Shown here: positions 1 to 64,000 of the stretch, piece by piece
Position numbering within the stretch: the stretch's first letter is position 1
Layout: each line of letters begins with the position of its first letter
DNA from: Lytechinus pictus
Lineage: Eukaryota
DNA length: 64,000 bases
Direction: 5' to 3'
Assembly: GCF_037042905.1 (NCBI RefSeq)
Contig: NC_087250.1
Span: 21,392,001 to 21,456,000, forward strand
The notes under the pieces: model-generated
The model's input: the letters and a program-made list of their open reading frames with translations, nothing else
What the model was told of the DNA's origin: nothing
Database searches by the model: none
Translations under genes and position numbers: made by a program

Positions 1-3000
1 ATTTTCATAATGACTTTAACAATAAGCTTAAAGTACTCTCCTTCGGATTTACAGATAGCTTTTTTCTTGAGGTGAATCGTCCATATAAACGTTGTTTTGT
101 CTCAGTTTGTAACCGAATTGAGGAAAATGCTATGCCAAATAACTTGCGTCTTCACCACAACTTTACCCCTCTCTCTTTATTTACCCTCTCACCCCTCCAC
201 CCTTTCATGTCTAGGCCTATTTATTTACCTATCTATCTATTTTCCCTCTCCCTTTCCCAATCATTTTACTTTGTATCCCATCTTTATTGTTTTGTCCTTT
301 GGAGTATAATAACAAACATATTCCGTAAGCTACTGATAAAATATTTGAAATCCAACAGTGCAGCCTGGGTTTAAAAGGAGCTGCGCCCGTTTCTTTACCG
401 GACTTAAACAGTCGTAATCTTATCATTATGACAACTGCCAGTGTAACAGTGCTCAGCAGCAAATTCCAATCAAGGTAACTATGGTAGTTGCCATAACGGC
501 AATTTACCAAAGTTACCATAGTTATGTATTTACGAAACGGACCCGGATGTAAGCAAAGATGACACCCTAATTGTTATTCCCTCTCTACATTTCTTTGTTG
601 TTTCTTCCCTTGTGGTATAGTAGCAATTTACAAACGTATTCTGATTTATACTTACTTCTTTATATATTGGAAATCCAACAGTTTGAGTCTGATGCTAGTG
701 TTTACAGTTGTTTCTCTCTGGTTCCTTTATTGATAATGTGCGACGGTTCATTATAAAACCACGGACCATGAAAACAAAAACTCACGCCAGGGTAGTTACA
801 AAATCACATCATGTAGTTGAAATTGACAAGTCATTTAACAACTGGTTATTTAAAACGACACTGCTCATCTTCATGTAGCAAAATCTCAAAATAAAATACC
901 CTACATGCTTCGAAATAAAATATCTCCCTATTCTAATCTCGAATGAGGACTAGCATTAAAGTAAGGCTCGGAGAAAAATTAGTTTTTTGATCAGCTAAAT
1001 GACGTACACCCGATTTGCTCCTCATTCTATCACCTGACCTCATGCACATCGATCACTCAACCAATCAAAATTGATTGCAACGCTTTCGTAACCAAATATG
1101 GTCGATTCATTTCGCAGATTATTTTTATGACACCATGGTAAATAAACGCCCCCTATTATTAAAATCAGGGAATATACAAGTATCATCCCGTGATGCTAAA
1201 CAAACATCTACAATCATAAATATAATACGAATTATGCCCGTTAACGCAGGGATAGATTTCCGCCCTAACTTCTTACGATAATGTACACCTTGTTATTATG
1301 TAAAAGTAAAAAAAAAAGGAAAATAAAGAAGACATAGAATTTCGAAGTATTGCAGGCACCCCCTCCCCATCCTTTATAAAAGGAACTATAGCGTACAACT
1401 AAATTGGGCATGAAACAAGGGTTAAGAGAAATAACGGCGACACCACGAAAAGTCAATAACAGAAAAATATCCCCCCCACCTTCCCTCCCATCTTGGGGCT
1501 TTTTCTTTATTTATTTATTTTTTTTTTGTTCTGCCCTTACTTTTTTCTTACAAGAAAGGGTAATTTACCCCATTTTGCACCTCAGCCAATGCGTCACACC
1601 TACACCCACTTCTATCACCCTCCCCACCCCGAAAGTGAGAAACCCTTACATACCCTCGTGATGCGTTATGTTGGTTACATAAATAATTACAGCTTTCGTT
1701 TTATCCTAATATTTCTGTCTTCAACAATATAAATTTGACATAATAATCTTTAGCAAACATCAAGTCACAAATCGCGTGCTTTACAGAGTTGGGTAAATAT
1801 ACTGATTATGGTATGAATGCCAATTTAACGGTTATAAACTGTTTACAGTTCGTGAAAATTGTCCGAATTAAAATGTTATAATGACAGATAAGGAACAAGC
1901 CGGCAAAAAGAAAATGCAATCTCAGCAGAGCAATCTATCATCTGATTGTATTGCCTTGTAATATATATATATGTTTATATATATTTTTTTTTGGGGGGGG
2001 GGAATGATTTTCATTTGTGGAAAGGAAAATTTGCAAAATGTATGCTAAAGCCTGTTATTTCCATACCTCTTTGTGAATAGAAAAAATTAATAAATGATCC
2101 CTCGACTTGCGCCTTGAGAATCTGCAATTTTTCTGCATCAATGAAAATTTGTGGGGACGTCGTCGCCTAGTGGATAAATCTCTCGTCTTTGGTTCGATTC
2201 CCAGCCATCGTGTGCTTTCCTTCAACAAGAATTTTGTTTGTTCACATTATGTTGCATTCAACACGGGTGGGTGTTTCATAAAGCTGTTTCCAAGTAAAGA
2301 ACGACAACAGGTGAAGCTTTCTTACGTGCTGAATAATAATCAATGAACATATCTCATGGTGTATATCATTCACTACAATTAAGGATCGCCAACCGTGCTT
2401 AACGGACAGTTTAGTGAAACGGCCCCCTGGTGAGGTAAATGGGTACCGGCAGGAAGTACTTCACCCCAAAATCTGTGAGAGCCGGAATCGATAGACTGGG
2501 TAGGTTGGGGAATAACAGTGTGAATACATGCGCTATATGAATCCTATATTATTATTTATGTGGGATTTTTTTTTAAGAGGGGGTGCTTTTTTGGAAAAAA
2601 ATGACATTTTGGTCAGAAAAGGAAAGAAAAAAATACAAGCAAACAAACAAATTAACTCGAAATTAATTTATAAAGAAAGTGGCAAGCAGAATATATAGCA
2701 GTGAATTTGAAATATAAACAAATGAAAAAAAAAACTGCCATGAATGTATAATGGTAAAGAAAGTTCCTCGTCAGAAGAATGTGTAATCGACAGGAATTGA
2801 GCAGGATCATGTATCATGAAGTCTTGTTATAATAACAAAAAAGACACAATTCAAAACAAGTTTACTATCAGCCAATCAAATGGAATGATTTAAATAGCCT
2901 TACAACGATGTCACAGTTGTTTTTGTCTTTACAATGCACCATTTCTATCTATAAAAAAAATCAGCCAATGAAATTGAAGGATTTCAGTAGCTTTAAACTG

Positions 3001-3060
3001 ACTTAGCAAATTATTCTGTTATTTTAACAAGGTGCATAAAAGGGGCCACGGAGTGAATAA
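1..3060 (+). repeat. Large tandem block, copy 1 (starts before the window)
   Basis: Colinear with 3061-8650 and 8650-16550. For example AACCAAATATGGTCGATTCATTTCGCAGATT occurs at ~1090, ~3960 and ~13608. Confidence 0.92.
2153..2556 (+). mobile_element. tRNA-derived SINE interrupted by a small GGG..CCC MITE (~2269-2427); paralogs at ~6914-7335 and ~14636-16212
   Basis: A box TGGCCTAGTGG (intact in copies 2 and 3), B box GGTTCGATTCC, central GGTGAGGTAAATGGGTACCGGC motif, tail TGCGCTATATGAATCCTATATTATT. Confidence 0.7.
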
Positions 3061-4210
3061 CTTTATTTCCCCTCTCATCCCTCCACCCTTTCATGTCTAG
3101 GCCTATTTGTTTACCTATCTATCTATTTTCCCTCTCCCTTTCCCAATCATTTTACTTTGTATCCCATCTTTATTGTTCTGTCCTTTGGAGTATATAATAA
3201 CAAACATATTCCGTAATCTACTGATGAATATATTTGAAATCCAACAGTGCAGCCTGAGTTTGAAAGGAGCTGGGCCCGTTTCTTCACCCTGTTTACCGGA
3301 CTTAAACAGTTGTAACTTTATCATTATTACAACTGCCAGTATAACAGGGCTCTACAGTCAATCCCAATCAATGTAACCATGGTCATGATGGCCATAATGG
3401 AAAAGTTACCATAGTTATGTCTTTACGAAACGGACCCGGATGTTAGCAACGATGACACCTAACTTTCATTCCCTCCCTACCTTTCTTTGTTGTTTCTTCC
3501 CTTTTGGTATATAGTAGCATTTTACAAACTTACTCTGATTTATACTTACTTCTTTATACATGTATATTGGAAATCCAACAGTTTTCGCAGCCTCCTTTGT
3601 AATAATGTGCGGCGGGCACAATACAATAGACAACCACGGACCATGAAAACGAAGCAAACTCACACTAGGGTAGTTACAAAATCACATAATGTAGTTGAAA
3701 TTGACCAGTCATTCGACAATTGATTATTTAAAACGACGCTGCTCCTCTTCATGTAGCAAAATCTCAGAAGAAAATACTCTACAGGCTACGAAATATAAGA
3801 TCTCCCTGTTCGATTCTCGAATTAAAGTAAGGCGCGGAAAAAAATGAGGATTTTTGTTGATAAACTAAATGGTGCACACTCGATTTGCTCCTCATTCTAT
3901 CACGTGACCTCATTCACAGCGATCACTCAACCAATCAAAATTTATTGCAACGTTTTCGTAACCAAATATGGTCGATTCATTTCGCAGATTATTTTATGAC
4001 ACCATGGTAAATAAACGCCCCCTATTATTAAAATCAGGGAATATACATGAATCATCCCGTGATGTTAAACAAACATCTAGAATGATAAATGTAATATGAA
4101 TTATACCCGTTAACGCAGGGATAGATTTGCACCCGAACTTCCTACGATAATGCACACCTTGTTAAAGTAAACAAAAAGTAAAATAAAAGTAGACATATAA
4201 TTACAAAGTA

Positions 4211-4322
4211 TTTAATAATAATAATAATATAGGGTATTTATATTGCGCACATATCCACCTTGTTAGGTGCTCAAGGCGCTCCTATATTACCCGGCTAAGC
4301 TAGGCGTTCATAGCGCACACAG
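4211..4322 (-). mobile_element. 3' tail fragment of the same SINE family with an (ATT)n end, replacing ~200 bp of block copy 2
   Basis: Reverse complement AATATAGGAGCGCCTTGAGCACCTAACAAGG...GCGCAATATAAATACCCTATATTATTATT resembles 7275-7335. Confidence 0.6.
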
Positions 4323-4802
4323 GGAATTTTGCACCTCTCCTAAGAAATCTTGGATCAGCCATTGCGTCAACCCAGTCCCCACCCCGAACGTGAGAAACCC
4401 TTACCCTCAAAATATGATATGTTGGTTGCAAGAACAGTTACAGCTTTCGTTTTTTCCTAATATCTCTGTGTTCGACAATATAAATTTGACATAATAATCT
4501 TTAGCAAACATCAAGTCCCAAATCGCGTACTTTACAGAGTTGGGTAAACTTACTGATTCTAGTATAAATACCAATTTAACCTTAAAGAACTGTTTAAAGT
4601 TCGTGAAAATTGTCCAATTTAAGATTTTATGACAGATAAGGAACAGCCCGGCAAAAAGAAAGTGCAATCTCAGCAGATCAATATCTATCATTATTTTATT
4701 GCCTTGTAGTATTTATGGGGGCATGATATTCTTTTGTGGAAAGGAACATTTGCAAAATGTATGCTGAAGCATCGTATTTCCATACCTCTTTGTGAATATA
4801 TA

Positions 4803-6863
4803 CACAACAAAAAAAGTAAGTCCCCCCTAAATCAAATTGCTGTAACTTTTGAACGGAATTATTTTGAGATATGATATTTCGTAGGTGGTTTTCTACACTC
4901 ATTAAACAACTCCTGGGGAAAAATGGGATTGATCGGTTGAGTCATGCATGAGTAATTAAATATTGAATTAAAAATGACCATTTTTGAAAGTCACAAGAGT
5001 CGTTTTTCAGATTGTGCAATTACAAAGTTGGGCAAAAGTTGTTTTTAGGTGAAATTTATGGTGTTAATGCTGTTTTACTATCCATCATTTAGCCACTCCA
5101 CACTCAATTTTGATATCGTATGTTTAAGGTTGAGTGAGCACAATGTATTGCAGGGGCCGTGGAAGCGGGGGGGGGGGGCTTCAGCCCCCCACCTTTTTTT
5201 TCCAAAAGCATGTACAAAAATGTAAAAGTGACCATACGATTGTGATTTTTTGCATGGTCAGCCCCCCTACTTTTGGCTCAGCACCCCCACTTTGAAAACC
5301 GTTCCGCGGCCCCTGTATTGTGACGTATCATCATAGGGGTTTATGGTAGTATCCTCTACAACTTGTTAGATCATGTTAAAATTTGAAAATGTTGGTGGCT
5401 CCCCCGATTATAGGCCCCTCCCCCATTTTAAAATTATGGATCCACCACTGATTTGTCCATAAATTAAACTGATCCTGAGAAATTGTTAGGAAAATAATAC
5501 ATTTATGCAGTATCCATTCCTAAGTTTTCGAATGTGCTCGCTCAACCATGAAAATATTAAAAGTTCGGAAAGTGTGTGGTGATAGAAATGGTGGATGATA
5601 AAAACAACAGCAATTAAAGTCACATTTCAAACCGAATTTGCCCCCAAAATTCACTTTATTACCCGTTAAAATGAGTCTGTGACATTGAAAATACCCCTTT
5701 TCCCACTTTGATGCGTGCTCTCTCATCCATAAATAAACAAATCGATTTCTTTTTTGCACAGAATTCCGCCCATAGGTTGATAAACATTACTGCCAAATGA
5801 CATTGCTAAAGACAGCCTTGAAAAAAAGTTCCACCATATTGAATAAGGGGTTACTTATTCTTAAACATATGCACCCATAATGTACACAATGTCTATGAGA
5901 GAGGAAGTCAGAATTTTAACAAATGTGAAATGAGGGTTTGTTTCATGGACGATTTTTGTTACTTCTCCCAACAGTTATTTCCTGAAACTTCGCACATGGC
6001 TTCAGAGTAATACTATCCAAAAGGTGCGCACACCAAAATAACCATTCGATACGGCACAGAGTGGGGCCAAGGCCTTGAACTTCCTTCTCATTTGCATAAT
6101 TTTCGAATATTGTGTGCTCACTGGTGCATGATACATCGGGATTTTCATAAAAATCAAATCAAATGAACTATGCAAGGAGGTTTGTGACAGATATCCATAG
6201 TTACAAATTGTATTTTTTCCAATAACGTAAAAAAGAGCAAATCACATTCCCCATGTTCATTCAAGCGTGAATGTTTAATTAAACGCCTTTGAATCATTGA
6301 AGCATGTTAATTGGTCATGAACATAACGAAAAAGTTGAGAAAAGATCATTTTCAGTTACCAAAATGAAACAATACTTGTCTATGATATTTGAAAATAAAT
6401 GTTCATTGAACCGTGAAACGATGAACATTGTTGAAGATACTCTTCCCAAAAATAACTGTCATCATATTCGATCATTTTTATTGATAGAAATGTGTAAAAA
6501 AATCCAATTATAGCAAATTTGGACTTGTGTTTATTCAACCGTGAAATTTAGCCTAAAAAGTTGTATTGTCTTTTAGAAAGTACCTTTTACAGGCCTTGTG
6601 ACTATTTTTCATGATGAGAATGTGGAATTCGTTCCAATAAAATGAAATCAAAGTCGTGATATTTGGCTTGTGACTTTTGAAAAGTGACATTTTTGCCTTC
6701 TGACGGTGCTCACTAAAGCATGACGTAAAATACGGACATAACATTTACTCAGAGGGTAGTTTATAAAATTACCTACACGCTCATGTAAAAATATATTAAA
6801 AACTCGCATTGGTTCGGAAATTATTGATGTTTGTTTAAGGGGGGACTTACTTTTTTTGTTGTG
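4803..6863. mobile_element. Non-autonomous TA-TSD (Tc1/mariner-type) element
   Basis: TA|CACAACAAAAAAAGTAAGTCCCCC...GGGGGACTTACTTTTTTTGTTGTG|TA. Absent from block copies 1 and 3. Confidence 0.88.
5151..5315. mobile_element. 165-bp MITE nested in the 4803-6863 element
   Basis: TATTG|CAGGGGCCGTGGAA...TTCCGCGGCCCCTG|TATTG. Absent from the sister element at ~42800. Confidence 0.8.
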
Positions 6864-7961
6864 TATATATTAAAAAAAAAAATGATCCCTCAACTTGCCG
6901 CTTGAAAATATGTGGGGATGTCGTGGCCTAGTGGTTAAGACTCTCGTCTTTGGTTCGATTCCCAGCCATGGTGTGTTTTCCTTCAACAAGAATGGTTTTC
7001 CACATTGTGTTGCACTCAACACGGGTGGGTGTTACATGAAGCTGTTTGCAAACAGGTGAAGCTTTCTTACGTGCTAAATAATAATCAATGAACATGTCTA
7101 ATGGTGAATATCAGTTACCACAATGAAGGACCATGAACTGTGCTTAAAGTAACTCTTAACTTACGGACAGTCTAGTGAAACGGCCCCCTGGTGAGGTAAA
7201 TGCGTACCGACAGGAAGTACTTTCCCACAAAAAAACCTGTGAGCATTGAAATCGATAGACTAGGTTAGTGGGGAATATAGGAGCGCCATCATCACCTAAT
7301 AATGTCAATACATGCGCTACATAAATCCTATATTTTTATACATTTTGGGAAAAAATAAGAGGAGGTGCTTGTCTTAAAAAAAAAATACATTTTGGTCAAA
7401 AAAGAAAAAAGTACAAAAACAAAGTGAAATGATGTTATTCATAAAGAAAGTGGCAAGCAGAATATATAACAGTGATTTTGAAAAAAATAATAAACAAATG
7501 AAAAAAAAACTTCCATGATTGTATAATGGTAAAGAAAGTTCCCCTTCAGAAGAATGTGTAATCAGCAGGAATTAGGCAAGATCATGTAACATGAATGAAG
7601 TATTGTGATAATAACAAAAAACACAATTCAGCCAATCAAATGGAATGATTTAAATAGCCTTACAACGATGTCGCAGTTGTTTTTGTCATTACAATGCACA
7701 ATTTCTATCTACATGTATACAAAATCAATCTATGGAATTGAAGGATTTCAGTAGCTTTAAACTGATATAGCAAATTATTTTGTTATTATAACAAGGTTCA
7801 TGAAAGGGGCCACTGAGTGAATGACAACTTTGACAAAAAATAATGTCGGTTGGGATTTGGTTTCGTTGTTTAAATGTTACATTAGATCTTCAAACGATAA
7901 CTAATGTCAAAATAGCAGAAAAAATAATAATAAAAAATATGAAGGTTTGAGTAAACCCATG

Positions 7962-8268
7962 GGCCCGTATTCTGAAGTCAGGTTTAACTTAAACTCAGGT
8001 TTAAAGTTGTGGTTTAAGTATGGGAAGCCAAAAGTATCAATTTTTTTAAGTTGCACGTTTCTTATGTTTACTGTGCTCTTTCCTGATTCATCGATGGTGA
8101 AGACAATAATCTGATATACTTCCTAGACAATTATGAATGATTTGAGAGCCAAATGAGCTGAGATATGATATCTCTATCGTTAGTGATTTATGTAACAATT
8201 GGCTTTCCATACTTAAACCACAACTTTAAACCTGAGTTTTAGTTAAACCCGACTTCAGAATACGGGCC
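7962..8268. mobile_element. 307-bp MITE, 3-bp TSD (PIF/Harbinger-like); related copy at ~38555-38851
   Basis: ATG|GGCCCGTATTCTGAAGTC...GACTTCAGAATACGGGCC|ATG with ~65-bp TIRs. Confidence 0.82.
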
Positions 8269-10642
8269 ATGAAGATTAAGAAATGTATTTGAATTTCAAG
8301 TTTTGCATTGTGACGTCATAAACAAACAGCTGCATATAACATAAACTACATGAATTTCATTTGTTTTTAATTGTTCCTGATGGCTCATTTCTTTTATTTC
8401 TATTCATAATCAGGTGTGACATGATTTGTCTAATGATAGATACATGGTACAATACAAACCATTTTCAAATTTCAGATGAAAGAGGAGATTTTGAGCTTAA
8501 CAATGATAGGTCACTTGTCTATTCTATTATTCATTAAGTAATGATAAATCATCGATAAATCTCGGTTTCGTTTTTTCTGGGACAAACTGTATATTGACGT
8601 TGCTCTACATTATGATGTCAATTCTTTTTTTTTCTAAAGACTTCTTTTCAAAATCTTTGATCCATTTTCTTAATGACTTTAACAATAAGCTTGAAGTACT
8701 CTACTTTGGATTTACAGAAAGCTTTTTTTTTCTCGAGGTGAATTGTCCATTTAAACTTTGTACATGTAACCGAACCTGCCGAATGGAGGAAAATGCTATG
8801 CAAAATAACTTGCGTCTTCACCACAACTTCACCCCCTCTCTCTTTATTTCCCCTCTCACCCCTCCACCCTTTCATGTCTAGACCTATTTATTTACCTTTT
8901 ATTTATCCATCTATTTCCCTCTTCCTTTCCCAATCATTTTACTATGTATCCCATCTTTATTGTTCTGTCCTTTGGAGTAAAATAACAAACATATTCCGTA
9001 ATCTACTGATGAATATATTTGAAATCCAACAGTGCAGCCTGAGTTTGAAAGGAGCTGGGCCCGTTTCTTCACCCCGTTAACCGGACTTAAACAGTTGTAA
9101 CTTCATCATTATGAAAACTGTCAGTATAACATGGCTCTGCAGTCAATCTCAATCACTGTAACCATGGTCATGATGGTAACCATAGTTATGTGTTTACGAA
9201 ACAGACCCGGATGTTAGCAACGATGACACTTTTATTTTCATTCCCTCTTTACCTTTCTTTGTTGTATCTTCCCTTGTGGTATAAAGTAGCAATTTACAAA
9301 CTTACTCTGATTTATACTTACTTCTTTATATATTGAAAATTCAATAGTTCTCGCAGCCTCCTTTGTAATAATGTGCGGCGGGCACAATAGACAACCACGG
9401 ACCATGAAAACGAAGCAAACTCACACTATAGTCTAGATGATCTGTGCAAAAAATAGCAAGAATTGTTCAGATTATGGTAAAAGCATGAAATTTGGCTGAC
9501 AGGTAGAGAAAATAGTGCTGAACATTTTTAGCAGGGGGTGCCAACCGGACCTCTTCTCGTATAGCAACAGTTGTTAGGTAACATATTTACCTTGGCAACC
9601 ACCATTTTTGGGGTGATATCTACATTTCAAAAACTATATTTTGACTTCGAAGCTCCCATTTTACAATCACAAGATTATCAAGAAACATTCCAACCATGTA
9701 TAGCAACAGTTGCTAAGCAACACATTTTCCATAGCAACTATAGATAATATTACTTAATACCACATCTGGACATAGTGTTTGAATGAAAGTGGTTAGAAAA
9801 TTGGTCAAGGTATGACTCTGGAATGAAAAAATATACCAGATCCCTAAAAAGTTCAGAGACAGTCCAAATAATTATAATGCCTGCATAGTAGGGAAGTAAT
9901 GGCGATTAATGCATACGCACTTGTCAGTAAAATTTTGATATCATATTGACTGACTTGAACATATATGTACAGTAGACCTGAAACAGCCTCAAGAATCATT
10001 TCCTGTATATGCACTGTAGAGCATGTGCAGTAGACCTGAAACAGCTTAAGTATCATTGTGTGTATGTTGCGCCTTTTTTATTTGATTATAATGCTGGACA
10101 GTTGAGTCATTTATTTTGCAATAGTTTCTATCTAGATAATGAAGAAAAAAATATTTACATAATGTACAACTGTGCAGTTTCCGGTAGTTTGGGACTTTGT
10201 GCACCATTCTAGCGAAGGAATAGAACGTACATTTTATGTGTCGCACATGCCTTCACAGAGTTGGGCATTTATCTAGTCCTAAATTTAGGTTAAGACTGTC
10301 CGGATTGATTATAAGTCAGGAAAAGCAAAACCACTGTAAAGCGTGCATTATGCTCGACAAAGAATATTAGAGGCAACAGAGGAATACATCAAGAAAGTTA
10401 CAGCCATCATCATCTTCGGTGTAACAATGAATTGTTCGTCAATCAGAGTGTAAGAGACATTTCTTCTCATAAGGACATTATATAAGGTGATAGTGCAATC
10501 AGCAAATTCATTTCAATCTGAGTTCTGAGTTGGACATGCAAAAATGTATTGGAGGTATATTGAAGGAAGAAGCATCAGAACTTAATACTACCGTTCTGTG
10601 CCGGGGTTCTCTGGCCGAGTTTGGATCACGTTCAGCCAACCT

Positions 10643-11344
10643 GGGGCCTGTTGCAGAAAGAGTTGCGTTTAAAGGGGAATCCAACCCAAATAAAAACTTG
10701 TTTTTATAAGAAAAAGAAAAATCAGACAAGTTGATAGGTGAAAGTTTGAACAATATTGGACAAACAACAAGAAAGTTATGAATTTTTAAAAGTTGTAAAT
10801 ATTGGTAATCACTAAATACTCATGGAGACTTCAAATTGGCCGCATATGGGATGTCATAGTGATGTAAGGCAAGGACTACTCTTCCATGTACTCCAATACA
10901 TATTATGGCTAAAATGTCATTTTTCCCAAAAGTTTTATTTCAAATTATTTTTTTTCTTTCATGAAAACATAAAACAATATACTACCTGGGTTATATCTAG
11001 ATTACTGCCCCAGGGGAATGGGTACTTAGGAGAAAACCACAAATCCCTGATAATAAAGTACATAGCCTATGGGAAAGTTGTCCTTGCCTCTGGTCATAAT
11101 TTACTTACCCAGTTGCCAATTTGAAATCTACATACTATTAGTGATCTCAATTTTAAAGCAGCTATAACTTTCTTATTGCTTGTCCAATTTCTTTCAAACT
11201 TTCACCATTCTGTTTAATTTATTTTTCTCTTTCCCAACACAACATTTTATGGCCAAGGCTGAATTCCCCTTTAAACGCAAGACCCGAACACGGGTGGTTT
11301 ATTGGCTGAAAATCAAGTTGCGCAAGATTTCTGCAACGGGCCCC
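10643..11344. mobile_element. Small GGGGCC..GGCCCC MITE split by a TTAA insertion
   Basis: GGGGCCTGTTGCAGAAA / TTTCTGCAACGGGCCCC termini. Confidence 0.72.
10673..11270. mobile_element. TTAA-TSD non-autonomous element with AG..CT ends (Kolobok-like)
   Basis: TTAA|AGGGGAATCCAACC...GGCTGAATTCCCCT|TTAA. Confidence 0.82.
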
Positions 11345-11374
11345 AAATATCACAAGTGCGTCATATGGTACATC

Positions 11375-11860
11375 CTGCAAGATCTTTCAAGTAATGATCC
11401 ATGAAGCTGCACTGCTGCAGGATCCCAGCCAAAACACCTGCAATCGGAACTGACTGGTCAAAATCAACTTCTGCGAGAGCTTTCAAGTTATGATAAATCC
11501 CGGAGCAGCAGTATCCAGGCCAACAAGCCTGGAAACAGAACTGATGGTCGGTCCAAATCAACTCTTGCATGGGAGATGTTTCACGTGATGATAAATCCTG
11601 AAGCTGAAGGATTGATCCAGGTCAAAACACCTACAACAGAACGGACAGGTCCAAATCAACTTCTGCAGGGTCGAGTCATGATAGATCAATCATATAGCTA
11701 CAGGATCCGGCCAACATGCCTAGAAACGGAACTGATCGGTCAAAATCAACTCTAGCATGCAGGATCTTTCACGTCATAATAGATCACAGAGCTGCAGGAT
11801 TGATCCAAGTCAAAACACCTGGAGACGGAATTGAAAAGTCAAAATCAACTCCTGCACATG
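11375..11860 (+). repeat. Diverged ~80-bp minisatellite, about 6 units
   Basis: Recurrent GCTGCAGGAT...AAAACACCTG...GGTCAAAATCAACT. Confidence 0.75.
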
Positions 11861-14800
11861 GCATTAGGTCCGGAAACGGTATGGAAAGCTAATATGATCT
11901 TCATTGCAGGCTTCGAAAGGGAGGGGATAAGCCAAGGCATAGTGTGTTGGCTTTCAAGAGAACGACTACTGTAAGATAGAGATAAAGTGGTATCCAAGCA
12001 CTCATTTGAAAATTACTTTCTGGCGGGATTTTGGTGTTTGAAATAATTTCTTAGTTGACTCAATCAATTCTTGGCGGTCATTTTTTCATCGCTCCAAGAT
12101 CAGAGATATTCAACTTGTAAGCACCCATGACATCCTGGTGAGCTCTTGTAAATGTTCTTCTCTTGTTAAATGTTGGTTTTGTGGAATTCTTTCCAAGGGC
12201 ATTTGTAGGTGTTATACAGGGTCTTAAAGGAGATTCATAGGGCAAATACATAGCCACAAATTTCCAGAATGTCAACGGTTTCTAGACTTTTAATTCTCGA
12301 TGATACAAATTCGATCAATTCTACCTCCATTGTCAATCACGCAGAAAAGTAAACATGAGGTCTATTATCATTAATTGATAAATGGGTAACTAAATTATAT
12401 AGTAATAACAGACATTAACAAAGTACCCTTTGCTATGAAAGACACCAAATAATTTACATCGATGGTCGATCTTTTACACGTGTTTATGTTAATCCATGAA
12501 ATTGAGAAAAACTGGTGTTAAGGTGAGTTTTTATAGTTGCAGCAAGCATTACTATACCAATAATATGGAACCAATAGACATCGTCTTTGGAAAAATGAAC
12601 CATATCATGAGGTAGTTTAATTTGTGCAAGATTTTACGTTTTTAAGCATATATCAATAATCTTACCGTAAAACCTTTAAACAATGGTTGCTACAGAAAAC
12701 GTGTTACATCATCTGGTATTTCGCATGGGCATGTTTACATGGTATGATTGTTCCTGGGTTGTTGTGATTAATGTATTAATGCTTTAATAGAAAAGATATG
12801 GTTCATATAAATTAAAATCATGAAATAAATACCCTATAAGAATTGGTTACTGTGGAAAAAATGTTGCCTAGCAACCGTTGCTATGGTGCTTATTAGGTCT
12901 ACCTAAGGAAAAATTCATCACATGAGGAATCTATGGGCCAGATTTAATTTCTGAGCTATTCTGAGTAAATCATGTTGATCATATTCATCTGAACAATGAT
13001 GAACAATTTGTTGCTATGGAAAATGGTCCCTTAGCAGCCGTTGCTGTGAATAAATGGATCAAAACTATTGTGATACAAAGGAACATGTTCTAGATTAAAA
13101 TTCATGCAACACATCGCTCATGAAAATGTTACTTAAGCCCAATAAAGCTCAGTTACTAAGGTAAATATCTTACCTAGCAACCGTTGCTATGTTTGGCAAA
13201 TTCACGTTGGCACCCCCTGCTAAAAGTTATTAGAATAACTTACTCTACCTCTGTGCCAATTTTCATGCTTTTACCATTTTCTGAACATTTTTTTCACCAA
13301 TCACCTAGACTACTAGGGTAGTTACAAAATCACATAATGTAGTTGAAATTGACTAGTCATTCGACAATTTATTTTTTAAAACGACGCTGCTCCTCTTCAT
13401 GTAGCAAAATCTCAGAAGAAAATACTCTACAGGCTACGAAATATAAGATCTCCCTGTTCGATTCTCGAATTAAAGTAAGGCGCGGAGAAAAATGAAGATT
13501 TTTGTTGATAAACTAAATGGTGCACACTCGATTTGCTCCTCATTCTATCACGTGACCTCATTCGCAGCGATCACTCAACCAATCAAAATTGATTGCAACG
13601 TTTTCGTAACCAAATATGGTCGATTCATTTCGCAGATTATTTTATGACACCATGGTAAATAAACGCCCCCTATTATTAAAATCAGGGAATATACATGTAT
13701 CATCCCGTGATGTTAACTAAACATCTAGAATGATAAATGTAATATAAATTGTACCCGTTATCGCAGGGATAGATTTGCACCCGAACTTCCTACGATAATG
13801 CACACCTTGTTAAAGTAAACAAAAAGTAAAATAAAAGTAGACATATAATTTCAAAGTATTTAAGGCACCCCCTCCCCATCCTTCATGAAAGGCGCTATAG
13901 TATCCAACTAAATTGTTTTTTAACATGAAACAAGGGATAAGAGAAATCACGGCGACACCACGAACTGTCAATGAAAGAGATTTAAAAATATCACTCTTTC
14001 CCTCCCATCTTGGGGATTTTTCTTTATTTTCGATTTTTTTTTTTGCCCTTACTTTTTTCTTAAAAGAAAGGGCATTTTATTCTATTTAGCCCCTCTCCTA
14101 AGAAATCTTTGATCAGCCACTGCGGCACACCCAAACCAACTCCTATCCCCCTCCCCAAACCGAAAGTGGGAAACCCTTACATACCCTCAAAATATGTTGT
14201 ATTGGTTACAAGAACAATTACAGCTTTCGTTTTATTCTAATATCTCTGACTTCGACAATATAAATTTAGCAGAATAAGCTTTCAATAGCAAACATCAAGT
14301 CACAAATCGCGTGCTTTACAGAGTTGGGTAAATATACTGATTCTTGTATAAATAGCAATACGGTTATAAACTGTTTAAAGTTCGTGAAAATTGTCCCAAT
14401 TAAGATTTTATGATGACAGATAAGGAACAAGCGGTTAAAAAGAAAATGCCATCTCAGCAGATCAATATCTATCATTTTTTATTGCCTTGTAATATTTTTT
14501 GGGGGAATTATTTTCTTTTGTCGAAAGGAAAACTTGCAAAATGTATGCTAAAGCCTGTTATTTCCTTAACTATTTGTGAATAAATAAAGGATCCCTCGAC
14601 TTGCCCCTTGAGAATCTGCATCAATAAATATATGTGGGAATGTCGTGGCCTAGTGGTTAAGACTCTCGTCTTTGGATCGATTTCCAGCCATCGTGTACTT
14701 TCCTTCAACAAGAATTTTGTTTCCACATTGTATTGTACTCAACCCGGGTGGGTGTTTCATGAAGTTGTTTGCAAGTAAAGAGCGACTTTAAGTAAAACCG

Positions 14801-14981
14801 GTGAAGCTTTCTTCCGTGCAAAATAATAATCAATGAACATATCTCATGGTGAATATCACTTACCACAATGAAGAACCACAAACCGTCCTTAAAGTAACTA
14901 TTAACTTCCGGACAGTTTAGTGAAACGGCCCCCTGGTTAGGTAAATGGGTACCGACAGGAAGTACTTCCCCCAAAAAGCTG

Positions 14982-16139
14982 CACTGTAAAAAATGAAGTG
15001 CCAACTTAGCACTTGAAGTGCTTTATACAGTGCGTATCAAAAAAAAGTTTACACTTTGAAAAAGCCCTGGGAATTAAAAAGTATATAACATGAGGGTAAT
15101 TTTTTCACACATAATCTTGGGTTTGGGTCTCATCTATCCAATGAAAGTAAAAGTTTTGATAGAATATTACACTTGAGTGAGCACTGTCCATTTTTGTAAA
15201 GCTCGCAGAAATCTGTTTGCGCAGAAATGCTTGTTTTCACGCTGTGTCAAGGAGAAAGGGCGAAATCAAACTTACCCTGCGAAACATTTCTCACACATTT
15301 CCCTTGCACTTTTAGTCAATTGAAATAAAACGGATAAATTCAAGCATTTTGTAACAATTTCGCCACCCAAATTGAAATTTCAAAACTCAGAGAGCACAAC
15401 CTTTACCCTTTTTGTGCCAGCTGGATCTGAGGACATAACTAAATCTGAACAAAGGTTTATATCAGACATCTCCAGCATTTTTTCACTAAGTTTTTATCAT
15501 TTAAAGTGTGTTTACATTACATTTTTCATTTAATATTTGTTTCTCCACACTTTTCCCAAGCTTGACAATGATTAAACAAAATGAAAATCAAGCCTAAGCC
15601 ATTTCATGTAAATCACAGTTCAGTGTAAAGCAAATATCGTCACGATGGCCCTCGGTGTGTGGGGGAGTAGGGTGGGGCACAATGCACTCTTCGAAGTGTT
15701 TTGGGCAAGGAAACAAGTTAAAAAGGTAAAAGATATCTTCAAATCAGTTTTACTAGCTAAATTCCATGTGTTCTTCATGATTAAGGTCTACTTTTATTCG
15801 CATAAATATTTCACAGTTCTGCGCAAATCATGTTTCACTAACTTTTCAAAAGTAAGTGGTGCTCACTCGAGCGGAAATATTTTTCGACAGTTATATCGCC
15901 ATTTGCTTAAATGGATCTGTACCAATGTGAAAATGTGGAAAAATCTTCAGAATATTACAAATGTATAATTTTACAGGACTTTTTCTAAGTGTAAACTTTT
16001 TTTTTGATACGCACTGTATAGTGACTGCACTTCGAGTGTTGATTTTCTAGTTTAAATTTGAACTAGAAAATCAGAACTGGTAGTGCAATCATTATACAAA
16101 CACTGGAAGTGATACATTTGCTCTTTATTTTCTACAGCG
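14982..16139. mobile_element. CACTG-ended MITE with TG TSD (CACTA/EnSpm-like), containing a nested element
   Basis: TG|CACTGTAAAAAA...TTTCTACAGCG|TG. The empty site CCTGTGAGC is at ~7236. Confidence 0.7.
15027..16016. mobile_element. 990-bp Tc1/mariner-type non-autonomous element
   Basis: TA|CAGTGCGTATCAAAAAAAAGTTTACACTT...AAGTGTAAACTTTTTTTTGATACGCACTG|TA with essentially perfect TIRs. Confidence 0.9.
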
Positions 16140-17499
16140 TGTGAGCACCGGAATCGATAGACTCGGTTAGCATGGTTAATGTGAACACATGCGCTACATA
16201 AATCCTATATTTTATACATTTGGTGGGAAAATTAAGAGGAGGTGCTTGTCTGGAAAAAAAATGACATTTTGGTTTTAAAAAAAGAAATACAAGAAAAAAA
16301 TTAAATGATTTTATTCATAAAGAAAGTAGCAAGCAAAACATATAACAGTGAATTTGAAAAATAAACAAATGAAAAAAAGGCCATGATTGTATAATGGTAA
16401 AGAAAGTTCCCCATCAGAAGAATGTGTAATCGACAGGAATTGAGCAGGATCATGTATCATGAAGTCTTTTTATGATAACAAAAAAAGAAACAATTCAAAA
16501 TATGTATACTATCAAACAATCAAATGGAATGATTTAAATAGCTTTACACCATCATAACTTTGAAAGTGTATGGATCTGATTAACAAAACTGGACATAAGA
16601 GTAATCAAGTGTCACTGACAAGTCTTTGGTGACATGATCAAGGTCAAAATGTCGTTTAATGAGGATATGATAAAAAAAAAACAATCTCAGCAAGGGTCCA
16701 TTTTCATTGTGCAATCCTTCAATGTGTTTCTGTTTTGCAATGTTAAAGGTCAAGTCCACCCCAGAAAAATGTTGATTTGAATAAATAGGGAAAATTCAAG
16801 CTAGCATAATGCTGGAAATTTCATCAAGATATACATGTAGATGCCTTCTCTGCATCCGCAAAATGCATACTAAGGAAGCATGAAGAAGAAGATCCCAGTG
16901 AGTGTCAGAGCCAGGCACAGCATAATTGCTTCACGCCACTGCTCACAGGAATTGAGGGAAGCTACCAGATGTTCCAGCATTGTAGCAAACTGTGCTCATG
17001 TAATGATGTGACCATGGATCAGTCTTGGGGAGCCTATCTTCTACAGGAGGCTAAAAAGTGCACTCGTGCTGACCAAGGCAAAGGCTTTTGTCAGGACGAA
17101 AAGTCCAATGATTATTATAAAGGAAGGTAATAAGTTAACCAATTTTCTGAAAAATACGGATTTATCACTTTTTAATAAAAAATAATACCTTTAAGTCTTT
17201 TCAATATAAAAATATGGCTGGACATAAAAAAAAATGATGAGAACTCCCGAAATGGGTCATAGCCCAAACCTTGAATGGTTTCATTCTAAGGTGAGCGGTT
17301 AATGCCGAAATATATCAACCATCTGACCATCTGAGACCTGACTTGACCACTAAAAGTGGAGAAATTAAAAGAAATGAATCATTCTTACTGAAATACCCTT
17401 CCATGAGCTCCTACATATAATAGTAACCCTCTTTAGGACAGCGTGTACTTTTTGGGGAGAGTATCTTCAAGGTTCAAAGTTCAATAGTCTCGGGAAGTA

Positions 17500-18135
17500 G
17501 TTTTTTTTTATATGGCGTTTAGCGGCCATCTTTTTTTTATCTGAATGATCCTATATTGCAAAATTATTACCAGAAATGGAATCAACATATCAAATAACTC
17601 ACGAAAAGAGGTATTATTCATGATTCTTGGACAAAGGGTTCAAAAGTTTTTTTTTCAAAATGGCGTCATCTTGCGGCCATCTTGGATTTGACCTGAAGAT
17701 GACAATATATTGCAAAATAGATAGCGGAAAGAGATTCTACACACCCCAAAACCCCCTAAACAGAGGTATTACTCGTCATTCTGGGGCAAGGAGATCAAAA
17801 GTCAATTTTTCAAGAGGGCATCTGGCGGCCATCTTGGATTTGACCTGAAGATGACCTTATATTGCAAACATTATAAAAGAAATCGATTCTACATCCCCCT
17901 AAACCTCTAAAAGGAGTCTTTACTCATCATTTGGGGGCAAGTGGTTCAAAAGTTAAGTCTTTAAGATGGCATCTGGCGGCCATTTTGGATTTATACAAAT
18001 TAGCAAAATTACCCAAACGGCAACTTTGGGCAACCAAGCTGAATTTGGTCTAGGACCCCATAGGAACACGTTTCAAGAAAAAATCTTCATCGGAAAGAAC
18101 ATTTCTAGGTTGGTGTATTGAGCCTATGGGACTGT
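17500..18135. repeat. ~150-bp tandem repeat with GCGGCCATCTTGGATTT motif, probably transposon subterminal repeats
   Basis: Motif near 17522, 17671, 17824 and 17975. Confidence 0.65.
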
Positions 18136-18892
18136 CAAATCGACTAATACTTATATGAAAACCAAATGAGACAGTTAAGTAAATAATATTTCGATATTTG
18201 ATTATCTTTGCACTTTCTTCACAATCCATCTTGACGAAAGTCTGAATATTCTAATGAAATTGATTGAAGTCATAATTATTATAGTATATTTAAACATAAA
18301 GGGGGTATAAGTTTTATGATTGCTGACGGCATCGCCGTACGCGGTTAATTGGTAGATTTTTCCCAATAAAGTCCACTCAGACCAGCGTTTATTAAGTCTG
18401 AAGTTGTCAAACCGGTCGTTAAGCACGAGTCACATCGCTCTTACCATAGTAGCAACTACAATTTTGCACACGAAGTGCACGTCTAACGTTCCCGTCGTGG
18501 TGGCGAAAACCCGGGGCCCCCAGCTTTGAACGCCGGTGCCTTAACCACTAGACCACAGAGACGGGTTAGTGGATAGGGCGACCCCGATTCGATTGACTGT
18601 CAGAAAGACAGATTTTCGACACCATACCAATTGTAATTTCCTTTGTCGGGTGAAGGTGGGTTTTGAACAATGACAAGCCGCCATGCCTCAGCTGGATCAA
18701 AGCTATTGCTTTGATACAGTACACGTATGGGAGGAAAAGAGTTGCCAAAGATGTAATACATGTATAACTTCACACATTTGTATACTTTCTCCCATACGTG
18801 TACTGTATCAAAGCAATAGCTTTGATCCAGCTGAGGCATGGCGGCTTGTCATTGTTAAAACCCACCTTCACCCGACAAAGGAAATTACAATT

Positions 18893-20840
18893 CTCGCTAC
18901 CCCAAATAGCGATTTCGCCGAGATCCGGGAAAATCCCTGTAACGTGCATTGCATTATGGGATAGCTTTTTCGGTATTACAACTTCCTGTTCGGAAGTCCA
19001 ACGCACTGTTTTGCCATTTAGATCAACAGTGCCGTCATACACAACAACACAACGTAGCTTTCGCTCGGAAAGTTCGTGATCACAACCCTCTCTTTCACTA
19101 ACAGTTTTACAGCCTTTTCTGCTAAAGTCACTAATTCTGCCTGACGCTTTCCATCGCACGGTATTCATCTGTCAGTTAAGATTTTTTTAAGTTCCGAAAC
19201 TGATTTTTATCCATTTTGTGGTCGACGAAAAATTGAACGAAATGAATGCTGAATATATTTAGTGTCTAATTGAATACGATCATGATGTCAGGCCGGTCGC
19301 TAAATGCAAAATTTTAAGATATTCATTATTTGTTTGATTTTTTTATAACCAAATAAAAACATGAATAAAAATTATTCTCACGTGAAATATATTTTTTATT
19401 TTTATTTATAATTCAAATGGAATCAAAACTGACCAAATGTAATAAAAAGTATTATACTCTGTACATATTACGCTGATTGGCATCGATTTCAGCGTGGTGG
19501 AAAACTCAGTCCGGACCTTTCGTTTGAGGACGCGCACGCTTATTTACGACGTTAATTGATTTTGGAAGAGACTTTTTGGGCCCGTCATCATGGTCGTCCT
19601 GCAATGCAAATTGTGTGACATGAGATTTTTTTTTCGTTTCGCATCTGCGACGGAAACATTCAATATGCGTTTCGTGTGCAAAATTTTGGTTGCTACTATG
19701 GTAACAGCGATATATCTCATTGAGGACGACTTTCCAAAGCCACATTTGACTCCTCCTAGAGCTCGAGAGGCCGCCCGGGGGGCCCACTTCCATTGATTAG
19801 TGGATCCCAGGAGCGACCACGCGTAAAAGGGGACAGAGTGGGCAGGTACGTTACGTATAGGCCTATGTAACGTTATAAGGGTGTCAAAACGATGTTTAAA
19901 ATGCTGACAAAAAAGGGATATCCAATACTTGTAGGGTTTCACAAGCCAAATTCTTGTTAAGAGATGCATTTTCATAATCTGGAAAAGAATTACTTCCCAG
20001 CTTGTTTAGGGTATTTTTCGAAACCCCATGGTCGTGCCTGGTATCCACTCATTAATGGAAGTGGTCCCCCCGGAATTTGAATCTAATCCCCATTTCTGGG
20101 GGAAGTAAAACATAATGCCCATTACATCGTGTGCGAGAGGCATATCGTTTGTGTAGAAGGAATAAACAAAAGAAACAAAAGAAACAAAAAGAAACGAGTT
20201 CAAATGTATTACATAATGGTGTGCACATATCAACTCACGCGAAATGTTCGGCTGGAGAGGTTGATCTGACCCATGAAATCAATTGCCAGTGATACACCAA
20301 TAATCCACATTAAATGTAATATCGATTCGATGGACTGTAATGATCTATATCTAAGCCTTCATTCAGTAAGTTTTTCCTCACTCAATATGTACTCGATTTG
20401 TTTGAAAAACCACTTTCTTATCCATGTCATAATCTATTTTAGGTCTTAATTTCGAATATCTCAAACCATCAGTCGTAATATACATGCTATGTATGGTGCG
20501 AGTGTCGCAGAAAAGGATTTTGCACACGAAAAGCAGATCTGTAGGGCCTGTAACCCCCATGTAACACAAAGTTTAGCATTGATTGTAGAGCAGTTTTCTA
20601 CGTTTGATTCTATTGACTATAATGCACATTCAATCTTAAAAATCAAGTGTATGATTAAGCGTTAACTTTTGTGTTAGGCGACCCTAATATTAGCGTCCGT
20701 GAGGATTGCGAAAGGTCCCAAGTATCGCGAACCTCGCGCGAGCATGACTCTAAACCGGAAGTGGTGATGACGACCCGACGGAGTGAAAATTATCTCGTCT
20801 CGCGCATTATGAGATTTTTGTTCCTATTTGGGGTAGCGAG
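18893..20840. mobile_element. Non-autonomous DNA transposon, 17-bp TIR, AATT TSD (Sola1-like by TSD)
   Basis: AATT|CTCGCTACCCCAAATAG...CTATTTGGGGTAGCGAG|AATT. The empty site ACAATTGGT is visible in the sister unit at ~21248. Confidence 0.85.
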
Positions 20841-20910
20841 AATTGGTATGGTGTCGAAAATCTGTCTATCTGACGGTCAATCGGATCGGGGTCGCCCTAG
20901 CCACTAACCC

Positions 20911-20983
20911 GTCTCTGTGGTCTAGTGGTTAAGGCACCGGCGTTCAAAGCTGGGGGCTCGGGGCTCGATTCCCGGCAGTAACA
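20911..20983 (+). pseudogene. Degenerate tRNA-like (TCA) copy
   Basis: Lies 409 bp upstream of the intact copy. B box altered (GGCTCGATT) and 3' acceptor strand mismatched (CAGTAAC). Confidence 0.65.
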
Positions 20984-21319
20984 TTTTTCGGCATCATCAA
21001 TTTTTCCAAAAGGGTAGATAGCTCTGGGGAACCTTGATTTAAGCTACGCCTACCATTGTTCTCTTCATCCATTTCTTTCACACAATATTTAAATAAAAGA
21101 GCTGCCAAAGCTGTAGTACATGTATAACTTCACACATTTGTATACTTTCTCCCATACGTGTACTGTATCAAAGCAATAGCTTTGATCCAGCTGAGGCATG
21201 GAGGCTTGTCATTGTTCAAAACCCACCTTCACCCGACAAAGGAAATTACAATTGGTATGGTGTCGAAAATCTGTCTATCTGACGGTCAATCGGATCGGGG
21301 TCGCCCTAGCCACTAACCC

Positions 21320-21391
21320 GTCTCTGTGGTCTAGTGGTTAAGGCACCGGCGTTCAAAGCTGGGGGCCCGGGTTCGATTCCCGGCAGAGACA
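21320..21391 (+). tRNA. 72-nt tRNA-like gene with centred anticodon TCA (opal-suppressor-like), inside a repeat unit
   Basis: Acceptor stem GTCTCTG/CAGAGAC, D stem GTCT/AGGC with loop AGTGGTTA, anticodon stem CCGGC/GCTGG with loop GTTCAAA, 4-nt variable loop, T arm CCGGG-TTCGATT-CCCGG, discriminator A, then TTTTTT. Function unproven. Confidence 0.7.
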
Positions 21392-21544
21392 TTTTTTCGG
21401 CATCACCAATTTTTCCAAAAGGGTAGATAGCTCTGGGGAACCTTAATTTAAGCTACGCCTACCATTGTTCTCTTCATCCATTTCTTTCACACAATATTTA
21501 AATAAAAGAGTTGCCAAAGCTGTAGTACATGTATAACTTCACAC

Positions 21545-21580
<36 letters not shown>

Positions 21581-21583
<3 letters not shown>

Positions 21584-24500
21584 GCAATGGAGATACACGC
21601 CTAAAAGTTGACCCCGAGTCAACCGACTTGAAGTCAATTTACTCAGAGTCATGTTCAGGAGTTAGAATTTTTTTGAGCTCGGAGAGTGTATACTACGGGC
21701 GGCAATGGAGTGCTTTCACGATGGGAAACACAATTGGGGGTGTGATCGCTTATTAGAACAGCCACTACGTACATTCATAGACCTGCTGTGTGTTCTGCGG
21801 AGCGAGAGCTGATTTTGTGAAATAGTGTAGTCTTATTCCAGGAACGAATAAATAACTATTAAAAAAAAGAGTAAAATTTAGATATTTTTTTTGTAGTTGA
21901 ATAATATGGTTCCAAGATTAATCACCAAAATATTTGTTCATTCAATTCAATTTGGATTACATCCAATTAAGTGTACTGAGGCCTAGATTAGTAGGTTTTC
22001 CAGGGCTGCAGTTGGGGGGGGGGGCAGTTGATACTTGAATTAACAATAAAAATGAAAACAAAGGTAGATCGACTTGATTTCGATGTATACATAACATATC
22101 ATAGATCCTGTCCATGTCTCATTTTTTTTTGGGGGGGGGTGCAGTTGATATATTAATATAGCATAATACTCAGTATTATGATTATATTTCTTGATATAAT
22201 GGACTAAAAGTGATGGAATGTTTTTGTACGGTGACTGGAGGTCACTGTCTGTAGTATTCACTTAACTTGATGTTGTTATGCCTCACTTCATGGATTTTCA
22301 TGTTGAGATAACATTACCTCATCCCATACCCTGTCTATGACTTTTTTCCAGCGGGGGGGGGGGGGGATTGATATGATGATTTTGCATAAAACTGTTAATA
22401 AAACAACCTCAGTCGTGTGATTATATTCCTTCACGTAACTGACTAAAAGTGATGACATGTTTTTTTATTAGATGACGTGAGGGTTTTGTGGGTAGTATTA
22501 ACTTTACTTGAAGTTTTGGGTCACTTTATGGTTTTCATGTGTGTACATTGTCTAGAGACATTTAATTTATCCCGGCATGTCCGACATCCACGTATCATAC
22601 CAACTCATACTATTTTTTCCCATTTATTCATTTATTTGAATATTTATTTTTTATTTGGGGGGGGGGTTGATATTTAAAGACGCACATTCCTCGCCAGTAG
22701 TTCTGCTGCATGGAGACTTAAAGCAGCAATGCCCACGCGATTTCGTACGAATGGGACTGTCTGTTGTTATGACTCTCTTTGTGGATTTTCAGGACTAGAT
22801 AACATTACCTTATATCCCTTAATATAATCAACTCAAAGAGAATATATGTTTTAGTTTGCTGACTTGAGGTCAATAATGGTGGTATTCATCTTACCTGAAG
22901 TTGTTATGACTCTATTTGTGGATTTTCAGGAATAGATAACATTACCTTATATCCCTTAATATAATCGACTCAAAGTGATAATATAATTTACTTAGCTGAC
23001 TTGAGGTCAATAATGGTGGTATCCATCTTACCTGAAGTTGTTATGACTCTCTTTGTGGATTTTCAGGAATAGATAACATTACGTTCTTCCCATATCCTGT
23101 CCATATCTTAATATAATATTTTATTCATTTTTTTTTTGGGGGGGTGGAGCAGTTGGTATCTTACTTTAGCGTGAAACTGACCTAAAATATATAAAGTATC
23201 TAAAGTAAGATATCCCTCATTAAAATCGACTCAAAGTGATGATATGCTTTAGTTTGCTGACTTGAGGGCAATAATGGTGGTATTCATCTTACCTGAAGTT
23301 GTTATGACTCTATTTGTGGATTTTCAGGAATAGATAACATTACCTTATATCCCTTAATATAATCGACTCAAAGTGATGATATATTTTACTTAGCTGACTT
23401 GAGGTCAATAATGGTGGTATTCATCTTACCTGAAGTTGTTATGACTCTCTTTGTGGATTTTCAGGAATAGATGACATTACGCTATTCCCATATCCTGTCC
23501 ATATCTTAATATAATAGTTTTTTTTTTTTTTTTGGGGGGGGGGGGGAGTGGAGCAGTTGGTATCTTACTTTAGCGTGAAACTGACCTAAAATATATGAAG
23601 TATATAAAGTAATATATCCCTCATTAAAATCGACTCAAAGTGATGATATGTTTTAGTTTGCTGACTTCAGGTCAATAATGGTGGTATTCATCTTACCTCA
23701 AGTTGTTATGACTCTCTTTGTGGATTTTTTAGCGTTGCGGGGTGATATGTATCGAATCTGACATAGTTACCATATAGATCTAGATCTAGTATTTTAATTA
23801 TGTTGAAAAAAGTACAATTCAATGTCAATAGATCTACCAAGAATTGCCTCATCCGGCCTAGATCTACATTTTCAACTTGACAAATCAAATCAAATCAAAT
23901 TAATCGACATTTTCATACATGCGCGCGCACACACACACACACACATACATACACACACAAACCTTTTGAAGAAAATATGGGGGATGGGCGGGGGGGGATG
24001 GGGGAACAGCAGCGCGCCCCACAAAGACACAAACCATACCAGAAGTAGGCCTACGCCACTGTCAGTACACTTTATTGGATGTCAACATTGACGAATCTTG
24101 GAAAATAAGCGTCGAACCATAATATCACACCACAGTTTGAACAACAAAAACAAAACCAAACAATTTTAGAGCATTGTTATAATTATTATTTTACTTATTT
24201 ATTTATTCCTGGTATAAGACTTCACAATTACTCAAAATCGGCTCTCGCTCCGCAGAGTACGCAGTAGGTCTATGCACGTACGTATAGTGGCTGTTCTAAT
24301 AAGCGACCACAACCCCACATTAATCGCTCTGCGTGGAACATTACAATGACAAATCTAGACTCATTATTTTGTTATTAAGGCATTATAATTAATACAGGAA
24401 ACGCAAATAGAGATGTATAACCAAGCAATAACTCAAACCAGTTGAACAGTTATCAAGAAAACAGACAACATGTTAGAAAAATCAACTGAAAGAAACTGCA

Positions 24501-24639
24501 ATCGTGATATAGCACTCCGTTGCCGCCCGCAGTACACTCTCTGAGCTCGAAAAAAATCTAAGTCCTGAACATGACTCTGAGTAAATTGACTTCAAGTCGG
24601 TTGACTCAGGGTCAACTTTCAGGTGTGTATCTCCATTGC

Positions 24640-24642
<3 letters not shown>
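21581..24642. mobile_element. 3.06 kb non-autonomous TIR element inserted in (TA)n, superfamily unassigned
   Basis: ~135-bp TIRs starting GCAGCAATGGAGATACAC, a second inverted block at ~21735-21818 versus ~24233-24318, and no coding capacity. Confidence 0.85.
22760..23730. repeat. Internal tandem array of ~135-bp and ~260-bp units (higher-order period ~400 bp)
   Basis: GAAGTTGTTATGACTCT(C/A)TTTGTGGATTTTCAGG recurs near 22764, 22897, 23035, 23295, 23433 and 23700. More diverged copies lie at ~21950-22700. Confidence 0.85.
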
Positions 24643-24676
<34 letters not shown>

Positions 24677-24679
24677 GTA

Positions 24680-25145
24680 TATTGTAAAGAAATGGATGAA
24701 GAGAACAATGGTAGGCGTAGCTTAAATCAAGGTTCCCCAGAGCTATCTACCCTTTGGAAAAATTGGTGATGCCGAAACCACTAGACCACAGAGGTATGAT
24801 GTACGGTATACGTGTACTGTATCAAAGCAATAGCTTTGATCCAGCTGAGGCATGGCGGCTTGTCATTGTTCAAAACCCACCTTCACCCGACGAAGGAAAT
24901 TATAATTGGTATAGTGTCGAAAATATGTCTATCTGACAGTCAATCGAATCGGGGTCGCCCTAGCCACTAACCCGTCTCTGTGGTCTAGTGGCTAAGGCAC
25001 CGGCGTTCAAAGCTGGGGCCCCGGGTTCGATTTCCGGCAGAGACATTTTTTCGGCATCACCAATTTTTCCAAAGGGCAGATAGCTCTGGGGAACTTTGAT
25101 TTAAGCTACGCCTACCATTGTTCTCTTCATTCATTTATTTACAAT
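24680..25145. mobile_element. Further insertion of the tRNA-carrying element, with an inverted ~97-bp end copy, flanked by (TA)n
   Basis: 24680-24778 is the reverse complement of ~25049-25145. A short reverse-complement tRNA fragment (CCACTAGACCACAGAG) follows the left arm. TA microsatellite on both sides. Confidence 0.8.
24974..25045 (+). tRNA. Second intact tRNA-like (TCA) copy
   Basis: Same fold with three substitutions (D loop, variable loop, one G-T pair in the T stem). Followed by TTTTTT. Confidence 0.62.
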
Positions 25146-26115
25146 ATATATATATATATATTTATTGCGCAGAGTAGGCCTAGATGTTTTACACATCGTT
25201 TCGGCCTCGTAATCATTAAAGGGGGAACAAACATGCACGATACGAGGCTGTGATAATGGGCAGATGCATAAAAGTAGCAATTGCTGGCAAGCAATTGCTT
25301 CAAGCGCAAGTAAACGATCATGTTTCAGCAAATTACCGCTTGGTGTGAAACTACCTTGTTTCTTTTTGATAATTCTATATATTTAACATTTGATTTGCAC
25401 TTATTATTTAAATGTAATGAATTATTATGTAAGATTTATTATGTTTATTGTCATGTTCCAAATCTAGACTGCATTGTTCATGTTAAATTTTTACAATGTG
25501 TTGTCTATCATTTTGCACGGCATGTAAACAAGAAGAATGTCCAATTATGGACAATAAATAAATACTTATACTTAGTAAACATGTACATGTAGGCTACGGT
25601 ATATCTTGGTGTTCTCTCTTAAACATGATTGAAAAACGAGAACGCCCTGATCAAGCAAAAGCTGAAGCTATTCTGACCGTGCTTGAAAAAAACCCAAGCA
25701 AGTGCTTAAACACGCAAGCGAGATGTTTGCTTTTAGCAATAGATTAATCGTCAAGGAGATGCTAGCAGTCAGCGATTTCTTGAACTTACTGGCAAAAGCA
25801 TATGCTCGCTCATGTTTATGCATACGAAACAAATCAAAAGCAAGGCAAAAGCCTAGAAAAAGCAATTGCTACTTTTTATGCATCTGACCCAATGTATCGT
25901 AATTTTCTTTTTTCTTTTTTTTTTCTTTTGCCTTCAGTGCATGTTGTCACGGTTCGGCGTTTCATCATATCGTAATTTCGTTATTGGCCTAACAATGTTT
26001 TTTTACGAATTTAGTTGCGTTGTAGCGTGAGGTCTTTTTGAATGAAATCAAAGGAAAGCTATTTTTCCTTCAATTTATCAGAAGCAAAATGAAACTGCAC
26101 CCTTCTTACTTCTCG

Positions 26116-27056
26116 TTTTTGTCTCCCCTGCATAGCAGAGTGAGACTATAGGCGCCGCTTTTCCGACGGCGGCGGCGTCAACACCAAATCTTAACCGAAG
26201 GTTAAGTTTTTGAATTGACAACATAACTTAGAAAGCATATGGACCTAGTTCATGAAACTTAGCCATAGGGTTGATCAAATATTACTGAACATCCTGCCTG
26301 AGTTTCATGTCACATGACCAAGGTCAAATGTATTTAAGGGTCAATGATCTTAGACCATGTTGGGGGAATCAACATCAAAATCTTAACCTAAGGTTAAGTT
26401 TTGGAAATGTCATCATAACTTGGGAAATATATACACCTAGTTCATGAAACTTAGACATAAGGTTAATCAAGTATCACTGAACATCCTGCACGAGTTACAC
26501 GTCACATGACTAAGGTCAAAGGTCATTTAGGGTCAATGAACTTTGGCCAAATTGGGGGTATTTGTTGAATTACCATCATAACTTTGAAAGTATATTGGTC
26601 TAGTTCATAAAACTTGGACATGAGAGTAATCAAGTATCACTGAACATCCTGTGCGCATTTCAGGTCACATGACCAAGGTCAAAGGTCAATGAACTTAGGC
26701 CATAATGGGGGTATCTGTTGAATTACCATCATAACTTTGAAAGTTTATGGATCTGACTCATGAAACTTGGACATAAGAGTAATCAAGAATCACTGAACAT
26801 CCTGTGCGAGTTTTAGGTCACATGTTCAAGGTCAAAGGTCATGTAAGGTCAATGAACTTTGGCCATGTTGGGGGTATTTGTTGAATTACCATCATATCTC
26901 TGTAAGTGTATTGGTCTCGTTCATAAAACGTGTACATAAGAGTAACCAAGTATGACTGAACATCTTGTGCAAGTTATAGTAGTTTTCAAAGTCAGCACTG
27001 CTGCTATATTGAATCGTGTGATGCAGGTGAGACCGCCAGAGGCATTCCACTTGTTT
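26116..27056 (+). mobile_element. Helentron-associated (HINE/pearl/Tsp-type) non-autonomous element with ~140-bp internal tandem repeats
   Basis: T-run ends, subterminal inverted repeat GTCTCCCCTGC / GCAGGTGAGAC, short CGG microsatellite, and about 5-6 units with CATAACTT...CAAGGTCAAAGGTCA. A fragment of the same repeat is at ~16549-16660. Confidence 0.75.
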
Positions 27057-29084
27057 AATAACATTCCTTTCTATCTGGCTGGTTCTTTTGATCCAAAGCT
27101 TTACCAGGTTTACCGGTGAAAAGGAGAAAGAGTAAGATGAGAGAAGTGGAGAGACAGATACAGATTTGGGGGCGGGGAAAACACATGGAATACTGAGGGG
27201 AAAGCTTAGGCACGAACGATTAGGGTTACATGTCTGTCCTTATTTGTATGTCGTCTGTATAATTATATTTTAATATTTAAATGACAGTAAGCATGCATTC
27301 CCAGGTTCGGCAGTAACTTTGTAGCTTATGGAAGTCAATAAAATCGTGTTTTTGTCTGGTAAACCTATTTGGGTTCAATCGAGGGTCTGGTTCGGATTCT
27401 ATAAAAGTAGAGACCCTGGAACTTTACTTCTGCATCCAATATAATATTAAATACAAACACCTGGATGATCATAGCCTGGGAAGCGGGACTGCTTTTGGAT
27501 ATTTTGTACACCGTAAGCAGAACCCCTGGACATTAGGTTGGTATGTTAAATGTACAGATCTGACACAAATCTTCTTCATTTTTGGACAGAAAAATGTTTA
27601 TGTAATTATTATTATTGTTGTAATTTTTAAAGACTAAATTTACTTCTGTGTTGGAATAAATCATTCTTTTTTCTTGTCATCTTTTTCTTCTGAACAAAAT
27701 CATCTGTCATCGTGGTCATTTGAAGTGAAACCCTTTTTTCTTGGTCTTTTTTAACAAACCTGCACCCCCTATTTCTAAACCTTTCCCCGGGCAGTGTGAT
27801 CAATCATTTAGTAATCGAAATATAATTTAAATATTGCGAAATAGCACAATCACATTTACCTGGTCGACCAAGCGGCGATTCGATCCAGGAACGTTTTGCT
27901 GAGCCGTACGTATGAACGATTCAATACAAATGCAAAGAAAAGGGACGACGACCCTCGATGACTTTGATGCTGTGCTCATTTTTGTATTTATATATCTTTA
28001 TTTTTCTACGGCATTTGTCGGCATGCATGCCACCTCTAATTTTGGGGAAGGTAAATACTTAAGAATTATAACTACAATGATTCCTTTGTTTAGCTAGTAT
28101 CTGTAAAGACAGCCACAATGATTTCTTTACTCGGGAAAGATTGAAAAAATTAATGAATAAAAGTAAGTAATACTCCCTCAGAAAGTATCTCAAAGGTGTG
28201 TATAAATTGATAGGAAGACAAAGCTTAAAGCATAGCCAGCTTTATCAAGCTTTCCGTCCTTAATTAACTTATTATCCATGATAATTTTAAAAGTCTTCTG
28301 GTATCACGGGGGTCCTTCCCCATATTTCAAAAGTAAACAATTATCCTACATCTATGATATTTTTTCTTACAGTACCCTATGAAATGTTTCCTTCCACTCA
28401 TAAAAAAGATTGGTCGAAGTAAAAAAAAAAATTGGTAAATATTTGTCCGATAAATAAAAGCGGTCTATACCAACCAAATTCTAATAGATTTAAACAAGAA
28501 TACAGTTGTCAATTTTTGCAATTTCTTTTTGATCGGATACATATTCGATAAAACATAATTAATTTGGGCCAATTCTTCTAAAATTGTGATCAATAATTTC
28601 ATTCTTGAAAGTATATTGTAATCCAAAGTTGAATAAAACATTGAAAACGAAAAATAAACATCCTCCAGATTTTCCCGGTGTAAAATTATACTGGGCCGGT
28701 CGTTAGTGTCATATACTCTCTTTTTAACATCAAATTTGCATTTGATTTCAAGGAGCGTATATAAAGTCATAGTAAGGTACAATAAAGGCAATCTCAAACT
28801 GTTTAAAATTATAGTTAAATCATATTTTTTCTTAATAACCTTCCACAGGTCTGGGTTCCTTTATTGAAAATCCGTGGGGTACATGTACGCAGTAACACAA
28901 TATAATGTCATAAAACATGTCATAAAATGTCATAAAACAAATACAATACTCCAATACATTTTCAAAGTGAAACAAACACTCCTTAGCAAGTAATTTATAC
29001 ACACAGACTTAAGGCACCAAAATGAAACGAAAATAGTAAGATTGCGACGTATTTGCTAAGTTTCATACCGCCCGATTTTTGCAC

Positions 29085-29866
29085 GACAGTCGACAAAGGT
29101 CACAGCTTCATGGTCGAGTGATGGTCGAATCTTTGTGGCGTTACCGGCTTCAAATGACAAAACTGTCAAGAAACTCGTTAGATCACTAAAGGAGGCGAAG
29201 CAACTCTCATCATCTACAAGATCAAAATAGAGATTTGATATGACAGATGAAATGCAATTAACTCTGGAAGTTGTTGAATTGAACAGAATATTCCGTATAC
29301 TTTGATTTTTTTCTTTGTTATATATATATATTTTTTTTGTATATTTTTCCTTCAGTAATGCCAAATGTCTTCTAACTGTAGCTGTGTATTATGTAGCAGG
29401 CAATGTAACTTAACTTGTAATGATTGTTTCTTATGTAGGCCTTTAAGAAATGAACAAGAATCTGAAACTAGTTTTGATGAAAATTATGGGTACTTTGAAA
29501 ATTTGATAAATAATGAATATTATACCCCTACGGAATTTGGAAATGCCTTGAAATTACATGGTGAAAAAAATCTGATTTTGGCAAATTTCATTTGCCGTAG
29601 TTTAAAGTGTAATTTTGAGACATTCACTAATTGTCTTGATGAAATTGGTCAGAAATTGTCATTTATTGGTACTTGTGAAACATGGCTCAATAATGAGGAA
29701 GAACATGAATGTATGATTCCAGGTTATACATTTGTAGGCTAACACAGAAATAACAAAAGAGGAGGAGGCGTAGGCATGTATATAAATGATTATATAAAAT
29801 ATATTAAACGCCCAGACTTGGTCACATTTATTGAAAATATCGAAAGCCTGTTCATTGAAATTCATA
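29085..29866 (+). pseudogene. CR1/L2-type LINE fragment: ORF1 C-terminus and ORF2 AP-endonuclease N-terminus
   Basis: SWSSDGRIFV (ORF1-like), then NFICRSL...IGTCETWL...IPGYTFVG*HRNNKRGGGVGMYIN...ESLFIEI with an in-frame stop at 29740. Confidence 0.85.
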
Positions 29867-30168
29867 ATTTCTTGGTGGAAGCTGAATGGTGAGGTGAAGC
29901 TCTGTCCTGCAGGAAAATCTGCCCTTGAAAGAGGGAATGTAGCTGGAGGTCAGAATCTCTTGATACTGAATGCTGTCCACGTACTCTGCAGATCTTTGTT
30001 GCACCACCAGATCTGATGTAGCCCCAAGATCTGCAGAGAAGATGGGACCATTTACAGCATTAGGTTTTTAACAGATTCTGACCTCCAGCTACATTCTTAC
30101 CTACCTACAAGGGCAGATTTCCCAGCAGGATGGAGCCCTTTGTCACACGTCAGCTTCCACCAAGAAAT
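29867..30168. mobile_element. ~300-bp palindromic MITE-like element at the LINE truncation point
   Basis: ATTTCTTGGTGGAAGCTGA / TCAGCTTCCACCAAGAAAT plus an inner inverted block GTAGCTGGAGGTCAGAATCT / AGATTCTGACCTCCAGCTAC. No TSD seen. Confidence 0.7.
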
Positions 30169-32499
30169 GTATTCAGCACAAGAAGATCAAATGTCTTGAA
30201 AATAGGACAGCACAGTCTCCAGACATGACTTTATTGAGCATGTATGAAGCAGAATGAATGAGAGCACATGGAAACGAAGCCAAATAATGTGGGGGGAGTT
30301 GTGGAACACTCGTGAGGCCATCTCTTATGCCATTCTGATGCCTACATCAACAAACTGGTACGACCCCCTCCCAAGACCGAGGCCAAAATAAGGCACAGCA
30401 GATACTAAAGTGTTAATTCCTGGCGTTGCAGTTAGTATGATGTTGATGTGATGTCAGAAGCAATGTTTGTTGATTCAGTCTGAATGATTTGTAAATTGCG
30501 ACATGACTTTTGTCCAGCTGAAAAAAAAGGCCTACTTGACATTATTCAATTCAATTCAAATAAAACATTTATTTTCTTCTATTTCATCACATAGTTTTCT
30601 TGTAACATACATACATAAATACATAAATCAATTTGTTATGAAAAATATAAATATATACATGTTGGGTTTAAGGAAGAAGGCGTATACCCTAAAAGCTGAG
30701 GCTTGTGGCGGGATACGCCTATAGACATAAATACAATACAATCAACAATACAAAGGAAAGGGCAGAGAAAAGAAGAAAAGGAAAGGGAACAAGAGAGGGA
30801 GACGTGAGCGGGGAGGCGGGCATGAAAATAGAATCCTCAACGAAATATCAGTGGGGGGCAAAATATAAATGCCGCAACCACAATTGTCCATGGTTCATCT
30901 TATCATGTTTAAAGTCAAAAGGAAACGTAAGATGAGAAATATTTATATATAAAACGACAGAAGCAATTTTTTTCATTTTATACTTAAAGCTGGTTGTCGA
31001 TAGAGATTTTTTTATGTAATCCGGAATTTCAATTTATGTCACTGTTCTCATTAGCGTAGATTAAATTTAATTTCTCTGCTGCCAAATAATATTTTTAAAC
31101 ATTAGAATTAATCTGAAAGATATCACAGATCAGATGATTTTTGGTAAAGTTAGAAAGTGATTACTTCATCAGCAGTACCTGCGACAAGACTTATGTACAT
31201 TACAGTAATACGCTAATGGTTTTCTGCGGTTGTAATAGTTTAACTACTTGAGGTATTAATACCTTATTATGAAATACCTTACTTCGTTTTGTATATCTTT
31301 GCATTTGTTGGTCATTTGCTATTATCAGGGGAAGCGGAATTGCAATAAACTTGTACTAAATCTTTTAAAATACACGAACTACCCTTTCTGCATGGTCATT
31401 CATTAGGGATATAACTGTTTGGGGATACAATTGCATAAGGCCTATGTGTGTTAACATATATCCATATATCTCTCTAACTATGCCATCAAAATTAGAAATA
31501 ACTGCTATCGAATATTTATTTCGGCACCTTCGGAGTTGACGCTGATTAAAGGTACGACCGGGGTCTGTTAAAAAAACACGAACTTTGAGAGATTGTCTAG
31601 ATGAATCAGGGAGAACACCTGGTTATTTCTTCATCTTTAGCCTGCAACCATCATAGCACTGTCATCGAAATGTATCTATACCATATTTCATGTCGTAGAT
31701 GGCGCCCTTAGGTTTTGTGACGGAGATAACACAGAATTACGGGACATAAAATATCCGACAAAATTGTTGTTTTCTTGCAAAATGTTCAACATGTACTCAT
31801 ATTTACATATATTCATTCAAGAAAAGAACTATCATCGGTATTTCTCAGGCACAGAGCCTAATATAATATTCATCCATTCGGAATTTATGAAATTATGATT
31901 CAATTTTGATGATATCGTCGGGACATGCGGTTGTATTAGGGGGTTCGGCACATTCAGACAAAACAACAACAAAAAATCACCGAACAGATTAATTTCTCCA
32001 AACTCCGTTAATATACATTGTTAAAGACATTCATGTCAGCATAAATAGAGAAAAGTTAAAGTTAAAATCACATAAATATTTCTTTGATTATCATGATTAT
32101 TATGATTATCGGGACACAAAAGGAGACACTTAAGTTTGCGAAGTATCACCATCATAATGAGTGACCTGTGCTTTTGTGCTCCTGGAAAATCTTGGTAAAA
32201 ACCTAGCTTATAGCCTTGAAATAACCCTCTTACTACGGTTATTGAGTCTTCAATTGAGAAGATTAACAAAAACTGACATTTGAACAAAATCAACAGGAGC
32301 AGTACTCAACCACGTAGCCAGGATTTCATTTAGGAGGGGGCGGTAAATGCACACGAAGCATGCCAACAATTAAAGAGCGCGCGAAGCGCGCTCCCTAGGA
32401 GATGGGTGCAGGGAGGGGGAGTTTCCCCCTCCCTTGCGAAGCGCGAAGTTTTCGGTGTTTCATAAATTAAAATGAAAATGAGCCGTCTCTCCTGTCTCT

Positions 32500-33700
32500 A
32501 GTATTATATATTTGTTAGAAGTATGGATAGACATGATAGAGACGAAGGATTTTCGATTTAAATCTGATACATTTAAAGGAAATGTTTTTAACAATAAATT
32601 TGTACGAATTCAAGGGAAATGCATATTTAACCAAAAGGTATGTGAAAATAAGATTTGCAGAGTGAAAAAAATTATGGATTATGATAGAAACTTAAGGTAA
32701 TTTTCGTACTTCCAAAGACAGGGTTTAAACATAATGATTTTCATTTGATAGAGTCAATTTATAAAACTATTCCAGTCAGCTGGAAACGAAATATGAAAAT
32801 AGATAGCAAAGAGGCTTCTCTTAGGGAAGGAATATCATTTATATCTGAAAAAGAATTTTGTCAATAGATCTAGAGGAGTTAGTATCCAAAAAAAGGGGGG
32901 GGGGGGTTGGGAGGTAGAACATCACTTTTTATCTTTTTTTTCTCTCTTATCATTTCATACATCTTGTTAATATTTCATTTTGTAATTGCTGAAACGCATT
33001 AGTATTAATTTCAAGTATCTTTGAAGTTTGATGTATAATTTGTATGATTATACTTGTTATGGTTTTATTGTATAATTTATAATCATGTTTCAAATTATAT
33101 GTACAACTTGCTTATGGAATGTGAATGTGTATTTTGATTTGAGAGAATTCAATAAAACATCCTTAAAAAATATTTTAAAAAATCGAAAAGAAGTTTTGTA
33201 TTTTTGCAGATTTCAGTCGTTTTATTTTTCATTAGTTTGAAATCTTTTTTAATCGATTACAATATTGATTAGAGGAAGAAACATATCGCCATCTATTTTT
33301 GGAATGTGAATATGCTTGTTTGGTTTGGGATAATTGTAAGAAGATATTTGGTTTTATTTCGACGGGCAATTTAAGCTGGGAGGAAATTCTTGTAGGTGTA
33401 GAATTAAAGGACGAAGGAAAGGAACGTTTAGTCAATCATTTTCTAATCTTTGTTAAATTTTTAATCTTCAAAGGGAGGGAAAAGGGTGCACTTATAACCA
33501 TGGATGAAATTAAAAGGAAATTTAAAGAAGAAGAATGGGAAGAAAGGAGGCTGGCGCTAGGTAGAGGTAAGATGTCTCTACATTTAAGGAAATGGGAAAA
33601 TCTGAATTAAAAGAATATATAGGGAGAGTGAGGCAAAGGTATATATACAACGAGAGACAAAACCACACAAAAAATACAAAAATAAATAAATACGGAGAAT
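32500..33700 (+). pseudogene. L1/Tx1-type LINE 3' fragment (RT C-terminal zinc-binding region), interrupted
   Basis: CIFC...EEETYRHLFLECEYACLVWD...NHFLIFVKFLIFK...KWE. An upstream piece reads NKFVRIQGKCIF. Confidence 0.72.
32895..33170 (+). repeat. ~270-bp direct repeat, second copy at ~33763-34040
   Basis: G-run, GGGAGGTAGAACA...GCTGAAACGCATTAGTATTAATTTC...ATAAAACATCCTT, then an A-rich end, in both copies. Confidence 0.85.
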
Positions 33701-34087
33701 TGTAGTCCCTTCCATGTAGAGTATAGGCATAAAAAGGGGAGGGTGCTCCTAACTTAGGGACCGGGGGGGGGGGGTGGGAGGTAGAACAACACTTTTTTTT
33801 TTTTTTTTCTCTCTTATCATTCATACATCTTGTTAATATTTCATTTTGTAATTGCTGAAACGCATTAGTATTAATTTCTAGTATCTTTGAAGTTTGATGT
33901 ATAGTTTGTATAATTATATTTGTTATGGATTTATTGTATAATTTATAATCATGTTTCAAATAGTTTGTACAACTTGCTTATGGAATGTGAATGTTTATTT
34001 TGATTTGAGATAATACGATAAAACATCCTTTAAAAAAAATCGTTTATAAAACAAAAATTGTTTATTAAAGAGGGAATTCACCCTTAA

Positions 34088-34546
34088 AGCGACCTTTCAT
34101 TGACAAACCATGGGGAAATCAAGACCAATCTCAGAACGGAGAGGGGTTTAAAGTCTTTTACTCGGGTGTATATGCTTAGGGGTGTTATGTAATAGACGCC
34201 GGCATGCCTGGGAGGTCTAATACAGGAGAGCAATAGTTAGACTAACCAAGCAGAAGAAAACTGTGTTTTCACTTTGAAACATGTAACTTCACAAAGGTTA
34301 TTTATTTTGGTTTAGCAATCAAGAGACCTGCTAAGAGTCTAGGAATTGGGATTGTTGGAAACTAGAACTGCGATAGCCCGAATTAAATAACGATCACGAG
34401 TTCGGTCGAATTCGTGTTGTCCGAACTTTTATCGCATTAGTCCGACGGGTTCTCATGACGGACGGAATATATTATGCAAGTCAATTGGCCTTTTGCAAAT
34501 TTCGTATTGATTCAATTTCCCCATGATTTGACAATATAAGGTCGCT
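34088..34546. mobile_element. TTAA-TSD element (Kolobok-like)
   Basis: TTAA|AGCGACCTTTCATTGACAAACCATGGGGAAAT...ATTTCCCCATGATTTGACAATATAAGGTCGCT|TTAA. Confidence 0.8.
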
Positions 34547-35639
34547 TTAACAGAAATGATAATACACAAATTGTAGGTTTGCCGAAAATCAATTAAAGAT
34601 TAAGAAAGTGAATATAATTTCAAGTTTTGGATATGTGATTTCATAACTGAGCAGCTGTTTCATATTTTGATTAATATAAAATGCCTAAATTAAAATGTTT
34701 TACTTTGTTTGAGATGACTTATTTTTGTATTCTTTTTAGGAGTGGATGTGAAATAATTGGACTATTGATGTACTCGTGATACAGTAAAACCTACATTTAA
34801 ATTTTCTGAGAAAGTGGCCTTTCGCCGATTATTTTACCATACGATATGAGGGAAAACTGCTCGCATTACGTCACAAGTCAAATAATCAAAATGCTATTTT
34901 TACAATGAACGCTTTTTAAGGGTGAACCAAATTTTAATAAATGGCTTGTAATTCTTTGGCCGGGTAGTCTATTAAAGGCGCCTGATCACAAAAGTCATGT
35001 GTTGGCTCCTTGGTCACGGCACTTATGTCCGTGAGCAAGGAATTTAATCAACAATTTTATTCTTCATTCAAACACATGAAAATGATAGAGCATTATTTAT
35101 ATATTTATGTGTGCACTACACTGTACTTGTTTAAAAACATTAATGAATTTTATTCAGTAGAATAGAAATTGTTTTGTAGTGTTCTCCTGAATTTCACAGT
35201 CATTTGCTTAATTAATTACCTCAAATTTATTCAAAACTACTCTTCAGCCTTGTAGTTTACAGCCGGCCTTAGGCACTTTGTGCGAATTTTTGCGACTGGA
35301 ACACAATGGTTAAGATTAATTGCTGATTGAAATGGCCTATCAAGATCATCGTTGCATGCGTATTTTATTCAGTAGACTATCGAGGAACCAATCAGAATTG
35401 TTCTTTCATATAAGCGATTAGTTGATAACCTGTGTGTTACAGGCCCAAATAGTCGAGATCGGAAGGAGGGGGTGAATTTGATCTGGTCTTGCCCATTCCA
35501 AATATGACCAAAACAGAGTGATATTAATTTTCAGACACGTTAACCAAACGTTTCAGTGCCCCCCCCCCAAAAAAAAAATATATATATATGTATGTATACA
35601 ATCGATTATAACTTCTAAAGAAAAAGAAAAAAAGTGAAA

Positions 35640-36520
35640 ATGGAACTTGTATATTTATAATGTGAATGTGTCCTATGAGAAATTATTAATCACTAATTAA
35701 TAAGCTATCTTGGCCGATTCTTAAAAATGTTTTTTTCACAAACAAATTAATGGTAAAAACAAAAGAAGTTTGTTATATTTGCTGATTTCTGTCATTCTTT
35801 GTTAGTCTGAAATCGCTTTTAATCAATTACAATAATGATAATATATAATTACACAAAATAATATAATTACTTTATACAAAAATAAAAGGAGCCGTGGCCG
35901 AGTGGTCTAAGGCGCCTGACATCACTTTTAAATGCACTGTCAATGATTATAAAGTAATTCATTAATCTTGGGTGATTCTTTAAAATGCATCTTTCATAAG
36001 AAAAGTAAAGGAAGAAGCAAAGGTACTTTGTTATATTAGCAGATTACTGTAATATTATTTATATTTTGTTTGTTTGATATTTCTTTTACTTGATTTCAAC
36101 ATTGTTAAAAAAATTATAATTACTTTATACAAAAATTAAATAAAATAATGTTATTGTCATTGTTTTAAGGCGCCTGGCAATACATGGAAAGTCCGGGGTT
36201 TGATCCTCAGCCGCGGTACCAATGCCTGTGATTAATCGATACTAGTCTTTTATCCTGCATTCAAATAAATGAACATGCTATTCACCCTCTTGGTAACTAG
36301 GTGTGCACTTGTAAAAAAATAATTAATAAAATTAAAATAAGAAATAAAACAAGTAACTTAATACAAAAATAAAAGGAGCCATAACCGAGCGGCCTGAAGG
36401 GCCTGACAATACACGAAAAGTCCAGGGTTCGATCTTCGGTAATGGTCTTTTATCATGCATTCAAATAAATGAAAATGCTATACGCATTTTTGATAACTAG
36501 GTGTGCACTAGCTCAAAAAA
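35640..36520 (+). repeat. Locally duplicated, degenerate tRNA-SINE fragments
   Basis: GGAGCCGTGGCCGAGTGGTCTAAGGCGCCTGAC at ~35888. Related heads with B boxes at ~36165-36310 and ~36375-36510. Confidence 0.6.
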
Positions 36521-39399
36521 ATTAAAGCTCAAATTTGTTTCTCTATTGGAATTGTTACTTCCAACAGTCGAATGCATTGAGAAATCTGTTTCGATCCATG
36601 ACCGATACCATGGTTTGCTTTCAACCGATACATGCCGATAACCAATCAAGATCGTCGTCAAACGCTCAATCTGTTCTTAAGATAGGAGTATCAGCCATTT
36701 ACATTTGTTCTTTCATTCTTGTGATTTAAAGGGGTAGTGACAAACACTGACCAACACTTTGTGTGGTGTCTCATTGACTCTCTTTATGTTATAAGAATGA
36801 CTAGTTTAGAAGGGTTTTGCCACAAACACCTAAACCATGTAAACACAAAGTCCAATACCATACATGTACCTTATGTTAAATTAGACGAACTTATTAAGTT
36901 GATTTAGCAAATTATTCACTTCCTCTCTCTCCCACTCTCCCCCCACCTTTCCCTACAAACACCCAAGTACAAAATCCAACACAATGCAATAATTTTACTT
37001 TGGGATGTATGTTTTTATTCGTGTTATTGATCATTACAACGCGCCCTCTCGCGCTTGATATTAATTACTAATGCGTTCAGTCATTCTTTACACGATCGAT
37101 AGCAATACACGAAATAATTGAATAAGATTATGAATGTGGTACATCCTACTTCAATCAAGAAGAGCTGAAGGAAAACTCATTAATACAATTAAGTGAAATT
37201 GCTAGTGAAGGCTCTAACTCGTTCCAAACATCTGAGCACTGCTTGTATGATTGTATGAAATGACCGTCATACGTACGGATTGGTTTATATTAGTTCTTTG
37301 AAATTGTCACATTGTCTTTGTATTTTACAAGAAATCTTATAACCATGCGAAAAAAAAACATAGTGAAATATTTTTAATGTACTTGTCATATTGCGCTTTA
37401 AAGATTTATGCGCGCGAATAGTACTGTTATATTAAAAGAGCTAAACTCATTATTCATGTTTGTACATTTTCCATATGTCGTGGGTAGGACAGGAAAGAGC
37501 AGTCAAGACGCCAAAAGATTGAGTTGTAGTCGATCTTTTATTTTACAGCCAGATCAAAACGTCATGAAAACGAAACCAAAACGAACAAAAACCCTGCAAA
37601 GACATGATAAATACAATAAGTAAGTACACTGTGCTACAAGGCAGTCATATTCTGTAATATAGATCTTAGTATTGCATCGATAATAATATATATATGTTTT
37701 GTAGTAAGCTTAAGTGTTTCAACAAATATGAAATTTATAATTTCTCTAAATTCAATTTGTAAATGATAATGAAATATTCAGCTATAGCAATACCAGTTAT
37801 TCATTACCACTCTCATCTGTATCATCAAATCTGACTAGACTGTATATCTCGAGAACATCGTCACCCCGAATGTGACATGAAAATCCTCTGACTTGTTTCT
37901 CAATCGTTACTTCCTCGTTATCCTCTGATAACACTCGTCATCTTACAAGGCAAGAGCAAAATAAATTTGGAAATAAAAATCTAACTTGCAACCCTTACTC
38001 TTAACTCTTTAAACCTGAAATAACGCCTAAAAGTCAAATGAAATGCATACTGGAGGTAGGCCTACACATGTATATAATATATATATATAAGTGTGAGAGT
38101 ATTTAGAATCATTTAAGTACATAATTGGATATTACTTATTACTATTGATACAAGAACTGCCATTTTGAATAATCTATTACAATAAAGATACCTTATATTT
38201 TATAGAATCTTCAATGATCTGAAGCAAAAACTCTTATCAATCTTCAAATTCAAAACAAGACATAAATATATCATATCATCTTCTGGTCCATAGCAAAACT
38301 GTAATATTTACAAAACCTCATAAATAAACTCACTTGATTCAACAACTCCAACTCCTAAGGTCCTGTCACATTGTATTGTATTGTATTGTATTGTATTGTA
38401 TTTATTTAATCACGGTAAAACTTACATTCAGTCATAACAGACTGCTTTTCAACATTGCGATCATCATAATGGCATAAAACGAACAGCAAGCAGGCAGCTC
38501 AAAGATTAAATCAAAATTCAAATCACCAACCTGTACTCCAACATTCAAACACTAGGGCCCGTATTCTGAAGTCAAACCACGGTCACTCTGTGCTTGAATT
38601 ATAGGGAGTCGAAAATTATGTTTATATTGTATATCTCTTATGTTTGCTATTTAGCTTCTTTTTGCTATCACAATGAAGAAAAATACTTCAAAATACTTCA
38701 GTTATCATTCCCAGACAATTTGGGTGTATAGGAGTTAATAACAATTGAATGTGCACTTTTAGGGATTCGTGCCCCAATTGGCTCTCCATGCATAGTTGAA
38801 CCACAACTTTAAACCAGGGTTTAATTTAAACCTGAATTCAGAATACGGGCCTGATTATTTAGTATTTACAGACATAAAAATTGAATTCAAAAGATCATTT
38901 TTATCACATCTGATTTAAAGCACTATTAACATTGATACACTTCATATCGTGTTTACACAAAATGTAGAGTCAAAGTAGGCGTGGCATAAATACAGTGGGT
39001 CGGCCATCTCTAAATGTCACATTTCCACTATTAAACAAAATCTAAAACCACACAATCGATACAATTCAGATCTTCCAAATAAAGTATTAATCTTAACTTT
39101 TTGCAATCCTGATAATACACGAACCATACTTCAGCGAAAAATGCGCCCATACGGTACATTAAATTAAGCTGACTTTGCAGATTTATCATTTTCACATGCT
39201 CTTTAAAGAAACACACTTGTCATTAAACAAGTAATATATAATATTCAAGATTTCTAAAATCTTTCATACTTGAGAGTATTCGGTCTTATCCTCTAATGAA
39301 TTTTATCGTAATCACACATGTTCTTATTCAATAAAACAAATTGCCTTTATTATTTTAGACGGCTGAGAATTTCCAAACTACAGAAGTACTTTTGACATA

Positions 39400-40152
39400 G
39401 GGCCTTTTCACACGTGAATGAATCATTATTTCATTGATGATTGCAATTCGTCTTTAGAATCATCCGACCTTTCACACGTCAATCGAAAACTGATTTAAAT
39501 TCCAATTCCGGCCAAGCGAAGGTGTCTTTGGTGACTTGTCAATCAAAGCACTGCATCGATACGATGAGTGTATGACGATTGTATTATCTACGGAAGTGCT
39601 TGAAAGGACACGTAAGCTCCGCCCCCGAAGGATGTTTTGGAGGTCAAGCCTTTCACGCGTAAAATTCGTACCGTCATTGTAGTGAAACTTAACTGGAATT
39701 CACATCCGGGGTAGAATTTGAATTCGTGATTTGCGTTCGTGGTTATAGTTTGGTTTCACACGTGCTAAACATTCGCCATTAGTCATATTTTTCACTGGAA
39801 TCATCATTCAAATTATGATATTGTTCTGTCGTGTGAAAGGGCGGGTTGAGTACCAAATATTACTGATTGAAACGCCTCACATACTTGGCTGCCCAAGTGC
39901 ATGCCAATCTACATGTTAAATACTTGCACCTGCTCTAAAAATGTATGCCGTTCAGAGAACCATTAGCCGCCCTTTCACACGGTAAAAAAGTAATTTGAAT
40001 GATTCCAGTGAAAAACAGGGGCAATGACGAATATTTAGCACGTGTGAAACCTACCTAGAACCTGTTTAGAATCACGAACGATAATCACAGTCACGATTAC
40101 AATAGCAATCATCATTATAATGATGATTAAAGATTTACGTGTGAAAGGCCTT
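39400..40152. mobile_element. Two related TTTCACACG..CGTGTGAAAGG MITEs in opposite orientation (~39400-39843 and ~39966-40152)
   Basis: GGGCCTTTTCACACG...CGTGTGAAAGGGCGG and CCGCCCTTTCACACG...CGTGTGAAAGGCC. Confidence 0.65.
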
Positions 40153-41399
40153 AAGTTAACACAAACAAATCTCTGCACTGCATTATCGTTGTTTTGCATA
40201 CCCCTGTAGCTATCCTTAGAATCTAATAAACGATCCAGTTTAAAGTGCACTGCAGTCTTATAAACAGTAAAAAGGTGTAGGTCTGTAAGTACAAGCAAGC
40301 ATAATTCCAACCCCCGACACTGAAAATTATAACTTACACCACCACAAACTTTTTCACGACTCATTAATTACTAGCAACGTGTTAACTGCTATGATTACAT
40401 CGCTAGAAAAAAAATACACCATGTCCTGTAGTTCAAAACCATTATAACTTCAAACATTTGACAAGAAGTATGCATTTTCGAGAATACATTTTTTCTTCAG
40501 ATATGTTATAAATGTAATTCTCTGCTTTTATGACGAATAATTTTGTATAATTCATATTGAAAATTATATGTTATGAAAATTGAAAAATGAATGTTTATTT
40601 GAATTGAATTGAAAATATTAATCATATCCGCTTTTCTGCAATTATTATACTGTCGGTTAAACTGTTACGTAATCAGGCCAACTTGTATTATGAACTCCAC
40701 TGAAGTTTGAAAATGAGAACATTTATATTAACACTAATTTCATAATTATACATACAATGTATAATCCATGTTACAAGCATATCGTATGCCGATATTTACT
40801 TTTTTTTTAACAGGGTAGCCCCATCAGTAGTGACAAGGCTGTTATACTAGGAGGCCCTGCATAACATAAAACACATATACAATACATAAATATACATGAA
40901 AAAACCATCCAATGGTGATATGAAAGATCTGTACAAAATGTTATTTGATGCTACTTGTCAACGAGTAATAATAGAAAACAAATATTTACAACATAATAGT
41001 TATTGATGAATACAATACATTTTCATCTTTGGTTAAATTAAGATAAACGAAAATACATGTATAATAAACAAACAGTTCATTTTAAGGCTACTAACAAATA
41101 AGTGTAAGAAGATAAAAGACATTCGGTAGGAGCAAATCGGGTCTAAAGTAGTCATATTACTTATTATATTATAATAAGCTGCTTTTAGAAATAATATTAG
41201 TGAATATTATAGTAGCTATCTCTACAAGATTGGGCAAACAAACCATAAAGGCATGGAACATAGCAGTTGATCGGATTTGACGAGTTCTTGTGTTGAGTCA
41301 GCGTCTAAATCCATTCCATGGCGTGGTACTATTAACCTGCTTGCATTCGGCTTTGATGGCGCACGTAGGATTCAGCTTCACTCTCATCATGCTCATCGC

Positions 41400-41447
41400 T
41401 CAATCGATGTGGGGAATGGAGTAGTCTTTAGAAATAACAAAACCATC
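41400..41447 (-). CDS. NLR gene, probable terminal coding exon (DGFVISKDYSIPHID*)
   Basis: tgtctcgttttAG|GATGGT acceptor, phase 0, TGA at 41402-41400. It is short, so the assignment rests on splice signal and phase only. Confidence 0.5.
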   Translation of the reverse strand, partial: DGFVISKDYSIPHID

Positions 41448-42470
41448 CTAAAACGAGACACAAAACATATAAATGCTACCGAGATAAACAACATTCATTA
41501 GTGATGACACATTTTTCAATTTGTATATGATTTTTAACGTAACGGTACAGGGTACTATTTTTTTGGTTGATATACATTGGTTTTGATAATTATACACCCC
41601 TTGTTTTTGTTGCCTCCTTCATTTGGTTGTAACCCTCGTCCAATTCGGAGCCCACGCCCATATCCCTGGGAAGCGCAGGTGCTGGGTGCTGAAGCGCCCT
41701 AATATCTATTTTATTTATTTATTTATTTAATTTATTTATTGATTTAAATATTGATTTATTTATTATCATTATTATTACTTTTCTGGGGGGGGGGGGGGTG
41801 CTGTGTATGTTATACACCATAGGCAATTCCCCCTGAAAACCACTTGGTGTGCAAATTGTAAAATACTTATTTCATCTAAAAAATAGTTCCCATGTCCCTG
41901 TCCATTCCCCTTTTTATCAAATGTTCCTACCGTCCCCTATCTCGCTAATTTGTTTAATATATCTTCATTTCGTCTATATCTTTTTATTCGTCTGCCGGTT
42001 ATTGCGCTTACAATTCTCTTTATAGTATCATTTTAATCTACAATATGATTATACGATCAGATAAATAATTTTCTTTTGATAAAATGGAAAAGCGAAATAT
42101 AGAATATTGGGAAAATAGGTTAGATGTTTGCTTCCTTTTGTTAGTTTCGTTTCGATTTTCAATTTTTATTTTCACGGAGCGATAACGGGAAAAAATGTAA
42201 ACAAAACGAAACTTTTGTTTTGGTTTTAGCTATTGATTCTTCAATTCTTACTTTATTTTGGTGAAATGAAACTTAAATGGTCTTAAGGCACAGACACTTG
42301 TTCTTTTTTGCATAGTGCAGGGTCTGAAGCAGTTAGGCTAAAATCAATAAGTTCTGTGACTGACTCTACTCTCATTTCACGCAAGATTGGGGTCAGTGCT
42401 TGCAGACTAATATCTTAATGGTCATTTCTGGGGTTATCCTTACTTTGATCTTGTTTCTAGAAATTGGAAA

Positions 42471-45009
42471 CTTAGTCCCTCCTATATCAAAATGCTGTAA
42501 TTTTGAATGGAATAATTTTGAGATATAATATTTCGTAGGTGGTTTTCTAGAGTCATAAAGCAACTCTTGGGGAAAATAAAATCGATCGGTTTATTCATGC
42601 ATGGGTAATCAAAGATTGAATTAAAAATTATATTTTTCACAGTCACAAGTTTTTTCATCAGATTATGTAAATACAAAGTTGGGTGAATGCTTTTCTTTTG
42701 TGGTGAGTTTTATGGTGCTTATGATGTTTCACTATCCATCATTTAGCCACTCTACATACAATTTTGATAGCGTCTGTTCATGGTTAAGTGAGCACATTTT
42801 TGTGACGCATCATCATAGGGTTTTATGGTAGTATCCTCTATAACTTAAAAAAATACACGTAAGAATTGAAAAGTGTTAGTGGCTCCCCTCCCCCAATTTC
42901 TCGCCCCCCTCCCCATTTTCAAATTCTGAATCCACCACTGATTTGTCCATAAATTTAACTGATCCTGAGAAATTGTTAGGAAATGGATGCATTTATGCTA
43001 CACAAGAGTATTCATTCCTAAGTTTTCAAGTGTAAAAACTTCAGAAAGTGTGCGGTGATAAAAATGACTGAAGATAAAACCAACAGCAATCAAATCACAT
43101 TTGAAACGGAATTTGCCCCTTTATAACCCCGCAAAATAACTGTGACATTGAAAATGCATTTTTTCCCTCTTTGATGCGTGCTCATCATCCATGCTTAAAT
43201 AAACAAATCGATTTCATTTTTGCACAGAATTCCGCCCACAGGTTGATAAACATTACTGTCAAATGACATTGATTAAGACAGCTTTGAAAGAAAGTTCCAC
43301 CATATTAAATGAGGGGTTACTTATTCTTAAAGGTCCTATGACACCAATTCCATCTCATCTAGATACATATCTATTATTAGGTAGTTTTACTTGAAAAATA
43401 CGAATTTGCCATCGGTTCCTGTGTACGACGAACTGGTGTTGAGTTATTCCATGGACATGATGGAAATTAACTTCAACGGGAACGCCCACTAAAATTTTCG
43501 AAAGAGTCCGACCGATCGACCTGTCAATCATTGTGACGTCATCGAAGGAAGGCTTTCCCAGCTGTGCAGCCGGACCCCTAGTTATTGTACACGTTCCTCG
43601 TGTAGTTGCTGTTTCGAACGAGCTCATCCTTAACGGATTTTTAAAGATTTTTATGATGTTTTGATCATGGCTGCAGCATCGTCATCAGCTGTGTCTGATT
43701 CTTCAGACTTTGAAGATTCAGGTTCTGAATATTATTCCAGCAATTCAATTTATCTACTTTGGATCCACATGTGCAACCGCAATAAACACTTCACGCTCCA
43801 AACGTGAACAACACTCAGCAGCTTCCTTCCCTGACGTCATAATTGTCACGTGATATATACGAAACCAAATCTGGCTGAATTTTTGTGGGAGGGGCGAATT
43901 TGGCTCAATTTTCAATATAAAACTGCCTTTGAACCTGATGTGGGATATTTTTCAGGTAAAATTTTGATGGAATCGTAATTAGTAACTACTAAGCTAACGA
44001 ATAAGTCAGCATCTTTGCTGTATTTCATGGCACCTTTAAACATATTCACCCATAGTGTACAAAATGTATATGACAGAGGAAACCCAAATTTTAATAAAAT
44101 GGAAATGAGGGTTTGTTTCATAGACGGTTTTTGTTACTTTTGGCAACTTTTTTCCATGAAACTTTGCCCATGGCATCAGTGTGACACTATCCAAAAAAGT
44201 GCGCACACTAAAATAATCATTCGGTACAGCACAGAGTGAGAACAAGGCCTTGAACTTTCTTCGTTTTTGCATAATTTTCGAATATATTGTGCTCACTGAA
44301 GCATAAGGCACCGGGATTTCATAAAAATCATATCAAATGAACTATGCAAGAAGGTTTGTGACAGATATCCATAGTTAGCAATTGCATTTTTCCCAATAGA
44401 GTAAAAAAAAGAGCTATTCACATTCCTCATGTTCATTCAAGCGGGAATGTTTAATTTAAACGCCTTTGAATCACTGAAACATGTTAATTTGTCATGAACG
44501 TAACGAAAAAAAGTTGATAAGATAATTTCAGTTCCCATAATAAAACAGTACTTGCCTATGATATGTGTTGACGATACTCTTCCCAAAAATAATTGTCATC
44601 TTGTCATCATATTCGATCATTTTTATCGATAGAAATGTGTAAAAAAAATCAAATTATAGCAAATTTTGAATTGTGTTTATTCAACCGTGAAATTTAGCAA
44701 AAAGAAAGTTGTACGGTCTTTTAGAAAGTATATTTTTCAAGCCATCTGACGATTTTCGTGATGAAAATGTAAAATTCGTTCCAATAAAGTGGAATCAAAG
44801 TCATGATATTTGGCTCGCGACTTTTAAAAAGTGACAATTTTGCCTCCTTACGGTGCTCACTAAAGCATGGCATAAAGTACGTCCGTAACATTCACTCTGA
44901 GGGTAGCTTATAAAATTACCTACACGCTCATGTAAAAATATATCGAGCTCTCTCAGTGGTTCGGAAATTATTGATGTTTGTCTAAGGAGGGACTTATTTT
45001 TTTGTTGTG
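42471..45009. mobile_element. Second, diverged copy of the 4803-6863 element, in the last NLR intron
   Basis: Colinear throughout. Right TIR GGGACTTATTTTTTTGTTGTG|TA is present and the left TIR is eroded. Confidence 0.85.
43331..44035. mobile_element. TTAA-TSD insertion (Kolobok-like) nested in 42471-45009
   Basis: TTAA|AGGTCCTATGA...TCATGGCACCT|TTAA. The empty site TTATTCTTAAACATAT is at ~5855. Confidence 0.8.
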
Positions 45010-46729
45010 TATTATTTCAACTCTGCCTTCTTTTTCTTATTTTCTTCACAAAGAGATAATAGAATGTCTTTCGTTTTGCAATGTTGCTTATTTTTTGCAT
45101 TTCAAATTCAAATTCAAATTCATTTACAACGTGAAACAAGTATGGACTGCATTTTTTTCTGTGGTGAGAAGTTTTGGTAATTGGTTAGCTAATAGAAATA
45201 AGACAGGTGGGAACTCATGCACTACATGCCCGAAAAAATAAAACGAAAAAGGAATTATCAATGTCTTATATAATGTAACACAATGAATGGCATAATCCTT
45301 TTCATGATTAAAAATAATTATTAATCATGTCATTCATCGGGGGTATGTAGTTTACGAAAACAACATCACATGTCCCGAAGATACCATAGTTGTTGTTTCT
45401 CACTGGAAATGACAATCGATAGAAAAGATGATAACGAGTGGTAATATTCTATTTGTTTCATATAATATTGTATTTACATACTATATTTAAACGAATGTTT
45501 ATTTACCGATGGCCATTTGTAGTTCGTGCCTATAATGTAGATTTTCTATGATCATCACACGATGTATCAATTTACGTTTTTATGGGGGATTGTAGGCCGC
45601 CACGGGCTATAATTTTTTGCGTGTGTGTGTGCGTTTATATTGTTTAAAGTCATCTTTTGAATGTACATGCTTGACATCGTAGATGGCCGAATAAAAGCCA
45701 TCATGAGACAACGATCGTTATAACAATCTCACGCAGAAAATACAATAAGTATAGCATCACCAATCAAGCACCCTTAAGTTCGCTGTTCGTTACAACATAA
45801 TTATGCAATTTGCAAGTCATAATTGTGATCGAGTTATGACTTCGATTTTCCTCCCTCAGGTTAAGTATATAACGCTTGATAGTTACGTTTTACTGGTATA
45901 GGATCGGTTTAATGTTAACTTGCATGAACGGAATATTTATATGTGGGGCTATGGACCGACTACGATAAGAAATATTCTGACTTTTATCCCTTTCCCTTCC
46001 CTTCATTTCGCTTTCCCCCTTTGACCTTTTCCTTACATTGAATATATAGCGAATTATATGTTAAAACGCGATAACCCCACATTCAAGGCTTATACATGTA
46101 CCATACTGGGTGCTTTTTGTTTCTTAATAAAAAAATGCTTCAATTCCTCATTGTCGTTGGAGTATGCTAAGAATTAAAGGTAAAATTGATTAACGCGCTT
46201 TGCCTGCTTTCAATTCAATTTATTTCACATTTGCATAAGACGACAATACATATAATTACAGTGATAAAAGGCATATAATACATAAGATCACACAAAATAC
46301 CGAGAATACAAATGTGTGGAAACTAACAAAGGCCAACGGCATATCAAAGGCAAATCCCAAACTGTTGCAAACGGAAAAAGGGCTTTAAAACAGAACTTAC
46401 CTAGGCAAAGACACCAAAAACAACACAACGGCTTTTTTTGTAAAAAAAATCTTATAAATTGTTAGGAAACAATTTACGAATTCATACGAAATTCTATGTA
46501 TTTTCGTTGAAAAGAGTTGAGTGAATTATGAATCAGAGAAGAGCTGCTACTACTACACATTAGATTTCAAATTGCGTTAATTTAATCTTTCACTGTTGGA
46601 TTGTCTTCCGATTTATCCTGACACGTACATGCTTTACCTATGGCACGCCCATAGGGAAACAATTATATATATATTTCACTTGAAAAAAATATGTTTTTCT
46701 TCTACTAAACCATTTCACTCAAAGAAATT

Positions 46730-47200
46730 TATATTTCACTTTTCAAAAAAATATATTTCACTTTTATAAAAAAAATATATTTCACTTTTCAAAAAAATAT
46801 ATTTCACTTTTCAAAAAAAATATATTTCACTTTTCAAAAAAATGTATTTCACTTTTCAAAAAAATATATTTCACTTTTCAAAAAAAAATATATTTCACTT
46901 TTCCAAAAAATATATTTCACTTTTCAAAAAAAAAATATTTCACTTTTCAAAAAAATATATTTCACTTTTCAAAAAAATATATTTCACTTTTCAAAAAAAT
47001 ATATTTCACTTTTCAAAAAAATATATTTCACTTTTCAAAAAAATATATATTTCACTTTTCAAAAAAATATATTTCACTTTTCGAAAAAAATATATTTCAC
47101 TTTTCAAAAAAATATATTTCACTTTTCAAAAAAGTATATTTCACTTTTCAAAAAATAATATATTTCACTTTTCCAAAAAAAATATGTTTCACTTTTGAAA
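46730..47200 (+). repeat. ~22-bp minisatellite (ATATATTTCACTTTTCAAAAAA)n, left arm
   Basis: About 20 directly visible units with variable A-run length. Confidence 0.95.
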
Positions 47201-47304
47201 AGAATCATTTCACTTGTTACATTTTAATTTTGAAAGAAAACAAATCCTTTCACTTTTGTTGGATATCACATGCGGCTGCCGTATTAGACCGTACGTAAAA
47301 TTCA

Positions 47305-47645
47305 TCTATCTATCTATCTACCTACATGATATATCTATCTATCTCTCTGCCTAATATATATCTATCTGTTTAAATCTATCTATCTATCCATCTATCTGTC
47401 TGTCTATTTATCTATCTATCTCTCGAACTATTTATTTTTCTATCTATCTAACAATTATCTGTTTAAATATGTCTGTCTATCTATCTATCTGTCTGTCTCT
47501 TTATCTATCTAATATCTATTTATTTATTTTAATATGTCTATATCTGTTTATTTATCATTCAATCTATCTATCTATCTAATGATTTATCCGGCTGTTTAAA
47601 TGTCTGTATATCTGTCTTAATTTCTATCTATCTGCCTATTTATCT

Positions 47646-47685
<40 letters not shown>

Positions 47686-48340
47686 ATATCTATCTATCTA
47701 TCTTATAAGTCTATCTGTTCAAAATATGTATGTCTATCTGTATGTCTACCTTTTATCTTTCAATCTAATATCTATTGATCTGTGCAAATAATCATGTCTG
47801 TTTATTTATCTGTTTATCTATTTAATATCTATCTATTAAATCTGTTAAATATGTTATTCTATCTGTCTATCTATCAATAAATATATCAATCTATTTTCTC
47901 TCTATCTATATATCTATCCATCTGTTTATCTATCTGCGTATGTATCTATGTATTTATCTGTCTCTGAATCTATGTGTATATCAAATATAATATCATAATC
48001 ACCGTTATCATCATCATCATATTTGCCATCAATCATCAGCATCATCCTCCTCATCGTATTTTTTATCATCAATCAATATCTATCTAATGTCTATCTGTCT
48101 ATCTATCTAATACCTATTTATCTGTTTATATCTATCTATATATTAATCCCTTTTATTAATATATATCTATCTTCTATTGATCAATCCACCTATCATTTAT
48201 CTCTCCATCCATCGATCTATCTATCTATTTATCTATCTTTCTTATACGTATCTGTTTAAATATGTATGTCTATCTGTCTGTCTATTTATCTTTCATACTT
48301 ATATCCACTCATTTGTATAAATAATTATGTCTGTTTATCT
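47305..48340 (+). repeat. Degenerate (TATC)n region, mirrored as (GATA)n at ~50130-51178
   Basis: Low-complexity tract whose individual interruptions are reproduced in the opposite arm. Confidence 0.9.
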
Positions 48341-50784
48341 ACGACCAACCACCTAATTCGTCCGCACGACGAATTAAAATCTAGTTTCTTTTTCACTTGT
48401 TACATTTTAAATCTGAGAGAAAACAAATCCTTTCACTTTTGTTGGATAACACATACGACGGCGGCTGCCGTATTAGACTGTACGTAAAATTCATTCCTCA
48501 CGTAAAAATCCATTCCTCTCGCTACGTAAAACATTTCACTCTTGTTGCAAAATTCATTTCACTCAATTGCAAAAAATACGTTCCTCTTTTTTCTCGGCCT
48601 GTAGGCGGCGCGCTTCATTGTTGGTGGGAAATAGAGATGGTTGCAAAATTTTCGCTGTGCTGAGGGGAGAAATCATGAAAGCGGTTGCAACTCACAAAAT
48701 GACAAGGATATGGGGATATCAGCGAACGCAATTACGTCACTTTCCCACGTGCACGAGAATGCACCACGAGGTGGGCCCATGAACACAAAACGTAAAGTTT
48801 GATTTTATCGCTGATTATGCACAATAGCCAGTGCAATCAGCCGTTGCATTCTGCCCTACGATCAATCACTAACCTTAGCACGGTCTGGCTATACGTTTTG
48901 TAGGCATGGGGCATGAATACTTTATACATACACTATCTACAGAGCTGAATGGTCAAGGTAAGTGTTGAAATTTCCCTTTTCTCCATTCCGTCTGTCTTTT
49001 ACTTCATTGACATACGATGATCGTAATGATTGATTAAATGAAGCTTACAAAGAGCTACAATTCACTGGTCAACTCGCTTGTACCTGCACTGCAAAACCAA
49101 ATTCTCTCCAGTTTGTCCGAGACATGAATGGGGGGTTTTCCAATGCTACTCTCAGAACGGGCAGTACTTCACCGTCTTTTGAACAGACATGAAAAGTGAG
49201 TATACGGGACTGAAGTTAAGTGATGACGTCATCGCTCAACCCTAAAAATTTGGTGTTAGCCGAGAATGTCCACCGAAAGCGATGACGTCTTCACCCATTC
49301 AGTCATGTATGCTTTACCGCCTATGTCTGGTTTGAAGAAGCACTGCCCGTGACAAAATGGTGAGAATTTGGTTTTGCAACGGAAGTACAAGCGAGTTGAC
49401 CAGTGAAATGTAGCCTTTTGTAAGCTTCATTTCATCAATCATCGCGATTATCGTATGTCAATGAAGTAAAAGACAGACGGAATGGAGAAAAGGGAAATTT
49501 CAACACCTTGTCCATTTAGCTCCGAAGATAGTGTAGTGCCATGCGTGGAGCTATTCATGCTTCATATCATGCCTACAAAACGTTAGTGATTGATCGTAGG
49601 GCAGAATGCAACAGCTGATTGCACTGGCTATTGTGCATAATCAGCAATAAAATCAAACTTTATGTTTTGTGTTCATGGGCCCACCTCGTGGTGTATATTC
49701 TCGGGCACGCGTGGGAAAGTGTTGTAATTGGGTTCGCTGGTATTCCCATATCCTTGTCATTTTGTGTGTTGCAACCGGATTCATGATTTCTCCCCTCAGC
49801 AGAGCGAAAATTTTGCAACCATCTCTGTTACCTCGTCCTGACAACAATGATGTGCGCCGCCTACAGGCCGAAAAAAAAGAGGAACGTATTTTTTTGCAAT
49901 TGAGTGAAATGAATTTTGCAACAAGAGTGAAATGTTTTACGTAGCGAGAGGAATGGATTTTTACGTGAGGAATGAATTTTACGTACAGTCTAATACGGCA
50001 GCCGCCGTCGTATGTGTTATCCAACAAAAGTGAAAGGATTTGTTTTCTCTCAGATTTAAAATGTAACAAGTGAAAAAGAAACTAGATTTTAATTCGTCGT
50101 GCGGACGAATTAGGTGGTCGGTCGTAGATAAACAGACATAATTATTTATACAAATGAGTGGATATAAGTATGAAAGATAAATAGACAGACAGATAGACAT
50201 ACATATTTAAACAGATACGTATAAGAAAGATAGATAAATAGATAGATAGATCGATGGATGGAGAGATAAATGATAGGTGGATTGATCAATAGAAGATAGA
50301 TATATATTAATAAAAGGGATTAATATATAGATAGATATAAACAGATAAATAGGTATTAGATAGATAGACAGATAGACATTAGATAGATATTGATTGATGA
50401 TAAAAAATACGATGAGGAGGATGATGCTGATGATTGATGGCAAATATGATGATGATGATAACGGTGATTATGATATTATATTTGATATACACATAGATTC
50501 AGAGACAGATAGATACATAGATACATACGCAGATAGATAAACAGATGGATAGATATATAGATAGAGAGAAAATAGATTGATATATTTATTGATAGATAGA
50601 CAGATAGAATAACATATTTAACATATTTAATAGATAGATATTAAATAGATAAACAGATAAATAAACAGACATGATTATTTGCACAGATCAATATATATTA
50701 GATTGAAAGATAAAAGGTAGACATACAGATAGACATACATATTTTGAACAGATAGACTTATAAGATAGATAGATAGATAGATAT

Positions 50785-50832
<48 letters not shown>

Positions 50833-51284
50833 AGATAAATATGCAGATAGATAGAAATTAAGACAGATATACAGACATTTAAACAGCCGGATAAATCATT
50901 AGATAGATAGATAGATTGAATGATAAATAAACAGATATAGACATATTAAAATAAATAAATAGATATTAGATAGATAAAGAGACAGACAGATAGATAGATA
51001 GACAGACATATTTAAACAGATAATTGTTAGATAGATAGAAAAATAAATAGTTCGAGAGATAGATAGATAAATAGACAGACAGATAGATGGATAGATAGAT
51101 AGATTTAAACAGATAGATATATATTAGGCAGAGAGATAGATAGATATATCATGTAGGTAGATAGATAGATAGATAGATGAATTTTACGTACGGTCTAATA
51201 CGGCAGCCGCATGTGATATCCAACAAAAGTGAAAGGATTTGTTTTCTTTCAAAATTAAAATGTAACAAGTGAAATGATTCTTTT

Positions 51285-51815
51285 CAAAAGTGAAACATAT
51301 TTTTTTTGGAAAAGTGAAATATATTATTTTTTAAAAAGTGAAATATATTTTTTTGAAAAGTGAAATATATTTTTTTGAAAAGTGAAATATATTTTTTTGA
51401 AAAGTGAAATATATTTTTTTTGAAAAGTGAAATATATTTTTTTGAAAAGTGAAATATGTATTTTTTTGAAAAGTGAAATATATTTTTTTGAAAAGTGAAA
51501 TATATTTTTTTGAAAAGTGAAATATATTTTTTTGAAAAGTGAAATATATTTTTTTGAAAAGTGAAATATATTTTTTTGAAAAGTGAAATATATTTTTTTG
51601 AAAAGTGAAATATATTTTTTTTGAAAAGTGAAATATATTTTTTGGAAAAGTGAAATATATTTTTTTTTGAAAAGTGAAATATATTTTTTTGAAAAGTGAA
51701 ATATATTTTTTTGAAAAGTGAAATATATTTTTTTTGAAAAGTGAAATATATTTTTTTGAAAAGTGAAATATATTTTTTTTATAAAAGTGAAATATATTTT
51801 TTTGAAAAGTGAAAT
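51285..51815 (-). repeat. Same ~22-bp minisatellite inverted, right arm
   Basis: (GAAAAGTGAAATATATTTTTTT)n, roughly 60 bp longer than the left array. Confidence 0.95.
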
Positions 51816-51989
51816 ATAAATTTCTTTGAGTGAAATGGTTTAGTAGAAGAGAAACATATTTTTTTCAAGTGAAATATATATTTAATTGATTCCCTATAAG
51901 CGTGCCATATTTACCATCAATAACGATACTAGTGTGTCAATAATGTGCCATTGAAATTATATAGTGTAAAGGCAGAGCATGTGACTTAC

Positions 51990-52089
51990 ATGGTAAACAC
52001 ACACGTTGAGATCGCAGGGTGATTTAGTGTCAAGGCGCTGGAGGTGAGAAGTCGCCTTACCATTACACATTGTCCCATATTCCCGGAGC
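51990..52089 (-). CDS. NLR gene, 100-nt penultimate exon (ELREYGTMCNGKATSHLQRLDTKSPCDLNVCVYH)
   Basis: ctttctttcataaatatAG acceptor and CAT|GTAAGT donor. Phase 2 in, phase 0 out, stop-free. Not in the ORF track. Confidence 0.7.
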
Positions 52090-52257
52090 CTATATTTATG
52101 AAAGAAAGTCATGGGTGTAAGAAATCAAAATAAGATGGGGAATGTGTATCGAAATGTTTGCGTGTCTTGTATGTGTATTCTATGGTTGAGGTGGATATGC
52201 TAGTAATATTGGAATGTTTCGTTTGGATGGAAGATATGTTGTTTACTCTATACTTTA

Positions 52258-53041
52258 CAGTGCGTCCCACAAAAAACGAAACCGAGATTTATCGATGATT
52301 TATCATAATTTAATCACAAATACAATAAACAAATGACCTATCATTGTAAAGCTTAGGATCTTCTTATTCATCTGATATTACTAAGATTATTTCTCATTCA
52401 CGCATGAGTGAGCAAAAACAATTTGAAGAGGGGATACCAAAAAGTCATTTGGCGGGCTGTATCTGGGTTTCAAAAAGAAAACCACATTTTTTAAAAGTTC
52501 AATATCTGCTCTTTGATTTGATACCTCAATTACAGAAAATGGTCAAGAAAAAGTTCTGGTTATTTGAAATAGGCTTGAATTTTAATAATTTCATAAAATG
52601 AAGGGGTTTTACAGGCTAGCGTTCAAACTCACTCGACACTTTTGTTAACCATGTGATAGCTTCTTTGGGAAACCGGTGAAAACGCGTTTATTTAATGAAA
52701 TTATGGAAATACAAGCGTTGTTTGAAGGGAACATAACTTTTTTATTTCTTGACCATTTTTTGGTGATTAAGGTATCAAATAAAAGAGCAAATATTGAACT
52801 TTTTAGGCATGTGATGTTCTCTTTGAAATTCAGATACCCCCCGCCAAATGAGTTTGTTGTATCCTTTCTTCAAATTGTTTTTGCTGACTCATGCGTGAAT
52901 ACGGAATAATCTAAGTAATAACAGTTGAAAGGGGAGATTATAAGCTTTACATTGGTAGGTCATTTGTCTATTGCATTTGTTGATAAGTTATGATAAGTCA
53001 TCGCTTAATCACGGTTTCGTTTTTTTTTCTGGGACGCACTG
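52258..53041. mobile_element. 784-bp Tc1/mariner-type MITE in an NLR intron; an end fragment of the family lies at ~8450-8589
   Basis: TA|CAGTGCGTCCCA...TGGGACGCACTG|TA with long imperfect TIRs. Confidence 0.88.
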
Positions 53042-54164
53042 TATAATGCAAAAGTGTTTCAATACCGTTCCATTTGGAGTAAGCGCATTGCACATTATAT
53101 ATAGGATTCCATGAGAGTTTGCAATAACGGATATCAAGATCATGGTTCTCCAAATATCATTTCAAATTGAAACGGAAGTGTCTTGTCTTGAGCTTTAAGC
53201 TTGATATGTTGAACACGCGTTTCGGCGACCACCTCACCCTAACAAATGTAATTGTCTGGCCTGCCGTTAACGTGAGTTGATTATGACGAAGTAAATTATC
53301 TCAATCGAGTTAAAATGAATACATTTTTAGATTTGTATTGGTCGGCTTGGTGAAAAATATAATAAATAAAGACGCAATATACTAGTGATTTTTTTATTAT
53401 AATGCCATTTTAAAGCATGTGATATTCTGATAAATTATGGCTTTTTCGTTTAATTTGCTAAATGATGGGGGTGGCATTGTCAGATCACTTTCATAAGATT
53501 AACAAATTAATTAAAATATAATGTCATTGTCATGTATTTGATATTGTTTTAGAATAGTTTTTAGGCTTAATGATTTTGAATCATTTTGATTAACACAAGC
53601 ACACATCATTTTTATGAAAATCATGCAAATACAATATTGAGAGAAAATTGGGGAAAATACACCAACTTATCGAGTATTCAATATTTCTTACGAGTTTGAA
53701 TTTGGAAAATAATAAATGAAATGGAATCTCTCATTTCAATTGTGGTTTTTAACTTTTACAAACAAATTGTAATTGGTTTAACAGTTTAAGAAGCAGTAAT
53801 GTTAGCACTGCTGCTGATTAGTTACAAAGGGGCCTCTTGTAATGTTAACGTGTTGAGGACCTGTCATATAATTTTCACTGATAATTCTAACAGAAGATAC
53901 ATATGATTAAGAAAATCATAATTCGACTCTACCAATGCTAGATTTTGTTCTCTCATTACATCCAAAAATTATCATTAAGTAGCCTATACAGACATTACAT
54001 ACTACTAGTACATGAATAGAACAACTGCTTTGGATTGACACTTTAATACAATAACATAAAAATAAAGTGTACTGTATTGTGAACACCGTTTGTGAATCAA
54101 ACTACTGCTTTTGATTGATGTGCATGAGTTACAATAACAAATAATGTTTAAAGCAAGAACCTAC

Positions 54165-54682
54165 TCTACACGCTCCATCGTCTTCACATGTCGGCAGCAT
54201 TCAATGAGATAAACCAAGTCACCCTCGTCTGTACACTTCACCTCTTCCAGCATGAGATACTCCAGGTTCCCGGTATGTTCCTTGATGAGCAGACCCAGTC
54301 CTCTCATTGTCTTGCTTGATACATGACTCTTCTCTGATGGGAATGAGTACGGAGTGCGAAGGGTAATGTGTTTGAGATTTTGTCCTCCAGTCCGACGTAG
54401 ACCAGCCGTGATATTGGCTATGTCTCCCTCTGCATCATCGATAATGATTTTGATGTATACCAAAGCAGGGAGTGATGAGATCAGACCTTCATAGCATTGT
54501 GACGTCATTCTCGCAGCTGATAACCTCGCGATAGATGATAGCTCAGGAGGAGATGGAGGGAAATTGATAGATGAGTTTGAGATGGTGAGAGAATTTAGCA
54601 TCGGAAATGATTTAAGACAGGCCCATAGTCCATCTGTCACAGCGGCTGTCATGATAGACTGCTCAAATTGTACATTATAAAC
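54165..54682 (-). CDS. NLR gene, LRR-like exon
   Basis: Acceptor aatAG|GTTTAT (phase 0). LxxLxL-type repeats (MLNSLTISNS, ALVYIKI, NLKHITLR, NLEYLMLEEV). Donor GA|GTAGGT (phase 2) overlaps the apparent stop of the ORF-track ORF. Confidence 0.85.
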
Positions 54683-55133
54683 CTATTAAGAAGATGAAAG
54701 AATAGTTGAAATAAGCAGCATAAGGAGGAGATACAATTGAAACAGTTTTATTTTTTGATGGTAACTGAAGAATCAACGCGTATTATTTAACCAGAATTGA
54801 GTATCGTACCATTTATTTATTATTTCTCATATGACTCTGACCTTCAATAAGCAGAAAAGTTAGTAAAAAAGACCCACACTACCCGGCTTTTATTGTTAAA
54901 ACTCTGATTTTGTTACTGTTTGATCATAGTGTATGGTTCATCCATTTATGTATTCGTCTTTATCTGTTATGCTACTGCTGATTCGTAACGTTTAATTTTA
55001 AATGATTACATCGGTCAACACTGCGCTATTTGGTATAACATAAGTAGGCCTATACTGTATGATATATGAAGTATAAGCTTTATTGACTGTATGGACTTAT
55101 TTCTCTAGAAATCATTATCTGACATTAGATTAC

Positions 55134-56713
55134 CCTCTCTTTCAGCTCACGTGGAAGATTTCGCATCCCAACAACAGTATACACTGTTGGTGACTTTAAG
55201 ATCATACGTCGTGACGTCACACATCTTCGTACCAATGATGACACATTCCCATCGTTGACCACAGACTCTGATGAACAATCTAGGAGAATACGATATCGCT
55301 CACTCTCAGATAAATAAGTATTTGTAAGGACGCTCTCCATTATTCTAATGCAGAGATTGCTCTTCGTACCAGAAGCAAATCGAATAAGATTTTCATATTC
55401 TCCAATGCTTGTATTTATATCTCGCAGTACTCGGTCTAACTTACTGAACTTCAACAGGAAAAGAAAGCGGTTTGTTTCATCAGCAAGATACTTTCCTGCT
55501 GCATGTTCTTGAGCAAGTTTGTGATAAAACTCAATAGTAGTTATGGTAGTCGAAAATGCTTTGTCAAGTTGTGGAAGGCGTCTGGTTGAAACAACAGTCT
55601 TTGAGACTATTCCTAGGGCGCATGCCATATCAAGAATAGAGGGAACTCTCTGAAAATCACAAGACGAGAAAACTAACTTCTTAGCATCATTGAGCAGACC
55701 AGTGAGAGCAATTTCTCCCAGTTTCAGTATTATTTTGTTTAGTTGTTTGGGAGTTTTTATCAAGCCAGGTGTCCGGGCATTTGCATGGAGCATTAAGAAT
55801 ACGTTAACTTGGTCGAGTAATGCTGTTTGAGTTGTAATGTCACGCTGAGGTTGGTCTTCAGACCACAAGTGACAGACCATGAGGCAAAATAGCGGAGTTT
55901 TTACGAGTTCCTCAATTAGGGGTTGCTCATCAAGGTAAACTTTCAGATCATCCGCTTTCATAGGTTTCTGAACAGAAGTAAAGAACCTGTCAATGTAATC
56001 GCGTGCGTTCTCTCGCGAGAATCCTTCGATCTCCATCTTTGTGTACACCCTTGGTAGATCCCCTTGACTAAAAATGTCTTCTAGGTGAGGTCGTGTTGTT
56101 ACAATAACTCGACATTGTGGAAACATTTCCCTGCGGAGAATTCTCATGATATTGCTTGAGGAAGAGATACCCGCATACTCATCGAGACCATCTAGTACAA
56201 TATTACAGATTCCCTGATGCTGTCTGATGAAACTTTCTAGCCCCTCTGGCGTCAGATCGTCAACATCACTCAGGAGTTGTGATATGATGGCTTCTCCGAT
56301 CGATGTACTGTGACTTGTGTTTCGAAACTTGACTACGAACAGAAGTGGCAAGTCTTCTAATCCTGACCCTTCCTCTCTGTGAACCCAGTCGTGCGCCATC
56401 TTAGCGACAGCTGTCGTCTTTCCTCGTCCAGCCGGAGCCGAAATAAGGATTCGTGATGGAAGACTCCCGTTTACTTTTGCTGAAAATATTTTTCCAACAG
56501 AGCCTTGAAGTATTTGTTTTTCCTTAGTATTTATTCTTTGAGCGTCCTTCTTTACCATGGTAACAACGGTGTGCATATCTTCAAACTCTGCATAATCATC
56601 TTTGTCCCACGGTTTCATTTGAATTTTACATAGCTGATTCGAATATTTGTCCTCCAAGATTGTGCGACATTTTCGAACAGTCAGAGATTCCGATATCTTC
56701 TCACTGTAGACAT
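55134..56713 (-). CDS. NLR gene, NACHT NTPase exon
   Basis: Walker A ILISAPAGRGKTT, Walker B IVLDGLDEY, sensor-1 VIVTTRP, KTPLFCLMVC, winged-helix FYHKLAQEHAAGKYL. Acceptor ttccAG|AT (phase 1) and donor AGG|GTAATC (phase 0). Confidence 0.95.
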
Positions 56714-57002
56714 CTGGAATAATAAACAAGGGACCAAAATGAGTTCAACCACTTGCTATCTGACTCCTGGAGAAACATATGAACATAACATAGGGAGGGG
56801 ACAATTGCTGACTCAAGATAAGAAATGTCGTTTGTCGTTTGTAATGATTACGAAGATTTGTTAATACTTAGCGTGCTATAGTCTACTTCATCAGAAGTCA
56901 CGAAAATTGCGCCATTTTGTAAAGGTAATGTATTTTAGAACACCGGCTGTTTTGCCAAAGATGTAAAAAAAAAATCCGGCTATGGCCAAAATCTGGCTCG
57001 TT

Positions 57003-57410
57003 GTAAAATGGCAGAGGTAAAAGTGACAAAGGTAAAAATGGCAGAGGAATAAATAGCAGCGATAATAACGGCAGAGGTAAAATGATAACATTTGAGTTGG
57101 TATTTCTTGTTTTTTTCCTGGACTTACATGCACGACCTTTTCATGTGAAATCGCTCTTCTAACATTCAAATTAGAAGATCCCAAATATTGTACTTAATTC
57201 ATTACAGGGGAAATTCACACTGACATAAAGTGTATTGAAATGATATTGGTGAGGGTTTTTGGTAATCCATCAAAGATTTAAAAAGCTACTAAAATTTTAC
57301 ATGTTAATTACCTCTGCAATTATTACTTCTGCCTTTTTTACCTCTGCCATTTTTACCTATGCCATTATTACCTCTGCCATGTTTCCTCTGCCATTTTTAC
57401 CTGGCACCGT
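57003..57410. repeat. Inverted arrays of a ~15-bp motif (GGCAGAGGTAAAA versus TTTTACCTCTGCC), MITE-like
   Basis: About 5 units at 57003-57085 and about 7 inverted units at 57308-57405. Confidence 0.7.
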
Positions 57411-58087
57411 TATGGATTGCCAAGCAGTCAAGCTAAGCTTATAGTTGCAACACCTGCAGGGTTGTTAAATCGTTACGTCATACATACATGGTTATCTCTT
57501 TTAATCACAAATATTTTTTAATGTACCTGTTTCATTGCTTTTTTATGTTTATATAAAAGATATTCAGAAATCAATTAAATGAAACGAAATGAATTGCTAC
57601 CAAAATTAATATTTTATTCAGTATTCTATGTTCATTTTCAGAGTTGCAATCGATAAGACTCTCGTTAAAGAGGCTAATGATACTTAAGTTGAATCGAGAT
57701 CCGTTGCCAGTATTTACGTGTCATGATCAGTAAGATTTTTATGTTATAAAATGAACATGTTTAGCAAAGCAAGGAGCAGATATAACAATACAACCATTAT
57801 AATATTTTAGCAACAATCTAAAGATAATTGTAAATGAATGTAAATACATGTAAGGTAAATCATGCGACAATTCATAGATGGTCTCATAACACATGTAAAA
57901 ATTGATATAGGTATAGATGAAATTCAGTACGGGTATATCATTTTGTCTGTATTTATTGGGGATATATTTCATGATGATAAAAAATATTGTATTCATTTTG
58001 TCATTTCATTTTTTCAAAATTAAATGAAACGTTACTGAACATCTACAAATGAAGGTCTGAAAGTTAAACAGATTTCAGTCTTCATAC

Positions 58088-58126
58088 CTGATTTGCGTGG
58101 TATTGGTACTTCCACTCGGTATTCAC
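58088..58126 (-). CDS. NLR gene, 39-nt linker micro-exon (GEYRVEVPIPRKS)
   Basis: tctttAG|GTGAATAC...AAATCAG|GTATGA. Symmetric phase 1-1 and stop-free in the frame joining the DEATH and NACHT exons. Confidence 0.6.
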
Positions 58127-59018
58127 CTAAAGACATTAAGAAAAGCAACGTTATGTTAAATGGAAATGTTATACTAACTAGTAATAAAAATATACCTTCT
58201 GAAGTAGTTATATGTTTATATTGTCTAATGTTTGAAGAAATATACCCCGATGTATATCCATAGATATCTCACGGTGTAGAAGGTCAGTATGTTAAGGATG
58301 AGTTCGTCCTGTTTCCATTTGCATAGCTACGTTCATGTTTTTAACGTTATGAATTGCAAAAGTAGAAAGTAGTTATGTATATGTGCAAGGAGGTAAATCG
58401 TTTGGAATAAGAAATACACCTTGCAACAACCCCCCCCCCTCCGAAAAAAAAAAAAACGAAAATTCCTCTTCAGATGAACATAATCATTTCGTCTTATCGA
58501 ACTCAGGGGATTGAGATTTTTAAAGAGGGGTGCTGGTTTGTTTACAAGTACTCTTCCCCCAAAAAATAAATAAACACAATTGAACAATTAGATACCTAGA
58601 ATTTTAAACAGAGATCGCTCAAAATTACAAATTTCAAGCTATTTTGATAATGCAATATTTGAAAACAAGAACAAACATATCAAAGCGTTTTGTTCCAAAA
58701 GGACGAAGATTTTGATCGAATCCCAACGTGTAATTTCCTGGGGGTGCTTCACCTCCCCCCTTCTCCCCCACCAGTTCATATGGCTATGATTGAATTCCTT
58801 TTCAGAATATAATGACTGTTGAAATTGTGCTGGGCTAAAGTTTGGTGGAGTCCCATGAAGTTTTTTATGTACAAAGTGCATGGAACCTTCGAGAGAACTG
58901 GATCAGTTCAATTTTTTTGTCGGCTATTTCTCATGGCAAACACCGGTTCTTCAGATCATCACAAAAAGCAGACTTCCAAACTTTGGGACGGTTTTCTCAA
59001 TAATTGTTCAACTACATA

Positions 59019-59629
59019 CCGTATGGGTATTAGTATTCAACCCGGCATAATTCAAAGATTTTGACATATTCCCCAAAATATTTAGAAATAGGGAATTTAT
59101 CTTAATTTCATACCTTTGTTATTTCCAGGGTAATCTGTTGTCGATATTTTCTTTGTCAATCTGTCGACTGTATGCGCGGAGGATCAAATTATGCGGCGAT
59201 GGCCTTTTGCACTGAATGGTACTAGTATTCAACCTAGTGAGGATTGATAGCAAATCTCAAAAGGGGTTAGATTGCTAAATTAGATCTAGATCTATGTAAG
59301 TCTCTGGCTTTGATTAATTCCCTGTTTGGTCTCATCTCAAATGGTATAGTCCATAGTCGGATGGGACAAGGGCAGATTGAGAGACAGGGCCATCTTTCAT
59401 CGCTAGGTTGAATACTAGTGCCGACGGGTTGAATACTAGTACCAAAATCCGTCGCCGTATAATTCGATCGCCCGCGCACACAGTCAACTGGTTGAAGAAA
59501 AAAATAACGGAAAAAGAATAACCAGCATTTGCTCTTGAAAATAAGACGGGTCTGAAATTCAGGTAAATTCTATATTTCTATATATTTGAGGAAACTCTCC
59601 AAACGGGTTGAATACTAGTGCCCTTACGG
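59019..59629. mobile_element. 611-bp palindromic TA-TSD MITE
   Basis: TA|CCGTATGGGTATTAGTATTCAACCCG...CGGGTTGAATACTAGTGCCCTTACGG|TA, with internal copies of ACTAGTATTCAACC. Confidence 0.8.
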
Positions 59630-59634
59630 TATAT

Positions 59635-60409
59635 GACGAGTTTAGTTGCAAAAGGGGTTAGGTACACTTTTTACCATTCCGAGAAAAAACATCTATTTTA
59701 TTCTCACTTAATGCAATATTCTTATGAGAAACTAAATTGTCATGATGTACTACCCTATCATGTGAACATAAAACCGGGTATAAAATAAATCTACCTGTTT
59801 TCAAGGTTTATCATTGTAGACCCACCCTCTTTTGCAAGTAAACTGAAATGAATCCAGTCTATTTTGACCTTTTATTCACGTTTTCATGTGACTTTCAAAT
59901 TTTCGCTGTTTTCATCAGAACGATTAAAAATTTAAAGGTCTGGAGACAGTAAACAATAAAAAGTTATGAACAATGGACCTAATCCCTTTTGACAAATGGG
60001 CTCTTCAGAATAGTTTGTTTTAAGGGGTTAGGTCCACTCCAAGAAAATCATTTTTTATTCTCCCATATTAAAATATTCTTATGCGAAACTCAGTTTTCAT
60101 GATACTCTACCATGAGAACATAAAATTGGGAAAAAAGGAATCTACCTGTCTTCATATTTTTTAACTATTCTTTCCACAAAAAAATATGTGTGGACCTAAC
60201 CCCTCATTTGCAACCAAACTGAAATGGACCTAACCCCTTTTGAAAAAAGGTGATTTTTCTTTGCCATTTTAGATCACTTTCTAATAGGAATTTCAACGTT
60301 TCTTTGGCATCATCTTAATATACAGCTACTAAAAATCGATACATTGAGACAAACAAAAAATCAAATTTGATGAAAAATGGACCTAACCCCTTTTGCAAGG
60401 GAGTTTGTC
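59635..60409. mobile_element. 775-bp TIR element with ATAT TSD (Sola-like)
   Basis: ATAT|GACGAGTTTAGTTGCAAAAGGGGTTAGGT...ACCTAACCCCTTTTGCAAGGGAGTTTGTC|ATAT, with repeated GGACCTAACCCC motifs. Confidence 0.75.
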
Positions 60410-60672
60410 ATATGTATCGGGAACTGATCCAATCTGATATCCGATTTCCCGTTGTCCCCCTGCAATTTAGAAGGGTCAAACGTCAAAATGCAAAATGTTT
60501 CCAGCGTTCACATTATCATTTTACCATGTTACAACAAAACCAATGAACAACATCAAACTTACCTATCACCCCAAACCCAGGAAAACAGTAAAATGATACT
60601 AAGTAAACAATAACAAATCCCGATGGCCAAATAAACAAATGTAATATATGGTTAAGTAATGTGTGTGATTAC

Positions 60673-60949
60673 CTTGGAATATTTTTCCTGCTAATCCACC
60701 CAGATCTACCTCTTCAAGCTTTCCTGCCAGGATTGATCGTGACTGACTTGGATTGGTTTGTGTCTTATTCCAATCGAATAAAACCTGCATTAAAGCTTCT
60801 TTGTATCTTGATTGATGACTAGCAAGAATTGTCTGACCCTCAGTATAGGATGAACCCAAGGCTACGCAGAATTCTGAGTAACTGTTGTGAGGTATGTCTT
60901 TGGCAAGACGGGTTATCTCGACCTGCAGTAAAGGTGGTAATGGTTCCAT
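60673..60949 (-). CDS. NLR gene, first identified coding exon: DEATH-fold domain
   Basis: Reads MEPLPPLLQVEITRLAKDIP...FCVALG...EALMQVLFDWNK...ILAGKLEEVDLGGLAGKI, a death-domain pattern. Acceptor ttttAG gives exon start 60966. Donor CAAG|GTAATC is phase 1. The 17 nt before the ATG are open in frame, so an upstream coding exon is not excluded. Confidence 0.8.
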
Positions 60950-61035
60950 TTTTATATAGGATAGACCTAAAATGAATCATGAGAAAAAAAACACATTAGC
61001 ATTTGACTATTATAATTAATGTATCCTCTTTTCTA

Positions 61036-61335
61036 AAGCCCCAGTCACATATAGACCCCAGACCATCCCGGATCTGATCCGGGGTGGTCCGGAGAGGTCC
61101 GGGGAGAGACCCGTGTTGGCGCCTTGGGCATCCTTCGAGGTCCGTGGTGGTCCTTGAACGTCCGGGAGGCCAACACGGCAGTTTTTAACTGTCAAAAACA
61201 TCCGGCGTCATCCGTTGACTGCCGGGTAGACAAGCAATCCAGGATGGTCCGTGTAGCTGACGTGTTGGTCCGTGTAGCTGACGTGTTAGTCCGTGTAGGT
61301 CAGTGTAGTTGTAGTGTAGGTCCGTGTAGCTGCCT
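61036..61335. mobile_element. GC-rich MITE fragment with 21-bp tandem repeat GGTCCGTGTAGCTGACGTGTT
   Basis: Begins AGCCCCAGTCACATATA. No matching right end seen. Confidence 0.45.
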
Positions 61336-62138
61336 GGAGTACATAGCTAATTATTGTTAATTGAGAAGAATTTCTGTTCAATGACATGGCTTGAAATGCA
61401 GGAGCATCGATTGACATTACTACTATTATTATATTATTATTATTTCAGCAATGAATAGTTTATCGAATTGGTGCAATGTAATATAACACATGAAGTACAG
61501 ATTGAGAACCTACTAGACTGCCAGGGTCAAATAAAGTTAACTGAATAATTGTAGTCAATAAAGACCATTTGGCCCTATCCAGTGGGTGCTTACATAAAAG
61601 CAAAATCTAAGAACTGATCGATGGTAATACTACGAGCAAGGATTATAAAAAATGGACAAGGTACAAAATAATGAAGATAGTTGTCTCACGTTGCTTTGTC
61701 TTGAAACAGATACCTGGGATGAACTTGGCCTGTTGATAGTATTTTATAACAAAACTGTTAATGTAATTGATACTATTGATCGAAAGGCAATGACTATTTG
61801 TATACCGGTTTTCCGGCCTCGCCTGGGTGGTCCATATCGTTCTCACGCTCTGTATTTTCTCATCGACATTTTACAAAGCTATATCTTCATGGGTGCCTGG
61901 GATTCAAAAATATTAAGTAAATTTATTGGCGGTAAGAACAGCTTACTGCCGCAAAGTTTTAGATTTCGGTAAACTTAGTTATAGTATAATTTTAATACTA
62001 CACAATGTGTAATTATTCGGTCCAAGGCAAATTGGATCGAATAAGAAGAAAAGGTTATAAATATTTTCTTACACTAGAAAAACAACGTACATTTAATTCT
62101 ACTGTCCGAAGACTTTTAAACGAAGATGATATTATTAA

Positions 62139-62721
62139 AGGAGAATGAAACTCTTGGAGCAAGTTAGCTTTTGTGAAAGCAGAAAAATCAAAGAATAAGA
62201 TCAACAAAACTTTGAGTAAAATAGGACTAGCAATAAAAGAGTTATGAGCATTTGAATGTCGAGATCACTAATGCTATGGAGATCCTCCCATTGGCAATGC
62301 GACCAAGATCTGTGATGTCACACACGTACAACTCTCCCATTTGGACACTGAAAATATACCCCAAAACATCTCTTTTTGCTCATTCTAATCATATGACAAA
62401 CGATTCATCAATGATATAATGTTGTGAAACCTCTGTACTTGTCATCTCATAAAGAGAACACCTCACCTTGTGATAGACTCTATAAAAGTGAGAATATAAG
62501 TGAAATAAGTACTAAAGTAATGAGGGAGTTGTACGTGTGTGATATCACAGATCTTGGTCGCATTGCCGTTGGGAGGATCTACATGGCACTAGTGATCTCA
62601 ATATTCGAATGCTCATAACTTTCTTATTATTCATTCAATCTTCCTCAAACTTTCAACAATATGTTTCTTTGATTTTTCTCTTTGATATGGATTCAGCTGG
62701 TTTCAAGGGTTTCATTCTCCT
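62139..62721. mobile_element. 583-bp TTAA-TSD element with ~200-bp imperfect TIRs (Kolobok-like)
   Basis: TTAA|AGGAGAATGAAAC...GTTTCATTCTCCT|TTAA. 62240-62340 is inverted at 62520-62620. Confidence 0.87.
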
Positions 62722-63269
62722 TTAAAGACGGAAAGGATTTTTAATAAAACATGACACACGTTAACAGGCAGTTGTATAAAAAACAAAACGTAAACACAAC
62801 AGATGAGAATGCAAATATTTTATTTTAAACAAGAGGACATAGATTATCTGAATCTTCCGCCAAGTCATGTGATGGGCTCATCACTGAGCATGAGCGTAAG
62901 AAAGTATTGACGGAAATTAATGTGGAAAGATCTTAAAGATCTTATCCTTTCGTAGTTTACATTCAATGGGTTATCATTATTGTGTAGTATTTATTTTGCC
63001 TTTTCAAATGTTCTGGTTCGTTATACATCAATGAGGTTTACGTCGTGTTCTGTTTTTGTCTGCTTGTCTGACCATTCTACTTAGTGTATTCAGATCTTTC
63101 TTGCCACAGCTTGTGTACCAAACCACACAATGAAATATGACGATGCTCTCATTGAGTGAGTGGAATTACTTCAATTTTCTTATCCGTTGCATTGCTTTCT
63201 TGTGAATTGAATTGCTCTAATCTCCCCACTTTAAACAATCGTCAATATGGTACCTAGGTATTTTAACTT

Positions 63270-63745
63270 ATGAACTATTTCAATTCCCTCTTCATTGATT
63301 CTCTTCAATGAGGTGACATTTGACGAAATTGATTAAGATGATAAAATGTGCAGTTACCTTGGGTATAGAAAAACAAAATCGAGAATGAAATTTTGCAAAA
63401 TACTGTTTTCAGCGTTTGTTTTGATTAAATGCACCAAACTCGACTAAAATTTAAGATCTACGTAATCTTAAAAATCTACGTAATCTTAAAAAGCATCAGA
63501 ATCGAAAGGTCTAAAATTGTATGGAAACGCGTTTTACCATCCGGGGACATTGGAAAAAATGAAATATTTCGTGATGTAATACTATTAATTCATACGTCGA
63601 TACTGGAGAACAACGAAAATGGGATTTTATGAATTATTTCGATGTCCTCTTCACTGATACTCTTCAATTAGGTGACCTTTGACGAAATTCATTAAGATGA
63701 TGAAATTGCAGTTACCTTGGATATAGGACGTTTTCAACGTTCGTT
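63270..63745 (+). repeat. Diverged local duplication of ~100 bp (~63270-63370 and ~63630-63730)
   Basis: CTCTTCAAT.AGGTGAC.TTTGACGAAATT.ATTAAGATGAT...GCAGTTACCTTGG occurs twice. Confidence 0.7.
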
Positions 63746-64000
63746 GTTATTAAATTCACTTCACCAACATGTAAGTCTACATTAGATAATTAATACAATT
63801 AAGATACTAACAAATGTTGATGATAAACCTTTACAAGGAATATATTGCAATTTAAAGTTTTGTTTTGTTTTGTTTTTCCTTCTTAACTGTGCATTTTGTA
63901 ATATTTGTGGGTCCAGGCTCGATTAGCACTTGTGCTATTTTGTGGTCCCATTTACCATCGTATTTTTATACATGTACATGTGTAACTGATGTGCAATTTG

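Follow-up and report, generated by a model that had tools for sequence, protein, structure and literature searches.

The 64,000 nucleotides of Lytechinus pictus DNA analysed here, called the window throughout, contain a compact sequence that folds like a tRNA and carries the anticodon UCA. Is this a gene for a tRNA that reads UGA, or a part of something else? The following elements are the starting point of the analysis.

21320 to 21391, plus strand: tRNA-like cloverleaf of 72 nt, with anticodon UCA (positions 34–36, equal to 21353–21355), G32 and discriminator A, detected by ARAGORN and by Rfam model RF00005.
21392 to 21397, plus strand: T6 run directly after the discriminator, resembling a Pol III terminator, read from the sequence.
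21410 to 21414, plus strand: T5 run, a second T tract, read from the sequence.

The cloverleaf is complete, as an earlier note on this DNA had stated. ARAGORN calls a tRNA at 21320–21391 on the plus strand with tca at position 34, and the match to the general tRNA model RF00005 spans model positions 1–71, from one end to the other, with a score of 60.9 bits against the gathering score of 29 and no non-canonical pair flagged. All four stems pair: the acceptor stem (GUCUCUG/CAGAGAC), the D stem (GUCU/AGGC, with one U·G), the anticodon stem (CCGGC/GCUGG, with one G·U), and the T stem (CCGGG/CCCGG). U33, the D-loop GG, and TTCGA are present, and the anticodon loop reads G32-U33-U34-C35-A36-A37-A38. 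Position 32 is near-universally a pyrimidine in tRNAs; here it is G.

The anticodon UCA is common to this module, to tRNA-Sec, and to natural opal suppressors, and ARAGORN assigns the label “SeC” because of the anticodon alone. tRNA-Sec measures about 85–90 nt and has a long variable arm and an extended acceptor/T geometry. The module has 72 nt, a variable region of only 4 nt, and the 7/5 geometry of acceptor and T stems, so that a tRNA-Sec identity is rejected, in agreement with the earlier note. Genuine tRNA-Sec is encoded elsewhere in the Lytechinus genome, at two loci of 86 nt that score 76.9 bits on RF01852. Natural opal suppressors differ from the module in another way: they are single-gene variants of a normal isoacceptor, whereas the module exists as thousands of chimeric copies.

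The D arm and the variable plus T arm of the module are identical to those of Lytechinus tRNA-Glu genes, so that the resemblance to tRNA-Glu suspected earlier proves to be an exact match, and the A and B boxes are thereby those of the host tRNA-Glu. The acceptor stem was said before to differ from tRNA-Glu and still to be fully paired. Both points are explained by the near identity of this stem to that of the host tRNA-Asn-GTT. A TTC triplet does lie one base out of register in the anticodon arm, as had been noticed. Judged by these comparisons, the module is a chimera of Glu-like arms, an Asn-like acceptor stem, and a remodelled anticodon arm shifted by one base, which happens to present UCA. 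Such a chimera would offer no coherent identity set for any synthetase.

The module lies inside a longer repeat, whose copies in the window are as follows.

21146 to 21553, plus strand: full repeat unit, 408–409 nt here and 406 nt in arrays (self-BLAST shift of 409; 406-nt period on contig C2).
21250 to 21310, plus strand: degenerate partial copy, in inverted orientation, of the 3′ half of the tRNA and the trailer, antisense to 21358–21411 and without the anticodon arm (local alignment).
21505 to 21553, plus strand: optional 3′ tail of 49 nt; insertions end at 21504 or at 21553/4 (20 arrays compared).
21548 to 21580, no strand: (TA)n microsatellite at the 3′ end of the element (sequence; equivalent junction in 20 of 20 arrays elsewhere).
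20841 to 21144, plus strand: upstream 5′-truncated unit in head-to-tail tandem, holding a decayed tRNA-like sequence at 20911–20983 (96.7% identity to 21250–21553).
24808 to 25147, plus strand: third copy (unit positions 21154–21504) with a tRNA-like sequence at 24974–25045 (94% identity), ending in (TA)n at 25146–25162.
24671 to 24794, minus strand: partial copy in inverted orientation with an internal deletion, immediately before the third copy and itself following (TA)n at 24644–24670 (inverted pairs I5, I8, and I9, and sequence).
18508 to 18736, minus strand: inverted truncated copy (unit 21146–21373) with tRNA positions 1–54 only (96.9% identity).
18735 to 18892, plus strand: partial unit equal to 21095–21253, head-to-head with the inverted copy at 18508–18736 (inverted pair I7; 96.9% identity).

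The tRNA module occupies positions 175–246 of the 408 in the unit, and the segment 20841–21553 amounts to 1.75 units. The antisense partial copy at 21250–21310 matches the tRNA and trailer in 44 of 61 columns with a score of 29, compared with 16.1 ± 2.0 and a maximum of 24 in 300 shuffles. Both alternative 3′ ends of the unit have the form CACACA(A/TT)TAT and pass into (TA)n. The layout with an inverted neighbour is found twice in the window, at 18508–18736/18735–18892 and at 24671–24794/24808–25147.

The four tRNA-like copies in the window do have one and the same anticodon loop, as the earlier note had stated. In the rest of the fold, two of the three further copies carry stem-breaking changes and the remaining one is cut in the T arm. 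The copy at 20911–20983 scores 39.7 bits on RF00005, is flagged for four non-canonical pairs, located in its acceptor and T stems, and is followed by T5 only. Three substitutions distinguish the copy at 24974–25045, which scores 49.5 bits. The minus-strand copy, running from 18562 down to about 18509, breaks off once the 5′ half of its T stem is complete and is thus an incomplete tRNA.

In the whole genome, a 41-nt core has 2,338 matches at up to three mismatches, compared with none for the reversed control pattern, which is far more than chance would give and puts the unit at 2,338 copies or more; 41-mers from the flanks have 2,062 and 1,964 matches. Copies with intact tRNA ends followed by TTTT number 1,618 in the context of the repeat versus a single one with a different upstream context. 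The cloverleaf is not a free-standing gene and practically never occurs outside the repeat, which bears out the proposal that it is carried by a mobile element. An exact two-anchor pattern retrieves only 59 copies, a low count that is due to anchor changes in subfamily variants and not to rarity. Short dispersed insertions exist in thousands, on all large contigs. The longest array, on contig C2, has 44 units with a 406-nt period, and the 23 units extracted from it represent just three distinct sequences; it is thus a long homogeneous head-to-tail array of the kind by which satellites are defined.

The anatomy of insertions was scored in 20 arrays from 30 loci. The 3′ end falls at 21504 in 13 of the 20 and at 21553/4 in the other 7, and (TA)n lies directly downstream in every one. 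The 5′ starts are distributed over 17 different unit positions, none of them at 21320. Directly upstream, 11 arrays have (TA)n, 7 have an inverted element copy, and 2 have other sequence. One insertion comprises 0.3–2.3 units, as partial head-to-tail tandems with variable starts. The third copy of the window has the same layout, with an inverted copy upstream and (TA)n on both flanks.

According to one paper (PMC8557442), insertions of Penelope-like elements (PLEs) are 5′-truncated partial tandems, with an inverted 5′-truncated copy upstream and a tail of 30–40 bp; Naiads are biased to (TA)n targets, and non-autonomous PLE derivatives make multicopy head-to-tail insertions. Reverse transcription by PLEs is described as starting internally, with both strands of the target cleaved, in another (PMC11167929). 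Three features of this type are found in the repeat: partial tandems with 5′ truncation, the inverted upstream copy, and the microsatellite bias together with the optional tail.

The Lytechinus genome itself contains 59 matches to the GIY-YIG domain. In two of these loci (L123 and L146) the ORF has an RVT_1 domain followed by a C-terminal GIY-YIG domain, and in another (L144) the RVT_1 match scores slightly below the Pfam cut-off. Of 30 PLE loci inspected, 24 have (TA)6 or longer downstream, and one PLE family (L120–L127) has two alternative 3′ ends 56 nt apart, the distal one of the form “...TCACAC(TA)n” resembling the repeat. This terminal “TCACAC(TA)n” is the sole feature common to the repeat and a PLE: when the unit was compared by BLAST with 30 of the 59 GIY-YIG loci (3.2 kb each), no shared 3′ region was found beyond the terminal motif of 6–7 nt, and the matches were nearby insertions of the repeat (L138, L142, and L144) and chance matches of at most 17 nt. 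Since a PLE partner linked by sequence did not emerge, the assignment to PLE mobilisation is based on insertion anatomy alone. The hammerhead ribozyme is a hallmark of canonical PLE pLTRs and retrozymes. No hammerhead family was detected at E≤5 in the window at 18300–25400, and in five PLE loci and one array of the repeat (L110) no hit reached the gathering score.

RNA from the repeat was studied in long-RNA libraries, namely two ribo-depleted runs of one study (X21 and X22) and one unstranded run with a low level of the repeat. The repeat accounts for 88,403 of 8.71 million reads in X21 and 73,479 of 8.25 million in X22, which is about 1%; at this proportion it would rank among the top non-ribosomal RNAs of the sample. 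The depth is 18–44 thousand on one strand and 3–39 on the other, the strand being assigned by the usual library convention. Reads run continuously across the tRNA, the T6, and the junction between units. The depth is 43.8 thousand over 21384–21397 and 43.3 thousand beyond, so that T6 is crossed without a drop, and neither termination at T6 or T5 in the abundant repeat RNA nor accumulation of read starts or ends at the tRNA borders (21320 and 21391) is seen in the long-RNA reads. At least 16,500 reads span the unit junction, compared with a local depth of 20–22 thousand; the junction is thus read as deeply as the unit body, which fits circles and multimers alike because the genomic units are in tandem.

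The predicted fold of the unit is strong, with a minimum free energy of −140.8 kcal/mol (z = −7.6), compared with −117.9 kcal/mol when the cloverleaf is enforced. In the minimum-energy fold, the antisense partial copy at 21250–21310 is paired to the tRNA and its trailer. The prediction for the long RNA is thus a rod, in which this upstream antisense copy holds the tRNA sequence, and not a cloverleaf.

Selection on the fold, inferred in the earlier note, finds little in its favor among the copies. These lie about 1–3% from the consensus, and their similarity and the uniform UCA are due to youth. Their decay is near neutral: the consensus tRNA is found in only 32 of 79 copies that were anchored on the flanks and chosen regardless of the tRNA. 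Private substitutions amount to 0.81% in the tRNA versus 1.14% in the flanks (p = 0.045), and in reads from a second organism 1 of 72 sites is variable in the tRNA versus 28 of 336 in the rest of the unit (p = 0.041). Compensatory pairs were sought for both cloverleaf and rod among the copies, and the count is zero. At paired sites, 59 compatible and 39 breaking transitions are found (p = 0.054), the copies being too young for a verdict on the rod. An excess of G·U pairs over A·C mismatches in the predicted rod (12 vs. 1) is discounted as a bias created by the folding program, and a contrast of paired and unpaired substitutions was set aside because its figures are distorted by the untidy 3′ end and by the anchor, which is fixed. 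Conservation of the anticodon, too, fails as a signal of selection. Among the copies listed on contig C1, TCA is kept in 40 of 42, with TCC and TCT variants in the other two, so that substitutions in the anticodon are about as frequent as expected; U33A and A37T variants also occur there. Still, the module may be under some constraint in active lineages, and regarding it as a pure relic may be too dismissive.

Taken together, the module is probably the tRNA-derived part of a non-coding repeat of about 406 nt, that is, a non-autonomous retroelement mobilised by PLEs and targeting (TA)n, which has also grown into satellite-like arrays. The template would be long multimeric sense-strand transcripts of arrays; the polymerase that makes them, probably Pol II, would not respond to T6. 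A PLE reverse transcriptase would then start at an internal site of this template and copy it into (TA)n that has been nicked, which would give rise to insertions of 0.3–2.3 units and to inverted copies. The tRNA module would be a legacy cassette resembling a Pol III gene, possibly still bound by TFIIIC and Pol III or the source of a small non-decoding RNA.

The module is unlikely to work as an opal-suppressor tRNA. If it did, Pol III would transcribe every copy as a gene for a mature, charged tRNA that reads UGA, for instance for a retroelement ORF with an in-frame UGA. The full cloverleaf, A and B boxes identical to those of tRNA-Glu genes, the immediate T6, and the 1,618 copies with intact ends and TTTT are as expected for such a gene, and a 72-nt contig in one run corresponds exactly to 21320–21391, which is a hint only. 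In-frame UGA codons do occur in some PLEs, the Naiads of clams and spiders, for which the authors invoke SECIS and Sec (PMC8557442). However, the three PLE ORFs examined in Lytechinus are open over 600–602 codons without UGA, and the genome has its separate tRNA-Sec genes. About 1,600 active suppressor genes are expected to be strongly harmful. G32 in place of the pyrimidine, the mixture of Asn-like acceptor, Glu-like arms, and novel anticodon arm, and the near-neutral mutation of stems and anticodon without compensatory changes all count against the suppressor as well, and with no positive evidence for it this part of the earlier proposal is highly improbable. The other part, in which the tRNA mimic serves the element, is unlikely, too, but has more to recommend it. 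The mimic could be an internal Pol III promoter and TFIIIC site that keeps arrays open or yields a small non-decoding RNA, or it could be an RNase P/Z signal by which multimers are cut to units, like hammerheads in retrozymes. This would suit a module that varies a little less than its flanks, whether subfamilies or two organisms are compared, an entire Pol III cassette retained in about 1,600 copies, and a retrozyme-like habit (tandem units and abundant single-strand RNA) without a hammerhead; cassettes derived from small-RNA genes are also known to be kept in the repeats of the non-autonomous retroelements Cassandra and Helenus, which serve as a precedent (PMC10886601). Yet the abundant RNA neither terminates at T6 or T5 nor accumulates ends at 21320 or 21391. 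In the long RNA, folding predicts a disadvantage of 23 kcal/mol for the cloverleaf relative to the sequestering rod, the 5′ and 3′ ends of insertions lie off the tRNA borders, and each of the conservation signals is marginal (p about 0.04).

Alternatively, the repeat could be a plain satellite or segmental repeat with a captured tRNA pseudogene, spread by recombination at fragile (TA)n without an RNA intermediate, its transcripts being by-products. The array of 44 near-identical units, the TA microhomology at both junctions, and the lack of a partner element among the 30 PLE loci examined speak for this, and tandem arrays could grow by unequal exchange without retrotransposition. It is nevertheless quite improbable in view of the short insertions scattered in thousands over the genome, which end at one of two precise 3′ positions, are truncated to graded extents at the 5′ side, and have inverted 5′ copies. 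Target-primed reverse transcription of PLEs yields such an anatomy (PMC8557442), and bona fide PLEs in this genome have it alike. Furthermore, the RNA is strictly single-stranded and, with the strand taken from library convention, in the orientation that a template with a fixed 3′ end needs. Mobilisation as a SINE, by a LINE specific for (TA)n, appears less likely than mobilisation by a PLE, given the tandem and inverted architecture. A Helitron or another DNA transposon is rejected on account of the missing terminal inverted repeats, graded 5′ ends, and strand-specific RNA. A more speculative extension of the PLE-mobilised retroelement, doubtful and somewhat less likely than the mimic, would make the repeat a counterpart of animal retrozymes without the hammerhead. 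Here a (TA)n-targeting PLE system would propagate a highly structured RNA of about 406 nt, maybe circular, that amounts to about 1% of non-ribosomal RNA. In each unit, a complete tRNA gene-like cassette, paired with its own antisense half, would be kept because proteins of the host that act on tRNAs or their genes are recruited by it, either to the DNA (TFIIIC and Pol III) or to the RNA (RNase P/Z, La, or exportin), for expression, processing, or trafficking of the element.

Among known systems, non-autonomous PLEs and non-LTR retrozymes are similar to the repeat in having short non-coding units in tandem, partial tandems dispersed over the genome, truncation at the 5′ side, inverted copies upstream, microsatellite targets, and very abundant single-strand RNA (PMC8557442; bioRxiv 10.64898/2026.07.22.740005). 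They differ in that no hammerhead is found in the repeat, which has a complete tRNA gene-like cassette instead, and in that the repeat has no sequence link to an autonomous PLE among the 30 loci. tRNA-derived SINEs also have A and B boxes, thousands of copies, a 3′ junction to simple repeats, and 5′ truncation. In the repeat, however, the tRNA is internal and not a 5′ head, its 3′ acceptor strand is kept, and the copies are multimeric and often have inverted partners. Because T6 and T5 come right after the tRNA, Pol III could not make a full-length template. Membership in the tRNA-derived SINE class was rejected, with the tRNA at 175–246 of 408 and no 5′ end at 21320. TRIMp3 elements (Cassandra, Helenus, and Ajax) harbor a 5S or tRNA-like cassette in the repeated termini of a non-autonomous retroelement, and the authors express doubts about a tRNA function of the tRNA-like part (PMC10886601). 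Unlike the repeat with its PLE-type anatomy and (TA)n targets, TRIMp3 are LTR derivatives with PBS, PPT, and target duplications of 4–5 bp. mascRNA and menRNA resemble the module as tRNA-like folds within long abundant non-coding transcripts, but the model RF01684 gives only 20.8–22.4 bits against a gathering score of 42.5, and no read ends lie at the tRNA borders of the repeat.

The repeat thus joins a complete tRNA gene-like cassette to PLE-type mobilisation in one element. This combination was not described in the literature covered by full-text searches, and the repeat may be catalogued in Repbase or Dfam under another name. Applied to this genome, tRNA finders will call far more than a thousand “tRNA-SeC” or suppressor genes; masking of these as repeat-derived is advised. 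The share of about 1% of reads from one strand of a repeat, seen in two ribo-depleted libraries, is relevant to analysts of such sea-urchin data. The sea urchin is also an established embryo model, in which both the repeat RNA and the tRNA module can be followed up.

The repeat carrying the tRNA-like cloverleaf is best explained as a non-autonomous retroelement of the Penelope-like (PLE) type, which is also a transcribed satellite and holds a chimeric tRNA gene-like cassette. This reading is built on its copy number and context, the anatomy of its insertions, PLEs that end in (TA)n, Glu/Asn ancestry of the cassette, near-neutral decay, and abundant single-strand read-through RNA. Full-text literature searches turned up no account of this urchin repeat, nor of any element of PLE type or resembling a retrozyme that holds a tRNA cassette, although the family may be catalogued already; the nearest concept found is TRIMp3 (Cassandra, Helenus; PMC10886601).

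In the window, the layout of the arrays analyzed on contig C1 (see below) is matched at three places, and the tRNA-like sequence occurs in four copies:

18508–18892: head-to-head pair of element copies
minus strand: partial tRNA copy, ending after tRNA position ~54
20841–21553: tandem of 1.75 units, ending in (TA)n
20911–20983: full-length further tRNA copy, 39.7 bits with the Rfam tRNA model, four stem-weakening changes
21320–21391, plus strand: intact cloverleaf, 60.9 bits (gathering score 29)
24644–25162: third insertion, (TA)n on both sides, inverted partial copy ahead of the sense copy
24974–25045: full-length further tRNA copy, 49.5 bits, three stem-weakening changes

The complete cloverleaf with a UCA anticodon reported at 21320 in the earlier note is borne out: ARAGORN calls a 72-nt tRNA with tca at position 34, and the Rfam alignment runs end to end with no non-canonical pairs flagged. 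Its anticodon loop, G32-U33-U34-C35-A36-A37-A38, is indeed shared by all four window copies, but only three of them are complete and two of these three are already damaged. The distinction from tRNA-Sec also holds; the true tRNA-Sec genes measure 86 nt, score 76.9 bits, and sit at two separate loci.

Throughout the assembly (812 Mb, 368 contigs), with up to three mismatches allowed, a 41-nt core of the tRNA-like sequence was counted 2,338 times (reversed control, 0), and the upstream and downstream flank 41-mers occur 2,062 and 1,964 times, respectively, the latter count being handicapped by a deviation of the window copy from the family consensus. Both acceptor ends, together with the upstream CCC and downstream TTTT of the family, are retained in 1,618 genomic copies, and only 1 copy genome-wide has a differing upstream context. 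Thus, the cloverleaf is not a gene of its own but part of a ~406-nt unit, the remainder of which has about the same copy number. A long array on contig C2 consists of 44 units with a period of 406 nt, and 23 units extracted from it represent only 3 distinct sequences. A diverged variant with altered D stem, variable region and T stem but with TCA retained is found in three copies at ~4.2-kb spacing (C1:2838310, 2842532, and 2846744), which suggests that there a larger tandem duplication contains the repeat.

The anatomy of the insertions was surveyed at 30 loci of contig C1 chosen for a perfect core, from which 20 arrays were resolved once five overlapping duplicates and five loci of complex structure had been set aside. 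The arrays span 0.3–2.3 units and start at 17 different unit positions, whereas their 3′ ends fall at two positions only, 21504 in 13 and 21553/4 in seven, both at CACACA(A/TT)TAT merging into (TA)n, which follows in all 20. Immediately 5′ of the arrays lies (TA)n in 11 cases, an inverted element copy in seven, and other sequence in two. Also in the window, a 143-nt inverted repeat (21548–21690 and 24533–24675, 94% complementary) begins within (TA)n tracts, its two arms enclosing 2.8 kb; a different element may have inserted into the same microsatellite here, or the whole may be a single large inverted structure of the PLE type. A ~137-nt tandem repeat (families D1–D3, 22675–23750) lies between the second and third tRNA-bearing copies, T-run/G-run motifs (TTTTTTTTGGGGGGGG; family D11) are seen at 22105, 22632, 23113, and 23509, and another tandem repeat with a period of ~152 nt (families D9 and D12, 17589–17992) stands just 5′ of the first inverted element copy.

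According to passages of PMC8557442, PLE insertions display extensive 5′ truncation, partial tandems (pseudo-LTRs), an upstream-adjoining inverted 5′-truncated copy, and a 30–40-bp tail at one end; microsatellites are targeted, (TA)n in the case of Naiads, and non-autonomous derivatives give multicopy head-to-tail insertions. Passages of PMC11167929 report that in vitro a PLE enzyme cuts both DNA strands at AT-rich sites and that its reverse transcriptase initiates internally in RNA, hence the tail on insertions. The L. pictus genome is rich in PLEs and has 59 GIY-YIG matches. ORFs at two of these loci (L123 and L146) encode RVT_1 and, C-terminal to it, a GIY-YIG domain, and both domains are also found at L144, where RVT_1 scores 27.6 bits, just below the Pfam cut-off of 29.6. 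(TA)6 or longer is present downstream of 24 of 30 PLE loci. In the family at L120–L127 (reverse transcriptase plus GIY-YIG), two alternative 3′ ends abut (TA)n, at 5/8 and 3/8 loci, the distal one reading ‘...TCACAC(TA)n’; they lie 56 nt apart, a close parallel to the two ends of the repeat, 49 nt apart. Members of this family often occur in inverted pairs a few kb apart, e.g., C19:10762669(−) and 10767337(+). Because BLAST of the unit against 30 GIY-YIG loci found no PLE with a longer 3′ region in common, it is the insertion anatomy that points to PLEs as the probable mobiliser. No hammerhead ribozyme was found in the unit.

The tRNA module is of mixed Glu and Asn ancestry. Its D arm (GGTCTAGTGGTTA) and variable plus T arm (GGCCCGGGTTCGATTCCCGG) match exactly those of the genome's tRNA-Glu(UUC) and tRNA-Glu(CUC) genes, in line with the likeness to tRNA-Glu remarked previously; overall, 54–57 of 75–76 aligned columns agree, and the D loop has one additional A. 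In the rebuilt anticodon arm, the register is shifted by one base from that of Glu, so that TTC sits off-centre, as had been noticed, and UCA is presented instead. The acceptor 5′ strand with positions 8–10 (GTCTCTGTGG) is identical to that of tRNA-Asn(GTT), while the 3′ strand differs from it by one base and the discriminator. The acceptor stem is unlike that of tRNA-Glu and yet fully paired, as stated earlier, but this near-identity to tRNA-Asn(GTT) means that no compensatory evolution is needed. Genuine Glu-UUC genes form a head-to-tail run at C16:2595334–2598840 with ~380–390-nt spacing, similar to the 406-nt period of the repeat, and genuine Glu-CUC genes form a 24-kb cluster at C17:25857114–25881053.

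The earlier proposal that the fold is under selection is not upheld. In 79 copies whose sole anchor was a perfectly matched 41-mer lying upstream of it, the tRNA is uninterrupted in 73 and consensus in 32. Substitutions confined to one or two copies amount to 0.81% in the tRNA vs. 1.14% in the flanks (p = 0.045), or 0.74% vs. 1.13% at non-CpG sites (p = 0.025), and they strike the anticodon loop at G32 (once), U33 (three times), U34 (once), and C35 (once). Of 42 copies listed for contig C1 and anchored solely on the tRNA ends, four in one cluster carry U33A and one carries A37T. Since, in addition, no pair is changed on both sides among the copies compared, individual copies decay near the neutral rate. 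In the suggested tabulation of anticodons, TCA prevails (40/42 of the C1-listed copies), and TCC and TCT occur once each; stem covariation is absent among the copies compared. Decoding by the cassette as an opal suppressor is very improbable. A weak signal in the opposite direction is seen at the level of the lineage: in reads of a second organism, 1/72 sites in the tRNA vs. 28/336 in the flanks vary in 10% of the reads or more (p = 0.041), and the single tRNA site (A>G at 21387) keeps a U·G pair. The same measure in the first organism gave 1/72 vs. 15/336 (p = 0.33), and shared-variant columns in genomic copies gave 5/72 vs. 21/201 (p = 0.49).

A residual role of the cassette in Pol III/TFIIIC binding or in processing is possible, with a low probability that is still above that of decoding. 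T6 abuts the 3′ end of the cloverleaf at 21391 and T5 lies 13 nt beyond. Raw reads of the same species (two ribo-depleted paired libraries from a single study) were mapped on 21146–21560, and the repeat accounts for 88,403 of 8.71 M (1.0%) and 73,479 of 8.25 M (0.9%) records. Depth is 18,000–44,000 with the first mate on the minus strand vs. 3–39 with it on the plus strand. We infer strand and polymerase from these reads: by the usual library convention, the RNA would be the plus strand, with the same orientation as the tRNA and the fixed 3′ end. Depth does not drop at T6 (43.8k over 21384–21397 and 43.3k beyond), molecule starts or ends pile up nowhere in 21146–21560, and at least 16,500 listed reads join unit end to unit start, against a local depth of 20–22k. 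Therefore, the abundant RNA is a long multimeric array transcript or circles, two forms not separable where genomic units are tandem, and is not a product of Pol III termination within the cassette region. Among the loose ends listed for both runs, the best-supported are all neighbouring-unit variants, none being (TA)n; 1,134 more loose ends lie beyond that listing. In an unstranded cDNA run of the second organism, the repeat makes up 0.01% of records, where it is joined to flanking sequence. None of the libraries used here would reveal RNA of tRNA size. Record 3 of sequencing run X1 is a 72-nt contig exactly coincident with 21320–21391 (3 differences, depth 9); it may have arisen artefactually where the graph branches, or it may hint at a molecule of tRNA length.

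Within the long RNA, the tRNA may be sequestered. The plus-strand unit is predicted to fold at −140.8 kcal/mol vs. −100.4 ± 5.3 for shuffles (z = −7.6; minus strand, z = −3.6) into a long rod that bears the anticodon hairpin close to its tip and in which 21241–21319 would pair with the tRNA D region, T arm, 3′ acceptor strand, and the trailer including T6; enforcing the cloverleaf costs 23 kcal/mol. The predicted pairing arises because 21250–21310 is a degenerate inverted copy of 21358–21411 (44/61 columns, score 29 vs. a maximum of 24 in 300 shuffles), which looks like a fossil of the element's inverted-copy habit. Covariation does not support the rod among the copies compared, and several variable sites of the second organism would break it; the rod is a thermodynamic expectation for a long RNA rather than a proven functional fold.

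Elsewhere in the window, 55125–56744 on the minus strand is a 539-codon open frame, an NLR exon whose NACHT/NLR product matches an NLRC5-like protein of Lytechinus pictus with 100% identity across 92% of its length and is one of a large family in urchins (150 matches). Very AT-rich (24–26% GC), strongly skewed tandem repeats at 46684–47298 (plus strand) and 51284–51864 (minus strand) contain open frames for a KKYISLFKK-like periodic peptide on opposite strands; probably, these are satellite in inverted arrangement and not genes.
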